64,000 bases of DNA from a phage, in the sequence record PZ296772.1; one strand, 5' to 3'. How positions within the stretch are numbered: the stretch's first letter is position 1; each line of letters begins with the position of its first letter. The translations under genes were made by a program, and so were the position numbers. Below are positions 1 through 64,000 of the stretch, in pieces. The notes beneath the pieces are model-generated. The model saw only the letters and a list, made by a program, of their open reading frames with translations, searched no databases and had not been told where the DNA came from.

Positions 1-2
1 AT

Positions 3-839
3 ATGCCGTCTGAAATCTATACTAATCTGCCGCGAGCACTTATTAAAGCGTGTAAAGGTTATGGAAAATCAATGGCTGACGGAATATTCAGCGCGCTGAA
101 TAAACTTAACGTTCTGTCGATGATTAACTCTAACAACATCCTGCGTAATCTAGGACGTACTGATTTGTTCGGTCGTGAACAGTGTAAAATGCCTTTGAAA
201 TGGATTGTTGCCCATCTTAACGAGAACCAAACACGTTTTATGGCTGTAACAGCACGTTTACAAATGGGCCTAGATCGTCAGATGAACTTTAAAACTCATC
301 CACGTTATTCAGGTTCAACAAACTTTTATAAATGTGAGCTTCAAAAGGTTGGTGGCAAAACTGTCTTAGTAGTTCGTGTAACGTTTGAAGGACGTCGTCA
401 AGGATATTTTGACATAATCGGCTCTGGACTTAAACATTGTGGATTTATCGACGAAGTTGATATCAAGCGAGACGGCATTGGATACCGTATTGGGTATGTT
501 TGTACTCTTAAAGAAGAGATTTCAGGACCAGCACCAGGACTAAAAGACGTTAGATATAAAGACGAGCTCGTTGAAGAAATAAAAGAAGTTGAATATGATA
601 TCAACCAAGAAGATGCTCTTAAAGACCTTATTGATGAACTGAACCAAGACGTTATTCCGGTTCAGAAATTTGAATCAAAACATGCTGAGCAAATCAAATA
701 CTTTGAAGCTTTGATTAACGAACTTAATGTAACTATTCAACAGACTGATGATGAAATCTCACGATTAGCGGGCTTAAACGGTAAAAATAAAACAGAACGA
801 GCTAATCTTATTCAAGTAGTAAAACTTCTTAAGGAATGA
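3..839 (+). CDS. hypothetical early protein with C-terminal coiled-coil; true N-terminus may lie outside window
   Basis: 278-aa ORF from window edge; heptad-rich acidic C-terminus; no recognisable catalytic motif. Confidence 0.45.
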   Translation: MPSEIYTNLPRALIKACKGYGKSMADGIFSALNKLNVLSMINSNNILRNLGRTDLFGREQCKMPLKWIVAHLNENQTRFMAVTARLQMGLDRQMNFKTHPRYSGSTNFYKCELQKVGGKTVLVVRVTFEGRRQGYFDIIGSGLKHCGFIDEVDIKRDGIGYRIGYVCTLKEEISGPAPGLKDVRYKDELVEEIKEVEYDINQEDALKDLIDELNQDVIPVQKFESKHAEQIKYFEALINELNVTIQQTDDEISRLAGLNGKNKTERANLIQVVKLLKE

Positions 840-868
840 TGTACAACCAAGGATGGTTGGAGTATAAT
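840..868 (+). promoter_or_regulatory. sigma70-type early promoter
   Basis: tgtaca -35, 17-bp spacer caaccaaggatggttgg, tataat -10; 27 bp upstream of ORF 895. Confidence 0.6.
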
Positions 869-894
869 AAATTTTTCAACATGAGGAATATAAA

Positions 895-1854
895 ATGGCT
901 TTTATTACACGTAGAGAACTTATCAAAGAATTTACCTCGAACGCATATACTCCAGGACCTAATCCTATCCGTATGCCTGTAAAGACTCCTGAAGAGATTG
1001 AGGAAATCTGTTCATATTATGGGATTAATTCTCGTATGTTTACTCAATTTGAATGCGTTACTAACACACCCGTTAAAGAGTTCATTAAAAATGGTGAGTT
1101 CAGCCGTTTATTAGCCAAACAGAAACTTCGTAATTTTTGTATCGGCGGCTGCGGACAATATTTTGCTAAACAGTTCCGAAATAACCTTAACAATCTGATG
1201 GCCATTGCTTCTCGTATTCGTCCTCAAGCAATTAACATGAAACATTTGAAATATACTTACGATAAGTTAGAAATCATGGTTATCAGTGAGAATGAGTTCA
1301 CTCTTACATATAAACCTAAGAATGATAACGTTGCTCGTGTATTCCACCAAGCGCTAGAAGTGTTAGGCGATAATATCCATGAGATTAAAGCAATTTATTC
1401 TCGTGAGCTTAATATTATCGACCCTATCAAGAATAAGGGCCATATCGCTATCCAGGCTCGTGTATCTATTGGTAAAAAGGTTCCTGCGCCATGGTGGCAC
1501 AAAGACTCTGAATACTATCAAAATCTTAAAAAGGAAAATGCATTGTTTGAAGGCAATATTACAGCAACACCAGTCGGTAATGCAGAGGTTCTAGGCGCAT
1601 ATTCTCCAGCACAATCTGGTATGTTTAAAGGTTTGCCAAATGTGTGCAAACTGTCGGCAGTAAAACTAAATGTTTCTAATGACCTTCTTCCGGCAGAAGA
1701 TTATCATTACAACCAAATCAAGGCTACTGTAGACCAACTGTCCGTTGAACTTGACAAAGCACAAGCTAAGCTTCGTGATGCTCAAAGTGTTGTAACGAAT
1801 CTCCAGTTGCAGTATTCTAAACTTTTTAATGCAATGAATGCATTAAAATCATAA
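895..1854 (+). CDS. hypothetical early protein with C-terminal coiled-coil
   Basis: 319-aa ORF, own promoter and RBS, C-terminal heptad repeats. Confidence 0.55.
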   Translation: MAFITRRELIKEFTSNAYTPGPNPIRMPVKTPEEIEEICSYYGINSRMFTQFECVTNTPVKEFIKNGEFSRLLAKQKLRNFCIGGCGQYFAKQFRNNLNNLMAIASRIRPQAINMKHLKYTYDKLEIMVISENEFTLTYKPKNDNVARVFHQALEVLGDNIHEIKAIYSRELNIIDPIKNKGHIAIQARVSIGKKVPAPWWHKDSEYYQNLKKENALFEGNITATPVGNAEVLGAYSPAQSGMFKGLPNVCKLSAVKLNVSNDLLPAEDYHYNQIKATVDQLSVELDKAQAKLRDAQSVVTNLQLQYSKLFNAMNALKS

Positions 1855-1858
1855 AACG

Positions 1859-1888
1859 GTTTACAACCAAGGATGGTTGGAATATAAT
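1859..1888 (+). promoter_or_regulatory. sigma70-type early promoter
   Basis: gtttaca -35, same spacer ccaaggatggttgg, tataat -10. Confidence 0.6.
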
Positions 1889-1916
1889 GAATCTATCTTA
1901 ACGAGAGGAAAATATT

Positions 1917-2867
1917 ATGACACGTTCACATTACATTGAATACTTTGCCGGGCTTATCGCTAACGTTCATGCCCAGCGCGCTTCTGGTGCACTAGGATTT
2001 GATGTTCCACACCGAGATGTAGTAAGTGGTATTCTTCGTGATTTTGGTACATACACAGGTCAAGAAAATCATATCTGTAAAGATACTCAAAATGCATATT
2101 CTCATTCATTAGGGACACTGCTTCAATGGTTCAAACGTTCTCGTTTATTATCTTCTACTGTAGCTCGTGATAACATCAAAAACTTTATGAAGCCGAGCTT
2201 TATTAAATCTGTGACATCTAAAACCGATTTGGTTGAATTCACTATTGTTAATGATGTTAAAAAGACTCATTTGGCTGATTGGTTATCTACCATTCCTGAA
2301 ACTAAATTTGCTGATAAATTTGCTTGTGAATTCAATAACCAAGTGAATATGCTTTTTAAACATTCTCGTAAATTATTCACGGGCGGTGATGGTCGTACAA
2401 ATAAAGTTCATGTTAAAGATTGGGTTACTGCAGTATTCAAACCAACCGGTAATGGTAACGCATCATTATCAATTGATATCCAGGTTCCTTATTACTACTC
2501 ACGTAATCTCGGTACCATGAAAGCTGAAGAAATTAATAAGCATAACAAAACCGTTCGTTCGTTGTCTTATAAACTTATTACATTGTTAGAGACTATGGAT
2601 GTTGTTGAAACGTTCGACGAGTCCGAAGATAACGGTTCAATGTTATACAGTTCTCGCACCCGAATTAAGCTGAGGAACCCTAACGAGTATAAACTTAAGA
2701 CTATTAAAGAACCTAAAGTAGAAAAAGTTGACAACTTGAGCGAAGAACGTGAGTACCTCAAATCTCGTCTGAAAGAAGTCGAAGCCCAGATTAAAGAACA
2801 GACTAAATCGTTAAAAGCTCTGAATGCGAAAGCGGATGGTTTACGAAATGCCATTGAGGTGTTATAA
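1917..2867 (+). CDS. hypothetical early protein with C-terminal coiled-coil
   Basis: 316-aa ORF, RBS gagagg upstream, coiled-coil C-terminus. Confidence 0.55.
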   Translation: MTRSHYIEYFAGLIANVHAQRASGALGFDVPHRDVVSGILRDFGTYTGQENHICKDTQNAYSHSLGTLLQWFKRSRLLSSTVARDNIKNFMKPSFIKSVTSKTDLVEFTIVNDVKKTHLADWLSTIPETKFADKFACEFNNQVNMLFKHSRKLFTGGDGRTNKVHVKDWVTAVFKPTGNGNASLSIDIQVPYYYSRNLGTMKAEEINKHNKTVRSLSYKLITLLETMDVVETFDESEDNGSMLYSSRTRIKLRNPNEYKLKTIKEPKVEKVDNLSEEREYLKSRLKEVEAQIKEQTKSLKALNAKADGLRNAIEVL

Positions 2868-3172
2868 TGAATCTACGTCTTCTAGAGGATATTGATATGA
2901 GCACTAATCATGGCTTAGTTAAGTTTATTGATGATAGTTCAAAGATTGAATTTGTTCAGCGAGATAAAATCCTCGGTGAAGAAGAGTTCGTTCCTCCGGC
3001 ATGGAACGAAATAATGAAAATGGTTGAACGACGTGAAAATGCTGCCAAATCGGCAGCAAAACATCCATGCCCAGAATGTGGAACTATCCAGGTCCAACTG
3101 GTTAACTGGACCACTGATAACTTGAAATTGAAATGCCGTAAATGCTTCCACAAATTTGAGAGAACAATATAA
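2867..3172 (+). CDS. small zinc-ribbon protein
   Basis: 101 aa; CPECG...CRKC four-Cys ribbon at C-terminus; start overlaps upstream stop. Confidence 0.5.
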   Translation: MNLRLLEDIDMSTNHGLVKFIDDSSKIEFVQRDKILGEEEFVPPAWNEIMKMVERRENAAKSAAKHPCPECGTIQVQLVNWTTDNLKLKCRKCFHKFERTI

Positions 3173-3585
3173 TGAGATATAGCCTTCGTTGTTTTATCGC
3201 AGCTTTAGTTTTTGCCATTATTCCATTCATTTGGAACAGCCAGAATACTTACATGGAAACTAAAGTAATTCCTGTGGAGGTAGTGGAATTAATCTCAGGC
3301 CAATCTACAGGAAAATATTCTAAATTAGAATTTATTGCAGTCTATAAAGATGAGCAAGGACGAGTTTTTGACAGGCATGTATCACCATCGTTTTATACGC
3401 TTCTGAATAAAGGTGATACGATAGCTATAGAAATTCGTGAGATGGATATTCAGCAAAATACTCGAGATAACATCATTTGGTTCTTTGGTACAGTGCTGAT
3501 GTTTTCTATCGGTATCACAGGTTTTATTACATGTATTGTATTTGGCATTGCATATTTAATCGATGAAAGGAAAAATAATGTTTAA
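3172..3585 (+). CDS. hypothetical membrane protein
   Basis: 137 aa; hydrophobic N-terminal and C-terminal segments. Confidence 0.5.
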   Translation: MRYSLRCFIAALVFAIIPFIWNSQNTYMETKVIPVEVVELISGQSTGKYSKLEFIAVYKDEQGRVFDRHVSPSFYTLLNKGDTIAIEIREMDIQQNTRDNIIWFFGTVLMFSIGITGFITCIVFGIAYLIDERKNNV

Positions 3586-3841
3586 AGTGTACGGGTATGA
3601 CTCTACTATTCATAAATGCATTTATTGTGATAATGCGAAACGATTGCTGACTGTTAAGAAACAGCCATTCGAATTCATTAATGTTATGCCAGAAAAAGGT
3701 GTGTTCGATGATGAGAAAATTGCTGAGCTTCTGGTTAAGCTTGGACGTGAATCACAAGTCGGATTGACTATGCCACAGATATTTGCTCCTGATGGAAGTC
3801 ATATTGGTGGATTTGACCAACTGCGAGAATATTTTAAATGA
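3578..3841 (+). CDS. nrdC: thioredoxin/glutaredoxin NrdC
   Basis: MFKVYGYDS...KCIYCDNAK CxxC motif; near-identical to T4 NrdC from memory; RBS aagga before ATG 3578. Confidence 0.9.
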   Translation: MFKVYGYDSTIHKCIYCDNAKRLLTVKKQPFEFINVMPEKGVFDDEKIAELLVKLGRESQVGLTMPQIFAPDGSHIGGFDQLREYFK

Positions 3842-4134
3842 GTATTGATTTAACTTTCCCGGGCTCTTATGACCAGGGTAAATTAGAAGCTTTGTTATAT
3901 CAAGAAATGTGTTCTCGTGCTAAGAACGATATCCAATATGCTATCGATAATCCATGGGGTGAATTTCGTATATTAATGGGTAATCGAATCATAGGTGTTC
4001 AATGGCGATTCGTTGGTCTTGAACCTGAAGACTACGAAGAAAACGAGCACGGTGACTGGATTCCTGTTGGTGAATATCACTGGGAATACGGTGGTCCTGA
4101 TTTCGAAGTTTCCTGTGCCTGGGTAGAACAATAA
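3838..4134 (+). CDS. hypothetical protein
   Basis: 98-aa ORF translationally coupled to nrdC. Confidence 0.5.
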   Translation: MSIDLTFPGSYDQGKLEALLYQEMCSRAKNDIQYAIDNPWGEFRILMGNRIIGVQWRFVGLEPEDYEENEHGDWIPVGEYHWEYGGPDFEVSCAWVEQ

Positions 4135-4152
4135 ACTGCGAGAATATTTTAA

Positions 4153-4509
4153 ATGACATATTCATTAAATCTTAAAGATTTCCAAGATGCATACGAAGTT
4201 TGTGTATCAGAGCTTGGTCCTGAATCTCCATCTATTATTGAAGTTTTAAATGTGCTCCCTTCATCATTAGCGTATGAAGCCAAATCATGGGGATGGAATG
4301 ATACTATTGTTCGTGATGACTTGTATGTCCTGATGAATGACATGATGGTTAAAAAGGCAGAACCGGTTGCACCAATGGTTACCATTACCGTTGAAGAATA
4401 TAATCGCCTGCAAGCCATTGAAGAGCTTCTGTGGAACATTGAATGTGACCTGCCGTCAGGGCTAGAATCCTGGATTGATTATGAAGAGCTCAATAAACTC
4501 CGGGGTTAA
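4153..4509 (+). CDS. hypothetical protein
   Basis: 118-aa acidic ORF. Confidence 0.5.
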   Translation: MTYSLNLKDFQDAYEVCVSELGPESPSIIEVLNVLPSSLAYEAKSWGWNDTIVRDDLYVLMNDMMVKKAEPVAPMVTITVEEYNRLQAIEELLWNIECDLPSGLESWIDYEELNKLRG

Positions 4510-4637
4510 ACCGTGGTATTCTGCTCGATGGGAGACTGTCGAGCCAGACGTCGAAACGGTTTACAACGACGAAGAACCATGTTATGATGAACCTTCAATA
4601 AATGAATTAATTGATATGGAAATGGGAAGAGATTATT

Positions 4638-4808
4638 ATGCAAGTTAAATTATTGTACCGTTTATTAAAAAACGGCAAGCATGATTGGTATTTGCTTATT
4701 AAAACCGATCCGAATTTTTTCTCTGGACAACCATTTACAGTTCGTCCTACTAAACGTCAGCTTCGCAAAGCTAAACGTTCTCATCGTAACTTTTATAGAG
4801 AATATTGA
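4638..4808 (+). CDS. small basic protein with VRPTKRQ C-terminal motif
   Basis: 56 aa from ATG 4638 with ggaaga RBS; basic tail TVRPTKRQLRKAKR. Confidence 0.4.
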   Translation: MQVKLLYRLLKNGKHDWYLLIKTDPNFFSGQPFTVRPTKRQLRKAKRSHRNFYREY

Positions 4809-4809
4809 T

Positions 4810-5223
4810 ATGAATATTTCTGAAACTCGCGGTAAATGGTTCAAGATTGTTAAAGAAGACGAAGAACTACAAGACAAGTTTCCTGAATTAAAGAAAGGAA
4901 CAATCCTCAAGGTAATTGGTACTACTACCGAAGATGGTTATGGCGACCATGGCATTATCGAAGTGATGTTGAACACAGGTGAGAAACTTTGCATCTATGA
5001 CCGTGATACTTCTCTTTGGTGCTTCTGGGAATCCCATTCAATAGATGAACTCGAAGAAATTGACCAAGTAGTTTGTGATGGTGGACTTGGCGAATTCGAA
5101 GGTGAACGTATTTCTTATGCTTTAGCTAAATTAGCTGGTCAAGAAAATAATGACGGTTATGAAGGTAATCTGATGCAAGCCGCAGCGGAATACATTGAAT
5201 ATTTAGAAAGACGTTTAAGTTAA
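4810..5223 (+). CDS. hypothetical acidic protein
   Basis: 137 aa from ATG 4810 overlapping upstream stop. Confidence 0.5.
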   Translation: MNISETRGKWFKIVKEDEELQDKFPELKKGTILKVIGTTTEDGYGDHGIIEVMLNTGEKLCIYDRDTSLWCFWESHSIDELEEIDQVVCDGGLGEFEGERISYALAKLAGQENNDGYEGNLMQAAAEYIEYLERRLS

Positions 5224-5228
5224 TAAAT

Positions 5229-5253
5229 ACCCTTATCTATTTAAGGTAAGGGT
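5229..5253 (+). promoter_or_regulatory. stem-loop sequestering the gene 49 ribosome-binding site
   Basis: accctta / taagggt 7-bp inverted repeat ending 6 nt before ATG 5259; second arm contains the aaggg SD. Confidence 0.5.
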
Positions 5254-5258
5254 TTATC

Positions 5259-5732
5259 ATGTTATTATCAGGCGCAAAATATAAAGAAGAAAAACAAAAA
5301 TTTTATGATGCACAGAATGGTAAGTGTCCTATTTGCCACCGTGAATTAGACCCTGATGTTCAAGGTAACCATCTTGACCACGACCATGAATTAAACGGGC
5401 CAAAAGCTGGTAAGGTTCGTGGTTTACTATGTAACCTGTGCAATGCAGCAGAAGGTCAAATGAAGCATAAGTTCAACCGTTCTGGTCTTAAAGGTCAAAA
5501 CGTTGATTACCTCGAATGGCTTGAAGCTCTTCTTGCTTATTTGAAACAAGATTATTCTGATAATAATATCCATCCTAATTTTGTTCCAGACAAAACTAAA
5601 GAGTTCTCAAGACTAGGTAAAGAGGAAATGATGACTGAGATGCTTCAAAGAGGATTTGAATATAATGAATCTGATACTAAAACACAATTAATAGCTTCAT
5701 TCAAAAAGCAGCTTAGAAAGAGTTTAAAATGA
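5259..5732 (+). CDS. 49: endonuclease VII (Holliday junction resolvase)
   Basis: 157 aa; CPICH...CNLC zinc cluster and HLDHDH motif matching T4 gp49 from memory. Confidence 0.9.
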   Translation: MLLSGAKYKEEKQKFYDAQNGKCPICHRELDPDVQGNHLDHDHELNGPKAGKVRGLLCNLCNAAEGQMKHKFNRSGLKGQNVDYLEWLEALLAYLKQDYSDNNIHPNFVPDKTKEFSRLGKEEMMTEMLQRGFEYNESDTKTQLIASFKKQLRKSLK

Positions 5733-6271
5733 CGATTGAAAAAGAAATTGAAGGACTAATTCATAAAACTAATAAAGACCTTTTAAACGAGAATGCTAAT
5801 AAAGATTCTCGTGTTTTTCCAACTCAACGGGACCTTATGGCTGGTATTGTGTCTAAACACATTGCCAAAAATATGGTCCCGTCTTTTATTATGAAAGCGC
5901 ATGAAAGCGGAATTATCCATTTCCACGATATTGATTATTCCCCTGCTCTTCCATTTACTAATTGCTGTTTAGTAGATTTAAAAGGAATGCTTGAGAACGG
6001 ATTTAAGCTCGGTAATGCACAGATTGAAACTCCTAAATCAATCGGCGTTGCTACTGCAATTATGGCGCAAATTACTGCACAGGTTGCTTCCCACCAATAT
6101 GGCGGAACGACTTTTGCGAATGTAGATAAAGTACTTTCTCCTTATGTTAAACGCACCTATGCAAAACATATTGAGGATGCAGAAAAATGGCAAATCGCTG
6201 ATGCGTTGAATTATGCTCAATCTAAAACAGAAAAAGATGTATATGACGCGTTTCAGGCGTATGAGTTAATT
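5729..6271 (+). CDS. nrdD: anaerobic ribonucleotide reductase NrdD, exon 1 (3' boundary approximate)
   Basis: 181-aa N-terminal part; reading frame resumes about 1 kb downstream in another frame. Confidence 0.8.
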
Positions 6272-6477
6272 TAATTCAGGCTCATGTAAAACCGGTCTAA
6301 ACGGGGAACCTCTCTAGTAGACAATCCCGTGCTAAATGTTCTTTTGAACTAAATGCCTAACGACTAACCGTGATGAATGTAGCGGTGTAGAATAGAAGCT
6401 AATGCTATTCGAAACGGCCGGCATCGAAAGATGAAGATATAGTCTAATCTGCATGGCGACATGCAGCAGTCATCTTG

Positions 6478-6485
6478 TATAAATA
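6478..6485 (+). promoter_or_regulatory. T4-type late promoter TATAAATA inside intron
   Basis: exact tataaata 30 bp upstream of endonuclease ORF, preceded by ctgcat/atgcag hairpin. Confidence 0.55.
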
Positions 6486-6514
6486 AGATTATCTTATGAA
6501 TACGAGGTGAAACA

Positions 6515-7285
6515 ATGAAATGGATAAAAAGACGTTGTACTAAAATAAAAGATAAAGACGCATTTACATACTTAGTTAAGTTTTCTAATGGCGACATTTA
6601 TATCGGTTATAAAAAATTTAGAACAATTAAAAACAAGCCCACAAACTGGAAAACTTACACAACGTCATCTAAGTATATAAATGAACGCTTAAAAACTGAT
6701 ACACCTACTAAATGGATAATTTTAAAAACATTTGATAGTTATAAAGATGCATTAAAACATGAAGAAGAGGTCATACGTAAATATTTTTATAGCAAAAAAT
6801 GTTTAAATAAATCCATAGGCGGTAAAAAGTTTTATAAGCATCCGGATACTGAAGAACATATTCAAAAATTAAGAGATGCTCATAAGGGTAAAGTGTTATC
6901 CGAATCTCATAAAAACAATATAAAATCTTCTGTGGCTGAATATTATGCTAAAAACAGAAGATCTAAGGAACATGTGCAAAATAATATCAATAGTCGAAAA
7001 AGTAAAAAACAAGTATCGATAAAGCTTAAAAATAAAACTTTTAGAAGTTTTAAAAAAGCAGCGGAATATTTAAATTGCACTGAAAGTGAAGTCGAAACTC
7101 ATCCTCTTGTTTTGAGTATTAAGACTACTATTCATAAAGTTCCTGAATATGTGGTTGTTGACGGTATTAAGTATACGTCTTATATAGAAGCAGCTAAAGC
7201 GCTAAATTTTCATCCTAGCACTATAAAAGAACGTTGCATATCTATGGACTATCCAAATTTTGTTGTTTCATATAAACGGGCATGA
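6515..7285 (+). CDS. GIY-YIG homing endonuclease, I-TevII-like
   Basis: 256 aa; N-terminal FTYLVKF...DIYIGYKK GIY-YIG motif; lysine-rich DNA-binding C-terminus; lies wholly inside the intron. Confidence 0.8.
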   Translation: MKWIKRRCTKIKDKDAFTYLVKFSNGDIYIGYKKFRTIKNKPTNWKTYTTSSKYINERLKTDTPTKWIILKTFDSYKDALKHEEEVIRKYFYSKKCLNKSIGGKKFYKHPDTEEHIQKLRDAHKGKVLSESHKNNIKSSVAEYYAKNRRSKEHVQNNINSRKSKKQVSIKLKNKTFRSFKKAAEYLNCTESEVETHPLVLSIKTTIHKVPEYVVVDGIKYTSYIEAAKALNFHPSTIKERCISMDYPNFVVSYKRA

Positions 7286-7292
7286 ATTTGCG

Positions 7293-8591
7293 ACTCATGC
7301 TGAATATAATGATGAAGTAAATACACTTTTCAGCTCTAATGGTCAAACGCCTTTTGTAACAATTACATTTGGTACGGGAACTGACTGGACTGAACGAATG
7401 ATTCAGAAAGCAATTCTGAAAAATCGTATTAAAGGTCTTGGTCGTGATGGGATAACTCCTATTTTCCCTAAGCTTGTTATGTTCGTTGAAGAAGGTGTTA
7501 ATCTTTATAAAGATGATCCGAACTATGATATTAAGCAGCTTGCTTTAGAGTGTGCAAGCAAAAGGATGTATCCTGATATTATTTCAGCTAAGAACAATAA
7601 AGCTATCACTGGTTCATCTGTTCCTGTTTCTCCAATGGGTTGCCGTAGTTTCTTGAGCGTATGGAAAGATTCGACTGGTAATGAAATTCTTGATGGACGT
7701 AATAATCTTGGTGTTGTAACACTGAATCTTCCTCGCATCGCGTTAGATTCTTATATTGGAACACAGTTCAATGAACAGAAATTTATCGAATTGTTCAATG
7801 AACGAATGGATTTATGTTTTGAAGCTTTGATGTGTAGAATTAGTTCCTTAAAAGGAATTAAAGCTACTGTTGCTCCTATTCTTTACCAAGAAGGTGCATT
7901 CGGGGTTCGTCTTAAACCCGATGACGATATAATTGAGTTATTTAAAAACGGTAGAAGTTCAGTGTCTTTAGGATACATTGGTATTCACGAATTGAATATT
8001 CTTATCGGTCGTGATATTGGACAAGAAATTTTAACTAAAATGAATGCTCATCTTAAACAGTGGACTGAAAGAACTGGGTTTGCTTTTAGTTTGTATTCTA
8101 CTCCTGCTGAAAACCTTTGCTATCGCTTCTGTAAACTTGATACAGAAAAATATGGAAGTGTAAAGGATGTTACTGATAAAGGTTGGTACACTAACAGTTT
8201 CCATGTTTCAGTAGAAGAAAATGTTACTCCGTTTGAAAAGATTTCTCGTGAAGCGCCATATCATTTCATTGCGACAGGTGGTCACATTTCTTATGTTGAA
8301 CTTCCTGATATGAAAAATAACTTAAAAGGTCTTGAGGCTGTATGGGATTATGCCGCACAACATTTAGATTATTTTGGTGTTAATATGCCAGTAGATAAAT
8401 GTTTTACATGTGGAAGTACCCATGAAATGACTCCTACTGAAAACGGATTTGTTTGTTCTATTTGCGGAGAAACTGATCCTAAAAAGATGAATACCATAAG
8501 AAGAACATGTGGTTATTTGGGAAATCCGAACGAACGCGGATTTAATCTCGGTAAAAATAAAGAAATCATGCATAGGGTTAAACACCAATGA
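7293..8591 (+). CDS. nrdD: anaerobic ribonucleotide reductase NrdD, exon 2 (5' boundary approximate)
   Basis: C-terminal CxxC...CxxC zinc site and glycyl-radical motif RRTCGYLG. Confidence 0.85.
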   Translation, partial: THAEYNDEVNTLFSSNGQTPFVTITFGTGTDWTERMIQKAILKNRIKGLGRDGITPIFPKLVMFVEEGVNLYKDDPNYDIKQLALECASKRMYPDIISAKNNKAITGSSVPVSPMGCRSFLSVWKDSTGNEILDGRNNLGVVTLNLPRIALDSYIGTQFNEQKFIELFNERMDLCFEALMCRISSLKGIKATVAPILYQEGAFGVRLKPDDDIIELFKNGRSSVSLGYIGIHELNILIGRDIGQEILTKMNAHLKQWTERTGFAFSLYSTPAENLCYRFCKLDTEKYGSVKDVTDKGWYTNSFHVSVEENVTPFEKISREAPYHFIATGGHISYVELPDMKNNLKGLEAVWDYAAQHLDYFGVNMPVDKCFTCGSTHEMTPTENGFVCSICGETDPKKMNTIRRTCGYLGNPNERGFNLGKNKEIMHRVKHQ

Positions 8592-9058
8592 ATTATGATA
8601 GATTTTATCCCTGTGATTTTGTGAATGGCCCTGGATGCAGGGTCGTTCTTTTCGTCACAGGTTGTTTGCATAAATGCGAAGGGTGTTATAATAAATCAAC
8701 ATGGAATGCTAGAAATGGTATTCCATTCACTGGTGAAACACTGGAACAATTAATTGAATGTTTGAATAATGATTATACAGAAGGATTAACTATAACTGGG
8801 GGAGACCCTCTTTATCCTGATAACAGAGATGTGATTCATTGCATTGTTCAAACAGTAAAAAATCTTTATCCCAGTAAAAGCATTTGGTTGTGGACAGGAT
8901 ATAAGTTTGAAGATATTAAACAACTAGAAATGCTTAAATATGTTGATGTTATTATTGATGGGAAGTATGAGAAAAATCTTCCGACCAAAAAGCTGTGGCG
9001 AGGATCAGATAATCAGCGACTTTGGTCAAATACCGATGGGGTGTGGAAACATGATTAA
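8588..9058 (+). CDS. nrdG: anaerobic RNR activating enzyme NrdG (radical SAM)
   Basis: 156 aa; CLHKCEGC radical-SAM cysteine triad; start overlaps nrdD stop. Confidence 0.9.
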   Translation: MNYDRFYPCDFVNGPGCRVVLFVTGCLHKCEGCYNKSTWNARNGIPFTGETLEQLIECLNNDYTEGLTITGGDPLYPDNRDVIHCIVQTVKNLYPSKSIWLWTGYKFEDIKQLEMLKYVDVIIDGKYEKNLPTKKLWRGSDNQRLWSNTDGVWKHD

Positions 9059-9173
9059 ATTGAATTACATTATGGATACTATAAATGATATGATTTTTCA
9101 TTTTGGTCCAGAATTTTATTCCCAATATAGTTTAGTGCTTATCAATGCTTGGTTAATTAATTAAGGATAAAAT

Positions 9174-9389
9174 ATGTATAAATTTCGTAAAGGTTTAGCT
9201 GATTTTCTTACAACTGTAACATTCTTTCTGTTTATGGCAGTTGGAGCTATTTTTCTTATTCCTTTTACTGGTGTATTTTTCGTGATTAGTTTAATTTCTC
9301 CAGAAAAGGGCTTATCTTCTAATGAGTTCAATGAGCGTCTGGATAAAATTACTAACAAACTGAATTCTGTTCTTGATAAAAAGGCTTAA
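9174..9389 (+). CDS. hypothetical membrane protein
   Basis: 71 aa with long hydrophobic helix. Confidence 0.5.
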   Translation: MYKFRKGLADFLTTVTFFLFMAVGAIFLIPFTGVFFVISLISPEKGLSSNEFNERLDKITNKLNSVLDKKA

Positions 9390-9391
9390 TT

Positions 9392-9709
9392 ATGATTAGT
9401 TTTGAGCGGTACGTGGTAGAGAGTTGGAATGGGTTTGATATGTTCGGTAATGACTATTATTTTTACGAATGTAATCTAAATCCTAGTTTTTGGGCTGGAC
9501 GTGAACGAGATCTCGAAGAAATTAATGCTCGTGCCGAATTGTTAGGTGAACTGCCTACAGTTTATTTTACATTTGATGAATCCGGCTTCGTTATCCAGGT
9601 TTATTTTCCTGAAGAAAACTCGGGTGAGGATTCTGTTAATCCTCCTTATTGGGCTTACCAAGGAATTATTTCTCGTGGAACAAAACTCGAACTTAAAGAA
9701 CAAGATTGA
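9392..9709 (+). CDS. hypothetical protein
   Basis: 105-aa ORF with RBS. Confidence 0.5.
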   Translation: MISFERYVVESWNGFDMFGNDYYFYECNLNPSFWAGRERDLEEINARAELLGELPTVYFTFDESGFVIQVYFPEENSGEDSVNPPYWAYQGIISRGTKLELKEQD

Positions 9710-9998
9710 AATTTATGGCATCCCTGAAGAAGTTGGACGTTGTCCAGGATGTTATACTGTTACAAAACTTTTAAAGGAGCTCAATGTTCCTTATACATTT
9801 TATAAAGTCCTCACTAATAATGGTAAGATTGAATACGACCGTCCTTTAATCGTATCTCTTGCTAAACGTGCAGGATTCACTTCACTTAATATTCGTTATC
9901 CTGTCATATTTTTAAATGATAAGAAACAAAAGAATATTGCAGAGTTTAAAAAGTCCTTGATTTCATTAGGATACGACTCTGATATCATAGAAGATTGA
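9675..9998 (+). CDS. nrdH: glutaredoxin-like protein (NrdH-like); start codon uncertain, possibly GTG
   Basis: IEIYGIPEEVGRCPGCY CxxC motif; no in-frame ATG outside the overlap with the upstream gene; GTG 9675 has aagga 10 nt upstream. Confidence 0.6.
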   Translation: MEQNSNLKNKIEIYGIPEEVGRCPGCYTVTKLLKELNVPYTFYKVLTNNGKIEYDRPLIVSLAKRAGFTSLNIRYPVIFLNDKKQKNIAEFKKSLISLGYDSDIIED

Positions 9999-10022
9999 CC
10001 AGGTGCCGCCTGGTCTTCTTTA
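9998..10022 (+). terminator. rho-independent terminator
   Basis: accagg-tgccg-cctggt hairpin then tcttcttt. Confidence 0.55.
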
Positions 10023-10164
10023 TCCTATTTCTAATATAATCCATTGGAATCTTCACTTCACTATCTCCTTGTGCCCCTCTCAAATCAAAAATATTTTTCA
10101 TAAAACAGTTTACATCCTCGATAGATGTGTTAAGATTAAACCAACTGCTATAGAGGAAAACAAA

Positions 10165-10347
10165 ATGACAATTGAAGATAAAGAAATTAAGGTTGACCAG
10201 TACTATTCTGTCAACGGTAACGCAGTACAGATAACCGGAGTTTCAAGCCTGGATGTTTGGTACCGTTCAATCAAATATCCAGAAATTGGTGAAATGCTTT
10301 GTGACCGTAGTATCTTCTGTTCAATTGCGAAGGAAATTAAGCCATGA
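10165..10347 (+). CDS. hypothetical protein
   Basis: 60 aa; RBS agagga before ATG 10165. Confidence 0.45.
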   Translation: MTIEDKEIKVDQYYSVNGNAVQITGVSSLDVWYRSIKYPEIGEMLCDRSIFCSIAKEIKP

Positions 10348-10592
10348 TTAGTTTAGATTCAAAGAAGGTTGTTCTAACCCTTAAAGTTAATGACGAGCAT
10401 CCGGTATTCATTACCATTTCCGATTTGCATGTTGAAATTGCTAATGGCGTTCGTACTTATCAAGCAAATAAAACTCATTGGGACTATATCCCAATGTTGA
10501 CGCTTACTCAGCGTTTAGAATCAATCGGTCTTAAAGACCTTTCAGTAAGTGAAGTGAATTTTATCAAACGCATTGTATCAATCAACCTCTGA
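10344..10592 (+). CDS. hypothetical protein
   Basis: 82-aa ORF coupled to upstream gene. Confidence 0.5.
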   Translation: MISLDSKKVVLTLKVNDEHPVFITISDLHVEIANGVRTYQANKTHWDYIPMLTLTQRLESIGLKDLSVSEVNFIKRIVSINL

Positions 10593-10599
10593 GGTACTT

Positions 10600-10893
10600 A
10601 TGGGTAAAACATATCGTCGTAAAGATTTGAAAGTTCGCGATTACGACTATTTTGGTAAGCGTAAAGCTCCTGACGGTGTTAGCCACAAAGACATGGTTGA
10701 AAACATCTTCCGCTCAGATAAATGGAAACGTATGAAAGGTGTTGATTCTGAAGTCAAGAACGAAATGAATCGACAACTCCGCAAAGAAGTTCGTAAGTTG
10801 AAAAAAGATGTTTACAGTAAAGAAGATTATGATTATAATACTTCTCATACTGAAGCCAAACGTAAAGCTAACGAATGTTATCGTTACAGTTGA
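10600..10893 (+). CDS. hypothetical basic protein
   Basis: 97 aa, Lys/Arg rich; gagg RBS. Confidence 0.5.
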   Translation: MGKTYRRKDLKVRDYDYFGKRKAPDGVSHKDMVENIFRSDKWKRMKGVDSEVKNEMNRQLRKEVRKLKKDVYSKEDYDYNTSHTEAKRKANECYRYS

Positions 10894-10900
10894 GGAAATT

Positions 10901-11032
10901 ATGAATATCAAACGCTGGCTTTTTAAGCAAGGGTTCTACACTTTAAATTCTGCTCCAAAAGGCGATACAACTAAGTGGTCAGTAAATGACTGGATTAAAT
11001 TTATTGATGAAAACGGTAACTGGAAAATTTAA
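10901..11032 (+). CDS. hypothetical small protein
   Basis: 43 aa; gaggaaatt RBS. Confidence 0.4.
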   Translation: MNIKRWLFKQGFYTLNSAPKGDTTKWSVNDWIKFIDENGNWKI

Positions 11033-11233
11033 ATGAATCCTGAAAATATTGTGTCATGGCAACTTCGTGAAGAACGTGCAGAATTCTTTGCCAATATGAA
11101 ACTCAACGGCGTTGAGGATGAAGACTTCTTACGTTGGTTCTGGATTTACAAATACAAAGAATGCCAGCACGCTGTACTACTGACTTGTGCAGTTATGTAC
11201 GAAGGCTGGAAAGGCGCTAAAAAGTTCGGTTAA
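11033..11233 (+). CDS. hypothetical protein
   Basis: 66-aa ORF. Confidence 0.45.
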   Translation: MNPENIVSWQLREERAEFFANMKLNGVEDEDFLRWFWIYKYKECQHAVLLTCAVMYEGWKGAKKFG

Positions 11234-11235
11234 TA

Positions 11236-11274
11236 ATGTACAACGATAGGAAGACATGTTATTATCTTCCTATC
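11236..11274 (+). promoter_or_regulatory. early promoter with flanking stem-loop (PeSL-like cassette)
   Basis: tgtaca -35, tattat -10, bracketed by 10-bp inverted repeat gataggaaga / tcttcctatc. Confidence 0.6.
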
Positions 11275-11296
11275 GTCTTAAAATGAGGAAAATATC

Positions 11297-11536
11297 ATGG
11301 CCCAAGAATTAGATTTTATCAAATTCAAAAAACACCTCGACGTTAAAATTGGGGATTCAATTGTTAGGATTGAGTATGACATTTTAACAGATGCTATTAC
11401 TGTTAGTTGTGATGGAAATAGTTTCAGCTTCGATACAACCGAAAACAAATACCCAATCTATAAAGGCATCTTTGATATGGGTGTTGATATCACTCCACGT
11501 GATACAAATTACTTACTTTTCATGCTTAAAAAATAA
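11297..11536 (+). CDS. hypothetical protein
   Basis: 79 aa; gaggaaaat RBS. Confidence 0.5.
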   Translation: MAQELDFIKFKKHLDVKIGDSIVRIEYDILTDAITVSCDGNSFSFDTTENKYPIYKGIFDMGVDITPRDTNYLLFMLKK

Positions 11537-11601
11537 TATACAACTCTTGAGAGATGAGTATAATTCTCTAGTTGGATAATAAAATAACCGAGGAAAATAA
11601 T

Positions 11602-11934
11602 ATGTCTACTAAAATCAAAAACGTAGTTAATTCTTTCGCTTTCGATAAAGTTGTTGCTCTTCTGGAATCCGGCAATATTGTTACTCCTCAAGTTCTTGAC
11701 GCGTGGGAATTCCGTCTTTATGAAATCATGCAAAAACATGGCCAGAAAATTGGACGTAATTCTATTCGCGAAATTCTAGTACAATATATTCTTTCTGAAT
11801 TTGACGTTGCTGCATTTGGTGTTGAATCTAAAGCTTATCAGAAACATGAAATCTCTGAAAAGACTATCCGTCGTATGAAAAATCAACGTAAGAAAAAATT
11901 CGTTGACCTGAAAATTGTTAAGGCGGTAAAATGA
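11602..11934 (+). CDS. hypothetical protein
   Basis: 110 aa; gaggaaaat RBS; basic C-terminus. Confidence 0.5.
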   Translation: MSTKIKNVVNSFAFDKVVALLESGNIVTPQVLDAWEFRLYEIMQKHGQKIGRNSIREILVQYILSEFDVAAFGVESKAYQKHEISEKTIRRMKNQRKKKFVDLKIVKAVK

Positions 11935-12158
11935 GCGTATTAACAGAAACTTTGATTAATGACCTGCGTCTAGCTGGTTACGAAGTTGGTACAAATAGCC
12001 TAGGTCTTCCTCAGATTGAAGGTCCTGGATTTATTCTAGAATATGAATTCAAACAATGGTGGTTATATGCTACGGTTGACGATGCGTTGAATATTGATTT
12101 CGTTGACCAATTTGATTCGCTGGATGCTGCTCTTGAAGCAGCAAAGGAACTAGAATGA
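11931..12158 (+). CDS. hypothetical protein
   Basis: 75-aa acidic ORF, coupled. Confidence 0.5.
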   Translation: MSVLTETLINDLRLAGYEVGTNSLGLPQIEGPGFILEYEFKQWWLYATVDDALNIDFVDQFDSLDAALEAAKELE

Positions 12159-12424
12159 AATTAACTCGAATCAGTATAACTGAAGAAAAGCTTGGCGAAT
12201 TTTATGTTGACGAATACATGAAAGTCACGTATTTTCCATTCGTTAAAGGTGTTGGTTTTTGGGAAACTCATGTATCTCAATTAAACGAAGGCGACTATAA
12301 CGAAACACATGAGAACTTTTTAGATTTTCTTTATAATGCCGGTCTTACTGAGCTTTATATCGATATCCATGAGTTCAAACGTTTAATGGAAAAAGTGTTT
12401 CAGGCTTATTGTTTGCTCCGATAG
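12155..12424 (+). CDS. hypothetical protein
   Basis: 89-aa ORF, coupled. Confidence 0.5.
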   Translation: MKLTRISITEEKLGEFYVDEYMKVTYFPFVKGVGFWETHVSQLNEGDYNETHENFLDFLYNAGLTELYIDIHEFKRLMEKVFQAYCLLR

Positions 12425-12431
12425 TATCTCG

Positions 12432-12475
12432 TGCTTTAAGATAGGTCTCTAAATATTATGATATAATAGACCTAT
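12432..12475 (+). promoter_or_regulatory. promoter region upstream of gene 55: MotA-box-like tgcttta plus -10 flanked by inverted repeat
   Basis: tgcttta at 12432-12438; tataat 12462-12467 bracketed by ataggtct / agacctat. Confidence 0.5.
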
Positions 12476-12496
12476 GAATTGAGCCAAGAGGTACTT

Positions 12497-13054
12497 ATGA
12501 CTGAACAAAAACCTAAAAATAACTATGTGAATAATAAAGAGCTTCTCGCCGCTATAATCGAGTGGAAAAAGGAGCTCTTAAATAATAAAGACCCAAACAA
12601 AATTATTCGTCAGAATGATACCATCGGTTTAGCAATTATGCTTATCGCCGAAGGCCTGTCCAAACGTTTCAACTTTTCAGGATATACCCAGTCTTGGAAG
12701 CAGGAGATGATTGCAGATGGGATTGAAGCCTCTATTAAGGGACTTCATAATTTCGACGAAACTAAGTACAATAACCCACATGCATACATAACTCGAGCTT
12801 GTTTTAATGCTTTTGTCCAACGTATCAAAAAAGAACGTAAGGAAGTTGCAAAGAAATATAGTTACTTCGTTCATAATGTCTACGACAGTCATGACGATGA
12901 TATGGTAGCGTTGGTAGATGAAACGTTTATTCAAGACATCTACGATAAAATGACGCATTATGAAGAATCCGCTTATAAAGCTCCTGGGGCTGAAAAGAAG
13001 GAAGTTGTTAGCGATTCGCCTAGTTTGGATTTTTTATATGAGGATGACAATTGA
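12497..13054 (+). CDS. 55: late-transcription sigma factor gp55
   Basis: [13 protein letters not shown]...[39 protein letters not shown] matches T4 gp55 from memory; aagagg RBS before ATG 12497. Confidence 0.9.
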
Positions 13055-13253
13055 CATCTCTAACTACTTAGAAGAACCTTTTGACGAAGCAATCCCTTAT
13101 TTGGTAAAACTGTTGGGTCGTGAATTTAAAATTAATTTTGACATCGACCCTTTGAACCCACATGACGTGTCATTTTCGATAAATGGGACTCCGGTTGAGT
13201 ATGAGTTCTGTATTGAAGAGGATGGACGTTTTTATTTTAATTTAATGAGATAA
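13038..13253 (+). CDS. hypothetical protein
   Basis: about 70-aa ORF overlapping end of gene 55. Confidence 0.4.
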
Positions 13254-13254
13254 T

Positions 13255-13578
13255 ATGACTACCGAGATTATTGAAAATAAAGAAGCAGAAGATGCAGTAG
13301 CTAAAATGCTACAAGAAATCCAAAAGAAAAATGAAGCTGAAGCACGTAAAAAATCCGAAAAGATTCTTAAAAAGAATCGTTTTGAACTAAACCGTCTTTA
13401 TGCTCATGCTCAAGAAGCAGCAATTCAAAACAACTTCGAAGCTTACGAATATGCTATTAAGAAATCTCGGGATATTCTACGACAACCATATAATGACAAG
13501 TTAATTAAAATCCAGTGGGTTACTACTCGTCAGGCTATTGAGGACATCATTAATGGCGCTAGTTCAAACAAAGTTTAA
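13255..13578 (+). CDS. hypothetical coiled-coil protein
   Basis: 107 aa, Lys/Glu-rich helical. Confidence 0.5.
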   Translation: MTTEIIENKEAEDAVAKMLQEIQKKNEAEARKKSEKILKKNRFELNRLYAHAQEAAIQNNFEAYEYAIKKSRDILRQPYNDKLIKIQWVTTRQAIEDIINGASSNKV

Positions 13579-13759
13579 ACGATTGAAGCTGAACGCAGGG
13601 TTCACCCTTAAATTGGGAGGTCCTCTTTGTGTTAAAATCTCTGAAAAGGAATATCACGACAGTTCTATTACAGAAATTTGTCCACCTATTGTAAAGGCAG
13701 ACCCAAAACAACTCGTGTGGGTTGATTCATTTCAAGTTAAGAAATGGTGGAAACGATGA
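13553..13759 (+). CDS. hypothetical protein
   Basis: 68-aa ORF from ATG 13553. Confidence 0.4.
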   Translation: MALVQTKFKRLKLNAGFTLKLGGPLCVKISEKEYHDSSITEICPPIVKADPKQLVWVDSFQVKKWWKR

Positions 13760-13798
13760 GAGAAATCGATTTAGGCATTTTCTGAGAGGTGATTATGC

Positions 13799-13972
13799 AT
13801 GACGAACATCCCGACTTCTGAAAATTTCGATAAAATCCGTAAAGGCAAAGCAGAAAGAATGAGACGTTTTAAAGAGTCTTATGATAAAGCTAAAGCCGAA
13901 GGAACTATTACGTACAAGCCCATTCGATTTAAAAGTTCAAATGAGCCTCTGTACGGTGTACTATGTGGATAG
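13799..13972 (+). CDS. hypothetical small protein (below ORF-track cutoff)
   Basis: 57-aa ORF MTNIPTSENFDKIRKGKAERMRRF...; ends at terminator hairpin. Confidence 0.35.
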   Translation: MTNIPTSENFDKIRKGKAERMRRFKESYDKAKAEGTITYKPIRFKSSNEPLYGVLCG

Positions 13973-13996
13973 GAACTCTTCGGAGTTCCTTTTTTG
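13971..13996 (+). terminator. rho-independent terminator
   Basis: aggaactc-ttcg-gagttcct hairpin plus tttttt. Confidence 0.7.
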
Positions 13997-14018
13997 CTTT
14001 ATAAACGGATGATAGAAT
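13993..14018 (+). promoter_or_regulatory. MotA-dependent middle promoter for gene 47
   Basis: MotA box tttgcttta, 11-bp gap, -10 tagaat; 24 bp before ATG. Confidence 0.6.
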
Positions 14019-14041
14019 GAATTAACTAATGAGGAAATAAT

Positions 14042-15061
14042 ATGAAAATTTTGCACTTAGGCGACTTCCATATCGGAGTCAAACAAGACGACCCATGGGT
14101 TCAAGATATTCAACGTGATGGTATTCGTCAAGCAATTGAATACTCTAAGAAACACGGGATTAAAACTTGGATTCAGTACGGCGATTGGTTTGACGTCCGT
14201 AAAGCAATAACACATCGTACAATGGAATTCAATCGTGAAATCGTTGATATGATTTCTAAAGCAGGCATTCACGTTCATGTCACGATAGGAAACCATGACA
14301 TGGCGTTTAAGAATACAATAACACCTAACACTGTTTCTGAATTGTTAACTCAATTTGAAAACTTTACTATTTACGAGCGTCCGACTACTGTAGATTTTGA
14401 CGGATGTCTGATTGATATCGTTCCATGGATGTGTGAAGAAAATACAGGTGAAATCTTAGAGCACATCAAGACTTCTTCCGCAGCGTATTGTGTTGGGCAC
14501 TGGGAACTGAACGGCTTTTATTTCTATAAAGGAATGAAGTCTCATGGGCTTGAACCTGATTTCTTAAAGACCTATAAACAAGTCTGGTCCGGCCACTTCC
14601 ACACAATCTCTGAAGCTGCTAACGTCAAATATATTGGGACACCATGGACCCTTACTGCAGGCGATGAGAACGACCCACGCGGATTCTGGGTATTTGACAC
14701 TGATGTTGAACGTATGGAATTTATTCCTAATGAAACAACATGGCATCGACGAATCACTTATCCGTTTAAAGGCAAAATCAATTATTCTGATTATACTAAT
14801 CTAGCCGTACGTGTTATAGTATCAGAAATTGATTCAGAGTTGACTAAGTTTGAATCTGAACTTGAAAAAGTAGTTCACTCTCTTCGTATGGTTTCTAAAG
14901 TTGATAACAGTGTTGAATCTGATGATGACCAGGAAATCGAGATTAAATCACTTCAAGATATCATTAAAGAATATATTGACGCGATTCCAGATATCTCAGA
15001 CGAAGACAGAGAAGCGCTGGTCAAATATTCCAACGAACTTTATATTGAGGCAACACAATGA
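14042..15061 (+). CDS. 47: recombination nuclease subunit gp47 (Mre11/SbcD-like)
   Basis: 339 aa; phosphoesterase motifs LGDFH, GDWFD, GNHD, GHFH. Confidence 0.9.
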   Translation: MKILHLGDFHIGVKQDDPWVQDIQRDGIRQAIEYSKKHGIKTWIQYGDWFDVRKAITHRTMEFNREIVDMISKAGIHVHVTIGNHDMAFKNTITPNTVSELLTQFENFTIYERPTTVDFDGCLIDIVPWMCEENTGEILEHIKTSSAAYCVGHWELNGFYFYKGMKSHGLEPDFLKTYKQVWSGHFHTISEAANVKYIGTPWTLTAGDENDPRGFWVFDTDVERMEFIPNETTWHRRITYPFKGKINYSDYTNLAVRVIVSEIDSELTKFESELEKVVHSLRMVSKVDNSVESDDDQEIEIKSLQDIIKEYIDAIPDISDEDREALVKYSNELYIEATQ

Positions 15062-15315
15062 CTTTAGATGAATTTAACAATGCTGGGCTCGGGCTTGAAG
15101 TTGAAATAGACGTTAAAGATGATGATGGATTCGAGAACACCATCAAGTATTGGATTGAGCCATTACGCGTTGAAGGCAATGAAGTTAAAGCAGTTCATGT
15201 CTGCACCGACTGGGCTATTGAATTTAGCTTTAATATAATGGACAACGATACTCCCGGCTCTATTCTTAAAATGGCTGAAGCGTGTATCGAGGATGCGTAT
15301 AATGACGAAGACTGA
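15058..15315 (+). CDS. hypothetical acidic protein
   Basis: 85-aa ORF coupled to gene 47. Confidence 0.5.
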   Translation: MTLDEFNNAGLGLEVEIDVKDDDGFENTIKYWIEPLRVEGNEVKAVHVCTDWAIEFSFNIMDNDTPGSILKMAEACIEDAYNDED

Positions 15316-15541
15316 TTATAAAATCCATCGTCATGAATTTAGTATTGGTGACGGTTATATTGGTATCGTTGAATGGACTGAGAATTACGAGGAATCAACT
15401 CCTCGTTTCTTTGGAACAATGTATGTTACCTGTGAGTACGCACCAGGTGTTGTTATGTATGCAGAACTAGATGAATATTTTGCTGATAGAGATGACATGT
15501 TAAAATATGTAGAGGACTTCATTCGAAGAGAATACATATGA
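15293..15541 (+). CDS. hypothetical protein
   Basis: 82-aa ORF; ends overlapping gene 46 start. Confidence 0.5.
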   Translation: MRIMTKTDYKIHRHEFSIGDGYIGIVEWTENYEESTPRFFGTMYVTCEYAPGVVMYAELDEYFADRDDMLKYVEDFIRREYI

Positions 15542-17226
15542 AATCATTTAAATTAAATCGTGTTCGTTATCAAAACATCATGTCGGTAGGTGGGAATCCT
15601 ATTGATATCCAATTAGATAAAGTCCAAAAGACATTAATCACCGGTAAAAACGGCGGTGGTAAATCTACGATGTTAGAAGCCATTACTTTCGGACTTTTCG
15701 GTAAACCATTTCGTGATGTTAAGAAAGGACAAATCATTAACAGCACGAATAAGAAAGAGCTCTTAGTTGAGCTTTGGATGGAATTCGATGATAAAAAATA
15801 CTTCATTAAACGCGGCCAAAAGCCCAATATTTTCGAAATCTCCGTTGACGGTGTTCGTCTTGATGAATCTGCCAGCAGTCGGGACTTCCAAGAAGAATTT
15901 GAACGTAGCATCGGAATGTCATACGCGTCTTTTAAACAAATCGTTGTGCTTGGGACGGCAGGGTATACCCCTTTCATGGCTCTTAGCACCCCTGCTCGTA
16001 GAAAACTTGTCGAAGACCTTTTAGAAGTCGGCACACTCGCTGAAATGGATAAAATCAATAAGTCTCAAGTTCGAGAACTTAATTCCCAGGGACAAGTTCT
16101 AGATGCCAAGAAAGATGGTATTATCCAACAAATTAAGATTTATAACGAGAATATTGAACGTCAAAAGAAATTATCTGGTGATAATGTAGCGCGTCTACAG
16201 AATATGTATGACGATCTAGCCAAAGAAGCTCGTTCATTAAAAGCAGAAATCGAAGAAGCTAATGAGCGACTACTTAATATCGTTCTTGATGAAGACCCTA
16301 CTGAGGCATTCAACAAGATCGGACAAGAAGCATTCTTGATTAAATCTAAAATTGACTCATATAACAAAGTTATTAAGATGTATCATGATGGCGGTACATG
16401 TCCTACTTGTGCATCACAGTTGCACCAGGGTGATCCTATTGTCTCTAAGATTACCGATAAGCTTCACGAATGTAATCACTCATTCGAGCAACTTACATGT
16501 CACAGAGATAATCTGAGTGTCCTAGTGGACGAATATAGAGCTAATGTTAAGACTAAACAGGACCTTGCATCTGATATTCGTACCAAGAAACAAGCAATGA
16601 TTGCCACTATTGATAAAGCTAAGAAAGTTAAAGCTGCAATAGAGCAAGCCTCAGCAGAATTTATCGACCATGCTGATGAGATAGCTTTGCTTCAAAAAGA
16701 ACTTGATAAAATCATTAAAACAAAATCAGACATCGTTCTTGAAAAATACCATCGTGGTATTATCACAGATATGTTAAAAGATTCTGGTATTAAAGGTGCT
16801 ATCATTAAAAAATATGTGCCTTTGTTCAACAAGCAGATTAACCATTATCTTAAAATCATGGAAGCTGATTACGTGTTTTCTATTGACGAAGAATTCAATG
16901 AATCTATAAAATCACGTGGTCGTGAAGACTTTAGTTATGCTTCATTTAGTCAAGGTGAAAAGGCCCGTATCGATATCGCACTGTTGTTTACATGGCGAGA
17001 TATTGCTGAAAAGGTCTCTGGTGTTAAAATCAACACTCTGATTCTTGATGAGGTTTTTGATGGTGCTGTCGATTCTGAGGCTGTTAAGGCTATAGATACC
17101 ATCCTTGGTAGTTTACAAAATACTAATGTGTTCATTATCTCTCATCGAGATCATGACCCTCAACGTTATGGACAACATCTTCAAATGAGCAAAGTTGGAC
17201 GATTTACTGTAATGACTGTTTCATAA
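15538..17226 (+). CDS. 46: recombination nuclease subunit gp46 (Rad50/SbcC-like ATPase)
   Basis: 562 aa; Walker A GKNGGGKST, zinc hook CPTC, signature SFSQGEKARID, Walker B LILDEVFDG. Confidence 0.92.
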   Translation: MKSFKLNRVRYQNIMSVGGNPIDIQLDKVQKTLITGKNGGGKSTMLEAITFGLFGKPFRDVKKGQIINSTNKKELLVELWMEFDDKKYFIKRGQKPNIFEISVDGVRLDESASSRDFQEEFERSIGMSYASFKQIVVLGTAGYTPFMALSTPARRKLVEDLLEVGTLAEMDKINKSQVRELNSQGQVLDAKKDGIIQQIKIYNENIERQKKLSGDNVARLQNMYDDLAKEARSLKAEIEEANERLLNIVLDEDPTEAFNKIGQEAFLIKSKIDSYNKVIKMYHDGGTCPTCASQLHQGDPIVSKITDKLHECNHSFEQLTCHRDNLSVLVDEYRANVKTKQDLASDIRTKKQAMIATIDKAKKVKAAIEQASAEFIDHADEIALLQKELDKIIKTKSDIVLEKYHRGIITDMLKDSGIKGAIIKKYVPLFNKQINHYLKIMEADYVFSIDEEFNESIKSRGREDFSYASFSQGEKARIDIALLFTWRDIAEKVSGVKINTLILDEVFDGAVDSEAVKAIDTILGSLQNTNVFIISHRDHDPQRYGQHLQMSKVGRFTVMTVS

Positions 17227-17227
17227 A

Positions 17228-17262
17228 CGCTTTAACACGATGTGGTTATAATGACCACATCA
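17228..17262 (+). promoter_or_regulatory. candidate middle promoter with -10 embedded in perfect inverted repeat
   Basis: cgcttta MotA-box-like, 12-bp gap, tataat; atgtggt / accacat arms flank the -10. Confidence 0.45.
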
Positions 17263-17280
17263 AATTAAATGGAGAACAAC

Positions 17281-17469
17281 ATGGAGTATTCAACTGGCCA
17301 ACATCTTCTCGTTGTCCCTGAAATTAAAAAATATGTTTTGACCAATACGTTTTCAGGTGAAGAACATATTGTTACTGAACAAATGCTCAAATCTGCTTTT
17401 AAAGATGAGTATAATAAAATAATGTCTAATCGCAATTCCGCCTGGACAGTTACCGACTTCTACGAATAA
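17281..17469 (+). CDS. hypothetical protein
   Basis: 62 aa; ggag RBS 6 nt before ATG 17281. Confidence 0.5.
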   Translation: MEYSTGQHLLVVPEIKKYVLTNTFSGEEHIVTEQMLKSAFKDEYNKIMSNRNSAWTVTDFYE

Positions 17470-17481
17470 GAGAGAAATAAT

Positions 17482-17898
17482 ATGTTTACTACTGCTAAAG
17501 GTTTCACTGCTGCTGATCTGAAAGTTACTTCTATCCGTACTGACGTTAACCCACATAACCATAATCGTGTTCGTAAAGCATGGGTCCTGCATTGTGATGA
17601 CGCAAGTGCTAAAAAACTTCAATCTTTGCCACAAGAAACTCGTTTTATGATTTATGGTTTTATTGATAACGATGTATCTGATATGTGGATTCATCTGATG
17701 CGTAAGCACTATAAAGATTCTATTGAAGCTGGCGGAAAAATCGTTCTTGATAAAGACGGTTCTGAGCGTCTGGAAGATTTATATTGTGTTGATGCAGACG
17801 AACAACTAATTGCAGCTGGCGAAATTGTTGCTTCTAAAATTCCAGAATATATTGAATCATTGCCTGAAGCTATTAAAAAGCAGATGGTTGCTGCATAA
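17482..17898 (+). CDS. rpbA: RNA polymerase-binding protein RpbA (positional assignment)
   Basis: 138-aa ORF in the conserved slot between 46 and 45. Confidence 0.6.
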   Translation: MFTTAKGFTAADLKVTSIRTDVNPHNHNRVRKAWVLHCDDASAKKLQSLPQETRFMIYGFIDNDVSDMWIHLMRKHYKDSIEAGGKIVLDKDGSERLEDLYCVDADEQLIAAGEIVASKIPEYIESLPEAIKKQMVAA

Positions 17899-17940
17899 TA
17901 AATTTGTTATAAACTTTGAATTGTCTTGAAAGGAAATAAA

Positions 17941-18627
17941 ATGAAACTGTCTAAAGATACTATTGCTATTCTGAAAAACTTTGCCTCTATTAACTCCGGT
18001 ATTCTGCTGAGTCAAGGTAAATTTATTATGACTCGTGCAGTTAATGGCACTACTTATGCGGAAGCAAATATCTCTGATGAAATTGATTTTGACGTAGCAC
18101 TTTATGATTTGAATAGCTTCTTAAGCATTTTGAGTCTAGTGTCTGATGATGCTGAAATTTCAATGCACACTGATGGTAATATTAAAATTGCAGATACACG
18201 TTCCACAGTTTATTGGCCTGCCGCTGACAAGAGCACTATTGTTTTTCCTAATAAGCCAATTCAATTCCCAGTGGCTTCTGTGATTACTGAAATTAAAGCC
18301 GAAGACCTTCAACAATTGCTTCGAGTTTCACGTGGTCTTCAGATTGATACAATTGCTATTACAAATAAAGATGGTAAAATTGTTATCAATGGCTATAATA
18401 AAGTTGAAGATTCAGGACTAACTCGTCCTAAGTATTCTTTGACTCTTACCGATTATGATGGTTCTAACAACTTTAACTTCGTAATCAATATGGCTAATAT
18501 GAAAATCCAGCCAGGTAACTATAAAGTAATGCTGTGGGGAGCCGGTGATAAAGTTGCAGCCAAGTTTGAAAGCTCTCAAGTAAGTTATATTATTGCGATG
18601 GAAGCCGATTCTACCCACGACTTCTAA
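17941..18627 (+). CDS. 45: sliding clamp gp45
   Basis: MKLSKDT...FIMTRAVNGTTYAEANISD...ADSTHDF matches T4 gp45 from memory. Confidence 0.93.
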   Translation: MKLSKDTIAILKNFASINSGILLSQGKFIMTRAVNGTTYAEANISDEIDFDVALYDLNSFLSILSLVSDDAEISMHTDGNIKIADTRSTVYWPAADKSTIVFPNKPIQFPVASVITEIKAEDLQQLLRVSRGLQIDTIAITNKDGKIVINGYNKVEDSGLTRPKYSLTLTDYDGSNNFNFVINMANMKIQPGNYKVMLWGAGDKVAAKFESSQVSYIIAMEADSTHDF

Positions 18628-18702
18628 GTCAAAGCTTTACGTTTAATGTAGTACGATTATGGAGGAGAAATCCTCCAGTTTAATGATAATGAGGAAAATT
18701 AC

Positions 18703-19665
18703 ATGATTACTATCAATTCCAAAGAACACATTCTAGAACAGAAATATCGTCCTTCTTCCATTGACGAATGTATTCTGCCTGCGTATGACCATGAAACATT
18801 CAAGTCTTTAGTATCTAAAGGAAAACTTCCTCATATTATTTTGCACTCTCCTTCTCCTGGTACAGGTAAAACAACTGTAGCAAAAGCATTATGTAATGAT
18901 ATCAATGCCGAAATGATGTTCGTCAACGGTTCTGATTGTAAGATTGATTTTGTGCGTGGCCCGTTAACTGCATTCGCTCGTTCAGTCTCAATGGAAGGCA
19001 AGCCTAAAGTTATTGTTATTGATGAATTCGACCGTAGTGGTCTCGCCGAATCACAACGTCACCTTCGTACGTTTATGGAAGAATTCTCTAGTAACTGCTC
19101 TATTGTTATTACTGCTAACAACATCGATGGAATTATTGAACCATTACGTAGTCGTTGTCGAGTTATCGAATTCGGACGTCCAACCGAAGAAGATAAAATC
19201 TCGATGATGAAGAAAATGATTCATCGTATGGTTGAAATCTGTAAGAATGAAAATATCGAAATCGCTGATATGAAAGTTGTTGCAGCTCTGGTTAAAAAGA
19301 ACTTCCCGGACTTTCGTCGTACAATTGGTCAATTAGACCAGTACTCGTCTAAAGGTGTTCTTGATGCAGGTATTCTGTCTATCGTAACTAATGACCGTGG
19401 CACAGTCTCTGACGTTATCGAAGCAATGAAGAATAAAGATATCAAACAGCTTCGTGCATTAGCTCCAAAATATGCTGCAGATTATTCATGGTTCATCGAT
19501 AAATTAGTTTCAGAATGTTATGACCAAGTTGCACCTGGTAAAAGTATTATTTCGCTTTACGAAATTGCAGGCGAAAATAATAAGTTTCATGGACTAGCAA
19601 GTAATATTGAATTACATGTTATGTATATGCTTCTTCAACTGACCTGCGAACTGACTTGGAAATAA
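18703..19665 (+). CDS. 44: clamp loader large subunit gp44 (AAA+)
   Basis: Walker [15 protein letters not shown] Walker B; 320 aa. Confidence 0.93.
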
Positions 19666-19666
19666 T

Positions 19667-20230
19667 ATGAACTTATTTGATGATGACGTCCAGCTTAACG
19701 AGCACCAAATTGCATGGAAGTCTAATGACGCTGATGCGATCCAAAAATGTGCTGATATGTTTAAAGAAAAACCTGAGAATGAATTCTTTAAAATCATTAA
19801 TGCTATTAATGAAAAGAAACCTATGTCAATTGCTCAGGTCGACTACTCAAAATTTATGGTTGAGAACTCATTATCCCAGTTCCCAGAATGTATGCCAGCT
19901 GTTTACATGATGAACTTAGTCGGTTCTGAATTAAGTGATGAAGCGCACTTCAACTATATGATGGCGGCAATTCCGCGTGGTCGACGATTCTCTAAATGGG
20001 CTAAACTAGTAGAAGACACTTCAGAGTTACTAGTTATCAAACTGTTGATGAAACATTACACAATCAACATGAATGATGCTACCGAGTATAAGCGGCTCCT
20101 TGAAAAAAATAACAAGTTGCCAATAGTCCTTAAAGAACTGAAGGCCATGGTCACTGATGAATTTCTCAAAGAAGTTACCAAAAACGTGAAAGAACAAAAA
20201 CAATTTAAAAAATTAGCATTGGAATGGTAA
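19667..20230 (+). CDS. 62: clamp loader small subunit gp62
   Basis: 187-aa ORF immediately after 44; conserved T4 order. Confidence 0.85.
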
Positions 20231-20232
20231 AA

Positions 20233-20601
20233 ATGATTGAAATTAAATTGAAGAACCCCGAAGATTTTCTGAAAGTCAAAGAGACTTTGACCCGTATGGG
20301 CATCGCTAATAACAAGGATAAAGTTCTTTATCAGTCCTGTCATATCCTCCAAAAGCAAGGTAAGTACTATATCGTCCACTTTAAAGAAATGTTGCGTATG
20401 GATGGACGTCAGGTTGATATCGACGGTGAAGACTATCAGCGACGTGATTCGATTGCCCAGTTGCTTGAAGACTGGGGATTGATTATTATTGAAGACTCTG
20501 CTCGTGAAGATCTATTTAGTCTGACTAATAACTTCCGAGTTATCTCTTTTAAACAGAAAGATGACTGGACTTTGAAAGCAAAATATACAATTGGTAATTA
20601 A
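20233..20601 (+). CDS. regA: translational repressor RegA
   Basis: MIEIKLKNPEDFLKVKETLTRMGIANNKDKVLYQSCHILQK matches T4 RegA from memory. Confidence 0.92.
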   Translation: MIEIKLKNPEDFLKVKETLTRMGIANNKDKVLYQSCHILQKQGKYYIVHFKEMLRMDGRQVDIDGEDYQRRDSIAQLLEDWGLIIIEDSAREDLFSLTNNFRVISFKQKDDWTLKAKYTIGN

Positions 20602-20606
20602 AGCAA

Positions 20607-20622
20607 TGGGACTTCGGTCCCA
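20607..20622 (+). promoter_or_regulatory. stem-loop between regA and gene 43, candidate gp43 translational operator or processing site
   Basis: tgggac-ttcg-gtccca hairpin; tataat at 20630 downstream; no U-tract. Confidence 0.45.
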
Positions 20623-20682
20623 TTTGGAGTATAATAAGTTCATCAACAAACAAAAGACAATAACTCGTCTAAAGGAAATTAA

Positions 20683-23394
20683 ATGAAAGAATTTTACTTA
20701 ACGGTTGAACAGATTGGTGATTCAATTTTTGAACGTTACATCGATTCTAATGGCCGTGAACGTACTCGTGAAGTAGAATATAAACCATCACTGTTTGCTC
20801 ATTGTCCAGAAAGTCAGGCTACGAAATATTTCGATATCTACGGTAAGCCGTGTACTCGTAAGTTGTTCGCTAATATGCGTGATGCCTCCCAATGGATTAA
20901 ACGCATGGAAGATATCGGACTTGAAGCACTTGGCATGGACGATTTCAAATTGGCGTATTTGTCTGACACTTATAACTATGAAATCAAATACGACCATACA
21001 AAAATTCGTGTGGCTAACTTCGACATCGAAGTAACATCTCCGGATGGGTTCCCTGAGCCGTCACAAGCAAAACATCCAATTGATGCTATCACCCATTATG
21101 ACTCAATTGATGACAGGTTTTATGTATTTGACCTTTTGAATTCTCCATACGGTAATGTGGAAGAATGGTCTATCGAAATTGCGGCTAAGCTTCAAGAACA
21201 AGGTGGTGATGAAGTTCCATCCGAAATTATCGATAAAATCATTTATATGCCGTTCGATAACGAAAAAGAATTGTTGATGGAATATCTCAACTTCTGGCAA
21301 CAGAAAACTCCTGTCATTTTGACTGGATGGAACGTTGAGTCATTTGATATTCCATATGTGTATAACCGAATCAAGAATATTTTTGGCGAATCAACTGCGA
21401 AACGTTTATCACCACATCGTAAAACTCGTGTTAAAGTTATCGAAAACATGTATGGTTCTCGTGAAATCATTACATTGTTCGGTATCTCTGTTCTTGATTA
21501 CATTGACCTTTACAAAAAATTCTCTTTTACCAATCAACCGTCATATTCTCTGGATTACATTTCAGAATTTGAATTGAACGTTGGTAAACTGAAATACGAC
21601 GGCCCTATTTCTAAGCTTCGTGAAAGCAATCACCAACGATATATTTCTTATAACATTATCGACGTGTATCGTGTATTGCAAATTGATGCTAAGCGTCAGT
21701 TCATCAACTTGAGCTTGGACATGGGTTATTATGCTAAAATTCAGATTCAATCCGTGTTCAGTCCAATTAAAACTTGGGACGCTATTATTTTTAATAGCCT
21801 TAAAGAACAAAACAAGGTGATTCCACAAGGTCGTTCGCATCCAGTTCAACCTTACCCAGGTGCTTTTGTTAAGGAACCTATTCCAAATCGATACAAATAT
21901 GTTATGAGCTTCGACCTCACATCTCTGTATCCAAGTATTATTCGCCAAGTGAATATTAGTCCGGAAACAATAGCAGGAACGTTTAAAGTAGCTCCATTGC
22001 ATGATTATATTAACGCTGTTGCTGAACGTCCTTCTGATGTGTACAGTTGTTCTCCTAACGGCATGATGTATTATAAAGACCGTGATGGTGTAGTTCCAAC
22101 TGAAATCACTAAGGTCTTTAATCAACGTAAAGAACATAAAGGTTACATGCTTGCAGCTCAACGTAATGGTGAAATAATTAAAGAGGCATTGCATAATCCT
22201 AATTTTTCTGATGACGAACCGTTAGATGTTGATTATCGTTTCGACTTCAGCGATGAGATTAAAGAAAAGATTAAAAAGTTGTCTGCTAAATCTCTTAATG
22301 AAATGTTGTTTAGAGCTCAACGTACTGAAGTTGCAGGTATGACTGCACAAATTAACCGTAAATTGCTTATCAACTCACTTTATGGTGCACTTGGCAACGT
22401 TTGGTTCCGTTATTACGATTTGCGTAATGCTACTGCAATCACAACATTCGGGCAAATGGCTTTACAGTGGATTGAACGTAAAGTCAATGAATATCTGAAT
22501 GAAGTTTGTGGTACAGAAGGCGAAGCTTTCGTTCTATATGGTGATACAGACTCCATTTACGTATCTGCAGATAAAATTATTGATAAGGTTGGTGAATCTA
22601 AATTCCGTGATACCAACCATTGGGTAGACTTCTTAGATAAGTTCGCTCGTGAACGTATGGAACCTGCTATTGATAGAGGTTTCCGTGAAATGTGCGAATA
22701 CATGAATAATAAGCAACATTTGATGTTCATGGACCGAGAAGCTATCGCTGGACCTCCGCTTGGTTCTAAAGGTATTGGCGGATTTTGGACTGGTAAGAAA
22801 CGTTATGCATTAAACGTGTGGGATATGGAAGGCACTCGTTACGCTGAGCCTAAACTCAAAATCATGGGTCTAGAGACTCAGAAATCTTCGACTCCTAAAG
22901 CAGTACAGAAAGCTCTTAAGGAATGTATTCGTCGTATGCTTCAGGAAGGTGAAGAATCATTACAAGAATATTTTAAAGAGTTTGAAAAAGAATTCCGTCA
23001 ATTGAATTATATTAGCATCGCGTCGGTATCTTCTGCGAATAACATCGCTAAATATGATGTTGGTGGATTCCCTGGTCCCAAATGCCCGTTCCATATTCGT
23101 GGAATTCTGACGTATAACCGGGCTATCAAAGGTAATATCGATGCACCACAAGTTGTAGAAGGTGAAAAAGTATATGTTCTGCCTTTACGTGAAGGAAACC
23201 CATTCGGTGATAAATGTATCGCATGGCCTTCTGGTACTGAAATCACAGATTTAATTAAAGACGACGTACTTCATTGGATGGACTACACTGTTCTCCTTGA
23301 GAAGACATTTATTAAACCACTTGAAGGATTCACATCAGCAGCGAAACTCGATTACGAGAAGAAAGCATCTCTGTTCGATATGTTCGATTTTTGA
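20683..23394 (+). CDS. 43: DNA polymerase gp43 (family B)
   Basis: 903 aa; exonuclease FDIE and polymerase YGDTDS motifs; N-terminus MKEFYLTVEQIGDSIFERYIDSNGRERTREVEYKPSLFAHCPE recalled as RB69 gp43. Confidence 0.95.
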   Translation: MKEFYLTVEQIGDSIFERYIDSNGRERTREVEYKPSLFAHCPESQATKYFDIYGKPCTRKLFANMRDASQWIKRMEDIGLEALGMDDFKLAYLSDTYNYEIKYDHTKIRVANFDIEVTSPDGFPEPSQAKHPIDAITHYDSIDDRFYVFDLLNSPYGNVEEWSIEIAAKLQEQGGDEVPSEIIDKIIYMPFDNEKELLMEYLNFWQQKTPVILTGWNVESFDIPYVYNRIKNIFGESTAKRLSPHRKTRVKVIENMYGSREIITLFGISVLDYIDLYKKFSFTNQPSYSLDYISEFELNVGKLKYDGPISKLRESNHQRYISYNIIDVYRVLQIDAKRQFINLSLDMGYYAKIQIQSVFSPIKTWDAIIFNSLKEQNKVIPQGRSHPVQPYPGAFVKEPIPNRYKYVMSFDLTSLYPSIIRQVNISPETIAGTFKVAPLHDYINAVAERPSDVYSCSPNGMMYYKDRDGVVPTEITKVFNQRKEHKGYMLAAQRNGEIIKEALHNPNFSDDEPLDVDYRFDFSDEIKEKIKKLSAKSLNEMLFRAQRTEVAGMTAQINRKLLINSLYGALGNVWFRYYDLRNATAITTFGQMALQWIERKVNEYLNEVCGTEGEAFVLYGDTDSIYVSADKIIDKVGESKFRDTNHWVDFLDKFARERMEPAIDRGFREMCEYMNNKQHLMFMDREAIAGPPLGSKGIGGFWTGKKRYALNVWDMEGTRYAEPKLKIMGLETQKSSTPKAVQKALKECIRRMLQEGEESLQEYFKEFEKEFRQLNYISIASVSSANNIAKYDVGGFPGPKCPFHIRGILTYNRAIKGNIDAPQVVEGEKVYVLPLREGNPFGDKCIAWPSGTEITDLIKDDVLHWMDYTVLLEKTFIKPLEGFTSAAKLDYEKKASLFDMFDF

Positions 23395-23434
23395 TATAAT
23401 ACCATGGACGGTAAACTAATTAAATGAGAGAAAT

Positions 23435-24070
23435 ATGAAAACTACTCCTATTACTATCGCTATTGACGCAATCATAAAACAAGCTTCTTCTTTGGCCGCT
23501 ATGGCCAAAGTAATTAGTCAAAACCCTGCTCGTTATAATGCTATTCTAGAAACTCTTCGACGCCCGGGACTTAGTAATTATGAAAGCCGAGTAATTATTA
23601 CAGGTGTTGGTAAGAATGCTAATATTGCAACTAAAGCTTCTGAGACATTTGCTTCACTCGGTATCCCGAGTATGTACTTGAACACCGGGCACTATTCTCA
23701 CGGTGATGCAGGATTTATTGCGCCTAATGATGTATTAGTTCACATCAGTCGTTCTGGTAAGACTGAAGAAATGATAGGTGTTGCTAAACATCTTCGTATG
23801 ATTCGTCCTCAGGTTAAACAGATTCTGTTACATTGTAACCCTGACATTCCACAAGAATACGAAGCTCTTTTTGATTATACGTTCTGTACCGGTATCGCGG
23901 TAGAAGTTGACGAGAACTCTTTAGCTCCGACAATGTCAACCACATTGTTGTTAGCGCTTATCGATACGTTCGCTATCAACCTTTCGTCTGAGCGTGGATT
24001 TACCTCTAATGACTTCCTTAAGTTCCACCCTGGTGGTGCACTAGGTGCCATGTTACGAGGCGAACAATGA
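23435..24070 (+). CDS. SIS-domain sugar-phosphate isomerase, KdsD/GutQ-type arabinose-5-phosphate isomerase-like
   Basis: 211 aa; GVGKNANIA phosphosugar-binding loop, HGDAGFI, LAPTMSTT signature, HPGGALG. Confidence 0.75.
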   Translation: MKTTPITIAIDAIIKQASSLAAMAKVISQNPARYNAILETLRRPGLSNYESRVIITGVGKNANIATKASETFASLGIPSMYLNTGHYSHGDAGFIAPNDVLVHISRSGKTEEMIGVAKHLRMIRPQVKQILLHCNPDIPQEYEALFDYTFCTGIAVEVDENSLAPTMSTTLLLALIDTFAINLSSERGFTSNDFLKFHPGGALGAMLRGEQ

Positions 24071-24210
24071 AAGCAATAACAATAGGACTTTTACTATTGA
24101 TGCTTGTCATGACTATCTACTGGAGCTTAACGGCTCCAGTAATGATTCCAACACTTGTAATTGGATGGATTATGATTGGTCTACAGGCAAAGTATGAATG
24201 CTTTAACTAG
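24067..24210 (+). CDS. small hydrophobic membrane peptide (below ORF-track cutoff)
   Basis: 47 aa MKAITIGLLLLMLVMTIYWSL...; ATGA overlap with upstream stop. Confidence 0.35.
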   Translation: MKAITIGLLLLMLVMTIYWSLTAPVMIPTLVIGWIMIGLQAKYECFN

Positions 24211-24251
24211 AATAGTGTACAATACATCTACTTACCAATGAGGACCACAAC

Positions 24252-25937
24252 ATGAAAAAAGCTGTTATTCTTGGTGCTGGACTGGCAACTCGTTTGTATC
24301 CAATAACGCATCATATTCCAAAAGTTCTTGTGAACTATAAACAAGACACTATTCTGAGCAATTTGTATACAATTTATTCTGACCTTGGCGCAGATGAAAT
24401 TATTGTAGTAGTTCATTCAAAATTTGCTGAAACTGTTCGAGCTTATTGTGAGCAAGAAGGGTTCAATGTGACTATTCGTACAGTTGATGAAGCGTATGGT
24501 TCTGCTTATGCTCTTGCTAAATTACACAAAGATTTAGACGGCCATAATGTAATTGTTAACTGGTGTGATATTATTCCTGATTTTGGTTCATGGTCTTGGA
24601 ATGTTAACGCAATCTATGTTAAGGGTGACGAATGTCGGTATAATTTCGACGGTGAAAATATCACTAACGTAGGTTCAACAGGTGGTAATGTTGTAGGAAT
24701 TTATCAGTTCAAAGACTGGGAATTCTATATGGGTTCTACTGATGAGGAAATTCATGAATACTGCAAAGGACGCGATTTCGTAGAATTCCTTTACAGCGGC
24801 GCATTCAATAAATCAGAGCTTATGAATCTAATTGATTTAGGTGATATGCCTAAACTTGAAAAAGCTCATGAAGTTCGTGAACTTAATCGTAGTTTTAATG
24901 CAGTTGAAATTGGTGAAGAAACTGTAACTAAATTCGCATTAACCGAACAGGGTCGAGCTCTTCAGAAAGATGAGATTTCATGGTATCTTAAAGTGAAATC
25001 AGATTCAGTTCCTCAGTTAGTTTCTGTAAATGAAAATAACTTTGAAATGGAACGTATTAAAGGTAAGCCGGCATTTGAATATATTAAATCCAAATCAAGT
25101 CTTGCTCGTCCACAAATTGTTGATGCAATTTTAGATGCACTAAAATTCAGCACAGACACGTATTTTGTAAGTCCTGAAACTGTTCGTCGTGATTTCACTA
25201 AAGAATTCTATACGAAAGTTATTGATCGTTGTGAAAGCATTCAGCCATTGATTGATTCATTTGGTAAAATCACACACGTGAACTACACTAAGATTGGACG
25301 TCTGAAGCCAATGCTGAAACAAGCTTTAGAACACCTTATTCGTTATCATAACCGTTCTCAGGGACAGTACTCTGTTATTCATGGTGACCCGAACTTCAGT
25401 AATACTATGATTACTGATAACGGCGAAGTCAAGTTTATCGACCCTCGTGGATATTTTGGCGAAACCAAGATTTACGGGCCAAAATTGTATGATGAAGCTA
25501 AAGTGCTTTATGCTGTTTCAGGTTATGATGAATTCAATGCTAATCCGACCTGGGGACAGTTTACTATTGATGAAACAACTTGTAATGTGACTATTAACAT
25601 CAATCCATTAATTTACAAATATGGAAAGATGAGTTCGTTTAACGAGTATCATCATTTGGCTGTAGCAATTATCTGGATTGCATTAGGTGGTTATTTCAAG
25701 AATAATCCACTTAAAGCGGTAGCCGCATATTATAAAGGTATGGAACTTCTGACTAAGCAATTACGTAACATGGGCCGTGTACTTCAAGATGGCTCTATTA
25801 GTTATGACGTAGCAGAACCTGTAACGGCTACTCTGATTACAAAAAATCCTGGTAAATGGGTACTAACTGATAAAGAAACTGGTGTTTCCTATCGTCCAAT
25901 CGGTGGCGATATCACTCATCAATGGGAACGAATCTAA
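24252..25937 (+). CDS. bifunctional sugar-1-phosphate nucleotidyltransferase / sugar kinase
   Basis: N-terminal LGAGLATRLYPIT resembles RmlA/GlmU GxGTRL pyrophosphorylase loop; C-terminal HGDPNFSNTMI...IDPRG resembles APH/choline-kinase-type catalytic loop. Confidence 0.7.
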   Translation: MKKAVILGAGLATRLYPITHHIPKVLVNYKQDTILSNLYTIYSDLGADEIIVVVHSKFAETVRAYCEQEGFNVTIRTVDEAYGSAYALAKLHKDLDGHNVIVNWCDIIPDFGSWSWNVNAIYVKGDECRYNFDGENITNVGSTGGNVVGIYQFKDWEFYMGSTDEEIHEYCKGRDFVEFLYSGAFNKSELMNLIDLGDMPKLEKAHEVRELNRSFNAVEIGEETVTKFALTEQGRALQKDEISWYLKVKSDSVPQLVSVNENNFEMERIKGKPAFEYIKSKSSLARPQIVDAILDALKFSTDTYFVSPETVRRDFTKEFYTKVIDRCESIQPLIDSFGKITHVNYTKIGRLKPMLKQALEHLIRYHNRSQGQYSVIHGDPNFSNTMITDNGEVKFIDPRGYFGETKIYGPKLYDEAKVLYAVSGYDEFNANPTWGQFTIDETTCNVTININPLIYKYGKMSSFNEYHHLAVAIIWIALGGYFKNNPLKAVAAYYKGMELLTKQLRNMGRVLQDGSISYDVAEPVTATLITKNPGKWVLTDKETGVSYRPIGGDITHQWERI

Positions 25938-26323
25938 TGCATCGTGTAGAAAACATGCTTAATCTTTGTTTTGATGTCGACGATTGTATAACAGAGTGGA
26001 ATAACAATCGTGATTACGTGAACTTCAAGCCAGACGTCGAAATGGTGACTGCCATTAATGCCCTGTATGATGCAGGGCATACCATAACGCTTTACACTGC
26101 TCGTGGTATGAAGTCAGTAGGTCCTGGACGTATAGCAATTGACATTCTACCGAGTCTGATTCAGAACTTGGAAAACATTGGTTTGAAGTACCATAATTTG
26201 CTAACACATAAACCAGTATATGATTGGATTATCGACGACAAAGCTATGCGTCCTGACGAATTCAAAGCTCTTATGAATAAAGGCGAATTCGAAACATTTA
26301 AATCATATAAACCGAACCTATAA
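25937..26323 (+). CDS. HAD-superfamily phosphatase (KdsC-like size)
   Basis: FDVDDCIT motif I, TLYTARG motif II, IIDDKA motif IV; about 128 aa. Confidence 0.65.
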   Translation: MHRVENMLNLCFDVDDCITEWNNNRDYVNFKPDVEMVTAINALYDAGHTITLYTARGMKSVGPGRIAIDILPSLIQNLENIGLKYHNLLTHKPVYDWIIDDKAMRPDEFKALMNKGEFETFKSYKPNL

Positions 26324-26371
26324 TAATTTAAGTAAGACCTGCAAAAAAACCATCGCATCAATTAACGTGAG

Positions 26372-27541
26372 ATGCAAAAAATGAATACTTTTAAAATCGG
26401 AACGAATTTTGATTTAGCTCTTCTTGATAAAATCGTAGAGCTCAATAAAACTTATCCTAATAGCTTGATAAACGAAGTGTACGGCTCTACAAGAGAAATG
26501 GCTTTTGTAGCAGCCAGACCTGATTTTAGGCTTCCTGACGTTGACAAAAAGATGTTAGAAGATTACGTTAAACGTTGTAACGAATTAGGTATTTGCTTTA
26601 ACTATACACTCAACACGATAAATCCTGGTTCAAAAAGAGAACTAGTTGAGTGGAAGAAGAAAGCTATTCAGGATTATGTTCAGTATCTTTGGTCAATAGG
26701 CGTATGGCGTATTACTATCGCTAACCCTGTTGTTATGGAAATTGTTCGTGAAGTAAATAAAGACATTGAGATTGAAGTTTCAACAATTCTACATGTTGAT
26801 GCTGTAACTCAAATCAAATACTTGCATGACCAATATAATATCAAAAAGGTCTGCTGTGGAATTCATAAGAACCGTTCAGTTTCTTTCCTGAAGCGTGCAG
26901 CAGAGTTTTGCAATAAGAACAATATAATATTTGAAGTTCTTGTAAATGAGTTCTGTTCTAATGCTGGTAAAGGGTATACAACACATTGTAGCTATCGTGA
27001 CTCTTGCTATATTTTCCATAGTACTGATGTTACAGCTGATGATGCTAAATCCTTAAATGGATATCCAATGCAGCACTGTATTAAAGCTCGTGATACAGAC
27101 CCATTTAACTGGTTGAGAACTCGTTTTGTTCGTCCTCAAGATTTGAAACTTTATAATGATATTGGTATCACTCAATTCAAAGTTTCAGGACGTACAGGTA
27201 GCACAGACTACATTTTGAAAGTTCTTGAAGCATACGCTTCTGAAAAGTTTGAAGGTAATTTGTTAGAACTGTGGAAGCCTTTAGAGACTATTTTCACTCT
27301 TGAAAACGAAACCGAGTTTTCACATACAGTAAATATTGAAACCTCTTTGTTAGATGGCTTTTTAGAAAAAAGGTGGTTCAGACATCCAGATTTCGATTGT
27401 GCTAATGAAATCTGTGGGACGACGTGTACATATTGTGAAAGATATTATAAACGTCAGTTATCTAAAAACGGGTTAGCAGAAAACTCTATATCTATTATTG
27501 ATATAACTAACTCTGATGACGCTTTGAGGTACCCGGAATGA
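26372..27541 (+). CDS. Cys-rich protein of unknown function in the modification island
   Basis: 389 aa; cysteine-dense segment NEFCSNAGKGYTTHCSYRDSCYIF loosely reminiscent of peptidase U32-type cysteine motifs; terminal C-x-C-x5-C-T-Y-C. Confidence 0.5.
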   Translation: MQKMNTFKIGTNFDLALLDKIVELNKTYPNSLINEVYGSTREMAFVAARPDFRLPDVDKKMLEDYVKRCNELGICFNYTLNTINPGSKRELVEWKKKAIQDYVQYLWSIGVWRITIANPVVMEIVREVNKDIEIEVSTILHVDAVTQIKYLHDQYNIKKVCCGIHKNRSVSFLKRAAEFCNKNNIIFEVLVNEFCSNAGKGYTTHCSYRDSCYIFHSTDVTADDAKSLNGYPMQHCIKARDTDPFNWLRTRFVRPQDLKLYNDIGITQFKVSGRTGSTDYILKVLEAYASEKFEGNLLELWKPLETIFTLENETEFSHTVNIETSLLDGFLEKRWFRHPDFDCANEICGTTCTYCERYYKRQLSKNGLAENSISIIDITNSDDALRYPE

Positions 27542-27777
27542 TTTCTAGAAAAACTTTTAATCACCAACTTAATGAAGAGATTTTGACTACGAAACTGAAC
27601 ACTAACGAACAAATTCTTAAAAAGGCCCTTATGGGCCTGTTTGAAACCAAAGCGGCTAAAGTGATTAAAGAACCTGTTCAATTGGAATACTACGCTGATG
27701 CATTTCTTCACAGTGTTCTTGGAAGTATCGATGCTGAAGCTTTACGGTATACCAACATTGCCAAGAAATTCAAATAA
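27538..27777 (+). CDS. hypothetical protein
   Basis: 79-aa ORF coupled to upstream gene. Confidence 0.45.
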   Translation: MISRKTFNHQLNEEILTTKLNTNEQILKKALMGLFETKAAKVIKEPVQLEYYADAFLHSVLGSIDAEALRYTNIAKKFK

Positions 27778-27819
27778 GCTTTACGAATCGAGTATATAAT
27801 AAATTGTATTGAGGTAAAC

Positions 27820-28536
27820 ATGGGAAAACATAACACAATGAAATATATCAAAGCCGCAGATTTTCAAGCCGCATTTAAAGCAGTCAATCGTGAAATTTTA
27901 GAAAACCCAGAATTCGTAACTGATTCTCGTATTGGACGTTGTAATGAAATTGGGTCTATGACAGTAGTTGTTGACACTCCATCATCATTCAAAATGACCG
28001 ACCCACGTATTAACCGCATCTCTTATGAATATGCTGAAGACTTCTGGAAGTTTATGATTTCTGGTGGTACTGACGCAGAAGAAGCGTTTAAGGCATACCC
28101 TAATGTCGCTAAATTTATTTCTAAACCCAAATCAGACGCTTTGCCGGCGAACTTCAACACTTTCTATGGTCCTCGCATTGCGGCCCAATTACCAGCTCTT
28201 CTAAAAGAACTTAAAGAGAAGCCTAACTCTCGAAGAGTTGTGTTCCAAATTCTAGAAAGTTCTGATCAGGCTTTGCTTGATTCGGACGAAACGCTTGAAT
28301 ATCCATGTACTGACTCAGTGACTTATTATATTCGTGATGGTAAGCTTTATACCCACTGTCATATGCGTTCTCAGAACTGTGCTGTTGTTATGCAGTTGGA
28401 TTTTTATCTCCAAGGAAAATTACTTCATTATATCGCTAACGAATGCGGTGTAGAAGTAGGTGATTATACTCATACCATGGTAAGTGCCCATGTGTTTGAA
28501 CGTGATTTTGATTATGTTAAAGGATTCCTTGACTAA
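27820..28536 (+). CDS. 42: thymidylate-synthase-fold dCMP hydroxymethylase homologue (diverged gp42)
   Basis: 238 aa; PNSRRVV...YPCTDSVTYYIRDGKLYTHCHMRSQ aligns by eye with T4 gp42 PDSRR...MCTNTVQYLIRDKK...NMRSND. Confidence 0.65.
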   Translation: MGKHNTMKYIKAADFQAAFKAVNREILENPEFVTDSRIGRCNEIGSMTVVVDTPSSFKMTDPRINRISYEYAEDFWKFMISGGTDAEEAFKAYPNVAKFISKPKSDALPANFNTFYGPRIAAQLPALLKELKEKPNSRRVVFQILESSDQALLDSDETLEYPCTDSVTYYIRDGKLYTHCHMRSQNCAVVMQLDFYLQGKLLHYIANECGVEVGDYTHTMVSAHVFERDFDYVKGFLD

Positions 28537-29435
28537 TGGCTATTTTCCGCGTACCTATCTTGAGTATGCGGTCTTATGAAACTGGACAGTATGCTATCCT
28601 TAAGGATGGCAACTTCCAACTTCATTTGCACCGTGCTAATCCAGGTGATGTGATTACATATCCACGTAATGCATCTGATATTAAAGAATGTGAACGTCTT
28701 TTCCCGGAATTTAAGTTTGTTCCATTATGGTATAAAGATAACGCGTATAACACTCGTAAATATTTCTGGTCTGAAAATGAATTTGTGGTTGATTCATTAA
28801 TTGCTTATTATGATTGTGATTTTCTAATCACAGATATCACTGGATATGATGGCGCTTTTGACGTAGAATTCAATTTCAATATCACTGCAGACCCTAATAA
28901 ACCACGTTTTTATATTGATGAATTCTTAAAAACCGACATGTTGTCTGTTAATCGTTCAATCCAAACAACTGTGTTGAATAAACGTCAAAAGGAAGTGCTG
29001 GTTAACGCTGGTGCCGATGGTAATAAGATTATCGTAACGCAGAAAGTTATACGTCCTTCCGTCATGCAGCGTCTTGTAGGTGATTTGGCTCCTATTCATC
29101 TAGATGGTATTTTTCATCCATTTCGAATTAGTGACCCATGCTATCGTTTTGAACAAGTTGTTGAATGCGCAATTCAATTAGGTCAACCGCTTTATATAAC
29201 TGATCCAAATAATAGTTTCGACAGAAATAAGTATCCTGAAGAAGCGCTGATTCGAATTTTTAATCCAACTAAAACTGAGTACTATCAAATTCTTAAAGGA
29301 CGTCCGAAGATTCAATATTTCGAAAATCCTGAAGAAGTATTCCATCCAGGTCTTGGTGAGTTCATCTACTTTAATGCTTTAATTTCTTCACCGTATAATA
29401 TACCTAAATACGAAGATGTCGTAATCGAGGAATAA
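28536..29435 (+). CDS. hypothetical protein occupying the T4 beta-glucosyltransferase position
   Basis: 299-aa ORF coupled to the gp42 homologue; no motif recognised. Confidence 0.5.
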   Translation: MAIFRVPILSMRSYETGQYAILKDGNFQLHLHRANPGDVITYPRNASDIKECERLFPEFKFVPLWYKDNAYNTRKYFWSENEFVVDSLIAYYDCDFLITDITGYDGAFDVEFNFNITADPNKPRFYIDEFLKTDMLSVNRSIQTTVLNKRQKEVLVNAGADGNKIIVTQKVIRPSVMQRLVGDLAPIHLDGIFHPFRISDPCYRFEQVVECAIQLGQPLYITDPNNSFDRNKYPEEALIRIFNPTKTEYYQILKGRPKIQYFENPEEVFHPGLGEFIYFNALISSPYNIPKYEDVVIEE

Positions 29436-29436
29436 A

Positions 29437-29985
29437 ATGGCTAAAATTATTTTAGTAGATGGCCCGGATAATGCCGGTAAAACAACTTTCATTAATGACG
29501 TAATGGAAATTAGTGAAAGATATGTAAAGATTGATTTCCCTAAACGAACAATTGATGGACGTTTCGATGTTAAGTCTCGAAATGAAGTTGGCTGTTTCGA
29601 AACGATGTTGAATTATTTAGACCCTACTAAGATTTATCTGTTAGACCGTGGATATATTAGTAACTGGGTTTATGGACGTATTCGACAAGATGCGGACTCA
29701 GTTCTTGACGTTTATGAACAGGATTATGTTCGTCTTTGCCAAAACCATGATGTGTTCACAATTATTTTAACACGTAACGAAATGACTGAAAGTTTTGAAG
29801 ACGACCTTATTACTTTGTCTTCATTAGGTTTTAATACAGTCATTTCATATTTTGAAGAGTTTGCAATTCATAACAAAATCCAAACGTATCAATTACTTAA
29901 TCATGATGGTGCTAACAAAGTTATAGGATTTAATGCAAGCGAACGTAATAATTTGATTACAGAAATCATCAAATGGGCTCGTTAA
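29437..29985 (+). CDS. P-loop nucleotide kinase-like protein
   Basis: Walker A VDGPDNAGKTT and LLDRGY (DRY-type) motif as in dNMP/thymidylate kinases. Confidence 0.6.
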   Translation: MAKIILVDGPDNAGKTTFINDVMEISERYVKIDFPKRTIDGRFDVKSRNEVGCFETMLNYLDPTKIYLLDRGYISNWVYGRIRQDADSVLDVYEQDYVRLCQNHDVFTIILTRNEMTESFEDDLITLSSLGFNTVISYFEEFAIHNKIQTYQLLNHDGANKVIGFNASERNNLITEIIKWAR

Positions 29986-30004
29986 GAGCCATTTAAAGTT
30001 TTAA

Positions 30005-30029
30005 ATGCTGTATAACCCTTAGTATATAA
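30005..30029 (+). promoter_or_regulatory. candidate middle promoter for uvsX
   Basis: tgctgta MotA-box-like, 12-bp gap, tataat. Confidence 0.4.
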
Positions 30030-30083
30030 TCATCTTATCTTTTAAACATGAGTAAAATATAATGATGCCTATGGAAAAATACA

Positions 30084-31256
30084 ATGTCTGATTTAAAATC
30101 TCGTCTGATTAAAGCTTCTACTTCTAAAATGACTGCAGACTTGACTAAGTCTAAGCTGTTTAATAATCGTGATGAAGTCCCTACTCGTATTCCGATGTTG
30201 AATATTGCACTAGGTGGTGCTCTGAATGCAGGATTGCAATCAGGCTTGACTATTTTTGCTGCTCCTTCTAAACACTTTAAAACGTTGTTTGGGCTGACTA
30301 TGGTTGCAGCGTATATGAAGAAATATAAAGATGCAATCTGTTTGTTTTATGACTCGGAATTCGGTGCTTCAGAATCTTATTTTCGTTCAATGGGTGTCGA
30401 TTTAGACCGTGTAGTTCATACACCAATTCAGTCTGTCGAACAACTTAAAGTCGATATGACTAATCAGCTTGACGCTATTGAACGCGGTGATAAAGTTATT
30501 ATCTTTATCGATTCAATCGGTAATACTGCATCTAAGAAAGAAACCGAAGATGCGTTGAACGAGAAAGTTGTAGGTGATATGTCTCGTGCTAAGGCACTTA
30601 AATCTCTTTTCCGTATTGTGACCCCGTATCTGACTATTAAAGATATTCCGTGTGTTGCAATTAACCATACCGCAATGGAAATTGGCGGATTGTATCCTAA
30701 AGAGATTATGGGCGGTGGTACAGGTATTCTTTATTCTGCCAACACAGTATTTTTTATCTCTAAACGTCAGGTTAAAGAAGGTACAGAATTGACCGGTTAT
30801 GACTTCACGTTGAAAGCAGAAAAATCTCGCACCGTTAAAGAAAAATCTACTTTCCCAATCACGGTTAATTTTGATGGTGGTATCGACCCATTCAGTGGCT
30901 TGCTAGAAATGGCAACTGAAATCGGTTTTGTGGTTAAGCCTAAAGCCGGGTGGTATGCTCGTGAATTCCTTGACGAAGAAACAGGTGAAATGATTCGTGA
31001 AGAAAAATCATGGCGTGCTAAAGCTACTGATTGTGTAGAATTCTGGGGACCTTTGTTTAAACACAAACCTTTCCGAGATGCAATTGAAACCAAATATAAA
31101 CTAGGTGCTATCTCTTCTATTAAAGAAGTTGATGACGCTGTTAACGACCTTATTAATTGCAAAGCAACAACTAAGGTTCCAGTTAAAACTTCTGATGCTC
31201 CATCTGCAGCAGATATAGAAAACGACCTTGACGAAATGGAAGATTTCGATGAATAA
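30084..31256 (+). CDS. uvsX: RecA-like recombinase UvsX
   Basis: MSDLKSRLIKASTSK...GWYAREFLDEETGEMIREEKSWRAK matches T4 UvsX from memory. Confidence 0.93.
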   Translation: MSDLKSRLIKASTSKMTADLTKSKLFNNRDEVPTRIPMLNIALGGALNAGLQSGLTIFAAPSKHFKTLFGLTMVAAYMKKYKDAICLFYDSEFGASESYFRSMGVDLDRVVHTPIQSVEQLKVDMTNQLDAIERGDKVIIFIDSIGNTASKKETEDALNEKVVGDMSRAKALKSLFRIVTPYLTIKDIPCVAINHTAMEIGGLYPKEIMGGGTGILYSANTVFFISKRQVKEGTELTGYDFTLKAEKSRTVKEKSTFPITVNFDGGIDPFSGLLEMATEIGFVVKPKAGWYAREFLDEETGEMIREEKSWRAKATDCVEFWGPLFKHKPFRDAIETKYKLGAISSIKEVDDAVNDLINCKATTKVPVKTSDAPSAADIENDLDEMEDFDE

Positions 31257-31590
31257 TCTCGATGATTTAAATCTAGAAATCGTTGATGAATCCCCTTCTT
31301 TGGAAGGGGAGGACATTCGCAAAGAACGAGTGTTTAATGAATCTCTTAAAATTATCCGTTCAGCAATGGAAAATGTCATTCAAGAGATTCTGATTACACT
31401 TGAAGACGGTTCACATCATATAGTCTATATTACAAAACTAGACTGGGTTGATGGTAAAATCGTAATGGACTTTGCAGTTCTTGACCAGGACAGAAAAGCA
31501 GAACTTGCACCACATGTTGAAAAATGTGTTACAATGCAAGTACAACAAGCTTTTAATGAACGAACCAAGAAAAAATTTAAATTCTTTTAA
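31249..31590 (+). CDS. 40: gp40-position protein (head vertex assembly chaperone; positional assignment)
   Basis: 113-aa ORF between uvsX and 41; start 31228 or 31249. Confidence 0.55.
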   Translation: MNNLDDLNLEIVDESPSLEGEDIRKERVFNESLKIIRSAMENVIQEILITLEDGSHHIVYITKLDWVDGKIVMDFAVLDQDRKAELAPHVEKCVTMQVQQAFNERTKKKFKFF

Positions 31591-31599
31591 GGAGTTATC

Positions 31600-33042
31600 G
31601 TGGTAGAAATTATTTTGTCTCATCTCGTATATGACCAGGCTTATTTTTCTAAGGTCTGGCCTTATATGGATTCTGAGTATTTTGAGCGTGGACCGGCAAA
31701 AAATGTCTTTAAAATTATAAAGAGCCACGTTAACGAATATAATGCAATGCCATCCATCAATGCATTAAAGGTGGCTTTAGATAACAGTTCTTTAACTGAA
31801 GCCGAATATAAAGGAACTTCAGACCTAATTGAAAAATTGGCTGATACTCCTGAAGACCACGAATGGTTGGTTAAAGAAACTGAGAAATATGTCCAGCAAA
31901 AAGCGATGTATAATGCTACATCCAAAATCATTGAGATTCAGTCTAATGCTGAACTACCTCCAGAACAACGTAACAAGAAAATGCCTGACGTAGGAGCTAT
32001 TCCTGATATTATGCGTCAAGCACTTTCAATTTCGTTCGATAGTTATGTTGGACATGACTGGATGGAAGACTACGAAGCACGCTGGCTTTCTTATCTGAAC
32101 AAAGCACGTAAGGTCCCGTTCAAATTAAACATTCTGAATAAAATCACTAAAGGTGGTGCTGAAACCGGTACACTAAACGTTTTAATGGCTGGTGTTAACG
32201 TTGGTAAATCTTTAGGCCTTTGTTCACTTGCTGCAGATTATCTTCAAACAGGTCATAATGTTCTTTATATTTCCATGGAAATGGCTGAAGAAGTTTGTGC
32301 TAAGCGTATAGATGCAAACATGCTTGACGTATCGCTCGATGATATCGATGATGGTAATGTATCTTATGCTGAATATAAAGCCAAGATGGAAAAATGGCGT
32401 TCAAAATCCACATTAGGACGTTTAGTAGTTAAACAGTATCCTACCGGTGGAGCTAATGCTAATACATTTCGTGCATTGCTTAATGAGTTAAAACTTAAGA
32501 AGAACTTTGTGCCATCCGTAATCATGGTTGATTACTTAGGTATTTGTGGGTCTTGTCGTATCAGAGTTTACACTGAAAATAGCTACACATTAGTTAAAGC
32601 TATCGCAGAAGAACTTCGTGCATTAGCAGTAGAATCTGAAACAGTTTTATGGACTGCAGCTCAAGTAGGACGTGCAGCATGGGATGCTTCGGATATGAAC
32701 ATGAGCGATATTGCAGAATCAGCAGGTTTACCAGCAACGGCAGATTTCATGTTGGCCGTAATTGAAACCGAAGAACTTGCACAAGCTGAACAACAACTTA
32801 TCAAACAAATCAAATCACGATATGGTGATAAGAATAAATGGAATAAATTCCTGATGGGTGTACGTAAAGGCAACCAAAAATGGATTGAGATTGAGCAAGA
32901 AGGCATGAACACACCTAACACAGTAAATGAAAACGCAGGTGCTCAGATGCGTCAGGCAGAGGTGAATCGTACGGAACGCGTAGGTAAAGCCAAAGCAACA
33001 CGGGCTGACCTAGATAGCTTAGCCAATGAGTTAAAATTTTAA
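31600..33042 (+). CDS. 41: replicative DNA helicase gp41 (DnaB-like)
   Basis: 480 aa; Walker A GVNVGKSLG; GTG start with aaggag RBS. Confidence 0.92.
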   Translation: MVEIILSHLVYDQAYFSKVWPYMDSEYFERGPAKNVFKIIKSHVNEYNAMPSINALKVALDNSSLTEAEYKGTSDLIEKLADTPEDHEWLVKETEKYVQQKAMYNATSKIIEIQSNAELPPEQRNKKMPDVGAIPDIMRQALSISFDSYVGHDWMEDYEARWLSYLNKARKVPFKLNILNKITKGGAETGTLNVLMAGVNVGKSLGLCSLAADYLQTGHNVLYISMEMAEEVCAKRIDANMLDVSLDDIDDGNVSYAEYKAKMEKWRSKSTLGRLVVKQYPTGGANANTFRALLNELKLKKNFVPSVIMVDYLGICGSCRIRVYTENSYTLVKAIAEELRALAVESETVLWTAAQVGRAAWDASDMNMSDIAESAGLPATADFMLAVIETEELAQAEQQLIKQIKSRYGDKNKWNKFLMGVRKGNQKWIEIEQEGMNTPNTVNENAGAQMRQAEVNRTERVGKAKATRADLDSLANELKF

Positions 33043-33049
33043 TAAAAAA

Positions 33050-33072
33050 GGAGACTTCGGTCTCCTTTCGGG
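33050..33072 (+). terminator. rho-independent terminator followed by early promoter
   Basis: ggagac-ttcg-gtctcc hairpin, tttcgggg; gtttaca at 33073. Confidence 0.7.
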
Positions 33073-33131
33073 GTTTACATCTTCCTCTAGGCATGATATG
33101 ATGAACTTACACCAACCAAGAGGAAAACATT

Positions 33132-33506
33132 ATGAATATGTCTCAAGCAATTTTTACTGCAATCACCGAAAACAAAACTGTTGAAGTAGTTTCTCCGCTG
33201 GCAACCTACGTTATTCTTGCTCCTAAAACTATTGTATCTCGTATGGAAAACACGGGCAAACGTATCGTACAAATAGTTGGAGCTGGAAATCAAAAACTTG
33301 ATTATCTACGAACCATCAAAGCTTATGAACATTTCCAACTCGAAAAAGGTTCTCCTATCCAGGTAGAACTCGTAAATGGTGATATCGTTCGAGCAATGTT
33401 CCATCATTTCTATGCATTGAATGACCCATCTAAAGCGGTTCGTTTAATTGCATACGACGCAAACCAAAACGAAATCAACGCAGATATATCTAAATTACAT
33501 TTTTAA
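33132..33506 (+). CDS. hypothetical protein
   Basis: 124 aa; gaggaaaacatt RBS. Confidence 0.5.
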   Translation: MNMSQAIFTAITENKTVEVVSPLATYVILAPKTIVSRMENTGKRIVQIVGAGNQKLDYLRTIKAYEHFQLEKGSPIQVELVNGDIVRAMFHHFYALNDPSKAVRLIAYDANQNEINADISKLHF

Positions 33507-33557
33507 GTTTACTTCTCCAGTAGTTGTGTTATTATAGACCCTATCAACTACTGGAGA
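33507..33557 (+). promoter_or_regulatory. early promoter with flanking stem-loop (PeSL-like cassette)
   Basis: gtttac -35, tattat -10, flanked by perfect 13-bp inverted repeat tctccagtagttg / caactactggaga. Confidence 0.65.
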
Positions 33558-33562
33558 ACAAA

Positions 33563-33880
33563 ATGAAAACCATCGATTGTAAAGCAGAATTTAAGATTTT
33601 TTATCACGGTTCAAGTAGTTCAGCTAACATCAAAAACATGCTTTGTCCTCCTGAAGAAACAGGAGTTCTGTCTGAAACAGGACGTAAGAAAAACTTGGAT
33701 CGTGTATTCTTTACTGAAGATATCGGTTTAGCAAAGATTTATGCAGGACGAGCAGCACGCTCTTATGGAGGTGAACCACGTCTCTATCGAGTAATTTCTC
33801 CGGTAGATGTAGTTCAAATGAATGATACTAAAGGCGCTACAGTTTATCACGCTGAATGGGCATTTTGCGAGGAAATATGA
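33563..33880 (+). CDS. hypothetical protein
   Basis: 105 aa from ATG 33563 with ggag RBS. Confidence 0.5.
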   Translation: MKTIDCKAEFKIFYHGSSSSANIKNMLCPPEETGVLSETGRKKNLDRVFFTEDIGLAKIYAGRAARSYGGEPRLYRVISPVDVVQMNDTKGATVYHAEWAFCEEI

Positions 33881-34068
33881 GCAAATTAACTAAAGTTACT
33901 TTTATTGGCTGGTTTAAAAGCGGTGAGATGTTCACTAAAGATATCATGTTATCAGGCGACCGTGAAGAAATCGAGTGGGTTGCGGTACAACTTGCTGAAG
34001 TGAACAACGCATTAGTTAAAGCATTTGTTAATGACGAGAAAGTTTTTGAAGCTGATTTCAGAGGATAA
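33877..34068 (+). CDS. hypothetical protein
   Basis: 63 aa; gagg RBS. Confidence 0.45.
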   Translation: MSKLTKVTFIGWFKSGEMFTKDIMLSGDREEIEWVAVQLAEVNNALVKAFVNDEKVFEADFRG

Positions 34069-34282
34069 TATGTATTCAACTGTGTTTAAACCATCAACAT
34101 ACGAATTTGCATCAACTACACAATGGAAAGCTCTTATTCTGGAAGGATGGGAACTAATGATGGACTGTGAAGCATCTGAAAAGTTTCCACACGGCAAAGT
34201 GGACTTCGTTAAATTTGCTGTACGTCCGACTAAACGACAGATTCGTCAAGAAAAACGCAAATTTCGCAAAAGTTTAAAATAA
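34069..34282 (+). CDS. small basic protein with VRPTKRQ C-terminal motif (paralogue of 4638-4808)
   Basis: 70 aa; C-terminus AVRPTKRQIRQEKRKFRK. Confidence 0.45.
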
Positions 34283-34342
34283 CTGTTTACAAGCACCACA
34301 TACTGTGTTACTATCTTTCTATCAACTACAGAGGAAATTGAA

Positions 34343-34711
34343 ATGAAAAAATTAATCGCTTTAGCAATGGTATTTGGATTAACCGGATGTGGTGCCCATG
34401 GCTTTATTCCTAATAACGTTGGCCAACTGATTTACAATCCGAATGTTAAACAATATGAACAACCTAAAGTTGAAGTGGAAGACCCGGTTACTGTAGGTAA
34501 TCGAATGATTCAAGCTGATGCTCATGCTCAACGTTATCGTGATTCTGATACTGTAGCTATGTCAAAAGAACAACGTGTTAAAGAACATTGCTTACAGGCT
34601 ACTGAAATCGCATTCATTCGCTATGTTGAAACAACTGGTAAAGAGCCTACCCAGAAACAAATCGCAAATAACTACGTCCAGTGTATTGAACGTTTAAACA
34701 AATTTAATTAA
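34343..34711 (+). CDS. predicted lipoprotein
   Basis: signal peptide MKKLIALAMVFGLTGC with lipobox LTGC. Confidence 0.6.
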   Translation: MKKLIALAMVFGLTGCGAHGFIPNNVGQLIYNPNVKQYEQPKVEVEDPVTVGNRMIQADAHAQRYRDSDTVAMSKEQRVKEHCLQATEIAFIRYVETTGKEPTQKQIANNYVQCIERLNKFN

Positions 34712-34772
34712 TTGGTTTACACCAAAGTTAAAATAAGATACTATAAACATAACAAATCAAGAGGAAATTAAC

Positions 34773-35021
34773 ATGGAATTATTCGTGGCTAGTTCAGTAG
34801 CAGTTTTAATCGCAGGTATTGGTTCAATCATCATTTACATGTTGCCTTGGGTAATCGCACTTATTCGTGGCACAAAAAGCACAACAGCAATCTTCTTTGT
34901 ATCTTTACTCTTTAACTGGACGATGGTTGGTTGGATTGGAACTTTAATTTGGTCTATCGTTGCCGAAAAGAAATCTGCTCAGCAGCCTCAACAAGTAATT
35001 ATTATTCGCGAAAAAGAATAA
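34773..35021 (+). CDS. small inner-membrane protein (two predicted TM helices)
   Basis: 82 aa, hydrophobic; T4 Imm-like size and topology. Confidence 0.5.
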   Translation: MELFVASSVAVLIAGIGSIIIYMLPWVIALIRGTKSTTAIFFVSLLFNWTMVGWIGTLIWSIVAEKKSAQQPQQVIIIREKE

Positions 35022-35084
35022 ACTTGTTTACATTATAGATGGACTATAGTATAGTAGTCCTATCAAATCAACTAAGGAGTTAAA

Positions 35085-35378
35085 ATGAAAAAGTTATCAT
35101 TGGCAGCAATCTTACTCGCAGTATCATGTGCACCAGCTCCAGTTACGGCAGGTTATGATAAAGACCTCTGTGAGTGGTCAATGACTGCAAATCAAGAAGA
35201 TGTTGAACAACAAATCTTCTCTGATATCATGAACATCACTAAACGAGACCGTCCTAATATGGTTAATAAAGTTGTTGAACAACTTAAGTCTGGTGGTATC
35301 ATGCAGTACAATTATGTTTTGTATTGTGACCCTAATTTCGATAACAAAGATATCGTAACCGAAATCACAGGTGAATAA
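35085..35378 (+). CDS. predicted lipoprotein or secreted protein
   Basis: MKKLSLAAILLAVSCAP signal peptide with lipobox-like AVSC. Confidence 0.55.
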   Translation: MKKLSLAAILLAVSCAPAPVTAGYDKDLCEWSMTANQEDVEQQIFSDIMNITKRDRPNMVNKVVEQLKSGGIMQYNYVLYCDPNFDNKDIVTEITGE

Positions 35379-35379
35379 T

Positions 35380-36030
35380 ATGATTTATTACATGCACAAA
35401 AACGCGCCATTTAAATATGGTAAATTTCCTAATGCACAATGTTATAATATAACGCCGAATGAAAATAATAACGGTTATCATATTGGTGTAATTTTTGTAA
35501 TTGTTAAAGATAACGAAATCGTTGCCTGGGCTGATTTTAAAGGTACAACGTATGATGTTAATCCGGTGCCTTTCACATATTATAATATAATGGATTTGGC
35601 ATATGATTATAATTGGTTTAATCATGACGCGTTGGCTCATATTGAAGGTGTAGGATTTGACATCTCTTATTCTAGTTATTCATTATGTCCTATGAGCCGA
35701 GCTCACGGTAAAGATGCATCATATCTTTCATTTCGGAAACGTGTAAACTTCAAACGTAGTACAGAGTATGTCGGTGGACTCTTTGTTAAAGATAATAAAA
35801 TAACCCGTATTAGTTATCCTTTAAGTGTAGGTCAAAAAGATGTTGATGTTGATTTAGACTTAACCGAAAATAACATTAATCATATTGCTTCCGTGTATTT
35901 TGATATCGATGAAAAAATTGTAGTGTGTGGATACGAATTACCGCCTGAAGAAAAGGCTGAAACAATTGAAGTCGAATTAGAAATTTCTGTTGATGACCAA
36001 ATATTTAATGCATTTATGAATCGAGGTTAA
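35380..36030 (+). CDS. hypothetical protein
   Basis: 216-aa ORF; aggtg RBS. Confidence 0.5.
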   Translation: MIYYMHKNAPFKYGKFPNAQCYNITPNENNNGYHIGVIFVIVKDNEIVAWADFKGTTYDVNPVPFTYYNIMDLAYDYNWFNHDALAHIEGVGFDISYSSYSLCPMSRAHGKDASYLSFRKRVNFKRSTEYVGGLFVKDNKITRISYPLSVGQKDVDVDLDLTENNINHIASVYFDIDEKIVVCGYELPPEEKAETIEVELEISVDDQIFNAFMNRG

Positions 36031-36031
36031 A

Positions 36032-36229
36032 ATGACTACTGCAATTTGCACTGGTTCTAAAATTAGTGTTTTTACAAGTTTTGAAGATTACGAAGTTGTT
36101 TCAAAACACCAATGCCATATTAGCGTAAAAGCTAATGATGGTGTAATTTGGAATATTCCGCAGTATGAAGGCACTACATATGAAGTCACAGATATAAATG
36201 GTGACAAAGCAATCTTTGTAATTGATTAA
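36032..36229 (+). CDS. hypothetical protein
   Basis: 65-aa ORF coupled. Confidence 0.45.
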   Translation: MTTAICTGSKISVFTSFEDYEVVSKHQCHISVKANDGVIWNIPQYEGTTYEVTDINGDKAIFVID

Positions 36230-36248
36230 ATATACTCAGGAGGTACCT

Positions 36249-36716
36249 ATGGGTATTATTAACACTGCAATAGATTCTGTTTACGCATATAAGTTTATTC
36301 GACTAATGCAAAAACCTTTTACCGAATGGAAAGCATACGAAGCCAAAATCATCGATGAACGTGGAAGTGTTCTTAAACGTCCTTCTACTCCCGAAGAGAA
36401 AGCAGCGTATACACCTTTTCATGCTTCAGTTCGTTCAATGAAGCGAATGATGAGCACTGTTCCGGGTCTTAATGGAATGGCCTCAATGATGTCTGCCTGG
36501 AGTGCTGTAGCTTCACGCTATAACATTACGGAAGAACAACAGAAAGAAATATTTAAAGAACTCCCTTTATTTGAGGATATGGTTGCTGGTGATTCAGGTG
36601 GCAGCCCTCAAGCTATTGCATCAGGAACAACTACAGGTGCAGTCGTAAATAAAGGTCCAGAACAAATTCCTTCCAAGAAAAGAAAGCGAATTAAAGTAAA
36701 TATTAATAAGTTGTGA
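36249..36716 (+). CDS. hypothetical protein
   Basis: 155 aa; aggagg RBS. Confidence 0.5.
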   Translation: MGIINTAIDSVYAYKFIRLMQKPFTEWKAYEAKIIDERGSVLKRPSTPEEKAAYTPFHASVRSMKRMMSTVPGLNGMASMMSAWSAVASRYNITEEQQKEIFKELPLFEDMVAGDSGGSPQAIASGTTTGAVVNKGPEQIPSKKRKRIKVNINKL

Positions 36717-36755
36717 TATGATGGCCTTATTAATTTAAGGCCTCTGGAGAATACT

Positions 36756-37778
36756 ATGGCTGAATGGATAGATAATGAATTTGCGTATCGTGCGTTTTCT
36801 CACCTACCTCGTTTTAGACAAATCAATAATTCAAGCACATTTAAATTAACATTTCGTTGTCCAGTTTGTGGCGACTCCCAGACAGATGCAATGAAAGCTC
36901 GTGGATGGTATTATGGCGGTACTCCTGGTAATGTACATTGCTATAATTGTCAATACCACAATACAATTTCCGGATACTTAAAAGAATATGACGAAGAGCT
37001 TTATCGCGAATATCTAATGGAAGTTCGTAAAGAAAAAGCTAGAATGGAACCAAAGATTGAAAAGGTTCCTGAAGCTAAGCCGGAGCCAGAGAAAAAGACT
37101 ATAAATTCTTTGCCGTCTTGTTCTCGTCTGGACAAGCTGCCTGAAGAGCATCCTATTGTGAAATATGTTAAGTCTCGATGCATTCCTAAAGAATCATGGA
37201 ACAGATTATGGTTCACATTAGAATGGCCTAAATTGGTCAACAAGATTCAACCTGGTACGTATAAGAAAGAGATTCCCGAACCACGTTTAGTGATTCCTAT
37301 TTTTAATAAAGACGGGAAGGCTGAGTCATTCCAAGGACGTGCACTTCGTAAAGATGCTCCTCAGAAATATATCACTATTAAAGCGTTTGAGTCTGCAACA
37401 AAAATTTATGGTGTTGAACGTGTTAAGGAAGGGGACGTCTGGGTAATGGAAGGCCCTATTGATAGTTTATTCATACCCAATGCAATCGCTATTACAGGCG
37501 GCTCAATAGATTTAGATGTGGTACCATTTAAAGAACGTCGGGTATGGGTAATGGATAATGAACCTAGGCATCCGGATACTATAGCTCGCATGAAGCGATT
37601 AGTTGATGCAGGCGAACGTGTCATGTTCTGGGACCGAGCTCCATGGAGATCAAAGGATGTGAATGATATGGTAATGAAAGAAAATGCAACACCACAAGAA
37701 ATTTTAGAATATATGAAACAGAATATTTCAAGTGGGTTGCATGCTAAAATGAGATTATCTCGTTATTCGAAGATTTAA
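36756..37778 (+). CDS. 61: DNA primase gp61
   Basis: zinc ribbon CPVCGDS...CYNC; Toprim region; matches T4 gp61 from memory. Confidence 0.92.
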   Translation: MAEWIDNEFAYRAFSHLPRFRQINNSSTFKLTFRCPVCGDSQTDAMKARGWYYGGTPGNVHCYNCQYHNTISGYLKEYDEELYREYLMEVRKEKARMEPKIEKVPEAKPEPEKKTINSLPSCSRLDKLPEEHPIVKYVKSRCIPKESWNRLWFTLEWPKLVNKIQPGTYKKEIPEPRLVIPIFNKDGKAESFQGRALRKDAPQKYITIKAFESATKIYGVERVKEGDVWVMEGPIDSLFIPNAIAITGGSIDLDVVPFKERRVWVMDNEPRHPDTIARMKRLVDAGERVMFWDRAPWRSKDVNDMVMKENATPQEILEYMKQNISSGLHAKMRLSRYSKI

Positions 37779-37972
37779 ACAAGCCCTATAATAGCAAAGG
37801 CCAAATCAACTACAGTATCCAATGGAACAGAAGGAACTATAATACCATGGGCAACTAACAATGGCGCAATCCCGAAGTTCCATGAAATAATGCCACCTAC
37901 AACTATTGCAGCGATAGCAGTTTTCTTTTTATTGCCTTTAATAGCGTTGATTAACGATGGAAGTTTAAACAT
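37775..37972 (-). CDS. small membrane protein encoded antisense to the early gene array
   Basis: 65 aa, two hydrophobic helices; perfect RBS aaggag 7 nt upstream on - strand; sits in the 61-56 gap. Confidence 0.5.
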   Translation of the reverse strand: MFKLPSLINAIKGNKKKTAIAAIVVGGIISWNFGIAPLLVAHGIIVPSVPLDTVVDLAFAIIGLV

Positions 37973-38060
37973 AATATCTCCTTAGTTACCTATTATTTAT
38001 TACGCTTTATAAAATTAATGTTAGAATTAACTCTCTTATACTGAATTGAAAGGAAAAATT

Positions 38061-38582
38061 ATGGCACACTTTAACGAATGTTCACAACTTATTTCTGGTG
38101 TTGATAAAGCAGAAGAAGCTTATTTTAATGCTCTGATTCACGAAGATAAAGACCCACTGCAGGTAATGCTTGATATGCAGAAATCTTTACAGGTTCGTTT
38201 GGCAAATGATAAGCCTGAACATAACAAACATCCTGATGAATTGGCTACTGCCGGTGATGTTGTTGATTGGCTGCGTAATCAGAAAGATTATATTGATGAT
38301 GAATTCCGTGAACTGCTGACTTCACTTGGCGGTATGAGCAATGGTGAAAAAGCCGCTAGCTCTGTATGGAAGCCGTGGAAAGCACAACATGCTGAATATC
38401 GTAATCGTCGTATCGATGAACTGTCTCCTGAAGACCAGCTTGAAATTAAATTCGAGATGATTGACATCCTCCACTTTGTTCTGAATATGTTCCAAGGTCT
38501 GGGTCTTTCTGCTGAAGAAATCTTTAAACTTTACTACTTGAAAAACCAACACAACTTTGAACGCCAGGATAACGGTTACTAA
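38061..38582 (+). CDS. 56: dCTPase-dUTPase gp56
   Basis: MAHFNEC...DPLQVMLDMQ...LTSLGGMSNGEKA matches T4 gp56 from memory. Confidence 0.9.
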   Translation: MAHFNECSQLISGVDKAEEAYFNALIHEDKDPLQVMLDMQKSLQVRLANDKPEHNKHPDELATAGDVVDWLRNQKDYIDDEFRELLTSLGGMSNGEKAASSVWKPWKAQHAEYRNRRIDELSPEDQLEIKFEMIDILHFVLNMFQGLGLSAEEIFKLYYLKNQHNFERQDNGY

Positions 38583-38588
38583 TTAAGT

Positions 38589-38596
38589 TATAAATA
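38589..38596 (+). promoter_or_regulatory. T4-type late promoter TATAAATA for soc
   Basis: exact tataaata about 32 bp upstream of soc ATG. Confidence 0.65.
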
Positions 38597-38627
38597 CACC
38601 TGTAATTAAACAACAAAGGAGTTAATT

Positions 38628-38864
38628 ATGGGTGGTTACGTTAATATCAAAACCTTTACGCATCCTGCCGGTGAAGGCAAAGAAGTTAAAGGTATGGAAG
38701 TTTCTGTACCGTTTGAGATTTATTCAAACGAACATCGGATTGCAGATTCTCATTACCAAATCTTTCCATCAGAAAAGGCAGCATATTCTACTGTAGTTTC
38801 TGATGCGGCTGATTGGAAAACTAAGAATGCCGCAATGTTTACCCCTACACCAGTAAGTGGTTAA
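38628..38864 (+). CDS. soc: small outer capsid protein Soc
   Basis: GYVNIKTF...HYQIFPSEKAAYSTV matches T4 Soc from memory. Confidence 0.88.
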   Translation: MGGYVNIKTFTHPAGEGKEVKGMEVSVPFEIYSNEHRIADSHYQIFPSEKAAYSTVVSDAADWKTKNAAMFTPTPVSG

Positions 38865-38873
38865 ATAATTTAA

Positions 38874-38898
38874 GGAATCCTTCGGGATTCCTTTTTTG
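38874..38898 (+). terminator. rho-independent terminator
   Basis: ggaatcc-ttcg-ggattcc hairpin plus ttttttg. Confidence 0.75.
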
Positions 38899-38963
38899 TT
38901 TCTACAGTTTACAACCACTAAAAACTGTGTTAAGATATTTTTACTTACTCAAGAGGAGAACAA

Positions 38964-39192
38964 TATGTTAAATCGTTGGATTAAACCTAATAACACATTA
39001 GGTGCTTTGATTGCTCAAGAAGTTTCATTGAAATACGGCCTTGGATATTATGATGATGTAGTCGTACACTCGTTCATGATGGATGGTGAAAACGTCAAAT
39101 TTAATGCCGAAATCCGTTGGGATGACGGTGGTGTTCGTTTTGTTCGAGGAACAATTAATGCTTACGATGCTGAAGAAGTTGTTTGCTGTTAA
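38964..39192 (+). CDS. hypothetical protein
   Basis: 76 aa; gaggag RBS. Confidence 0.5.
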
Positions 39193-39205
39193 ACCAGGCG
39201 AAGGT

Positions 39206-39406
39206 ATGATGCCGATTCCTGATACACACGAAAAAAGTTGGGAATACATTGGTGATGGAATGATGGAAGAAGTTGTTCGTCCAAAAACAAAACAGGTTAA
39301 TGCTTCAAGCTCTTCCGATTATAATCATTCATACGTATCGTCTTGGCCTGGTGATTCTGGGTCAAGTTATTCTGATTGTGGTTCAAGCTCAGGGAGCTGC
39401 GAATGA
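39206..39406 (+). CDS. hypothetical Ser-rich protein
   Basis: 66 aa; gaagg RBS. Confidence 0.4.
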   Translation: MMPIPDTHEKSWEYIGDGMMEEVVRPKTKQVNASSSSDYNHSYVSSWPGDSGSSYSDCGSSSGSCE

Positions 39407-39582
39407 ACAGAATAGTAAAATGGTTTAAAAGCTTGAATGATGGTGTCGGTCCGGAAGATTGGCTGGATGTTCTTGAAGAGAATATGGCTAAAGAATTCCA
39501 GAAACACGAAGAGAAGCTCGTCGAAGATGAAGGCGAACGTATTGTAAAACTTTATATGGGTGAACCATCGAGGAAATTATAA
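39402..39582 (+). CDS. hypothetical protein
   Basis: 59 aa; ATGA overlap. Confidence 0.4.
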
Positions 39583-40046
39583 TGGATGCTATGTTATTTA
39601 AAATGTATTTGCTTGAAGCCAAGTCGTTTAAACATATACCAGTAGAAGATAAGACTCCACTAGAAATAGCTATTCTCATTAACAAAAGTCTAAATAATCC
39701 GCAATATATCGTAGAAGAATTCTGCAAATTGCAGATTCCTAAAGGTTACAAAATTCGTGTAGAGCGAGTTGGAGCTATTACTCATTCTAAAAATTCTCCG
39801 TTTAGTCTTGAAGAAGGCATAAAGGACTTAGGTTATGAATCTACGGAAAATGCAGTTTATGTGAATCCTGAAAAGCGTTTAGACTTGTTTGAAAAGCGAG
39901 ACCATAAGTATTTTGCCAAAAAATACTTTATTACATCATTAGCAGATTTAATCCATTTGCAACGAGCTATTTGGAAATTTTTTAAGACAAAAGGTGTAGT
40001 ACTAGAAACATTCTCTGAACCTGCTAGTTTTTATCTCGGTGAATAA
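39582..40046 (+). CDS. hypothetical protein
   Basis: 154-aa ORF. Confidence 0.5.
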   Translation: MDAMLFKMYLLEAKSFKHIPVEDKTPLEIAILINKSLNNPQYIVEEFCKLQIPKGYKIRVERVGAITHSKNSPFSLEEGIKDLGYESTENAVYVNPEKRLDLFEKRDHKYFAKKYFITSLADLIHLQRAIWKFFKTKGVVLETFSEPASFYLGE

Positions 40047-40047
40047 T

Positions 40048-40227
40048 ATGGACTTGATGAGTATGTTTGATGAGCCTGAAGTTGAGGCTCCTAAAGTGCA
40101 TCGTAGTGAACTTGTTGATGAACTAGATAGTATTATACAACGACACGGCTTTAGTTTACCTGTTGAAGCCCTGAAAGACCTTGCCTCTTATTATGACGAC
40201 CCTCCACCATGGAGTCCTTGGAAATGA
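40048..40227 (+). CDS. hypothetical acidic protein
   Basis: 59 aa. Confidence 0.4.
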   Translation: MDLMSMFDEPEVEAPKVHRSELVDELDSIIQRHGFSLPVEALKDLASYYDDPPPWSPWK

Positions 40228-40388
40228 AAGAGAAATTTAAAGAGAAATTCTTACTAGAAATCAAGGAAAAAGACTTTGAGACATGGTATCGAATGGTGAA
40301 AGGGTTGACATTGCTTTTTAAAGCATCCTTATTCATGTTAGAACAACCTGGTCCTGATGGACCTTTAGTAGGAAAGCTTAAAAAGTAG
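40224..40388 (+). CDS. hypothetical small protein (below ORF-track cutoff)
   Basis: 54 aa MKEKFKEKFLLEIKEKDFETWYRMVKGL... Confidence 0.3.
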   Translation: MKEKFKEKFLLEIKEKDFETWYRMVKGLTLLFKASLFMLEQPGPDGPLVGKLKK

Positions 40389-40443
40389 TTTACATTCCCT
40401 CCTCTCGTGTTATGATAGGCTTATCTTTAAATGGAGGTCTATC

Positions 40444-41025
40444 ATGACATGTCAATCTGAACTTCAAGAACATGAATACCTAACAAATCTGATTGATAGC
40501 AAATTCACCCGCCAAGAACAAAACATTCTCTGGGCCTGCACCGATTCTAAGGAAGACCCGGATTTCCACTATGAATTAGACCATCTTGTTCGTAAGCATA
40601 TGACTTCTACAGTGCCAGTAGAACTCTACCGTGGTGTAACTCCAGAAGAAGTAGAACGTCTTTCCCTTCTTTCTGTGGGATGCCATTGGTCTCCTGGACG
40701 AGTAACATCGTTCACAACTGATTTCAGTACAGCTCGTCAATTCTCCGGGAGATGGGAATATCAGACGTACACTATTCTTAGTCTCAGGAATGCTCCATTC
40801 ATTTTTGATTACTACCAAAACATGGTTAACATTGTACTTGCCGGAAAGAACCCTAAGCATGTTATGGAAGAAACGCGTGTTGACGTCCTAGATATGATTG
40901 AATCTGAACAAGAATACATGGTCTCAGGTATCTCTAGATTTGAGATTGTGGAAATTGAAGAGTTAGAGTATGACCCTTTGCCTCGAGTATACAAAATCAT
41001 TCACTTAAAGATGTTGAATTTTTAG
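40444..41025 (+). CDS. ADP-ribosyltransferase, ModA/ModB family (R-S-EXE)
   Basis: 193 aa; YRG arginine, VTSFTTDFS STS-like, ESEQEY EXE motif; paralogue of the next gene. Confidence 0.6.
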   Translation: MTCQSELQEHEYLTNLIDSKFTRQEQNILWACTDSKEDPDFHYELDHLVRKHMTSTVPVELYRGVTPEEVERLSLLSVGCHWSPGRVTSFTTDFSTARQFSGRWEYQTYTILSLRNAPFIFDYYQNMVNIVLAGKNPKHVMEETRVDVLDMIESEQEYMVSGISRFEIVEIEELEYDPLPRVYKIIHLKMLNF

Positions 41026-41082
41026 TGTACAAACTCTACCTACGATGATACTATACTTTTATCAACCAGAGGAGAAACCTAA

Positions 41083-41691
41083 ATGTTTATGCCGTATAAC
41101 GAGTGTGAAATTGAAGAAATGGTTCGTCGTGCTCAAAACCCCGAATATCAAGATGTATTGCAGTACGAAATTGATAGTCAATTCAGCGACATTGAACAAA
41201 GTGTACTGTGGCAGTGTATGGAAAACAAGCCAGACTGTATTCAACAGGAGTTAAGTTCAATCGTTCGTAGAAATTGGACGTCTTCTGTTCCTGAGACAAT
41301 GTATCGTGGAATCTCTAAGAAAACTATGGCCACACTCGATGATAAAGGCATTGGTAGTATTATTAAATTTGACAGAGTAATGAGCTTTAGTCCAGTGTTT
41401 GGTGTAGCACGTAACTTCGCTTCATATAATTTTTATGGAACATTTAATATGTTCTGCGTCAAAGATGCACCATTTGCTTTCAACTTCCGTGAACATATGC
41501 TTAATATGATTCTGGCTGCACCATCTTGTGAGTTCAATGGAGCTTTCCCTGAAGCGACAAGACGGTCTAATGCTAGACTTATATCTGACGAATGTGAATT
41601 TATGCTCCCTATAGGGACTACACTGCGTGTAGATTCTATTATTCAAGATGGACGTTATACAATCTGGAATCTGTCTATTGTTGGTTACTGA
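41083..41691 (+). CDS. ADP-ribosyltransferase, ModA/ModB family (R-S-EXE)
   Basis: 202 aa; MYRG, VMSFSPVFG, SDECEF motifs. Confidence 0.6.
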   Translation: MFMPYNECEIEEMVRRAQNPEYQDVLQYEIDSQFSDIEQSVLWQCMENKPDCIQQELSSIVRRNWTSSVPETMYRGISKKTMATLDDKGIGSIIKFDRVMSFSPVFGVARNFASYNFYGTFNMFCVKDAPFAFNFREHMLNMILAAPSCEFNGAFPEATRRSNARLISDECEFMLPIGTTLRVDSIIQDGRYTIWNLSIVGY

Positions 41692-41843
41692 CTGGATTGG
41701 AATAACCGGATGGAACTCAGAACCATTATAACACATAAAAAATTAAAGCATTTTACGAAAAAAGTGTGTACACTACCTGAGGGCATGATATTATAGACCT
41801 ATCAGCTAAATGACCTAACGTCCGTAAGACAGAGGAAAATATT

Positions 41844-42590
41844 ATGTTATCAAATAATAAAATTAACAAAATCAATCGTCGTCTTGACCACACCAGAGCT
41901 TCTGCGAAGAGACGCTCTAAGGATTTTAACTTAGATTTTAATTACCTTAAAAACATTCTTGATCAAAAGGTCTGCGCTTACTCAGGTGAATCTTTCAATA
42001 ACTCTGTTGAAGGTGAGAAATTATCCTTAGAACGTTTTAATAATGATATAGGCTACATTAAAGGTAATGTTATCCCAGTTAAGAAAAAATATAACACGGC
42101 TCGTTCTGATTTAACATTAGAAGAACTTATTGAGAAACGTGATGCCATTGCAAGACGTATTGCTAATCCTTCTGCCCGTAAAGTAGAGAAACTTAATCTT
42201 GACGAGAAGAAATGGGCCCAAATTAAAAAGGTTTATGGTACTATTTTAAAAATCCGAGCAAAACGTGAAAACCGTGTTAAGCATATGGCGAACATGATGA
42301 AAAATCAACCTTTATCTAACGAATCTAAACTTAGAATTGTTGCTTTGAAAGCACGCATTAATGGCTCACATCAAGCAGAAGGCCATGAACTTACTAAACT
42401 CAACGTTCTTCTTAAAGGCTCTGACTGGAAAACTAAAACTAAATTAACTGACGCCGAATCGCTTTTCGATACATATGATAAAGTTATCCAAGGTCTGCAA
42501 CGTTTTGAAAAGATCGGTTTCATTGGTAAATTAAAATTGAAACGTGGCCTACCACTTAGCGCATCATTATTCCAACTGATTAAAGGTTAA
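41844..42590 (+). CDS. hypothetical basic protein (Srd position; degenerate HNH-like N-terminus possible)
   Basis: 248 aa; RLDHTRA...CAYSGESF...NNDIGYIKGNV segment; lies between the ART pair and dda. Confidence 0.45.
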   Translation: MLSNNKINKINRRLDHTRASAKRRSKDFNLDFNYLKNILDQKVCAYSGESFNNSVEGEKLSLERFNNDIGYIKGNVIPVKKKYNTARSDLTLEELIEKRDAIARRIANPSARKVEKLNLDEKKWAQIKKVYGTILKIRAKRENRVKHMANMMKNQPLSNESKLRIVALKARINGSHQAEGHELTKLNVLLKGSDWKTKTKLTDAESLFDTYDKVIQGLQRFEKIGFIGKLKLKRGLPLSASLFQLIKG

Positions 42591-42592
42591 TT

Positions 42593-42904
42593 ATGGTTTA
42601 TGTATATGCAATAGTTTATCGAGATATGGAAGGATTTACTGTCCCGGTTCCACTTGATGAGCATCGTCCTGCAGTATTTTTTAGAAAGGATATTGCAGAT
42701 AAAGTTTTCGATACTTTGAAAACACAGTATAAAACAGATTTAAAAATGGGAGTTCTAAGAATGGTCGAAACTCCGCGTAAGTTCTGGTTTAATAAGCTTG
42801 AAATGAAACACGTTAAACTAGATGCGGAGACGCAAAAATTGTATCAACGAATCCTGGACACAGGCCGTATTGTTAGTATTCCAATTGCAGGGACTTTACG
42901 ATGA
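42593..42904 (+). CDS. hypothetical protein
   Basis: 103-aa ORF coupled to dda. Confidence 0.5.
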   Translation: MVYVYAIVYRDMEGFTVPVPLDEHRPAVFFRKDIADKVFDTLKTQYKTDLKMGVLRMVETPRKFWFNKLEMKHVKLDAETQKLYQRILDTGRIVSIPIAGTLR

Positions 42905-44214
42905 CATTTGATGATTTGACTGAAGGCCAGAAAAACGCCTTCAACGTTGTTATGGAAGCTATTAAAGAAAAGAAACATCATGTAACTATTAATGGACCTG
43001 CTGGTACAGGTAAAACAACCCTTACTAGATTCATCGTTGAAGCCCTTATTTCTTCTGGAGAATCAGGTATTATTTTAGCAGCCCCTACACATGCTGCTAA
43101 AAAGGTTCTAAGCAAACTTGCGGGTCAAGAAGCATCGACTATTCATAGCATTCTTAAAATCAACCCAACTACATACGAAGAAAACGTATTATTTGAACAG
43201 AAAAAGGTTCCAGACTTAGCCTTGTGTCGTGTACTGTTATTTGATGAAGCGTCAATGTGCGACCGTTCTCTGTTTAAAATAATGTTAGCTAGTATCCCTA
43301 AATGGTGTACAGTAATTGGAATCGGCGACCGATGCCAGATTCGTCCGGTAGACCCAGGCGAATCAACTGCGTATCTAAGTCCTTTCTTCACTCACAAAGA
43401 CTTCGTGCAATGCAACCTTACAGAAGTTAAACGTAGCAATGCACCAATTATTGATGTTGCGACTGATATTCGTAACGGCAAATGGATTTACGATAAAGTA
43501 GTTGATGGGCACGGTGTTCACGGATATACAGACCTTAAATCGTATATGATGAACTATTTTAACGTCGTTAAAACTCCTGAAGACCTTTTCGAAAATCGAA
43601 TGATGGCATTCACAAATAAGTCGGTGGACAAGTTAAATTCAATTATTCGCCGAAAACTTCTTGAAACAGAAAAACCATTTATTAAAGACGAAGTCATTGT
43701 TCTACAAGAGCCGTTTACTAAGACATATAAGCTAGATGGTAAAAATATGACCGAAATGCTTTTCAATAACGGTCAATTCGTTCGTATTCGAGATGCTGTA
43801 GAAACGTCTACATTCGTTAAAGCACGTGGTGTTTCAGGCGAATATATGATACGATACTGGAATCTTACAGTAGAAACGTATGGGGATGATGAAGAATACA
43901 TCCGCGAAGATATAAAGGTTATTTCTTCTGAAGAAGAGCTTTATAAATTCAATTTGTTTTTGGCTAAGACCGCAGAAACATACAAATTTTGGAATAAAGG
44001 TGGTAAAGCTCCATGGAGCGAATTCTGGGATGCTAAACGTATGTTCACTAAGGTGAAGGCACTACCAGTATCAACCTTCCATAAGGCCCAGGGTATGTCT
44101 GTTGACACGGCCTTTGTTTATACACCGTGTATCCATTACGCCGATTCAGAATTAGCTAAACAGTTATTGTATGTCGGCACAACTCGTGGTCGGTTTGACG
44201 TCCATTTTATTTGA
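42901..44214 (+). CDS. dda: SF1 DNA helicase Dda
   Basis: Walker A GPAGTGKTT; MTFDDLTEGQKNAFN matches T4 Dda from memory. Confidence 0.92.
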   Translation: MTFDDLTEGQKNAFNVVMEAIKEKKHHVTINGPAGTGKTTLTRFIVEALISSGESGIILAAPTHAAKKVLSKLAGQEASTIHSILKINPTTYEENVLFEQKKVPDLALCRVLLFDEASMCDRSLFKIMLASIPKWCTVIGIGDRCQIRPVDPGESTAYLSPFFTHKDFVQCNLTEVKRSNAPIIDVATDIRNGKWIYDKVVDGHGVHGYTDLKSYMMNYFNVVKTPEDLFENRMMAFTNKSVDKLNSIIRRKLLETEKPFIKDEVIVLQEPFTKTYKLDGKNMTEMLFNNGQFVRIRDAVETSTFVKARGVSGEYMIRYWNLTVETYGDDEEYIREDIKVISSEEELYKFNLFLAKTAETYKFWNKGGKAPWSEFWDAKRMFTKVKALPVSTFHKAQGMSVDTAFVYTPCIHYADSELAKQLLYVGTTRGRFDVHFI

Positions 44215-44223
44215 GAGAAAATT

Positions 44224-44901
44224 ATGAGCACTGATGTTATTATAGATTTTGAAACATTCGGCAATACATCAAAAGCGGCTGTTATTGACCTTGCGGTTAT
44301 TGCATATAATTCCGACCCTGAAGTTGTTGAATCATTTGAAGAACTTGTTCAACGAGGTAAGCGAATTAAATTTAATTTAGCTTCTCAGAAAGGGAAGCGA
44401 GTTTTCGCTAAATCCACTATGAAATGGTGGAAAGAACAATCGGCTGAAGCACGTAAAAACTTGGCTCCGTCTGAAGACGATGTCACTACGCTTGAAGGCA
44501 TTAAAATCTTTTTAGACTATTGCCGAGCTAATAAAGTTGACCAATGGAAATCACAGATGTGGTGTCGTGGTATGAGCTTTGACTTCCCGATATTGGTCGA
44601 TTTGATTCGTGACCTCTATCGTGATGAAGGTGTTCCTGAACCAGAGATTGATACTGATAAATTAGAACCGGTTAAATTCTGGGCTCAACGTGATATTCGT
44701 ACGGCAATCGAAGCTTACTCGTTGACACGAGGATTAAGTATGTGTCCATTACCGATGGGTACGCTAAAAGGATTCGTTGCCCATGATAGTATTCATGATT
44801 GTGCTAAAGATATTTTGATGTTAAAATATGCTCAGCGTTATGCGCTTGGTCTTGAAGATGTCCCTGAGAATCCTGACCCGTTAAGTGTAAAACAGCGATA
44901 A
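44224..44901 (+). CDS. dexA: exonuclease A (DnaQ-like 3'-5' exonuclease)
   Basis: 225 aa; N-terminal IIDFETFG exo motif; conserved position after dda. Confidence 0.8.
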   Translation: MSTDVIIDFETFGNTSKAAVIDLAVIAYNSDPEVVESFEELVQRGKRIKFNLASQKGKRVFAKSTMKWWKEQSAEARKNLAPSEDDVTTLEGIKIFLDYCRANKVDQWKSQMWCRGMSFDFPILVDLIRDLYRDEGVPEPEIDTDKLEPVKFWAQRDIRTAIEAYSLTRGLSMCPLPMGTLKGFVAHDSIHDCAKDILMLKYAQRYALGLEDVPENPDPLSVKQR

Positions 44902-44906
44902 AATCA

Positions 44907-44936
44907 GTTTACAACCAAGGACGGTTGGAGTATAAT
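44907..44936 (+). promoter_or_regulatory. sigma70-type early promoter (conserved-spacer family)
   Basis: gtttaca, spacer ccaaggacggttgg, tataat. Confidence 0.6.
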
Positions 44937-44966
44937 CTTTCTATCTTAACCAAACGGGAAACAATT

Positions 44967-45461
44967 ATGAATATCAATACTACGTCTACTTACATCCTGA
45001 AAGACGAAAAACAAATCAACTGGTACGGTGCTTCAGTGCGAGCTTATGAAAAGTTTTGTGAAATTTTAGGTGCCACTCAAGGTAATAGTTTCACTATTGT
45101 TAACTTCATTAAACAAGTTGAAGGCCCTTGGTTATTCTTAGAAATTAAAAATTCATACGGTACAATTTCTACTACTGCCATCCCAAGCACCGACTTTGAA
45201 CTGTTGATTGAAGAAGCACCTGTTAAAGATGGTCTCCACTTTGATATGGATATCGTTTGTATGTACGGTACTCTGATTAAGCCTATTGAGCCTACTGATT
45301 TATTGTGTAAATATGTTTCAATTCGACGCCCATTCGATGGTCCAGTAAATGGATGGGTAACTGACCAGTGGATTGAAGATGGGGTTGAACTTCTGAACGT
45401 TGTTCATGCCGGTGATTTTAGTGTGGTTCCACGTAGTGCAGTAGTTAATATTCTAAATTAA
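44967..45461 (+). CDS. paralogous family protein 1 (conserved C-terminal DQWxEDG domain)
   Basis: 164 aa; C-terminus GWVTDQWIEDGVELLNVVHAGDFSVVP. Confidence 0.55.
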   Translation: MNINTTSTYILKDEKQINWYGASVRAYEKFCEILGATQGNSFTIVNFIKQVEGPWLFLEIKNSYGTISTTAIPSTDFELLIEEAPVKDGLHFDMDIVCMYGTLIKPIEPTDLLCKYVSIRRPFDGPVNGWVTDQWIEDGVELLNVVHAGDFSVVPRSAVVNILN

Positions 45462-45463
45462 TG

Positions 45464-45493
45464 TTGTACATCCAAGGATGGATGGAGTATAAT
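45464..45493 (+). promoter_or_regulatory. sigma70-type early promoter (conserved-spacer family)
   Basis: ttgtaca, spacer tccaaggatggatgg, tataat. Confidence 0.6.
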
Positions 45494-45522
45494 GAATTCA
45501 ATTTAACAAAGAGAGAAAAATT

Positions 45523-45978
45523 ATGATTACTATTGGTGAAATTAAGCGTGTATCAACTGCATCCCGGTCTAAAGCCGCAGGTCGTCTGGTTGAAGTGGTA
45601 GGACTTCGCACAAATGGCATGGGACGCATTAAAGAAGTTAAAGTTCGAATCATTCCTAGTTTTGGACGTCAGGATACTCAGCACGCTTACGTAAGTCCTA
45701 AATTCTTGGAAACTCCTGTGAGCGCTCATTTTGCTTCTACTGAACCTAATGCACAGTTCAAATGGGCCTTGTGTAAAGGTGTTGAATTCCAGACTGATAA
45801 AGAATTTGACTTCATCGATGAATACGGTTATCCAAGCAAAACTGATACTATGTGTGGCTTCATTAGTGACCAATGGGTTGAAGATGGTGAAAAGTTATAC
45901 AATATCGTATTCTTAGGTGACTTCCGAGTTGTTAAAGAATCTGAAATCACTCGTTATGTGTCTCCTCGTAAAGCTTAA
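45523..45978 (+). CDS. paralogous family protein 2 (conserved C-terminal DQWxEDG domain)
   Basis: 151 aa; C-terminus GFISDQWVEDGEKLYNIVFLGDFRVV. Confidence 0.55.
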   Translation: MITIGEIKRVSTASRSKAAGRLVEVVGLRTNGMGRIKEVKVRIIPSFGRQDTQHAYVSPKFLETPVSAHFASTEPNAQFKWALCKGVEFQTDKEFDFIDEYGYPSKTDTMCGFISDQWVEDGEKLYNIVFLGDFRVVKESEITRYVSPRKA

Positions 45979-45987
45979 GGAATTATT

Positions 45988-46407
45988 ATGAATATTGTAA
46001 ATCTCTCTACAGGTGATTACGTATATGTATCTGTTGCTTCTCGCTCTAAAGTTGCCGGGAAGTTGGTTGAAGTTCTTTCTGTGAGTGATCCGGTTTTTGG
46101 TCGTAACCAAGTTAAAGTTCGTGACGCCGATGGTAACATTGGTTACGTTAAAAGCCAATTTATTGAACCAGAAGAAAAAGCGTTCAAATGGAAACTGGGC
46201 AGATCAGTTTTAGTTGTAAAAGACTACGAGTTCACCATTGCCGCTGCGACAGATGGAACACCGTGGACAACGAATCAAGTTGCTGGTTTTATTTCGGACC
46301 AATGGGTAGAAGATGGTGTTAAGCTTTATAACATTGTTTTCGCTGGGCAGTTCATGGTAGTTCCTGAGTTCCAAATCAAAAAATATTGTCCAGCATCTTT
46401 TGCATAA
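45988..46407 (+). CDS. paralogous family protein 3 (conserved C-terminal DQWxEDG domain)
   Basis: 139 aa; C-terminus GFISDQWVEDGVKLYNIVFAGQFMVVP; N-terminus resembles protein 2. Confidence 0.55.
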   Translation: MNIVNLSTGDYVYVSVASRSKVAGKLVEVLSVSDPVFGRNQVKVRDADGNIGYVKSQFIEPEEKAFKWKLGRSVLVVKDYEFTIAAATDGTPWTTNQVAGFISDQWVEDGVKLYNIVFAGQFMVVPEFQIKKYCPASFA

Positions 46408-46411
46408 AGTT

Positions 46412-46460
46412 GTTTACTTCTCCTCCGGTTTTGATATTATAACCATATCAACCAGAGGAG
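46412..46460 (+). promoter_or_regulatory. early promoter with flanking imperfect stem-loop (PeSL-like)
   Basis: gtttac -35, tattat -10, arms tcctccggtt / aaccagagga. Confidence 0.55.
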
Positions 46461-46466
46461 AATAAT

Positions 46467-46991
46467 ATGTTAGTTTACCGCGTAGAACGTAGTTTTTGTA
46501 CTCAACGTGAATCATTACCAGGAATTGCTATCGAAGATGGTAAAGCCGTCAGAATTTGGGAAACCTCTTGGAATAAAGAACCTCGCTCACCATACGGTTG
46601 GTCAGGCACCGACAACTCTGAAGAAACATGGGAGTTCCTTGATAAACATGGAATACTCTCAGGTAACTTCTACCATCATGGCGACAACTATAATGTCCCT
46701 AATCGTCCTACAGTAAATGAAGACAAACTCCTTGAACAAAATATCTTAAGATACCATAGAATTGAGCACACATTTGAATTGAACGAAGATTGGGCTCAAG
46801 GGTTCTATTTTGGATTTGAAAGTGTTGACGCGGTTTATGCATGGTTTGATGACCAGGTGGATGTTGAACTCTTGAAAGCTAAAGGATACTACATCGCTGT
46901 CTATGAAGCACCCGATTTCATCCTCGGAAGTTGTCAATTAATGTTTAGACGTTCATTGGCAGAACAAGTTGATTTTATTTTGCTAAAATGA
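46467..46991 (+). CDS. hypothetical protein
   Basis: 174 aa; gaggag RBS. Confidence 0.5.
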   Translation: MLVYRVERSFCTQRESLPGIAIEDGKAVRIWETSWNKEPRSPYGWSGTDNSEETWEFLDKHGILSGNFYHHGDNYNVPNRPTVNEDKLLEQNILRYHRIEHTFELNEDWAQGFYFGFESVDAVYAWFDDQVDVELLKAKGYYIAVYEAPDFILGSCQLMFRRSLAEQVDFILLK

Positions 46992-47025
46992 TGTACAACA
47001 ACTATGGTCTATGATACTATAGACC
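46992..47025 (+). promoter_or_regulatory. early promoter with stem-loop (PeSL-like)
   Basis: tgtacaa -35; -10 gatact in loop of ggtctat / atagacc inverted repeat. Confidence 0.55.
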
Positions 47026-47048
47026 TATCAAAACAAGAGGAGAATATT

Positions 47049-47276
47049 ATGAAACGTCAAATCATTAAAAACGTAACTACTGATTCAAACATCGATGAGT
47101 TTGAAGATGTTCTGTTTAATCCTGATTTAGTTGTTGTACAGAAAAACTGGACCGAATTTTTATGCTACACCGAAGTGGTTTACGTTTACGAAAAACTCGG
47201 CGATGAAATGCCTATCTATGGTATCTTCCGTGAAATCACTGAAAATGGTACAACTTATTGGAAGGAAACTTACTAA
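47049..47276 (+). CDS. hypothetical protein
   Basis: 75 aa from ATG 47049 with agagga RBS; the longer track ORF would start inside the promoter. Confidence 0.5.
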
Positions 47277-47686
47277 TGGCTAATAAATTCCGCGTTAACT
47301 CATGGTACCAATTTATAGATAAACGTGCCCAAGAAGAGTTTATTAAAGACCACACTGATAATGGGATTTATGCACGACGTCTTGGCATGGAACCATTTAA
47401 AGTATTAGATGTTGACCATCTCGGACGTCCTACTAAAATTTTAACATCTACTGGCACGGTTGGATACGCAACAGGCGGTGATATCCTTGATGAAAACTTT
47501 ATCTGGCTCTCCACGAATGAAGCAGAGTTCTTTGACGAAGTTGAAAATCCATATCAAGCGTCCGAAGAGCAAGATTCTGGTGAACTTGGCGAATTGTCTG
47601 AATTTCCTGTGATGACGATTACTATCGAAAATAATGACCAGGCATGGTCTTTGTATCAAATGTTGAAAGCACATTTTAAGGAATAA
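47276..47686 (+). CDS. hypothetical protein
   Basis: 136-aa ORF coupled. Confidence 0.5.
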
Positions 47687-47688
47687 TA

Positions 47689-47868
47689 ATGCCATTATAC
47701 GACTATAAATGCCAATCTAAAGATTGTGGCCATGAATATGAAAAAATTAAAAGAATTTCTGAACGAGAAAACGATGTTTGCCCTGAATGTCATCGTTTGT
47801 CTACTCGTCGGGTTTCTGCTCCTAAACATGTGAACGGTGGTTTTTACGACTTACTTAAGAAGGGTTAA
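47689..47868 (+). CDS. FmdB-family-like zinc-ribbon protein (below ORF-track cutoff)
   Basis: 59 aa MPLYDYKCQSKDCGHEYEK...CPECHR: two CxxC pairs in the characteristic arrangement. Confidence 0.5.
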   Translation: MPLYDYKCQSKDCGHEYEKIKRISERENDVCPECHRLSTRRVSAPKHVNGGFYDLLKKG

Positions 47869-47870
47869 TT

Positions 47871-48296
47871 ATGGCTTTTAAAGGTTTTGAAGTTGGTAAG
47901 AAATATCGTATTATCAAAGGACAGGAAGATAATTTCTTGAGAATTCTTAATACGACTGGTAAACGTCTTAATACTAATCTGCATACTACTTTATTGACCA
48001 AAGATTTTATTGTGGAAGAGATGATTGGTTACGGCGTTTCGGTTATTGCCGTAGAAGCCGTAGGCGATTATGGGCGAACTATTCATAGTATGCAAGGTGA
48101 TATTCTGCTTTATGGTGCAGAATTTAAATTCTTTGAAGAAGTTCCGGAACCAGATACAGCTGTCGATTTCAAAAAAGGCTCTATAGAATTTGTTGATGGT
48201 TCGGTGATCGTATCAGGCGATGTGGTCATTACAGTTAAAAGTGAACAAGGGCGTTTGGCTGCAATTGATACACTTCAGAAAATTAAATTTAAATAA
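47871..48296 (+). CDS. hypothetical protein
   Basis: 141-aa ORF ending at a terminator. Confidence 0.5.
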   Translation: MAFKGFEVGKKYRIIKGQEDNFLRILNTTGKRLNTNLHTTLLTKDFIVEEMIGYGVSVIAVEAVGDYGRTIHSMQGDILLYGAEFKFFEEVPEPDTAVDFKKGSIEFVDGSVIVSGDVVITVKSEQGRLAAIDTLQKIKFK

Positions 48297-48297
48297 G

Positions 48298-48317
48298 GGC
48301 TTCGGCCCTTTTTGCTT
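48298..48317 (+). terminator. rho-independent terminator
   Basis: gggc-ttcg-gccc hairpin plus tttttg. Confidence 0.7.
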
Positions 48318-48337
48318 TAGATTTCGGATGATAGAAT
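48313..48337 (+). promoter_or_regulatory. MotA-dependent middle promoter for gene 39
   Basis: tttgcttta MotA box, 12-bp gap, tagaat; near-identical to the block upstream of gene 47. Confidence 0.6.
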
Positions 48338-48359
48338 ACCTTCATAACGAGGAGACAAC

Positions 48360-50177
48360 ATGATTAAAAATGAAATTAAGGTATTGTCAGATGTAGAACA
48401 TATTAAGAAACGTAGTGGTATGTATATTGGTTCTTCGGCCAAAGAAGCACATGAGCGTTTTTTGTTTGGTAAATATCAACAAGTTGAATATGTTCCTGGT
48501 CTGGTTAAATTAATCGATGAGATTATTGACAACTCGGTCGATGAAGCTATTCGTACATCATTTAAGTTTGCAAATAAAATTGATGTGCAAATTAAAAATA
48601 ATCAAGTTTCGGTGGAAGATAACGGACGTGGTATTCCTCAAGGTTTAGTTACAGACCAAACAGGTGAACAAATTCCTGGGCCTGTAGCAGCCTGGACTAT
48701 TCCAAAGGCCGGTGGTAACTTTGGTGATGACTCTGAACGCAAGACTGGTGGTATGAACGGTGTCGGGAGTAGTTTAACTAATATCTTCTCTACGTTGTTT
48801 ACAGGCATTACGTCAGATGGCGAAAATGAAATCACTGTTAACTGTTCAAACGGAATGGAAAACAAATCATGGTCTTCTAAGAAATCTAAAGGTAAAGGCA
48901 CTAAAGTAATCTTCACTCCTGATTTCTCTTCATTTGAAGAGCATAATTTATCTCAAATTTATTTAGATATTACTTTAGACCGACTTCAAACATTAGCAGT
49001 CGTTTATCCTGATATCAAGTTCACATTTAATGGTAAAAAGGTTGATGGTAATTTTAAACGATTTGCTAAACAATTTGGTGAAGATAACATCATTCAAGAA
49101 AATGATAAAGTCTCTATAGCATTCACAACATCACCAGATGGCTTCCGTCATTTAACTTATGTGAATAACATCCATACTAAAAATGGCGGACATCATGTTG
49201 AATGTGTAATGGATGATATCTGCGAACATCTTTTGCCGGGTATTAAAAAGAAATATAAAGGTATTGAAGTCACTAAAGCTCGTGTTAAAGAATGCCTCAC
49301 AATGTTGATGTTTATTAGAGACATGAGCAACGTGCGTTTTGATTCTCAGACTAAAGAACGTTTAACGTCGACGTATGGTGATATTCGTAATCATATCCAA
49401 TTAGATGCTAAGAAAATTGCTCAGGCACTTCTTAAAAACGAAGCCTTGATTATGCCTATTGTTGAAGCAGCATTAGCTCGTAAATTGGCGGCAGAAAAGG
49501 CTGCAGAAACTAAAGCAGCTAAAAAGGCAACTAAAGCTAAAGTTCATAAGCATATTAAAGCTAACCAATGTGGTAAAGATGCAGATACGACATTGTTCTT
49601 AACAGAAGGTGATTCGGCAATTGGTTATCTCATTGATGTTCGTGACCGTGAACTACACGGTGGATTCCCATTACGTGGTAAGGTGATGAATAGCTGGGGT
49701 ATGTCATATGCTGATATGATGAAGAACAAAGAGCTCTTTGATATCTGTGCTATCACAGGTCTTATTCTTGGTGAAAAGGCAGAGAATACGAACTATCGTA
49801 ATATTGCAATTATGACTGATGCCGATCATGACGGTCTTGGAAGTATTTATCCGGCTTTGCTTGCTTTCTTTAGTAATTGGCCTGAATTGTTTGAACAAGG
49901 ACGTATTCGCTTTGTTAAAACGCCTGTAATTATTGCACAAATTGGCAAAACTCAAAAATGGTTTTATACTGTAGCTGAGTATGAAGAAGTTAAAGATACA
50001 CTGCCTAAGCATAGTATTCGATACATCAAGGGATTAGGCTCCCTTGAAAAGTCAGAATATCGTGAAATGATTCAGAACCCAGTGTACGACGTAGTTAAAC
50101 TTCCTGAAAATTGGAAAGAACTATTTGAAATGCTCATGGGTGATGATTCAGAACTTCGTAAAGAATGGATGTCCTAA
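48360..50177 (+). CDS. 39: DNA topoisomerase II large subunit (gp39 fused with gp60-equivalent region)
   Basis: 605 aa continuous; GHKL ATPase motif EDNGRGIP and Toprim LTEGDSA. Confidence 0.9.
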   Translation: MIKNEIKVLSDVEHIKKRSGMYIGSSAKEAHERFLFGKYQQVEYVPGLVKLIDEIIDNSVDEAIRTSFKFANKIDVQIKNNQVSVEDNGRGIPQGLVTDQTGEQIPGPVAAWTIPKAGGNFGDDSERKTGGMNGVGSSLTNIFSTLFTGITSDGENEITVNCSNGMENKSWSSKKSKGKGTKVIFTPDFSSFEEHNLSQIYLDITLDRLQTLAVVYPDIKFTFNGKKVDGNFKRFAKQFGEDNIIQENDKVSIAFTTSPDGFRHLTYVNNIHTKNGGHHVECVMDDICEHLLPGIKKKYKGIEVTKARVKECLTMLMFIRDMSNVRFDSQTKERLTSTYGDIRNHIQLDAKKIAQALLKNEALIMPIVEAALARKLAAEKAAETKAAKKATKAKVHKHIKANQCGKDADTTLFLTEGDSAIGYLIDVRDRELHGGFPLRGKVMNSWGMSYADMMKNKELFDICAITGLILGEKAENTNYRNIAIMTDADHDGLGSIYPALLAFFSNWPELFEQGRIRFVKTPVIIAQIGKTQKWFYTVAEYEEVKDTLPKHSIRYIKGLGSLEKSEYREMIQNPVYDVVKLPENWKELFEMLMGDDSELRKEWMS

Positions 50178-50200
50178 GCTCCTTCGGGAGCTTCATTTTA
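50177..50200 (+). terminator. stem-loop / weak terminator
   Basis: agctcc-ttcg-ggagct hairpin then tcatttta. Confidence 0.5.
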
Positions 50201-50219
50201 ATTTTAATAAGGCTTAATT

Positions 50220-51320
50220 ATGAAAGTTATGTTTATCCCATCTCGTGCAGTCCCATTTAATCCTGACCGTGTACAAGGTGGACTTGAAGCAGTACATTTA
50301 AATGTGTTGAAATATCTTGTGTCCATCGGTGCTGATATTGATTATATCGGCTTTGATAATGACACGTTTGGTGACTGGAAAGTTACACACCATCCTGTTG
50401 GTCATCTGACTAAATTCAGTCTAGGTATGAGTTATACTATGGCTCGTAAGATTGTTGAACTAGCCGGCATCCATGAATACGATTTTGTTGTTACTATGGA
50501 ACCGACTAAACTAACCGTCCAAGCAATTAAAGACGCAGGTCTCTCTAAAGTTCATAAGAATTTTATGGCTACGCCATTTGAACCGGTGTCTCGTGGTATT
50601 GTTCAAATTTGGGATCAGACTATCCAGATTCACAAGAACGGTGGGAAGAGCTATGCTCCTACTAAAGCCTTCCGTGAATTTGAACGTAAATATTGTCATA
50701 TGACTTCAGCTCTTACTGACAAAATTGATTATGACTACTGGCGTGAAAATCCATTATTTGAACCTGATGACTACCCGGTTATTTGTTTGAATGAAAAACC
50801 TGAAGTTCTTCCGGCAACTGATTTGATTATTAGTGCTCAACGTTATGACACTAAGATGCGTCGCACTGATGTTGCTCTTGAAGCAATTAAAGCACTAGGC
50901 GAAAATGGTATTGGTTATTGTCCAAGCAAATGGGCACCACCAGCTAAATATCCTGTTATTATTGATGCTCCACACAGTGAAATCATGGAACGTCTTAAAA
51001 CAGCTAAAGCACTTATTAATACATGTCCTGACACAGGTACGGTAGAGAATAGTTCTATTGAAGCCATCTCTAAAGGTGTCCCTGTAATCCAGTTAGTTTT
51101 TAAGGATTATCCTCATGCGACATTCGAATACGACCCAGATACTGTGCGTGTAGAAATTGATTCCTCTACTCCTAAGAAAGAAGTAGTTGCGCTTTACACA
51201 AAAGCTGTATTAGAATTCACTGACACATACAAAGCTCGAGTTAAACGTGCTGAAGCAGTATGGAAGAAGTATAATCGAGATGCAGTTGTTGCGATGTGGG
51301 ATAAAATCTTCACAGCGTAA
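50220..51320 (+). CDS. GT-B fold glycosyltransferase (GT4-like), candidate DNA hydroxymethylcytosine pentosyltransferase
   Basis: 366 aa; N-terminal MKVMFIPSRAVPFNPDRVQGGLEAVHLNVLKYL and C-terminal GTVENSSIEAISKGVPVI resemble GT1/GT4 donor-binding motifs. Confidence 0.6.
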   Translation: MKVMFIPSRAVPFNPDRVQGGLEAVHLNVLKYLVSIGADIDYIGFDNDTFGDWKVTHHPVGHLTKFSLGMSYTMARKIVELAGIHEYDFVVTMEPTKLTVQAIKDAGLSKVHKNFMATPFEPVSRGIVQIWDQTIQIHKNGGKSYAPTKAFREFERKYCHMTSALTDKIDYDYWRENPLFEPDDYPVICLNEKPEVLPATDLIISAQRYDTKMRRTDVALEAIKALGENGIGYCPSKWAPPAKYPVIIDAPHSEIMERLKTAKALINTCPDTGTVENSSIEAISKGVPVIQLVFKDYPHATFEYDPDTVRVEIDSSTPKKEVVALYTKAVLEFTDTYKARVKRAEAVWKKYNRDAVVAMWDKIFTA

Positions 51321-51336
51321 ATCCTGAATAGCCTGA

Positions 51337-51386
51337 GGCACTATTACACATAAGATGATAAATTATATGGTCTTTAGTAATAGTGC
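51337..51386 (+). promoter_or_regulatory. long stem-loop between glycosyltransferase gene and rIIA-proximal ORF
   Basis: 11-bp perfect inverted repeat ggcactattac / gtaatagtgcc with 26-nt AT-rich loop. Confidence 0.5.
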
Positions 51387-51412
51387 CCTAGGAATCTACT
51401 GAAGAGAATATT

Positions 51413-51613
51413 ATGAGAACATATAACGTGGACTTGGAACTTTTTGATAAAGCGGTGCTCCGGGAATTCCGGCTTATCCAAAGATTTTTTGATATCGAGT
51501 CAGCAGAGTCATTTAAAGAACGCTTTAAAGAAATTCGATATAAAATACAAACCGATACAGCTACTAAAGAAGAACTTCTTGAAGTAGCAGAAATTTTTAA
51601 ACGTAACTTGTGA
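51413..51613 (+). CDS. hypothetical protein (rIIA.1 position)
   Basis: 66-aa ORF just upstream of rIIA. Confidence 0.5.
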   Translation: MRTYNVDLELFDKAVLREFRLIQRFFDIESAESFKERFKEIRYKIQTDTATKEELLEVAEIFKRNL

Positions 51614-51625
51614 TGAGAGAAAAAT

Positions 51626-53839
51626 ATGATTATTGAAACAGCTAAAGAAACGATTATTGGTTCAGGCGGTAAGAGCACAGCATTCACTATTCAAGGCAAT
51701 AGCAAAGTTTATAAGATTTTGTCTAATGACCTTTATACAAACAAAGAATTGGCTTGTGTACGTGAATTAATCACAAACTGTATCGATGGACAAATTCTTA
51801 ATGGTTGCACTGATAAGTTTATTGTTCAGGCTCCAGGTCGTTTAGACCCACGTTTTGTAGTTCGAGACTTTGGTCCTGGCATGAGCGATTTCACCATTAG
51901 AGGTAATGACGAAGAGCCAGGAATCTATAACTCATATTTTGCTTCAACTAAAACATCGAGTAACGATTTCATTGGCGGATTCGGACTCGGCTCTAAAGCT
52001 CCACTAGCATATACCGATACGTTTAACCTTACGTCTTATCACAACGGTGAAGTTCGTGGTTACGTAATCTACCAAGATGACAGTGGTCCACAGATTAAGC
52101 CGACCTTTGTAGATAAGATGGGCCCTGATGACCGTACGGGTGTAGAAGTAGTTGTGCCGGTTAACCCAGAAGATTTTGAAAAGTTCGCATCTGAAATTGC
52201 ATATGTTATGCGTCCTCTAGGTGATATTGCAGAAGTTCGCGGTGTTAAAGATATTAAATACTTTCCTGAATTTGACGATGTATATTTGGCTAAGGAAGCT
52301 CCATGGGGTGAACGTGGTAATATCATGGCTGTTTATGGTGGTATTGTATATCCAATCGGAAGTGTTATTAAAGAACAAACATGGATGATGACGCGATGCA
52401 CTACAGCTTATATTAAATTCCCTATGGGTGAACTAGATGTAGCCCCGTCTCGTGAAGCATTGTCATTTGATAAACGTACAGTAGCAAATATCCATAAACG
52501 CGTTGCAGAAATTGATGCAAAATTATTTGCTGAAGATTCTAAGAAATGGATTGATTGTGAATATCCACGTCATGTATTCCGTGAAATCGATTCTCTTGGT
52601 TACTCTGCTCGTAAATACATGGAAAAAGCTGGTTCTAATATTGAATCACTGAAATATTCTAAAGAACAGCTAACTTATTCTGAGTTGTACAAACGTTTTA
52701 AAATGGGACCCGAATGGTGCAACCTTGGTGTTGTATATGATATCGTTTCAGACCCACGACTTCGTCGTATTCGTGAAAGCGGAAGCTCGTCTGCAACTAT
52801 TTCAATTAATAGCCTGCTAGGTATTAGTCGTAAGCATATTGATATTGTTATTGACGATGTGAAAGGCCGCGTACCAATGATGCGTGCTCTGAACGATGCT
52901 TTGACTTCCACAGATGCATCAACACTCGTTGATAAGGTTCCTTCCGGATATGGTAGTAGCGTATTATTCATTAACCCGGAAGATGAAGTTGCAATGAAAC
53001 TTCTGGAACGATTAAAGGTTATTTTCGCTGGTGATAGCCTTAAATTTTATAAGACCTCTGAAATTCTTGCATTAGTTAAACCGTGGATTGAAGTTAAAGA
53101 ACGTTCATCGCAGCCTCGTCCTAAATCCCCAAGTGCTCATCGGTTCTTTAAGAACGAAAAAGATGTTTGGGTATCAGAAGACCTTTTTATTCCGGCCAGT
53201 AAAGCTGATGAGATTCAAGGTTATGTTGTAATTCGTAATCGTTCTAATGCTGAATGTCTTGATGCAGATAAAGGTTGGTTGAACTATGATTCAAATTTCT
53301 TGACCCGTATTGCTGATTTGTCAGGTATTAAAGAGTTCACTGTAGTTCGCCCACAGATTGCTAAGAAAGTTCGTAAACTTGGTGAAGTAGAATGTTTGTT
53401 CGAAAAATCAATTAATGACTATGTTATGCTAATTGATAAAGTGGATTATGATGAGTATGTATCACCAAGTCGTAGAGCACAGCCTTATTTGAATCATATT
53501 ACTCGTAATGAAGAGCTTAATTTCCTTAGTAAATATTTTAGCTCTAAGAACAAAGAAATCAGTAAAGACTTTGCAAAACTCTCAACAGTAAATAATCGCT
53601 GGGGATGGAATCGATTCGCAGGTGCTGATAACAAAGACCTGAACAGGAAGTTAGAATTGTGTGCTAAAATTTTCGATAAGCTTAAAGATAATGCTTACGA
53701 TAATGATGATAAAATGGTTATTGAATTCGAAACCAATTATCATATTGTGTCAGAATACATGGGACGACGTGGTACTCTTTCCAAAGAACAGGTCGCTCAA
53801 ATCGTTAAATTCATGAAGGCCGTGGAAGCGGCCAAATAA
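51626..53839 (+). CDS. rIIA: rIIA membrane-associated protein
   Basis: 737 aa; VRELITNCIDG...PGRLDPRFVVRDFGPGMSDF...GGFGLGSKA matches T4 rIIA from memory. Confidence 0.93.
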   Translation: MIIETAKETIIGSGGKSTAFTIQGNSKVYKILSNDLYTNKELACVRELITNCIDGQILNGCTDKFIVQAPGRLDPRFVVRDFGPGMSDFTIRGNDEEPGIYNSYFASTKTSSNDFIGGFGLGSKAPLAYTDTFNLTSYHNGEVRGYVIYQDDSGPQIKPTFVDKMGPDDRTGVEVVVPVNPEDFEKFASEIAYVMRPLGDIAEVRGVKDIKYFPEFDDVYLAKEAPWGERGNIMAVYGGIVYPIGSVIKEQTWMMTRCTTAYIKFPMGELDVAPSREALSFDKRTVANIHKRVAEIDAKLFAEDSKKWIDCEYPRHVFREIDSLGYSARKYMEKAGSNIESLKYSKEQLTYSELYKRFKMGPEWCNLGVVYDIVSDPRLRRIRESGSSSATISINSLLGISRKHIDIVIDDVKGRVPMMRALNDALTSTDASTLVDKVPSGYGSSVLFINPEDEVAMKLLERLKVIFAGDSLKFYKTSEILALVKPWIEVKERSSQPRPKSPSAHRFFKNEKDVWVSEDLFIPASKADEIQGYVVIRNRSNAECLDADKGWLNYDSNFLTRIADLSGIKEFTVVRPQIAKKVRKLGEVECLFEKSINDYVMLIDKVDYDEYVSPSRRAQPYLNHITRNEELNFLSKYFSSKNKEISKDFAKLSTVNNRWGWNRFAGADNKDLNRKLELCAKIFDKLKDNAYDNDDKMVIEFETNYHIVSEYMGRRGTLSKEQVAQIVKFMKAVEAAK

Positions 53840-53848
53840 GGAAACATT

Positions 53849-54784
53849 ATGTACAATATCAAATGCTTGTCCCAAGAAGAACAGTTAGAAGCTTACGGTC
53901 TGGTTGAATCAGGCAAATGGACTCGTAAAGAAATTGCCGATTACTTCGACATTTCAACAGATACTCTTCGTAAGATTGTTAAGAATTTTAAAGCTGAAGA
54001 GAAAGCAGCTGAATTTGAAGACGAAGAACAGGCCCCAGAAAATAATGAACCTATTATTACAGGTCATCGTCCAGAAATCGTATGGAACGCGTCATCTAAA
54101 TTTATTTCAATCATTGAAGGACGCGTAGCATACAATGCGACCCCATCAAGTCATGCAAATTTTGAAGAAATTAAAGCTAATTTGGTCGCAGGAAACCTTA
54201 GTAAAGCTGTCGAACTTATTAACATCAAGAAAGCTATTAGTAAGTTTGTTGACGGTAATGTTACTATTGAAGGTGGTAGTTTATTTTATCAAGGTATAGA
54301 GATTCGTTCAGGGCTGGTTAATCGTATTATTGATTCCATGGAAAAAGGCGAAGACTTTAAATTCTACCTGCCGTTCCTTGAAAACCTGTTAGAAAACCCA
54401 AGCGAAAAAGCTGTACAACGTTTATTCGACTTCTTGGTTGCAAACGATATTGAAATCACTAAAGATGGGCATTTCTATGCGTGGAAAGTAGTTCGTAAAG
54501 ACTATTTAGATTGCTATAGTGGCACATTTGATAACTCGCCTGGTAAAGTTGTTTCAATGCCTCGTACTCGTGTTAACGATGATGATACACAAACTTGTTC
54601 CCGTGGTCTACATGTTTGTGCTAAATCATATATTCGTTACTTTGGTTCTAGCTCAGATAAAGTTGTTAAGGTTAAAGTTCATCCGCGTGATGTTGTGTCC
54701 ATCCCAGTTGACTATGGCGATGCTAAGATGCGTACTTGTCGTTATGAAGTAATTTCAGACGTTACTGAATTATTTGCAGAATAA
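53849..54784 (+). CDS. rIIB: rIIB protein
   Basis: MYNIKCL...DDDTQTCSRGLHVCAKSYIR...VKVKVHPRDVVSIP matches T4 rIIB from memory. Confidence 0.93.
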   Translation: MYNIKCLSQEEQLEAYGLVESGKWTRKEIADYFDISTDTLRKIVKNFKAEEKAAEFEDEEQAPENNEPIITGHRPEIVWNASSKFISIIEGRVAYNATPSSHANFEEIKANLVAGNLSKAVELINIKKAISKFVDGNVTIEGGSLFYQGIEIRSGLVNRIIDSMEKGEDFKFYLPFLENLLENPSEKAVQRLFDFLVANDIEITKDGHFYAWKVVRKDYLDCYSGTFDNSPGKVVSMPRTRVNDDDTQTCSRGLHVCAKSYIRYFGSSSDKVVKVKVHPRDVVSIPVDYGDAKMRTCRYEVISDVTELFAE

Positions 54785-54789
54785 TAATT

Positions 54790-54815
54790 GGGGACTTCGG
54801 TCCCCTTTTTTTCTT
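54790..54815 (+). terminator. rho-independent terminator
   Basis: ggggac-ttcg-gtcccc hairpin plus tttttttc. Confidence 0.75.
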
Positions 54816-54826
54816 TAGGGGTAATT

Positions 54827-55114
54827 ATGATTCATCCATTTGACGTATCAGAATCCAAAATTGCTAATCTTCGCGGTCATCATAAGTGTAAATCAGTTTA
54901 TTGTGCTAAATTGGTAAAACATCCTGGTGATGCACACTACGGCTGGTTAGAATGCGACGAAGTTGTTATTGAAATCCCACCGGTAGATGCTAACTATCTT
55001 GAAGAAGGAGACCGCATTTATTTTGGCGAACTACACATCAGAGGTATCTATGGTAAAGACGAACTTGGGACTGTTGAGACTGAAGAATCTTCCGACATTT
55101 ATCCTGTCGAATGA
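54827..55114 (+). CDS. hypothetical protein
   Basis: 95 aa from ATG 54827; the longer track ORF would start inside the terminator. Confidence 0.5.
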   Translation: MIHPFDVSESKIANLRGHHKCKSVYCAKLVKHPGDAHYGWLECDEVVIEIPPVDANYLEEGDRIYFGELHIRGIYGKDELGTVETEESSDIYPVE

Positions 55115-55130
55115 GTTTTTGACTAGTGAA

Positions 55131-55607
55131 ATGAAGGTGAAGATTGCTGACACTGCTCGGTATTCCCTGAGCCAAAATCCTGACCAAAACAAAGAAGATG
55201 TAGTTCGTCGTTGTAAGGTTGCAGTCTTTGCAGAGTATGTGGTAGCAAATTGGCTAGATGGATATGTTAATAAAGGTATTGAAGACGTAGAAGACCCGTA
55301 CACGTATGCATGGGACGTGTTAGCTCATCCTAAATACTGCGGGTTGCGTGTCGAAGTCAAGACGCACCAGGTAGATTCTAAATGGATTTCGGTTACCACA
55401 GGATACAGTGGTGATTATCCGGGTGGTAATGGAATCAATATAGGGCCCTTCTTGAACCATCGAGTCGCAGATTGCATTATTATATTAGATGTCAAAGAAA
55501 CCTCACCTGACGTCTTCTCTTATTCTATAAAGTTCGTGGGAGACCATGAAGACCTAAAGAAAATCGTCCGCAAGAGCAACTACAACGGGTGGTATCTTCA
55601 TCTTTAA
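55131..55607 (+). CDS. hypothetical protein (start uncertain)
   Basis: about 159 aa from ATG 55131; ORF frame extends upstream into the previous gene. Confidence 0.45.
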   Translation: MKVKIADTARYSLSQNPDQNKEDVVRRCKVAVFAEYVVANWLDGYVNKGIEDVEDPYTYAWDVLAHPKYCGLRVEVKTHQVDSKWISVTTGYSGDYPGGNGINIGPFLNHRVADCIIILDVKETSPDVFSYSIKFVGDHEDLKKIVRKSNYNGWYLHL

Positions 55608-55618
55608 TTTCATAAAAG

Positions 55619-55656
55619 TGTTTACAACTAAGTAGGACTATGTTATAGTAGTCCTA
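55619..55656 (+). promoter_or_regulatory. early promoter with stem-loop (PeSL-like)
   Basis: gtttaca -35; perfect 8-bp inverted repeat taggacta / tagtccta around the -10 region. Confidence 0.6.
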
Positions 55657-55675
55657 TCTAAAAGAGGATAACATC

Positions 55676-55939
55676 ATGAAATTTAAATTTTTCTACGCAA
55701 AACATAAAGTAACAGGCGAATTTGTTTCGATGTACAACACTGCAGATGACGAAGGGATGGTTTATACCCATTTGGGACTATCTCATTGGGACTCAGACAT
55801 GCCTTATATGTCATCTGAAGCCGAAATAACTCGTCTGGTTAATGGACATATGAACGACCATTTTAATGTCATTCTTTCTAAAGACCTTAAAGATGTTATC
55901 AACAAAGGATATATGGAACTCGCGGAAGTTGAGATATGA
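55676..55939 (+). CDS. hypothetical protein
   Basis: 87 aa; agagga RBS. Confidence 0.5.
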   Translation: MKFKFFYAKHKVTGEFVSMYNTADDEGMVYTHLGLSHWDSDMPYMSSEAEITRLVNGHMNDHFNVILSKDLKDVINKGYMELAEVEI

Positions 55940-56131
55940 GCTCTAAAATGTGGATCGGAATATGGTTGCTTAGTATCCCTATGATTTGTATAATATTTTC
56001 AATTGCATTGAGGTACTTATGAAAAATGCACTTCTTATTGTACTAAGAACAATTTGTGATACTGGTTTTTACATCGCATGTTCGTTCACTGGAACATGGT
56101 TGGCTTTAACATATTTTAATGTAATTTAATT

Positions 56132-56168
56132 GTTTACAACACAGTAGGATTATGGTATAGTAGTCCTA
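56132..56168 (+). promoter_or_regulatory. early promoter with stem-loop (PeSL-like)
   Basis: gtttaca -35; taggatta / tagtccta arms (one mismatch). Confidence 0.55.
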
Positions 56169-56189
56169 TCAAAACACGAGGAACACAAA

Positions 56190-56390
56190 ATGGCTAAGCT
56201 TTTTAAAGATGTTGAAATTGGTGAAAAATTTGTCCTGAATAATGGCCAGCAGCTTATTCGTGTAGCTTCTATAGCCGGACAAACTCATAACTGCATCACC
56301 CCAACGTGTTGGTCCCGATTCTTTATTGAGGATGATACCGAATGTTTAACTGTTGAAGAGCTTTTTGAACGTTCTGATATGGCCGAATAA
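56190..56390 (+). CDS. hypothetical protein
   Basis: 66 aa; gagg RBS. Confidence 0.5.
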   Translation: MAKLFKDVEIGEKFVLNNGQQLIRVASIAGQTHNCITPTCWSRFFIEDDTECLTVEELFERSDMAE

Positions 56391-56393
56391 AAT

Positions 56394-56429
56394 TGTACAA
56401 ACTCTTGAGAGCAGAGTATAATGCTCTCA
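56394..56429 (+). promoter_or_regulatory. early promoter with stem-loop (PeSL-like)
   Basis: ttgtaca -35, tataat -10 bracketed by tgagagc / gctctca. Confidence 0.6.
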
Positions 56430-56466
56430 CGGATTACAAAAACATTAATCAATTGAGGAAATTAGC

Positions 56467-56913
56467 ATGTCTAAATATTTAACTCGTAAAGACCTTCTGG
56501 CAGTTGGCGGTGAAGTTGTTGCAGTAGTTCGTAATGGCGAATACGGTTCCGAAGTTTCTAAAGAGTTTCGTTCTCGTGAAGGTTTTTACTTCTTTGTTAA
56601 AGGTTCATCTGATTGGCGACAAGTAGCAGCACGATTTTTTGTAGGACGTCAACGTTCTAAACAAGGGTTGGATGCAATTCTTTCTCACATTCGTCAAGGC
56701 CGTTCGCAACTAGCCCGTACCATGGGCACTAACAATATTGAATATGACGTAATCTTTGTTGCAGCTAAGAACATGAAACCACTGACTACCGGTTATGGTA
56801 AAGGACAATTGGCTCTGGCATTCACTCGCAATCATACATCAGAATATCAAACACTCACTGAAATGAACCGTCTTCTGGCAGATAATTTCAAATTCATTCT
56901 GCAGAGTTACTAA
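56467..56913 (+). CDS. ndd: nucleoid disruption protein Ndd
   Basis: [29 protein letters not shown]...[18 protein letters not shown] matches T4 Ndd from memory. Confidence 0.88.
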
Positions 56914-56965
56914 TTTATATAGGCCTAGCTTAATAGGCCCTTTAATTTATTTGTGAGGTAATAAA

Positions 56966-57112
56966 ATGGTAGCATGGATTATTGCATTGTTGTGTTGGTC
57001 GTTTTTATTCGTTAATACTTTAGTTACAGGCGAAACAACAGTATTTCAACAGGCCGTATCACAAGGTACCTTAGCGGTCTTAGCTCTTTTTAACGTGTTA
57101 AAAGGCGAGTAA
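56966..57112 (+). CDS. small hydrophobic membrane peptide (Ac/Stp region; below ORF-track cutoff)
   Basis: 48 aa MVAWIIALLCWSFLFVNTLV... Confidence 0.35.
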   Translation: MVAWIIALLCWSFLFVNTLVTGETTVFQQAVSQGTLAVLALFNVLKGE

Positions 57113-57253
57113 TGATTAAGAAAATCTTAGCAGGAGCCTTCGGGCTCTTGTTGTTGCTTACTGTTCTGTACTACGGTGTGATGTTTGGACTAATCCAAGT
57201 AGTGCTTTTCATTTCAGATGTTATAATGGTTATTCGTTCATTAATATGGTGAA
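57113..57253 (+). CDS. small hydrophobic membrane peptide (below ORF-track cutoff)
   Basis: 46 aa MIKKILAGAFGLLLLLTVLYYGV... Confidence 0.35.
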
Positions 57254-57256
57254 AAT

Positions 57257-58582
57257 ATGCAATTGAATTCTCGTAATCTAAAAAGTATTATTGATAACGA
57301 AGCCTTAGCATATGCGATGTACACCGTTGAAAACCGTGCAATCCCAAACATGATTGATGGATTTAAGCCGGTTCAACGTTTTGTGGTTCATCGTGCGTTA
57401 GATTTGGCTCGTGGTAATAAAGAAAAATTTCATAAACTTGCGTCAATTGCAGGCGGTGTTGCTGATTTAGGTTATCATCATGGCGAATCTTCTGCACAAG
57501 ATGCAGGTGCATTGATGGCTAATACGTGGAATAACAACTATCCACTGTTAGACGGCCAAGGCAACTTTGGTTCTAGAACAGTCCAAAAAGCTGCAGCATC
57601 TCGTTATATTTTTGCTCGTGTAAGTAAAAATTTCTATAATGTCTATAAAGATACTGAATATGCTCCAGCACATGAAGATAAAGAACACGTTCCACCAAAA
57701 TTCTATCTTCCTATTATTCCGACAGTTCTTTTGAATGGCGTCTCTGGTATTGCAACCGGTTACGCAACAAATATTCTGCCTCATAGTTTTAAATCAGTCA
57801 AAAAGGCCGTATTACAAGCTCTTCAAGGTAAAAATGTCACTAAACCAAAAGTTGAATTCCCGGAATTCCGTGGTGAAGTGCATGAAGTTGATGGACGTTA
57901 TGAGATTCACGGAACATATAAGTTCACATCTCGCACTCAAATGCAGATAACTGAAATCCCATATAAATTCGACCGTGAAACGTATGTGAGTAAGGTTCTT
58001 GACCCGTTGGAAGACAAAGGTCTAATCTCATGGGAAGATGATTGCGGTGAACACGGCTTTGGGTTTAAGGTGAAGTTCCGTAAAGAGTACTCGCTTCCTG
58101 ATGATGAAGAGCTACGTCATGAAAAAATCATGAAAGATTTTAGTCTCATCGAACGTCGTTCACAAAACATCACAGTGATTAATGAAAAGGGTAAATTAGC
58201 GGTCTACGATAACGTAGTGGACTTAATCAAAGATTTTGTTGAAGTCCGTAAGACTTACGTTCAGAAACGTATTGATAACAAAATCCTTGAATCTGAAAAA
58301 GCATTTAAACTTGCTTTTGCTAAGGCACACTTCATCAAAAAAGTTATCAGTGGCGAAATTGTGATTCAGGGCAAGACTCGTAAAGCTTTGACTGAAGAGC
58401 TAGCACAAATCGAAATGTATAAAGAACATGTTGATAAACTGGTAGGTCTTAACATCTTCCATATCACTTCCGATGAAGCACGTAAACTAGCAGAAGAAGC
58501 TAAAGCTAAGAAAGAAGAAAATGAGTATTGGAAGTCTACTGATGTTGTGACAGAGTACACTAAAGACTTGGAGGCACTTTGA
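57257..58582 (+). CDS. 52: DNA topoisomerase II medium subunit gp52 (GyrA-like)
   Basis: 441 aa; MIDGFKPVQRFVVH...LASIAGG...HHGE cleavage-religation domain motifs. Confidence 0.9.
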   Translation: MQLNSRNLKSIIDNEALAYAMYTVENRAIPNMIDGFKPVQRFVVHRALDLARGNKEKFHKLASIAGGVADLGYHHGESSAQDAGALMANTWNNNYPLLDGQGNFGSRTVQKAAASRYIFARVSKNFYNVYKDTEYAPAHEDKEHVPPKFYLPIIPTVLLNGVSGIATGYATNILPHSFKSVKKAVLQALQGKNVTKPKVEFPEFRGEVHEVDGRYEIHGTYKFTSRTQMQITEIPYKFDRETYVSKVLDPLEDKGLISWEDDCGEHGFGFKVKFRKEYSLPDDEELRHEKIMKDFSLIERRSQNITVINEKGKLAVYDNVVDLIKDFVEVRKTYVQKRIDNKILESEKAFKLAFAKAHFIKKVISGEIVIQGKTRKALTEELAQIEMYKEHVDKLVGLNIFHITSDEARKLAEEAKAKKEENEYWKSTDVVTEYTKDLEAL

Positions 58583-58658
58583 GTGCCCTAGCCTTAGGAT
58601 TTCTCGGTGCAATAGCTGCACTAGTGATTTGGCTGTATTGGTTGGACAATCATGATTA

Positions 58659-58680
58659 GGGAGCTTCGGCTCCCTTTTGT
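58659..58680 (+). terminator. rho-independent terminator
   Basis: gggagc-ttcg-gctccc hairpin plus ttttgtg. Confidence 0.7.
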
Positions 58681-58699
58681 GCATTTTTCTCACAAAACA

Positions 58700-58746
58700 G
58701 TTTACATGTGCTTCAAACATGATATTATAGACCTATCAAAACAAAA
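58700..58746 (+). promoter_or_regulatory. early/middle hybrid promoter (duplicated cassette, copy 1)
   Basis: gtttaca, tgcttca MotA-box-like, tattat, agacctatcaaaacaaa leader. Confidence 0.55.
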
Positions 58747-58767
58747 CAACCAAATTGGAGAAATAAA

Positions 58768-58983
58768 ATGTCTAAAATGAAATTAACCCAAAACACAACT
58801 ACTCGTTTCGGTAAAGTCAAACCTGGTATGAATGCTCTCCGTAAAGCACTTGTTGAAGAATTAAATTTCTTAGAAGTTGAAATCAATTCTTTAGTGGTTC
58901 GCGGTTCAAATGGTCATCATTTAGAAAAGCTTCGTTCTAAAAAGGCAAAACTTATTAGCCTTATTAAAGAAATGAGTTTGTAA
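58768..58983 (+). CDS. hypothetical basic protein
   Basis: 71 aa starting MSK; ttggagaaataaaATG leader shared with motA. Confidence 0.5.
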   Translation: MSKMKLTQNTTTRFGKVKPGMNALRKALVEELNFLEVEINSLVVRGSNGHHLEKLRSKKAKLISLIKEMSL

Positions 58984-59020
58984 ATTTTACCAGGGCTTTT
59001 GAAAAAGAGCCCAAAATAAA

Positions 59021-59066
59021 GTTTACTTTTGCTTCAAACATGATATTATAGACCTATCAAAACAAA
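59021..59066 (+). promoter_or_regulatory. early/middle hybrid promoter for motA (duplicated cassette, copy 2)
   Basis: gtttac, tttgcttca, tattat, agacctatcaaaacaaa; preceded by gggct/agccc hairpin. Confidence 0.55.
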
Positions 59067-59086
59067 TACTAATTTGGAGAAATAAA

Positions 59087-59719
59087 ATGTCTAAAGTTAC
59101 TTACATCATCAAAGCTTCTGAAAACGCTCTGAATGAAAAAACTGCTGCAATAATGGTTTATATCATTAAGAACAACTTCACCACTGCTGCCAATGTCCGT
59201 GAAGCTCTGGAAGCAGAATACAACGCATCAGTTGTTAACTCTAACATTGGTGTATTGATTAAGAAAGGTTTAGTCGAAAAATCCGGTGACGGACTTGTAG
59301 CAACAGGCGAAGCAATGGATATTATCCAAAAAGCTGCAGACCTCTTTGCCCAAGAAAATGCTCCAGAACTTCTTCAGAAACGTAACACTAGAAAAGCACG
59401 TGGAGTTACTCCTGAAATGCATGAATTAGCAAACTTTGTTTTTGAAAATATTAAAGATAAAGTTGAAGTTAAAGAAATTGGTGAAAACCGTAGTAACTTA
59501 GAAGTTCGATTCGCTAAACGAGTTCTAGGCATTCGCCAAATTGAAATTCGACGAGATGGCGCTCTTAGAATCTTTGCATACAACATGTCAGAAACTGAAT
59601 CAAAGCTGTTTACTTCTCTTGAAAATGATGTTAAGATTAAGATCGGTGGTAAATATACTTACATTGACTTCCCTAATGTGTCCAAAGAAATCATTACCCT
59701 TGTAACTAACGTACTGTGA
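59087..59719 (+). CDS. motA: middle transcription activator MotA
   Basis: MSKVTYIIKAS...NSNIGVLIKKGLVEKSGDGL matches T4 MotA from memory; 210 aa. Confidence 0.9.
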   Translation: MSKVTYIIKASENALNEKTAAIMVYIIKNNFTTAANVREALEAEYNASVVNSNIGVLIKKGLVEKSGDGLVATGEAMDIIQKAADLFAQENAPELLQKRNTRKARGVTPEMHELANFVFENIKDKVEVKEIGENRSNLEVRFAKRVLGIRQIEIRRDGALRIFAYNMSETESKLFTSLENDVKIKIGGKYTYIDFPNVSKEIITLVTNVL

Positions 59720-59729
59720 GGAATACATA

Positions 59730-60059
59730 ATGAATAAGCTGAATATTATTAATGAACTTCGTAAATGTGCAGAACCTACTCAGGAAGGATGGGATATTTG
59801 GTACCATGGGGCTTATTTAGGGACAATTGTAAAGATTAAAGCAGGCCAATATACGGTTATTCGTGAAAATAATGACGCGCCATTTGGCCTTCGTAAAAAC
59901 TACATGGCAGCGATCAGTTCATTTGTTGATGCGGCTTACGAAATCTATAAAGAAGATTATAAAGAATATCAGCAGTCACAACCGGTTATTCGTTCGATTG
60001 GTGTAAATAAACAAGCACAAAAATCTATTTGGCAACGTATTAAGGAATGGTTTAAATGA
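59730..60059 (+). CDS. hypothetical protein
   Basis: 109-aa ORF. Confidence 0.5.
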
Positions 60060-60517
60060 AATCATTTAAAGAACGTTTAGAGCTATTAGATTTGGCCTTG
60101 TCTCGTGAGACTCCTGAAAGTCTAGCAGAAAAATTCCAGTCCTACGGTTATAATTATTCTGCTGATGATATAATGAATGAAGTTCCTGAAATCTGTTGGC
60201 AAACGTGCTATTGGAACAATGACCAAAAAGTTCAACGTGTTATAGTATGTGCAGCTAATAGGTTTAAATTGAAGAGCGGTGGAACTCTGGTTATTCCTGG
60301 AGTTCGTCATTACTCTAAAGATATGGCTGAAGTACTTGATATAGTTGGTCCTCAATTAGTCTCGCAACAAGTTTGTGGTGACGACCAAGGTTTTATTGAC
60401 CAATACTCTAATTACTGGACGCGTGAAGAAGCAATGATTATTGCAACGTATGCTGGACAGGTACGTATTGAACGTGGCGGAAGTGAGAAAGAACTTTATT
60501 CAGAGGACCTTTATTAA
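60056..60517 (+). CDS. hypothetical protein
   Basis: 153-aa ORF coupled. Confidence 0.5.
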
Positions 60518-60798
60518 TGAATATTAAACAACTCCAGAAAGATGCTATTGAATCACGTATCCAAGATATCAAACGTCTTAATCATATGATGGAAGAAAAC
60601 TATGGTATGTATGCTAATCAGCCTGGCTGGGATGCTTTAGATCATCCTTATTTGGTCAATCTATGTAAAGGTGATACATTAGCAATTATTCGTGAAGGGT
60701 TAAAACCTTTCTTGCGTGACATGTATATTAAAATGAACGAAGAAATTATTAGCTCGTTGCAATATCAGTTAAGGAAATTAGATGATGAGAATAATTGA
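60517..60798 (+). CDS. hypothetical protein
   Basis: 93-aa ORF coupled. Confidence 0.5.
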   Translation: MNIKQLQKDAIESRIQDIKRLNHMMEENYGMYANQPGWDALDHPYLVNLCKGDTLAIIREGLKPFLRDMYIKMNEEIISSLQYQLRKLDDENN

Positions 60799-61009
60799 TT
60801 CTAAAGCAGATTATTTTAATTCTGTTAATGATAAGAATAAAGCTTTAATTCGCCACTTTATTACTGAGATGGGTTATACTGACTCTAAAGATTTGAAAGA
60901 ACACATTATCGAATGTTCTGTGGCTAAAAAGTTTTCTTTTACCGATAAATGTTTAAATGAGGTTATAAATCATTATGAACAATCTTGTAGCAAAACACGA
61001 TTTCAATAA
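60782..61009 (+). CDS. hypothetical protein
   Basis: 75-aa ORF overlapping upstream gene end. Confidence 0.45.
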   Translation: MMRIIDSKADYFNSVNDKNKALIRHFITEMGYTDSKDLKEHIIECSVAKKFSFTDKCLNEVINHYEQSCSKTRFQ

Positions 61010-61083
61010 GGCTTCTGTCCATAAGGACAAGAAGAAATCAGAACTTCAATCTAAACGCAAACAAAAACATAAGGGTAAAGACT

Positions 61084-61383
61084 ATGCTTACTAAAATCAA
61101 AGAAAATCCTGCCACTGAACTTGTTATTCGTTGTGAAGAACTCGCAGAGCTTTATCAGGTTAACCGAGAAGTGTATCGTAGTGTTGTCGCAGATATGGCA
61201 GACGAAGTATGTTCTCATATTCCTTTTAGTGTGGATTTCAATCACATGAAGCCTGGTGAAATCACTATCGTCTTTGGTTCTGACTATACTGAAGAACGGG
61301 CTCTTAATGTCCTAGAATATGAAATGTCATTCTTCGACATACAGGACTATATTGATAGTTATAAGGAACGATATGAGCCATAA
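61084..61383 (+). CDS. hypothetical acidic protein
   Basis: 99-aa ORF. Confidence 0.5.
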   Translation: MLTKIKENPATELVIRCEELAELYQVNREVYRSVVADMADEVCSHIPFSVDFNHMKPGEITIVFGSDYTEERALNVLEYEMSFFDIQDYIDSYKERYEP

Positions 61384-61534
61384 TCTTCAGAACGTAGTAG
61401 AGGCAGAACGTGAGCGTGAGGCTTTAGTCTATAATGAACTATTAGTTCAGTTCTTGGCTTTACACTCGTACGAACAGGAAGACTATATCAATTACGTTAA
61501 AAGCGTAGAAAAAGCCGTTTACAATCAACACTGA
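61373..61534 (+). CDS. hypothetical small protein
   Basis: 53 aa from ATG 61373 with aagga RBS. Confidence 0.4.
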   Translation: MSHNLQNVVEAEREREALVYNELLVQFLALHSYEQEDYINYVKSVEKAVYNQH

Positions 61535-61580
61535 TAATGGTACTATACTCCTATCAATTAAGTGGAATGAATAAAACGTT

Positions 61581-61853
61581 ATGAATAAAGACATTGAAAT
61601 CGTACGTGAAATTATTACTATTGCTTCTATTTTGATTAAATTCTCTAGGGAAGATATTGTTGAAGACCGAGCAAATTTCATCGGATTCTTGAATGAGATT
61701 GGAATTAAAAAAGATGGTCGGCAGCTAAATCAGAATTCGTTCAGAAAACTAATTACAAATTTAACTGCCGAAGAAAAGAAAACACTGATTAGTGAATTCA
61801 ATGAAGGTTTTGAAAATATTTATCGCCATTTGACGATGTATTCTAACAACTAA
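61581..61853 (+). CDS. asiA: anti-sigma70 factor AsiA
   Basis: VREIITIASILIKFSREDIVEDRANFIGFLNEIG...NQNSFRKL matches T4 AsiA from memory; 90 aa. Confidence 0.92.
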   Translation: MNKDIEIVREIITIASILIKFSREDIVEDRANFIGFLNEIGIKKDGRQLNQNSFRKLITNLTAEEKKTLISEFNEGFENIYRHLTMYSNN

Positions 61854-62513
61854 TTATTTAGCCCGCCCTAATATCCTTGCTGCTTGGTTGCATATTGCAG
61901 CCAAGCGTTCTTCATTTAACACATCCGACCCCTTATACCAATACATAGAAACAGTTCCCGCATATATGTTATCCAAATTGAAGTAAGGACAACTATACAT
62001 ATACGCCAGTTCCGGAGTTTTTGATTTGGTAGGTAAGAAAGCAAAATCTGTTTTAGAAGTAAAGTGAAGTCCACTTAAATGGACCGAATATTCTGCTGTC
62101 GTTTTATCAACAGGAAATCCTCCCATAGATTTTTCAGTTACTGTGCTAGGTAACTTACCTTCATACGCAATAAGGTCGACGAAATAATTTAGATTTTTAG
62201 GTCTGAAAGAATACACCGAACTAAAATCCGCCCTTGATGTGACGTGGACTATTTGTAGTTGTTCTAAAGCCGCAGATTCAAATCGTGTATTTCTTTCTTT
62301 TTGAATTACTTCTGTGTAAGTATCATATTTCGACCTCACGTAATAATCCATAAAAATATTCCCTTTGTACCATATTAGTGCCATTAGGAACAAAAGAACT
62401 ACAACAGCAACTCTTGAAATAAGAATATTTCCAGAGGCGTTATCTTTGAAAATGCGGTCTAGCAACCCAAATAAAATATCACTAGGCGAAAATGATACTT
62501 TTGGTGCTGCCAT
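61854..62513 (-). CDS. t: holin T
   Basis: MAAPKVSFSPSDILFGLLDRIFKDNA...SCPYFNLDNIYAGT matches T4 holin from memory; SD ggaggt before ATG 62513. Confidence 0.9.
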   Translation of the reverse strand: MAAPKVSFSPSDILFGLLDRIFKDNASGNILISRVAVVVLLFLMALIWYKGNIFMDYYVRSKYDTYTEVIQKERNTRFESAALEQLQIVHVTSRADFSSVYSFRPKNLNYFVDLIAYEGKLPSTVTEKSMGGFPVDKTTAEYSVHLSGLHFTSKTDFAFLPTKSKTPELAYMYSCPYFNLDNIYAGTVSMYWYKGSDVLNEERLAAICNQAARILGRAK

Positions 62514-62531
62514 ATTACCTCCCATTTATCA

Positions 62532-62539
62532 ATATTTAT
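62532..62539 (-). promoter_or_regulatory. T4-type late promoter TATAAATA for t
   Basis: tataaata on - strand about 20 bp upstream of t start. Confidence 0.6.
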
Positions 62540-62558
62540 AATTGAGAGGTATTATCGT

Positions 62559-63338
62559 TTAAATCCAGGAGCCGTAGATTGTGCCTGTAGCACCCCATGA
62601 CGGTGAACTTCCGAATACTGCTCTGCCAGGAGCACCACCGCCAGATCTAGATAAGTGATTACCCCATCCATCTCCACCCCGAGCGCCAGCATCACCGCCA
62701 TTGCCTCCGCCGAACTGGGAAGTGTAACCAGCACCGCCCGGGGCGTCATAACTAGCATTACCACCCGGCCAATTAACGCCACCTCCGCCGATGCCAAATG
62801 GTCTACCACCACCGCCACCTGCTGTAGCATTTGGAGCCCAGCTATTCTGTAATGACACTGCACCGCCACCGCCACCGCCTGATGCAATAACGCCATAGTT
62901 CCAAATACGAAGTCTTCCGCCGATATCATTTTGGATTACATCGCCGCCATTTGTGCCTGGGTTTCCGTTTACAGTGCCGTTACCACCTCGTCCCCACATA
63001 TGAACTCCACCATGAATATTCAAAGTAACATATTCATTCGGTGTATCGCCATACATAAAGAATAATGGAACATCTTTACTATATGATACTAAATTTCCGG
63101 TGATATTAAACACTATAGGAGCGCCGCCAGCTTCAAAGCAACGGTCACGGAACCATTGCCCGTTAAAGTTATGGTCTGCACCAAGTGTATGAATTATTTC
63201 TCTTGAACGGCCCGCGAATTGGGACATCCATGAAGGGTTTCCTAAACGAAGTTCCCTTGAAGCAGCCGTCATCCATCTTTGTCCCGTTTCAGCAACGGCT
63301 GAAGTCCCAATCCAACCAGGGATTCCTACTACTGCCAT
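62559..63338 (-). CDS. 38: long tail fibre adhesin gp38 (T2-type, glycine-rich)
   Basis: 259 aa with several poly-Gly blocks ([35 protein letters not shown]) separating variable segments. Confidence 0.8.
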
Positions 63339-63349
63339 ATAAACCTCCA

Positions 63350-63363
63350 GGGCCCGAAGGCCC
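63350..63363 (+). promoter_or_regulatory. GC-rich palindromic hairpin between 37 and 38; with the following T-run a possible + strand terminator
   Basis: gggcc-cgaa-ggccc then ttttattatttt on + strand. Confidence 0.45.
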
Positions 63364-63368
63364 TTTTA

Positions 63369-64000
63369 TTATTTTATCAATGATTTAATTAATGCTTTCA
63401 ATTCGGTAATTTCAGATTTCAATTCCTTGATTTCATCTGTATGCTCGTTTATTGCAGCTGTATTTAAACCAATAATACCGTTATAGTTCAAACGAAGCAG
63501 TCCGGTCTCTTTATCTTCAGAAACAAGTTCAGGTAATACTTCTTGAACTTCCTGAGCAATTAAACCTGCGGACGGTTTAACTTCGTCTGTAACAGAGTTT
63601 TTAAGCAGATAAGTATAACCGCCCAATAGTTTAGATTTCTCTTGAGCGTTCTTAATAAGCTTAATTTCCGACTTACAACGAATATCAGAACGAATATAAA
63701 CGTCGTTAACATCAATGTTATCACGAACATACATACCTGCATTACAGTGGAAGTTAACATCACCGAATGTCTGAGCTAAACCAGGTCTAAAACTAAACAC
63801 ACCTTGGCCGTTTGCATATGCGTTGAAAATACCGTCTGCTTCCCAAAGCAAACCGGTATCGTTATCTCCAAGTACAATACACGGCCCGCCCCATGCAGGG
63901 TCACCACCACCAGCTGATACTCTACTGCTCTTAAGTAAGCTTGGAGCATAAAAAGTACCGTTATGGTGAAATTCATAGATAGCTTGTGGGTCAGAACCAT
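63369..64000 (-). CDS. 37: long tail fibre distal subunit gp37, C-terminal part with intramolecular chaperone (S74-like) domain; continues beyond window
   Basis: frame stays open to the window edge; DIRCKSEIKLI...GLIAQEVQEVLPELV...ELKSEITELK resembles tail-fibre auto-processing chaperone domains. Confidence 0.75.
   Translation of the reverse strand, partial: GSDPQAIYEFHHNGTFYAPSLLKSSRVSAGGGDPAWGGPCIVLGDNDTGLLWEADGIFNAYANGQGVFSFRPGLAQTFGDVNFHCNAGMYVRDNIDVNDVYIRSDIRCKSEIKLIKNAQEKSKLLGGYTYLLKNSVTDEVKPSAGLIAQEVQEVLPELVSEDKETGLLRLNYNGIIGLNTAAINEHTDEIKELKSEITELKALIKSLIK

Follow-up and report, generated by a model that had tools for sequence, protein, structure and literature searches.

The window, by which we mean the whole 64,000-nt stretch of sequence record PZ296772.1, belongs to an RB69-like Mosigvirus. 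The DNA of the region studied here is 97% identical to that of Mosigvirus Shf125875, whose annotation calls the three genes similar to RB69 nrdC.6, nrdC.5 and nrdC.3. Three plus-strand open reading frames of 278, 319 and 316 residues (ORF1, positions 3-839, followed by ORF2 and ORF3) are real. We assign them to nrdC.6, nrdC.5 and nrdC.3, which are conserved T-even genes, already catalogued and poorly understood. The features of the locus are collected in Table 1.

The block corresponds to the nrdC.6-nrdC.5-nrdC.3 segment within a hyperplastic region of Mosigvirus. In T4 the genes nrdC.6, nrdC.5, nrdC.4 and nrdC.3 (275-340 aa) occupy the same place, so the initial annotation is wrong in denying T4 such a trio; T4 carries nrdC.4 as a fourth member, which the Mosigvirus array lacks. 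The description of the block as accessory and expressed early agrees with its position in the hyperplastic region and with its sigma70-type early promoters. The array adjoins nrdC, nrdD and nrdG and is set in the early nrdC-mobD region.

Table 1. Genes, promoters, stem-loops and predicted C-terminal helices of the nrdC.6-nrdC.5-nrdC.3 segment.
Feature	Position	Strand	Details
nrdC.6, 3' part	1..839	+	codons 54-331 of a 331-aa gene; phrog_2257 / PF26899
NrdC.6 C-terminal heptad helix	675..836	+	acidic linker before helix; heptad z=2.8 at fragment residues 225-257
PeSL-type early promoter	840..868	+	-35 TGTACA 840-845; -10 TATAAT 863-868; 10/12 matches
Stem-loop CAACCA-AGGA-TGGTTG	844-859	+	in spacer of the 840-868 promoter
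nrdC.5 homolog, 319 aa	895..1854	+	DUF7235 / phrog_2351; family of the T4 anti-Dsr1 gene
NrdC.5 C-terminal heptad helix	1690..1851	+	residues 266-319; heptad z=4.3; AF2 helix 266-318
PeSL-type early promoter	1860..1888	+	-35 TTTACA 1860-1865; -10 TATAAT 1883-1888; 11/12 matches
Stem-loop CAACCA-AGGA-TGGTTG	1864-1879	+	in spacer of the 1860-1888 promoter
nrdC.3 homolog, 316 aa	1917..2867	+	phrog_1435 / PF26897; paralog of T4 NrdC.4
NrdC.3 C-terminal heptad helix	2739..2864	+	residues 275-316; heptad z=3.0; AF2 helix 275-315

All three proteins fall into uncharacterised PHROG and Pfam families. In agreement with the earlier view that they carry no recognisable catalytic motifs, none matches an enzyme family in Pfam, NCBIfam or PADLOC. 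Homology to known structural or housekeeping proteins had been named as an argument against an accessory block of effectors; nothing significant of this kind was found in Pfam, NCBIfam or PADLOC, nor when the PDB was searched by sequence and by profile. The weak PDB matches that do occur lie on the C-terminal tail and are to the coiled coils of Smc, Lpp, APC and GCN4. A search of Rfam at the gathering threshold returned zero families for positions 1-9000.

In nrdC.6 the ATG at position 3 corresponds to codon 54, and the first 53 codons are outside the window. The initial annotation counted ORF1 as one of three genes of about 300 residues; its coordinates stand, but this is not a complete gene. 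Since the start is missing, the nrdC.6 promoter is not visible here, and the proposal that each frame lies behind its own promoter can be followed for ORF2 and ORF3 only. ORF1 is 97% identical to the product annotated in Shf125875 as 'similar to RB69 nrdC.6'. It matches phrog_2257 with E=5e-103 over profile positions 55-303 only, because it is cut by the window edge; the full-length homolog P0054, with 331 aa, spans positions 1-303. We assign ORF1 as the ortholog of T4 NrdC.6.

ORF2 matches the Pfam model PF23882 over its full length (positions 1-307 of 307, E=1e-118, 396.6 bits, the gathering cut-off being 30), and T4 NrdC.5 matches the same model with E=5e-126 and 420.6 bits. As in T4, the gene is flanked by nrdC.6 on one side and nrdC.4/.3 on the other and lies upstream of nrdC, and the two proteins also share their architecture and the C-terminal helix. 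ORF3 matches the full-length profile of phrog_1435 (E=3e-102) and is 56-58% identical to T4 NrdC.3, of which we take it to be the ortholog. T4 NrdC.4 belongs to phrog_1435 too, and ORF3 aligns collinearly along its length with both T4 NrdC.3 and T4 NrdC.4.

From sequence comparison we conclude that NrdC.3, NrdC.4, NrdC.5 and NrdC.6 are diverged tandem paralogs forming one superfamily that is confined to T4-like phages (Tevenvirinae). This grouping is proposed here; the families were formerly catalogued separately. The pairwise HMM alignment suggested earlier supports paralogy, with E-values from 3.5e-6 to 4.9e-13 when merged profiles and bridging sequences are used. NrdC.3 aligns with NrdC.4 at E=8e-13 (228 columns), NrdC.3/4 with NrdC.5 at E=3.5e-6 (162 columns), and the merged NrdC.3/4/5 profile with NrdC.6 at E=7.6e-7 (225 collinear columns). 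Bridging proteins from Kanagawavirus and Mosugukvirus align with NrdC.5 at E=1.3e-12 (229 columns), with NrdC.6 at E=4.9e-13 (203 columns) and with NrdC.3/4 at E=3e-5. By comparison, about 25 reversed-sequence and unrelated controls all gave E>=0.06. Direct alignment of NrdC.6 with its paralogs is weak (E=0.004-0.02 for NrdC.5, and 0.004-0.15 when NrdC.3 is included), so this link rests on the merged profiles and the bridging sequences.

The similarity extends over both the globular part and the helix and clearly exceeds that of the decoys, and shared motifs are visible across the paralog alignments, in which the globular parts are less than 20% identical. When NrdC.5 and NrdC.6 are compared with the bridging proteins, the invariant residues are M1, R107, K116 and L317, and no acidic, His, Cys or Ser residue is shared by these groups. 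One conserved block, K.L.K.G..SR..A...L.NFG, could be read as helix-turn-helix-like, a reading we rejected as it gave no match to an HTH family at E<=0.1.

Copy number varies: Kanagawavirus and Mosugukvirus have a single gene, T-even-like phages three or four. An exhaustive search of 1.84 billion proteins with a mixed three-family profile returned 12 representative clusters only, one of which is a spurious repeat protein. Word-indexed homolog searches recover close relatives only, and a scan of viral contigs added little diversity.

Each of the NrdC proteins begins with a fast-evolving helical N-region, followed by a small beta core with the predicted order beta-beta-beta-alpha-beta-beta, a hypervariable linker and a C-terminal heptad helix of about 45-55 aa. 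Heptad periodicity in a long proline-free helix is found in all three proteins, and at most 3 of 300 shuffles reach the observed score. The z-scores in Table 1 compare with 1.4-1.9 for the unrelated neighbours NrdC.10 and NrdC.11, and they come from a home-made heuristic, not a validated coiled-coil predictor. AlphaFold2, run on alignments of 19 (ORF2) and 30 (ORF3) close homologs, predicts C-terminal helices of 41-53 residues.

The coiled-coil and structure predictions called for earlier thus give a heptad signal and C-terminal helices, but the overall pLDDT is low (41.7 for ORF2 and 49.6 for ORF3), with the helices scoring best. The models were used for secondary structure only, and they agree with each other only in the order of the elements. 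A Foldseek search with the ORF3 model found zero matches in the PDB at E<=0.001, and in BFVD it found the protein's own family only.

Most likely the conserved amphipathic C-terminal helix forms a coiled coil, and it may also oligomerise. The initial annotation described acidic heptad tails in all three proteins. The heptad helix is indeed common to them, but only the tail region of ORF1 is acidic, with a net charge of -6 to -9 over the 80-100 residues before its end; over the last 40-100 residues ORF2 and ORF3 are balanced (-1 to +4). Likewise, the idea of a shared C-terminal module is right in that the helix is homologous and the most conserved part, but paralogy extends over the whole length and not the tail alone.

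The genes of the array diverge much faster than their surroundings. NrdC.5 and NrdC.6 are 28-34% identical to their T4 counterparts and NrdC.3 is 56-58% identical, compared with 78-91% for the flanking genes. Despite this fast divergence, dN/dS values of 0.15-0.19 indicate purifying selection. As these values are below 1, gene-wide positive selection is not indicated.

Within each protein the C-terminal helix is the best conserved part and the linker the worst. For NrdC.5 the identity to T4 is 44% in the helix and 19-24% in the other parts; for NrdC.3 the corresponding values are 74% and 52-57%. The C-terminal region of NrdC.6 is 59% identical to Tequatrovirus NrdC.6 and the remaining protein 10-34%. 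In Mosigvirus NrdC.6 the acidic linker is long and the C-terminal helix is intact, whereas the T4 reference protein has lost the helix: a 1-nt deletion in T4 reference nrdC.6 causes a frameshift that truncates the C-terminus.

ORF2 and ORF3 are each preceded by an intergenic sigma70-type promoter with a 17-nt spacer. That these are two near-identical early promoters was already noted in the initial annotation, and we find that they share a 27-nt motif which no shuffle of the window reproduces. The spacer between the -35 and -10 boxes contains a hairpin with six base pairs in the stem and the loop AGGA. Across phages this stem covaries with a score of 0.59, compared with 0.12 in shuffles, and 0 of 500 shuffles reach 0.59. 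No U-tract follows the stem, which does not resemble a canonical terminator.

Such PeSL (promoter-early stem-loop) cassettes have been described in T4-type phages (Arbiol et al. 2010; Comeau et al. 2014). As in the published cassettes, the upstream stop codon is followed by a sigma70-like promoter, whose -35 and -10 boxes enclose a stem-loop, and then by a Shine-Dalgarno sequence, and the element is repeated in the hyperplastic region, flanking variable genes. However, the stem-loop in the window is of a distinct type, its CA-AGGA-TG core being invariant and its outer stem covarying, whereas the PeSLs of RB49 and phi1 have stems of G-runs and C-runs.

Four copies are present in the window, and in four genera copies lie upstream of variable array members. 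Mosigvirus nrdC.5 has its own PeSL promoter, in contrast to Tequatrovirus nrdC.5, which abuts nrdC.6 directly. A third promoter-like site in the segment, at 2840-2868, runs across both the stop codon of ORF3 and the start codon of nrdC.2 and was treated as fortuitous. Read from the DNA, the PeSL sites would be early promoters with a conserved stem-loop structure, and through their repeated sequence the cassettes probably also offer homology by which genes are shuffled, duplicated or lost.

What connects the array to a function is the published work on T4 nrdC.5, which in trans lets a T4 deletion mutant infect Dsr1-carrying cells again (Srikant, Guegler and Laub 2022, PMC9391042). The Dsr1 counteracted in this way comes from ECOR17, and T4 stays viable with deletions spanning the nrdC.3-.6 region (PMC9391042). 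Dsr1 is a SIR2-type NADase. Our literature search returned nothing on the mechanism of NrdC.5, nor on the function of NrdC.3, NrdC.4 or NrdC.6, and among these four anti-Dsr1 activity is known from T4 NrdC.5 alone. The suggestion of host-takeover or anti-defence effectors thus gains from the published activity of one family member, but the block is not a novel one. By analogy with T4, Mosigvirus NrdC.5 may still target Dsr1. The pairwise identity of ORF2 to the tested T4 protein is 25-28%, a point against, as the specificity for Dsr1 may have been lost in Mosigvirus.

We consider it somewhat probable, and the best explanation, that the array consists of tandem paralogs expressed early as non-enzymatic binders which neutralise host immune proteins soon after infection. 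Each gene would be transcribed early from its own sigma70-type PeSL promoter, and the proteins would bind and neutralise their targets without catalysis, the NrdC.5 family acting on Dsr1. The fast-evolving N-domain would give target specificity, and the conserved C-terminal helix oligomerisation or a shared partner. NrdC.3 and NrdC.6 may then be counter-defence proteins as well, and the binding to the host target may be direct.

The genes as such are ordinary; what is gained is the merging of four uncharacterised families, catalogued apart until now, into one superfamily that has a member with demonstrated anti-Dsr1 activity. NrdC.3, NrdC.4, NrdC.6 and the divergent Mosigvirus NrdC.5 thereby become candidate inhibitors of Dsr1 variants or of other defences, and the suggested domain logic pairs a conserved helix with a variable domain for recognition. 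A functional analogue of NrdC.5 may be DSAD1 from the work of Garb et al. in 2022, a protein of an SPbeta-family phage that is said to inhibit DSR2, reportedly by direct binding. Both are phage proteins neutralising a SIR2-domain NADase defence protein. The two are compared by function; DSAD1 is from another phage group and its target is DSR2 and not Dsr1.

A more elaborate form of this explanation, which we regard as doubtful, sees the array as a modular counter-defence platform. Each paralog's rapidly diversifying N-domain would be aimed at a host immune protein of its own, Dsr1 being that of NrdC.5, and the C-terminal coiled coil would join the paralogs with themselves or each other into a multi-specific complex. 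New specificities would be duplicated, exchanged between genera or lost at the PeSL stem-loop with its invariant AGGA. Rather unlikely is that only the NrdC.5 lineage is counter-defence and that NrdC.3 and NrdC.6 took other host-takeover roles (metabolism, transcription, envelope), with the helix simply inherited. The low identity of the paralogs in the globular part fits this, as does the fact that nrdC.5 is the sole gene tried against Dsr1, and the slower change of NrdC.3 (58% to T4) than of NrdC.5 and NrdC.6 (28-34%) hints at a different constraint. However, tandem expansion, copy-number variation between genera, allele exchange between genera and a dispensable hyperplastic location are typical of host-range and counter-defence genes, and the alternative function is without direct support.

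That the frames are largely functionless ORFans, kept because PeSL cassettes duplicate and move them, would suit a hyperplastic region with repeated PeSL elements, genes that are dispensable in the laboratory and the frameshifted T4 reference nrdC.6. We find it improbable in view of the purifying selection, the retention in at least four genera with a conserved C-terminal helix and central motifs, and the demonstrated phenotype of one member. A role as structural or assembly proteins using a coiled coil (scaffold, fibre or neck component) might be read from the long helix and from weak Foldseek matches that include tail-terminator and neck proteins. These fold matches have TM <=0.3 and come from a low-confidence model, the promoters are sigma70 early and not late promoters, and the genes are dispensable for virion production and lie in the early nrdC-mobD region and not in a structural module, all of which makes such a role very improbable.

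Finally, many GenBank records name these genes 'thioredoxin', a label taken from gene names of the form nrdC.N; nrdC, nrdD and nrdG are neighbours. We give almost no credence to thioredoxin-related or nucleotide-metabolism accessory proteins. Pfam Glutaredoxin matches the true NrdC (3563-3841), but ORF1-ORF3 contain neither a thioredoxin nor a glutaredoxin domain. They also lack a conserved CxxC: the sole Cys pair of ORF2, CIGGC, is a CxxxC and is replaced in close homologs. The widespread misannotation of nrdC.3-.6 as 'thioredoxin' is hereby corrected.

The three tandem plus-strand reading frames at the start of the window (ORF1, ORF2 and ORF3) are homologs of nrdC.6, nrdC.5 and nrdC.3, and are present as first annotated. 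The first 4.2 kb are 96-97.5% identical to RB69-like phages. The best match is Shigella phage Shf125875 (genus Mosigvirus), where the three genes are labelled 'similar to RB69 nrdC.6', 'nrdC.5' and 'nrdC.3'. Its nrdC.6 spans 996 nt (331 aa) and starts 159 nt 5' of the ATG at window position 3, so the ATG of ORF1 is codon 54 of an nrdC.6 cut by the window edge; consistent with this, the PHROG match of ORF1 begins at profile position 55. ORF1 is thus not, as had been claimed for all three, an entire gene of about 300 aa.

T4 had been said to carry no such trio. In fact, nrdC.6 (275 aa), nrdC.5 (340 aa), nrdC.4 (333 aa) and nrdC.3 (308 aa) follow one another at the corresponding place 5' of nrdC in T4. 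Gaprivervirus VR7 and one Dhakavirus carry nrdC.6, then a small ORF, then nrdC.5 and nrdC.4. The trio is therefore the Mosigvirus form of a conserved array of variable copy number. Downstream of ORF3 follow a zinc-ribbon-like nrdC.2 homolog, a membrane protein, NrdC, gp49 endonuclease VII and nrdD. The last (5729-8591) is interrupted at the same site as the T4 nrdD intron, and Rfam reports no group I intron there at the gathering threshold. In Shf125875, the closest relative, nrdD is uninterrupted (605 aa).

Features of the array and related loci (window positions unless a contig is named)
Feature	Position	Strand	Length	Assignment or sequence
ORF1	3-839	+	278 aa	NrdC.6 counterpart, as are full-length relatives; phrog_2257, precomputed PF26899
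ORF2	895-1854	+	319 aa	NrdC.5 counterpart; Pfam DUF7235 (1e-118) and phrog_2351, both full length; 25-28% pairwise identity to T4
ORF3	1917-2867	+	316 aa	NrdC.3 (and NrdC.4) counterpart; phrog_1435, precomputed PF26897
Intergenic sigma70-type promoter	840-868			TGTACA-17-TATAAT
Intergenic sigma70-type promoter	1860-1888			TTTACA-17-TATAAT
Stem-loops in -35/-10 spacers of early promoters	844-859, 1864-1879, 44912-44927, 45469-45484
NrdC	3563-3841			glutaredoxin-fold protein
Exon-1-like nrdD ORF	5729-6274
Homing-endonuclease ORF	6515-7285		256 aa	phrog_314
Exon-2-like nrdD ORF	7398-8591
MotB-like paralogs	44967-45461, 45523-45978, 45988-46407			phrog_2333 / phrog_1671
Conserved protein, Mosugukvirus and Kanagawavirus	L014 4542-5327, L015 4238-5008, L016 4679-5449		256-261 aa

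All families assigned to the three proteins are of unknown function; T4 NrdC.5 also matches DUF7235 (5e-126). No catalytic motifs had been recognised at first, and no enzyme family is matched in Pfam, NCBIfam or PADLOC and no sequence in the PDB. Many GenBank records name nrdC.2 to nrdC.11 homologs 'thioredoxin' (e.g. moha MN850590 and ESCO10 OM386655). No thioredoxin domain is found in homologs so labelled, and the Glutaredoxin model matches only the true NrdC, so for the array genes this identity is rejected as a gene-name artefact. In the ESCO10 record product names further appear displaced relative to the genes; its nrdC.5 homolog, for instance, is called 'endonuclease II' and its nrdC.4 homolog 'aerobic NDP reductase small subunit'.

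Profile comparison indicates, as a new result, that four families catalogued apart from one another, each of unknown function, form one tandemly expanded superfamily. By pairwise BLAST T4 NrdC.4 matches ORF3 at 7e-5, and NrdC.3 and NrdC.4 align collinearly over the whole protein. HHalign on locally built family alignments, the kind of comparison initially proposed, links the families with E from 3.5e-6 to 4.9e-13 over 162-229 columns. NrdC.3 aligns with NrdC.4 (probability 97.8%, E=8e-13, 228 columns), NrdC.3/4 with the globular part of NrdC.5 (87.6%, E=3.5e-6, 162 columns), and NrdC.3/4/5 collinearly with NrdC.6 (91.8%, E=7.6e-7, 225 columns). An exhaustive mixed-profile search of 1.84 billion representative proteins returned only 12 clusters. 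Among these, P0064 pointed to homologs present in single copy directly upstream of nrdC.2 in Kanagawavirus (phages CIP9, PEi20) and Mosugukvirus (phage PM2); both the NrdC.5 and the NrdC.6 HMM match them. A bridge profile built from these homologs aligns with NrdC.5 (97.7%, E=1.3e-12, 229 columns) and NrdC.6 (97.9%, E=4.9e-13, 203 columns), and in addition with NrdC.3/4 (73.4%, E=3e-5, 99 columns). All reversed-sequence decoys, and all comparisons with the unrelated NrdC.10 and NrdC.11, stayed at E>=0.06.

The shared blocks can be recognised by eye and are, from N- to C-terminus, K.L.K.G..SR..A...L.NFG, F....R.N....LALGARL..G.....NFKT, PVE at the start of the C-terminal helix and QR.KL..A...LK at its end. 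Four residues, M1, R107, K116 and L317, do not vary among NrdC.5, the bridging proteins and NrdC.6, and this set does not look catalytic. Just upstream of the single-copy member lies a conserved protein (see table) matching no NrdC.3/.4/.5/.6 profile.

All three proteins had been described as ending in acidic heptad repeats. The best heptad window is indeed C-terminal in every member (z 2.8, 4.3 and 3.0 for ORF1 to ORF3; 1.9 and 1.4 for the unrelated neighbours NrdC.10 and NrdC.11). However, only ORF1 is acidic there, with a net charge of -6 to -9 over its last 80-100 residues (linker and helix region); ORF2 and ORF3 are charge-balanced. The AlphaFold2 models are poor overall (pLDDT 41.7 for ORF2, 49.6 for ORF3), but in each the best-scoring segment is a C-terminal helix, predicted as one long element (266-318 in ORF2, 275-315 in ORF3). 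Before it, the low-confidence models share the same order: helical N-region, long helix, three strands, helix, two strands and disordered linker. The C-terminal helix is the most conserved region in every orthologous pair (44% for NrdC.5, 74% for NrdC.3 and 59% for NrdC.6) and the linker the least (10-26%). With ORF1 truncation, acidity and the T4 claim corrected, the initial observation is largely real.

The array diverges more than its surroundings. Between the window and T4, identity is 28% for NrdC.5, 34% for NrdC.6 and 58% for NrdC.3, against 78% for NrdC.10, 80% for NrdC.11, 83% for NrdC.8, 91% for NrdC and 90% for gp49. Within Mosigvirus (window versus phage moha) the three array genes have a dN/dS of 0.15-0.19, showing functional proteins under purifying selection, and most neighbours one of 0.05-0.11. 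In the same comparison dS is elevated in nrdC.5 and nrdC.6 (0.46-0.49), which suggests allele exchange. Some Tequatroviruses (L005-L007) carry an nrdC.3 allele 75% identical to that of Mosigvirus, compared with 55-58% for T4, which points to inter-genus exchange of array alleles. Compared with other Tequatroviruses, nrdC.6 of the T4 reference lacks 1 nt at its 3' end (GAGCTG-ATATT versus GAGCTGAATATT), and the frameshift truncates its C-terminal helix; the helix end lost in this way (...SGLSSKAKSEREKLIKIVDLLKS) is still encoded, in a different frame, by the 'intergenic' 70 nt 5' of T4 nrdC.5.

The array promoters contain a structured, covarying stem-loop, which is also new. The promoters before ORF2 and ORF3, rightly called near-identical, belong to a 27-nt motif, TACAACCAAGGATGGTTGGArTATAAT, with four copies in the window (842, 1862, 44910 and 45467) and none reproduced by shuffling. 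Its spacer forms a stem of 6 bp capped by an AGGA loop, and the copy at 45467 preserves the stem by a compensatory double change. The stem-loop also precedes nrdC-array genes in T4, Gaprivervirus and Dhakavirus; across these and Mosigvirus the CA-AGGA-TG core is invariant and the outer stem covaries. In the alignment 91.7% of cells are paired, 4/6 pairs show compensatory changes, and the covariation score is 0.589, compared with 0.122 in shuffles (reached by 0/500) and at most 0.141 in slid controls. A U-tract is absent and the intergenic RNAs have ordinary folding stability (z +0.4 to -1.7), so the hairpin does not look like a canonical terminator.

These elements fit the published PeSL cassettes, strong early promoters with a stem-loop mostly between -35 and -10. 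Such cassettes are concentrated in hyperplastic regions, and a role in modular shuffling has been proposed for them (PMC2839356, PMC4122927). The stem-loop recurs 5' of nrdC.6, beyond the window, and 5' of T4 nrdC.7, there in surroundings (CGCTTTA, 12-13 nt, TATAAT) that look like a MotA-box middle promoter. A third promoter-like site (2840-2868, TTTACG-17-TATAAT with TG upstream) spans the nrdC.3 stop and nrdC.2 start codons and is probably fortuitous.

A host-takeover or anti-defence role had been proposed. For T4, a clone deleted in the nrdC.5 region does not infect ECOR17 (Srikant, Guegler and Laub, eLife 2022; PMC9391042). Disruption of host dsr1 restores infection by that clone, plasmid-borne dsr1 protects MG1655, and nrdC.5 in trans restores infection (PMC9391042). 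Our literature search found no later paper on how NrdC.5 acts or on what the neighbouring array genes do. The proposal is thus partly supported, for genes already known, by a published anti-defence role of one family member. In the best-supported model the array would encode early, non-enzymatic counter-defence binders; for the window this draws on homology (NrdC.5 25-28% identity), architecture and evolutionary pattern. The variable N-domain would determine specificity, and the conserved C-terminal helix may serve as an oligomerisation or common-partner module.

Another tandem paralog trio, MotB-like, lies downstream of dda and dexA. Its members have the common C-terminal motif DQWVEDG..LYN.VF.G.F.VV, and the PeSL promoter with its stem-loop recurs in front of both the first and the second.

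Follow-up and report, generated by a model that had tools for sequence, protein, structure and literature searches.

Near-identical predicted early promoters bracket dispensable single genes and coincide with natural deletion junctions in a T4-type phage

The window analyzed here, a 64,000-nucleotide stretch of sequence record PZ296772.1 (one strand, 5′ to 3′), originates from a Mosigvirus, that is, an RB69-like T4-type phage. Four copies of one promoter-like element, designated P1 to P4, are found at two loci, where they fill intergenic gaps in gene orientation, just 5′ of nrdC.5, nrdC.3, motB.1, and motB. The arrangement is as follows:

3..839, + strand: nrdC.6, its 5′ end cut by the window; the stop codon abuts the −35 of P1
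840..868, + strand: P1, predicted early-promoter copy, TGTACA-17-TATAAT, in the nrdC.6/nrdC.5 gap (RB69 orthologue Pe:52042)
895..1854, + strand: nrdC.5 homologue (DUF7235), cassette gene between P1 and P2, missing in about 20 Mosigvirus isolates
1860..1888, + strand: P2, predicted early-promoter copy, TTTACA-17-TATAAT, in the nrdC.5/nrdC.3 gap (RB69 orthologue Pe:51019)
1917..2867, + strand: nrdC.3, the gene 3′ of P2
44224..44901, + strand: dexA exonuclease gene, 5′ of P3
44908..44936, + strand: P3, predicted early-promoter copy, in the gap between dexA and the motB.1 homologue (RB69 orthologue Pe:8947)
44967..45461, + strand: motB.1 homologue, cassette gene between P3 and P4, missing in at least 5 isolates
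45465..45493, + strand: P4, predicted early-promoter copy, TGTACA-17-TATAAT with CATCCA/TGGATG arms, in the gap between motB.1 and the motB-family gene (RB69 orthologue Pe:8387)
45523..45978, + strand: motB-family gene, 3′ of P4 (Pfam motB, E 4e-36)

The 29-nt consensus of the element, TTTACAACCAAGGATGGTTGGAGTATAAT, matches the + strand of the window four times with 1–3 mismatches each (one at 840–868, 1860–1888, and 44908–44936; three at 45465–45493), and had no match in 100 dinucleotide-preserving shuffles. The four near-identical copies with a common spacer that a preliminary description of this DNA had claimed are therefore real; of the starts it had given, 840 is right, and 1859, 44907, and 45464 are each one base low. 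A 14-nt string of the spacer, ccaaggatggttgg, occurs exactly at 847 and 1867 and with one mismatch at 44915 and 45472, compared with a chance expectation of 0.16 matches when up to 2 mismatches are allowed. The likeness among the copies extends past the 29 nt to ∼60 nt (repeat family D3), with upstream sequence common to P1 and P4 and parts of the 5′-UTR common to P2, P3, and P4; as direct repeats, the copies share 11–27 nt of uninterrupted identity. When the whole contigs of two ∼170-kb relatives were searched for the motif, a check that the preliminary description had proposed, one yielded four copies and the other three, the fourth copy of the latter having a TATAGT −10, which the search pattern excluded. 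Thus, there are four family members per genome, at two loci. Among strains, the −10 of P4 reads TATAAT, TATAGT, or TATAAA.

That the elements are promoters, as had been stated, holds at the level of sequence. In a sigma-70 scan of the 6-kb surroundings of both loci, the four copies scored highest, agreeing with the hexamers (GTTTAC-like −35 and TATAAT-like −10) at 10–11 of 12 positions, with a spacer of 17 nt. The layout is also shared: the upstream stop codon is followed after 0–6 nt by the −35, and the −10 after 26–33 nt by the ATG. A TGn extended −10 is absent from all four, GGAG or GGAA preceding the −10 instead. The RB69 orthologues of all four copies are listed as early promoters in an HMM prediction from 2006 (Nolan et al, 2006, PMC1524935, supplement). 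Taken together, scan and HMM prediction suggest that the copies form one subfamily of sigma-70-type immediate-early promoters. A literature search for start-site or transcriptome mapping in RB69-type phages found none, and the T4 records AF158101 and NC_000866, as examined, hold CDS features only, promoter features being absent.

Comparison of flanking gene content across relatives, likewise proposed beforehand, revealed that the copies coincide with the presence or absence of single genes. Where nrdC.5 is missing, nrdC.6, one hybrid promoter, and nrdC.3 form a contiguous junction, which was found at 94–100% identity in 21 phage records and one metagenome contig, while RB69-type genomes match just 75% of the same junction query; in the annotation of p000v, nrdC.3 directly follows nrdC.6. 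Where motB.1 is missing, dexA, a hybrid promoter, and motB are contiguous in PTK, VIPECOMC06, ST2, NHEP36, and phi25-307, as well as in one metagenome contig. Each deletion junction, at both loci, thus contains a single hybrid promoter, precisely where nrdC.5 or motB.1 is missing, which strongly supports the earlier suggestion that the copies serve recombination and module exchange. A metagenome scan for the motif returned 10 loci, including two key recombinants. Both nrdC.5 and motB.1 are dispensable in nature. Loss of motB.1 falls into two crossover classes, one on either side of the variable pair of the inverted repeat described below, and therefore occurred in at least two independent events; the about 20 isolates lacking nrdC.5 could descend from few events. 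In ESCO47, the repeat is chimeric, with the crossover inside its loop. In T4, two related copies enclose an additional gene, nrdC.4; this gene is missing from Mosigvirus, in which there is a single copy. Beyond this family, a second, unrelated promoter pair at 58701/59022 brackets a 321-bp cassette that is missing in many isolates.

The copies had also been described as bounding gene modules 44 kb apart, which was not borne out: each pair encloses a single accessory gene of ∼0.5–1 kb, at a separate locus. Essential replication genes (gp43, gp44, gp41, UvsX, and gp46/47) lie in the 44 kb in between, which would make a crossover from one locus to the other lethal. What connects the two loci is restricted to short conversion-like patches; in RB69, for instance, the triplet CTT typical of P3 replaces GAA just 3′ of the −10 of P2. 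For the P1/P2 repeat, an origin by tandem gene duplication was rejected, since neither NrdC.5 and NrdC.3 nor NrdC.6 and NrdC.5 are similar to each other. For the genes behind P3 and P4, similarity is restricted to the MotB-like C-terminal 36 residues. NrdC.3 and T4 NrdC.4 are weak paralogues, and a search for loci related by NrdC.3 found only four. The nrdC.5 product of the window shares 25% identity with T4 NrdC.5, its distant homologue; the T4 protein counteracts the Dsr1 defence system (PMC9391042).

These observations lead to an account that we consider very probable as a whole: within a subfamily of early promoters carrying a spacer hairpin, genes are lost and gained by homology-driven crossover between copies, and conversion and selection keep the copies alike. 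Every copy is part of an intergenic cassette of ∼60 nt, in which an A-rich upstream part, a −35 of the form T(T/G)TACA, a 17-nt spacer, and TATAAT are followed by a short 5′-UTR with the Shine-Dalgarno sequence and then the ATG. Each copy presumably drives early expression of a nonessential gene (nrdC.5, nrdC.3, motB.1, or motB). Being direct repeats in which 11–27 nt are identical without interruption, the copies could provide crossover points for homologous and microhomology recombination, which is very active in the phage. Crossover within a pair would delete the bracketed single gene and leave a single promoter, hybrid but still complete; run in reverse, it would insert the gene. Non-crossover exchange (gene conversion) among the copies, also across the 44 kb that separate the loci, and selection for promoter function would jointly maintain their near-identity. 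Both the enzymology of the exchange and the firing of the copies as early promoters are what we infer from this arrangement.

The inverted repeat caacc/ggttg previously noticed in the spacer is present and is longer than described, namely CAACCA-AGGA-TGGTTG with a 6-bp stem and a 4-nt loop in P1 and P2; P3 and P4 deviate from it:

844..859, + strand: spacer inverted repeat of P1, CAACCA-AGGA-TGGTTG, −6.9 kcal/mol as RNA, with covariation
1864..1879, + strand: spacer inverted repeat of P2, CAACCA-AGGA-TGGTTG, with covariation
44912..44927, + strand: spacer inverted repeat of P3, T>C at the loop-closing base, giving a 5-bp stem and a 6-nt loop
45469..45484, + strand: spacer inverted repeat of P4, CATCCA-AGGA-TGGATG, a compensatory A-T to T-A double change

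Conservation of the spacer beyond what a promoter needs, which had been asserted, was borne out in 10–11 genomes: the spacer equals the hexamers in conservation and is 2–3 times more conserved than the flanks, with 8 of 116 columns variable in the promoter core, compared with 21 of 162 upstream, 29 of 118 in the 5′-UTR, and 64 of 306 at the CDS starts. In a set of nine distinct variants, picked by eye around CAAGGAYG motifs, 87% of cells were paired, compared with 64% in shuffles. Both sides of the stem change in four of the six pairs, and one pair occurs as AU, UA, CG, and GC. All seven variants that were folded as RNA adopt the same hairpin (−4.9 to −8.2 kcal/mol); within 81-nt contexts it formed in three of four cases, the total energy resembling that of shuffles (z −0.97 to +0.51). 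Copies whose sequence and position have diverged retain complementarity, across three genera and two promoter classes; stems are broken in ESCO47 and in one T4-like remnant (L091). A scan of IMG/VR with free arms (TACA-N4-AGGA-N4-TG-N3-TATAAT) returned 73 loci, with complementary arms, in two variants, in T4-like contigs only, and thus contributed little further covariation. Rfam 15 gave no match in the whole window at the gathering score. Nor did the intrinsic-terminator scan report the hairpin, in which three of the six stem pairs are G-C and which is followed by GAGUAUAAU, without a U run. One more hairpin with an AGGA loop was seen in the window, at 17097–17110 and antisense in a gp46-like ORF; it was judged to be due to chance.

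The covariation favors a hairpin over a regulator-binding site, and most likely the spacer repeat acts as a single-strand hairpin, one example being read-through RNA from upstream promoters; no other RNA would contain it, because the hairpin lies upstream of the start site. Whether it has any function beyond the hexamers has to be weighed against the possibility that the copies arose by recent duplication and stay alike through gene conversion, and that the palindrome persists by mutation bias, through templated correction of quasi-palindromes during replication. The latter mechanism was first proposed from T4 rII data, and it could account for the covariation of the hairpin in place of selection. 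In line with it, P1, P3, P4, and the Dhakavirus copy share a T/C polymorphism at the loop-closing site, G and A alternate at −13 in P2 and P4, RB69 P2 carries its conversion-like patch, and phages with chimeric and broken hairpins are viable; moreover, a cassette that integrates by homology is bound to end up between two similar promoters. However, in the same genomes the spacer is 2–3 times less variable than the adjacent noncoding flanks, and complementarity has outlasted the divergence mentioned above, so that we regard an absence of function as possible rather than probable.

Alternatively, the hairpin and the adjacent GGAG, present on read-through transcripts only, may be an RNA signal, either a processing or decay site of the RegB/S1 type (GGA/U in the loop or GGAG UAUAAU) or a 3′-end stabilizer of the upstream cistron. 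If this were true, polycistronic RNA would be handled differently from promoter-initiated RNA. RegB cuts GGAG/U in intergenic regions of early RNA and by itself prefers unpaired GGA with a constrained fourth base (PMC3014915); the strong-site consensus is GGAGRAYARAA (PMC3014915), with which GGAGUAUAAU(A) agrees in part. The hairpin loop contains GGAU, and in P1, P3, and P4, GGAGUAUAAU agrees with the downstream part of the consensus at 4–5 of 7 positions, which is purely a motif resemblance. The uniform folding and the covariation support pairing, and the P4 hairpin is intact while the −10 of P4 varies. In both 6-kb scans, no terminator or stem-loop was detected upstream of any of the four copies, so read-through RNA should contain the hairpin. 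On the other hand, P2 of the window has GGAA instead of GGAG, the frequent T>C change creates an A-C mismatch on the sense strand, the T4 remnant 5′ of nrdC.3 is further decayed in a relative, and Rfam holds no match. This RNA signal is thus rather doubtful. Unlikely, too, is the more specific proposal that the AGGA hairpin is a functional strand-specific element, kept complementary by selection in three Tevenvirinae genera and two promoter classes, which marks only read-through RNA or single-stranded DNA, such that polycistronic RNA is processed, decayed, or stabilized differently, for example, by RegB/S1 at GGA/U or GGAG.

The preliminary description had instead considered that the spacer may bind a regulator. 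A dimeric phage or host protein on duplex CAACCA-N4-TGGTTG would then coregulate the four promoters, which would fit the dyad symmetry and a spacer as conserved as the hexamers in 10–11 genomes. As P3 and P4 drive MotB-family DNA-binding proteins, autoregulation is conceivable, and how early transcription is turned off in T4 is not fully understood (PMC2988021). But T4 MotB binds DNA nonspecifically (PMC6070864), and covariation of the arms, which at one position runs through all four Watson-Crick pairs, leaves no fixed recognition sequence, while the conserved center, AGGA, is asymmetric. In T4, furthermore, the distance between hairpin and −10 ranges from 0 to 5 nt, or the two overlap, in an early and a middle promoter, and its geometry to RNA polymerase is therefore not fixed. 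With the element present in only 4 of ∼58 early promoters, a duplex binding site is less likely than a single-strand hairpin and, on its own terms, quite improbable.

That the hairpin, single-stranded or as a cruciform, is a structure-specific target for excision and capture of cassettes, like integron attC or the stem-loop of promoter early stem-loop-type elements (PeSLs), would explain why cassette indels end in the elements, but it is highly improbable, as crossovers are scattered (left of the hairpin, right of it in GGAGTATAAT, and in the loop) and therefore fit homology-driven exchange anywhere in the identity tract, the pair 58701/59022 shows the same cassette loss without this hairpin, and a 6-bp stem is too short for extrusion from duplex DNA. 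Arbiol et al had speculated that the PeSL stem-loop might bind a recombination protein, and site-specific recombination was raised there as a possibility (PMC2839356).

Homology-driven crossover between promoter copies thus offers a sequence-resolved natural example of how T4-type phages may gain or lose single accessory genes. Expression of the neighbors would remain undisturbed, because the crossover falls inside a promoter copy and every product keeps an intact promoter. Since nrdC.5 is a homologue of the T4 gene that overcomes Dsr1, the repeats may be hinges for swapping a counter-defence gene in circulating therapeutic-type coliphages.

Like other early promoters of T4-type phages (Nolan et al, 2006, PMC1524935; Hinton, 2010, PMC2988021), the copies have a GTTTAC-like −35, a 17-nt spacer, TATAAT, and A-rich upstream sequence, and are positioned directly 5′ of early-gene orthologues. 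They differ in lacking the TGn extended −10 of most T4 early promoters and in their palindromic spacer, absent from the remaining early promoters of the window. The hairpin core CCA-AGGA-TGG recurs in the T4 middle promoter PnrdC.7 (mapped start 53325; Hinton, 2010, Table 1, PMC2988021), where ATACCA-AGGA-TGGTAT adjoins the −10 upstream and overlaps it. This promoter is of another class, a MotA-box-like GCTTTA replacing the −35, and its hairpin is several bases nearer the −10. PnrdC.7 lies outside the window; its Mosigvirus equivalent is 5′ of nrdC.6, and the hairpin-bearing site 5′ of RB69 nrdC.6 is absent from the RB69 middle-promoter list.

In the laboratory, T4 undergoes deletions of 0.7–6 kb by recombination at short homologies, and microhomology also mediates amplifications (Srikant et al, 2022, PMC9391042, and earlier work cited therein). 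There, too, nonessential early genes are lost via short direct repeats, nrdC.5 being among the accessory anti-defence genes affected. The T4 repeats, however, are arbitrary sequences of 6–10 bp, whereas those described here are copies of a predicted promoter of functional type, and every product therefore retains a complete promoter.

The closest parallel is the PeSL model, in which promoter-mediated modular shuffling and mini-circles were published for T4-type phages (Arbiol et al, 2010, PMC2839356; Comeau et al, 2014, PMC4122927). PeSLs likewise are repeated sigma-70-type early promoters with flanks conserved to the Shine-Dalgarno sequence and ATG, located between small nonessential ORFs of hyperplastic regions (here nrdC.x and dexA-motB). 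In both systems, indels among close relatives end inside the elements, crossovers lie near the −10, and a hybrid element remains. The nrdC region of T4 and PST had already been flagged in the PeSL papers for its many intact and degraded PeSLs; no mention of the Mosigvirus nrdC.5, motB.1, and 52/motA cassettes or of the spacer hairpin was found in those papers. PeSLs, however, carry a stem-loop just 5′ of the promoter that serves as a terminator, which the copies lack; their sole inverted repeat lies inside the −35/−10 spacer, with a 6-bp stem and an AGGA loop and without a U run. The cassette mechanism itself is already published for PeSLs; new here are a variant consisting of the promoter alone, the Mosigvirus cases, with their two crossover classes, and a small spacer hairpin that covaries.

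The four early-promoter copies first described from the sequence are all present on the + strand of the window, where the 29-nt consensus TTTACAACCAAGGATGGTTGGAGTATAAT was found at each of them, and no match occurred in 100 dinucleotide-preserving shuffles. For three of the four, the start in the preliminary description was one base too low.

Promoter copies P1 to P4 and adjacent genes (gene names from the RB69 annotation)
3–839, +, nrdC.6
840–868, +, P1, 1 mismatch to the consensus
895–1854, +, nrdC.5
1860–1888, +, P2, 1 mismatch
1917–2867, +, nrdC.3
44224–44901, +, dexA
44908–44936, +, P3, 1 mismatch
44967–45461, +, motB.1
45465–45493, +, P4, 3 mismatches
45523–45978, +, motB-family gene

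A 14-nt spacer string is exact in two copies and carries one mismatch in the other two, and likeness among the copies extends to ∼60 nt (repeat family D3). Common to P1 and P4 are the −35 TGTACA and ∼25 nt upstream, to P2 and P3 TCTATCTTAAC in the 5′-UTR, and to P2 and P4 TATAATGAAT. Early transcription follows the + strand of the window, the first 6 kb of which are 95–96% identical to Mosigvirus (RB69-like) phages, T4-like phages being more distant. Each promoter occupies an intergenic gap of 55–65 nt (stop codon, 0–6 nt, −35, −10, 26–33 nt, ATG). P1–P4 are the top sigma-70 matches within their 6-kb surroundings (10–11 of 12 hexamer positions, 17-nt spacer), and the RB69 orthologues of all four (Pe:52042, Pe:51019, Pe:8947, and Pe:8387) are in an HMM-based early-promoter list (Nolan et al, 2006; PMC1524935). 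The sigma-70 scan of both surroundings revealed in none of them the TGn motif typical of most T4 early promoters (Hinton, 2010; PMC2988021). A literature search found no mapped start sites for P1–P4, the promoter activity of which is predicted from sequence. The spacers of ∼15 other early-type promoters on the + strand are unrelated to theirs; by this measure, P1–P4 are a distinct promoter subfamily.

The copies had been said to bound modules 44 kb apart, which misdescribes the arrangement: each pair brackets a single gene, and a crossover between the nrdC and dexA-motB loci would remove essential functions because gp46/47-, gp44-, gp43-, UvsX-, and gp41-type genes lie between them. The proposed recombination and module exchange at the copies, in contrast, was borne out and is the strongest result: nrdC.5 or motB.1 is missing where one hybrid promoter stands, that is, a single copy joining the left part of one promoter to the right part of its pair mate.

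Metagenome contig L086 carries the nrdC.6 3′ end, one promoter, and the nrdC.3 5′ end; in the alignment, this hybrid follows P1 through the core and P2 past the −10. The 171-nt junction is unbroken at 94–100% identity in 21 GenBank records (including p000v, WFK, WFL6982, AV109/110/114-116/118, G2285, G2469, JM10, JM17, FL18, FL31, F27, F2, PTE-Eco05, and ESCO47), whereas RB69-type genomes cover just 75% of the query. The p000v annotation reads nrdC.8, nrdC.6, nrdC.3, nrdC.2, with nrdC.5 missing. In the hybrid of ESCO47 (L105, 165–193), the spacer inverted repeat is chimeric (CAACCA...CGGATG), its complementarity is broken, and the phage is viable; this sequence shows a crossover inside the loop, between the two arm variants.

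Likewise, dexA is fused to the motB-family gene via one hybrid P3/P4 promoter in contig L083 and phages PTK, VIPECOMC06, ST2, NHEP36, and phi25-307. PTK, ST2, and L083 retain a P3-type hairpin, so that the crossover fell within GGAGTATAAT, right of the hairpin; in NHEP36 and phi25-307, upstream sequence from P3 is combined with a P4-type hairpin, which places the crossover to its left. Judged from these two positions, motB.1 loss is the outcome of at least two independent events. Upstream of T4 motB (L002 ∼3160–3225, minus strand), a full early promoter is followed by another, now a remnant (GGAGTATAAA), which can be aligned with P4 and resembles the scar left when a promoter is replaced via recombination near the −10. 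Together with its own promoter, TTTACTTC(T)CCTC..., the gene motB.2 (window 46413–46440 and 46467–46991; T4 L002 3662–4226, minus strand) follows the motB paralogues in Mosigvirus and lies between dexA and motB.1 in T4; it looks like a relocated promoter-plus-gene cassette.

In T4, the order is nrdC.5-[GTTTACTTTGCCACAAGGATGTGGTATAAT]-nrdC.4-[TTAAAGCCAAGGATGGCTCGGAGTATAAA]-nrdC.3, with no promoter between nrdC.6 and nrdC.5; at the nrdC.4 site, Mosigvirus lacks the gene and has a single copy. In RB69 P2, CTT, the P3 state, replaces GAA right after the −10, a conversion-like patch that may stem from exchange between loci, and identical T/C and G/A polymorphisms recur across different copies. An unrelated second pair of early-type promoters (58701–58729 and 59022–59050; 91% identical over 55 nt) flanks a cassette of 321 bp located between gene 52 and motA. 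In many Mosigvirus isolates, the match to this region is split in two and spans ∼682–686 bp versus 1001, so that the cassette is absent from them, which suggests that cassette loss at promoter copies holds beyond P1–P4.

The inverted repeat caacc/ggttg noted in the spacer is real, but it is longer (CAACCA-AGGA-TGGTTG), and P4 differs from it by a compensatory double change; in P3, the base closing the loop is changed (T>C). The spacer is, as proposed, conserved beyond promoter need: counted from sequences, ∼5/68 of its positions vary versus ∼3/48 in the hexamers, and the flanks are more variable. Among 10–11 Mosigvirus genomes, variable columns number 8/116 in the 29-nt core, 21/162 in the 40 nt upstream, 29/118 in the 5′-UTRs, and 64/306 in the genes' first 75 nt. 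Among strains, the P4 −10 is TATAAT, TATAGT, or TATAAA, with the hairpin intact throughout. In related copies, the AGGA loop is retained and the arms, which differ in sequence, remain complementary.

Hairpin arms
P1–P3: CAACCA/TGGTTG
P4, and nrdC.4 promoter of JS10/IME341/VR5-type phages: CATCCA/TGGATG
T4 PnrdC.4: CCACA/TGTGG
T4 remnant upstream of nrdC.3: AGCCA/TGGCT
T4 PnrdC.7 (L001 ∼9320–9350, minus strand): ATACCA/TGGTAT
RB69 equivalent of PnrdC.7, upstream of nrdC.6 (L003 ∼950–985): ACCC/GGGT, as ACCC-AAGGAC-GGGT

T4 PnrdC.7 is a mapped middle promoter (start 53325; Hinton, 2010; PMC2988021); its CCA-AGGA-TGG hairpin overlaps the −10, 7 nt downstream of which lies the start. The RB69 equivalent is absent from the published RB69 middle-promoter list. 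Over nine distinct variants, a small sample gathered by hand in which the search patterns in part dictated the inner C-G pairs but not the outer three, 87% of cells are paired versus 64% in shuffles and 15–39% in slid controls; 4/6 pairs change on both sides, one occurring as AU, UA, CG, and GC. RNA hairpin energies are −4.9 to −8.2 kcal/mol, and the hairpins either overlap the −10 or lie up to 5 nt from it. Templated correction of quasi-palindromes could produce a pattern like that of selection, and broken stems occur in viable phages (e.g., ESCO47). Because the arms covary, the conserved loop is asymmetric, and the position is variable, the element is more suggestive of a hairpin on a single strand than of a duplex operator. 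With the common T>C change, A and C are mismatched in the sense strand; the antisense strand would have a G-U pair there. Lying upstream of the start site, such a hairpin would be confined to read-through RNA; a terminator scan of both 6-kb surroundings found none upstream of any copy. In motif, a resemblance to RegB substrates is seen: an unpaired GGA with a constrained fourth base, and GGAG ahead of an A-rich tract (PMC3014915); a RegB-like substrate is a possible lead.

Other early-type promoters (55621–55649, 56133–56161, 35027–35055, and 46992–47020) have inverted repeats flanking the −10 (AGGACTA...TAGTCCT, GGTCTAT...ATAGACC), as has the T4 motB promoter at the same position (GGGACC...GGTCCC); this palindrome is different from the P1–P4 hairpin. 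A canonical T4-type early promoter (2840–2868; TTTACG-17-TATAAT with TGn) at the very end of nrdC.3 is followed by TATAATGAATCTA, resembling sequence downstream of P2 and P4; for nrdC.2, a start at 2898, as in the annotation of one relative, may be right instead of 2867. At 5646–5672, CAAAGAGGATTTGAATATAATGAATCT is 85% identical to the P2 right half and may be chance or a promoter remnant. A perfect TACCA-AGGA-TGGTA hairpin (17097–17110, minus strand), with arms as in T4 PnrdC.7, lies antisense within a gp46-like ORF (15538–17226), lacks an adjoining −10, and probably arose by chance.

Recombination at short homologies is very efficient in T4-type phages, and laboratory T4 loses 0.7–6 kb between microhomologies (PMC9391042). 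Since the bracketed genes or their neighbors are present in T4 as well as in Dhakavirus, the Mosigvirus absences are most simply read as deletions. With the crossover inside the promoter, the downstream gene is always left with a single complete promoter in the product. In the reverse reaction, a gene-plus-promoter circle would integrate at a resident copy, which would also account for neighboring promoters being mutual closest relatives. T4 nrdC.5 overcomes the Dsr1 sirtuin defense (PMC9391042); its homolog in the window (895–1854) encodes a DUF7235 protein just 25% identical to T4 NrdC.5.

The promoters were predicted in 2006, and the recombination role is the mechanism already known for the promoter-early stem-loop (PeSL) cassettes of T4-type phages. 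New are the losses of the nrdC.5 and motB.1 cassettes in Mosigvirus, at resolved and independent crossover points, the link to an anti-defense gene family, and the covarying spacer hairpin, which a mapped T4 middle promoter also carries. Indels between RB49/phi1, PST/T4, and nt-1/KVP40 terminate in repeated early-promoter cassettes, and PeSL mini-circles are excised with crossovers between −10 and ATG (PMC2839356, PMC4122927). The P1–P4 family behaves alike in recombination but, because the defining upstream terminator stem-loop is missing, is filed not as a strict member but as a promoter-only variant working like PeSL.

Follow-up and report, generated by a model that had tools for sequence, protein, structure and literature searches.

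Group I introns in the nrdD, td and nrdB genes of the T-even phages are textbook elements. The closest of them to the locus considered here is the nrdD (sunY) intron of T4, whose endonuclease, I-TevII (258 aa), cleaves downstream of the point of insertion, at distances of 13 and 15 nt, and whose catalytic core is located entirely 5' of the ORF. In the T4 record (NC_000866), nrdD is annotated as a join, and the I-TevII gene lies inside an intron of 1033 nt (44819..45851). The td intron encodes another GIY-YIG enzyme, I-TevI, whose cuts fall upstream of the point of insertion, 23 and 25 nt away. The nrdB intron encodes I-TevIII, which is intact in RB3 and deleted in T4. A review of these systems (PMC2988022) describes the mapping of promoters for the T4 intron ORFs, done by primer extension, and gives I-TevII as an active enzyme.

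We analysed a window of 64 kb (the whole stretch of DNA under study; 64,000 nt, record PZ296772.1) from a Tequatrovirus (T4-like phage); many genomes of this genus match its region 5700-8650 with 96-98% identity. Very probably, nrdD of this phage carries a mobile self-splicing group I intron, which shares its site and architecture with the T4 intron and represents a second, diverged lineage.

The nrdD introns of the window and of T4 have in common the host gene, the insertion site, the core placed 5' of the ORF, the ORF located in the 3' part and encoding a full-length homologous endonuclease, the 3'-terminal hairpin near the 3' splice site, and a Shine-Dalgarno-sequestering hairpin with a late promoter in its 5' arm. 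Stems P1, P7, and P9 are identical in the two introns. The differences concern length (1045 nt against 1033 nt in T4, with endonucleases of 256 aa and 258 aa), the sequences of P3, P4, P6a, P7.1, P7.2, P8, and the 3' hairpin, in all of which pairing is kept, and the wobble positions of the flanking exons. The td system resembles that of the window in being a group I intron of a nucleotide-metabolism gene with a GIY-YIG enzyme and late promoter/hairpin control, but it occupies a different gene, its ORF follows the 5' strand of P6 instead of P9, and its P1, guide sequence, and the remainder outside the shared core elements are unrelated to the window intron. I-TevIII, unlike the GIY-YIG enzyme of the window in nrdD, is an HNH enzyme hosted by nrdB.

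The main features of the locus are as follows:

5729..6266, + strand: nrdD exon 1, 538 nt (179 codons and the first base of a Tyr codon; Pfam NRDD, 1.2e-40)
6267..7311, + strand: group I intron, 1045 nt, from after the U of the U.G pair to the terminal G7311 (T4 alignment and gap-free splice against intronless alleles)
6292..6466, + strand: ribozyme core (RF00028 match and pair comparison with the T4 intron)
6470..6510, + strand: hairpin sequestering the ribosome-binding site of the endonuclease gene (arms 6470-6480/6500-6510)
6478..6485, + strand: TATAAATA, T4-type late promoter -10 element, exact match, in the 5' arm of that hairpin
6515..7285, + strand: homing endonuclease gene of the I-TevII family (256 aa; N-terminal GIY-YIG domain and NUMOD1 DNA-binding module)
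7280..7300, + strand: 3'-terminal hairpin (7280-7285/7295-7300), 6 pairs, containing the endonuclease stop codon (7283-7285)
7309..7311, + strand: 3' strand of P9.0 and terminal G7311 (A7309/U7310 pair with U6448/A6447)
7312..8591, + strand: nrdD exon 2, 1280 nt including the stop codon (Pfam NRDD, 1.4e-122; Gly_radical, 1.2e-25)

Exons and splice junctions

Exon 1 forms part of an ORF of 181 aa (5729..6274), which matches positions 1-141 of the Pfam NRDD profile. The match is continued by the ORF 7260..8591 (NRDD positions 145-562 and the Gly_radical domain), which contains exon 2, is read in a frame other than that of exon 1, and has no proper start, its first codon being a TTG within the endonuclease gene. 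Both exons are colinear with T4 and with six intronless alleles: T6, T2, Jbel, O157 typing phage 6 (O157tp6), AV116, and Elenatom.

The insertion site coincides to the base with that of the T4 nrdD (sunY) intron (alignment to NC_000866 44819..45851). At the 5' junction, TATGAGT/TAACG of T4 corresponds to TATGAGT/TAATT of the window, and at the 3' junction, CATTG/ATGAAG corresponds to TAATG/ATGAAG. Excision of 6267-7311 results in a CDS of 1818 nt encoding a NrdD protein of 605 aa, identical to that of T4 at 600 of 606 positions (stop codon counted). The spliced gene aligns with the six intronless alleles without a gap, and the excision restores the intronless sequence exactly, with no base gained or lost; the protein across the junction reads DAFQAYE/YEVNTLFSS in all six alleles. 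Since a one-base shift of either junction destroys this colinearity, the junctions are fixed after U6266 and after G7311. The latter base directly precedes exon 2 and is the terminal G expected at the 3' end of a group I intron. The spliced mRNA is predicted to read UAUGAGU/AUGAAGUA across the junction.

The first-pass annotation of this DNA, made from the letters alone, had put the insert at 6272-7292; these borders are replaced by 6267-7311 on the basis of the T4 alignment and the intronless alleles. It was right in describing nrdD as split and resumed downstream in a different frame, but the break "after codon 181" marks only the end of the ORF: the 5' splice site follows T6266, and the last two residues (L and I) together with the stop codon are intron sequence. 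It noted several U/G-compatible junctions giving in-frame fusions and could not set the exact one by eye; T4 and the six intronless alleles now settle it.

Ribozyme fold and promoter hairpin

The covariance-model search that had been proposed along with the first-pass reading was positive: in a permissive scan of the sub-region 6100-7500, Rfam RF00028 (Intron_gpI) matched 6235-6466 (model positions 1-253) with 73.2 bits (E = 2.4e-18), the gathering score of the family being 50. The default Rfam scan of the entire 64-kb window at the gathering threshold gave 0 matches. Since the permissive scan of the sub-region detects the intron, this miss is an effect of filtering and not an absence, and it should be taken as a caution for automated annotation. 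The Rfam placement of P1 at 6239-6264, within the exon, was rejected as conflicting with the junction derived from the six intronless alleles and T4. We laid out the helices on the basis of T4 homology, as listed below, using the names, P9.0 included, of the published sunY model:

6260-6266/6280-6286, + strand: P1, exon UAUGAGU with guide GCUCAUG, 7 pairs, same as T4
6292-6297/6416-6421, + strand: P3, compensatory changes relative to T4
6301-6306/6325-6330, + strand: P4, compensatory changes relative to T4
6311-6313/6319-6321, + strand: P5, laid out by T4 homology
6331-6332/6355-6356, + strand: P6, laid out by T4 homology
6338-6341/6346-6349, + strand: P6a, compensatory changes relative to T4
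6362-6366/6440-6444, + strand: P7, stem identical to T4
6367-6370/6383-6386, + strand: P7.1, compensatory changes relative to T4
6390-6394/6406-6410, + strand: P7.2, compensatory changes relative to T4
6422-6425/6430-6433, + strand: P8, compensatory changes relative to T4
6449-6455/6460-6466, + strand: P9, stem identical to T4

The U6266.G6280 wobble of P1 is positioned at the 5' splice site, and the entire catalytic core is located 5' of the endonuclease ORF. The group I secondary structure, on which the first-pass reading depended, is present: when the two lineages are compared over P1, P3-P9, P9.0, and the 3'-terminal hairpin, 42 of the 61 pairs, all of which can form in either intron, are unchanged with respect to the T4 intron, 18 are compensatory, 1 is changed on one side, and 0 are broken. 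Three or four compensatory pairs apiece occur in P6a, P7.2, and the 3' hairpin (4 of its 6 pairs, against GUAGAG/CUCUAC in T4), while P9.0 has one in its two pairs (AA/UU in T4). A match to snoZ159 at 7302-7390 (17.9 bits, E = 4.4) was dismissed as chance.

This structure and the homology to the T4 intron argue for self-splicing of the transcript. After transcription of nrdD as a pre-mRNA, the core 6292-6466 would fold and dock P1, and a free guanosine would attack after U6266. P9.0 and the 3'-terminal hairpin would then bring in the distant 3' end, and ligation of the exons after G7311 would give the mRNA for the 605-aa NrdD.

The late promoter motif noticed at first pass some 30 bp upstream of the endonuclease ORF is TATAAATA, which is separated from the ATG (6515) by 29 nt. 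Three copies of TATAAATA occur in the 64 kb against 7.3 expected from shuffles, which is not above chance, and the weight of this element comes from its position, which is homologous to that of the late promoter upstream of T4 I-TevII. In the GenBank record OL960581, TATAAATA is annotated as a late promoter. The surrounding hairpin holds the Shine-Dalgarno sequence GAGGUGA (6504-6510) in its 3' arm and encloses a small inner hairpin (6483-6488/6492-6497). The 91-nt stretch 6440-6530, which comprises P9 and this hairpin, has a folding energy of -28.7 kcal/mol (z = -5.15), and 0 of 200 shuffles were as good. T4 has a hairpin and TATAAATA at the homologous place, although its 5' arm differs and its hairpin lacks a 9-nt insertion present in that of the window. 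What is conserved is the predicted regulatory structure, not its sequence. A scan for sigma-70 promoters and terminators revealed nothing relevant.

By homology with T4, the endonuclease is predicted to be expressed only late. In long early and middle transcripts, the pairing of 6470-6480 with 6500-6510 would occlude the Shine-Dalgarno sequence and leave the endonuclease untranslated. Late transcripts would start just downstream of TATAAATA and, being devoid of the 5' arm of the hairpin, would permit its translation.

The endonuclease and the probable spread of the intron

The ORF inside the intron agrees with the complete, I-TevII-like GIY-YIG endonuclease of 256 aa described at first pass. 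It is 56% identical to T4 I-TevII from end to end (257 aligned positions, E = 2e-101), scores above the cut-offs of the Pfam families SegE_GIY-YIG (PF19835, residues 9-106; 27.5 bits against 25, a small margin) and NUMOD1 (PF07453; 25.3 bits against 22.8), and matches PHROG 314, "homing endonuclease" (3.8e-29). In an alignment of 20 relatives, Y29, G31, W45, Y48, S51, S52, E83, and N98 are invariant and Y19 is conserved in at least 90%, so that the conserved columns cover the GIY Tyr, the YIG motif (Y29-I30-G31), and the Glu and Asn of the GIY-YIG fold. The conserved Arg column of canonical GIY-YIG enzymes was not found among these 20 relatives, and T4 I-TevII lacks this residue too.

Relatives of this protein are few. 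A word-index search of 5.8 billion proteins returned only two clusters at 90%, the window type with 64 members and T4 I-TevII with 38. An exhaustive search of 1.8 billion representative proteins returned only 3 with E at or below 1e-30, the next relatives being 38% identical, and a sequence search of the PDB gave no match at E up to 1. By homology, the protein is an uncharacterised sister of I-TevII in a family of few members. In a mixed infection, it would be expected to cut the intronless nrdD, probably, like I-TevII, within exon 2 at a small distance downstream of the insertion site, and repair from the intron-bearing genome would transfer the intron along with a little of the flanking exon sequence.

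Compared with T4 in blocks of 100 nt, the intron is 57-78% identical and the exons 90-100% (about 97%). The possibility that the window contains the T4 intron itself was rejected, as megablast connects it to T4 records only via a td-like block of 42 nt. The two types are also separate in their distribution. A query with the T4 intron found 25 records, all at least 99% identical and none of the window type; most of these are T4 strains, accompanied by T4T, RB55, RB59, PST, fPS-2, G8, U5, EC128, and Manna. The window-type intron (query with its non-core part) was found at full length in 44 phage records, all of them recent isolates and at least 99% identical. Its carriers span Tequatrovirus and Mosigvirus (one phage, F27), and the intron of HY03 is 100% identical to that of the window. 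As judged by these comparisons, the window intron is not a T4 allele but represents a sister lineage that has diverged from the T4 nrdD intron, a point missed at first pass. A query with the exon junction matched 690 records, and since 620 of these 690 have no intron at the site, targets for homing are abundant.

The exons next to the intron contain two tracts that are linked to it:

6238..6265 (-29 to -2), + strand: 5' exon tract, 8 of 10 third-codon positions different from the intronless alleles
7325..7343 (+14 to +32), + strand: 3' exon tract, 7 of 7 consecutive third-codon positions different from the intronless alleles

All changes in both tracts are synonymous. Beyond them, the window differs from intronless T2, T6, and Jbel at 0-2 positions per 25 nt, while the intronless alleles of Mosigvirus, O157tp6 and AV116, differ from its exons more widely. 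When eight phages with the near-identical intron are compared, the 5' tract extends from position -2 only (IME537) via -2/-8/-11 to -29 (the window). On the 3' side, +14, +17, and +20 are common to all eight, with an outer limit anywhere between +20 and about +38. Both intron-bearing types have G at position -2, where it pairs with C6281 in P1, whereas each of the six intronless alleles has A. HY03 and the window have 26 differences in the bin 6000-6249 and 0 inside the intron. These variable tracts fit the pattern expected from double-strand-break repair with variable resection and look like homing footprints, and their asymmetry is consistent with cleavage in exon 2.

In two natural derivatives, those of 215Ecol030PP (479 nt) and BYEP01 (345 nt), most of the ORF is missing. 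What remains in each is the intron from base 1 to about base 270 and at least its last 89 nt, including the 3'-terminal hairpin. They parallel the deleted nrdB intron of T4 as compared with the intact one of RB3.

Such derivatives indicate gene decay in the lineage, and together with the missing invariant Arg of the GIY-YIG domain they lend some credit to the idea that the intron still splices while its endonuclease, or the promoter/hairpin control, is dead, the element persisting by vertical descent and ordinary recombination. We regard this as quite improbable. The ORF is untruncated and can be aligned along its whole length with active I-TevII, which itself lacks the Arg and is nevertheless given as active (PMC2988022), and the 90% cluster counts 64 member sequences. 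Moreover, the intron remains at least 99% identical over different exon backgrounds in two genera and between tracts of variable length, which fits recent and repeated homing.

Even less credible, and in our opinion hardly to be considered, is that an endonuclease cassette has been inserted into nrdD, the halves of which are translated separately (a true split gene) or not at all (a pseudogene). Aeromonas phage Aeh1 has a functional split ribonucleotide reductase and so provides a precedent, and all of the inspected GenBank records with the insert annotate two separate nrdD CDSs and no intron. Such a cassette, however, would not be expected to contain an entire group I core in which 18 pairs are compensatory and none is broken, to have a U.G pair and a terminal G at its borders, or to restore the intronless sequence exactly on excision; the ORF of exon 2, starting at TTG inside the endonuclease gene, also speaks against separate translation. 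The viability of the carrier phages is no proof of splicing, since nrdD is dispensable for T4 under aerobic laboratory growth. The mobile self-splicing intron is the reading that we prefer, and under it the inspected two-gene annotations of nrdD are in error, and the junctions established above allow them to be put right; the window-type intron is present in at least 44 public phage genomes.

While the kind of element is well known, the window-type lineage is undescribed and unannotated: a literature search of incomplete coverage, in which absence is not proof, returned no description of it. The new biology is limited, and the main value of the analysis consists in the corrected junctions and annotation and in a second enzyme from a family with very few members, which could be useful in studies of target recognition by GIY-YIG homing endonucleases. 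In addition, the variable exon tracts represent a ready natural record of homing events.

The td-like block and a target-like sequence

Within the core, the 42 nt at 6296-6337 (P4, P5, and the start of P6) are 100% identical to the T4 td intron, while only 32 of 42 are shared with the T4 nrdD intron, and the identity with td ends abruptly on both sides. Gene conversion between introns co-resident in one genome is suggested as the simplest reading of this block, and domain shuffling between T4 introns is known from laboratory crosses. The paralogue of I-TevII, being 56% identical to it, may recognise the T2/T6-type target differently. We therefore propose only tentatively, and with more doubt than confidence, that the window intron is a natural mosaic possessing its own endonuclease specificity. 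If so, the locus would offer a second uncharacterised I-Tev enzyme together with a case of natural domain shuffling between T4 introns, and a difference in specificity would put two endonuclease lineages in competition for a single insertion site.

For the 20-mer spanning the intronless site (-10..+10), the best match in the whole intron is at 6492-6511 (16 of 20), overlapping the Shine-Dalgarno sequence, and 1 of 500 shuffles was as good; a 32-mer target tested against the intron was not better than shuffles. We treat a putative operator or ancestral target inside the intron as a lead rather than a result; the match echoes a published observation on T4 I-TevII (PMC2988022).

P1 and a td-like block in the ribozyme core

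The exon base two nucleotides upstream of the 5' splice site (window position 6265) is G in the carriers of the T4-type and window-type introns, and A in all six intronless nrdD alleles examined (T2, T6, Jbel, O157tp6, AV116, and Elenatom). This G pairs with C6281 in P1; therefore, the intron brings along a better P1.

Within the core, the 42 nt at 6296-6337, which take in P4 and P5 and run into P6, are 100% identical to the core of the T4 td intron, and this identity breaks off sharply at either end, while the T4 nrdD intron matches the same stretch at only 32 of 42 positions. The block may represent a gene-conversion patch between two introns of one genome.

Derivatives and relatives in other phages

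Two natural derivatives of the window-type intron were found in which the endonuclease ORF is mostly deleted:

301-779, Escherichia phage 215Ecol030PP (fetched locus L016): derivative of the window-type intron, 479 nt
301-645, BYEP01 (fetched locus L017): derivative of the window-type intron, 345 nt

Both retain the ribozyme core (from base 1 to approximately 270-293) together with the final 89-194 nt.

A further 42-nt stretch, 6349-6390 (the 3' side of P6 through P7.1), has a 97.6% match in many phages of approximately 86 kb infecting Salmonella or Escherichia, where it adjoins HNH homing endonuclease genes and, for some records, lies in nrdD. These phages seem to possess a related group I intron associated with another endonuclease family.

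Annotation, detection and the nrdD–nrdG junction

In every fetched public record bearing the window-type intron (HY03, IME537, SA20RB, F2, F27, FL44, and ELT1; loci L002 and L009-L014), nrdD is annotated as two separate CDSs with neither an intron feature nor a join, and the endonuclease is labelled either "homing endonuclease" or "hypothetical protein". Run over the full window (1-64000, 64 kb) at the gathering threshold, Rfam returned no match; when sub-region 6100-7500 was scanned alone with laxer filters, the group I intron family scored 73 bits against a gathering score of 50. Default filters can drop group I introns containing long ORFs.

Downstream, at 8588-8591, nrdG (8588..9058) begins on the nrdD stop codon with no intervening gene; this junction is occupied in T4 by mobC, an HNH endonuclease gene, and in HY03 by a gene annotated as SegH.

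A homing-site-like stretch inside the intron

When the 20-mer of the intronless homing site was compared with the whole intron, the top match (16 of 20 positions) was located at 6492-6511, overlapping the Shine-Dalgarno sequence of the endonuclease. It was equalled by one of 500 shuffles, and a 32-mer version of the test in the intron gave no significance. The 20-mer match is reminiscent of the published idea of an I-TevII operator or ancestral target.
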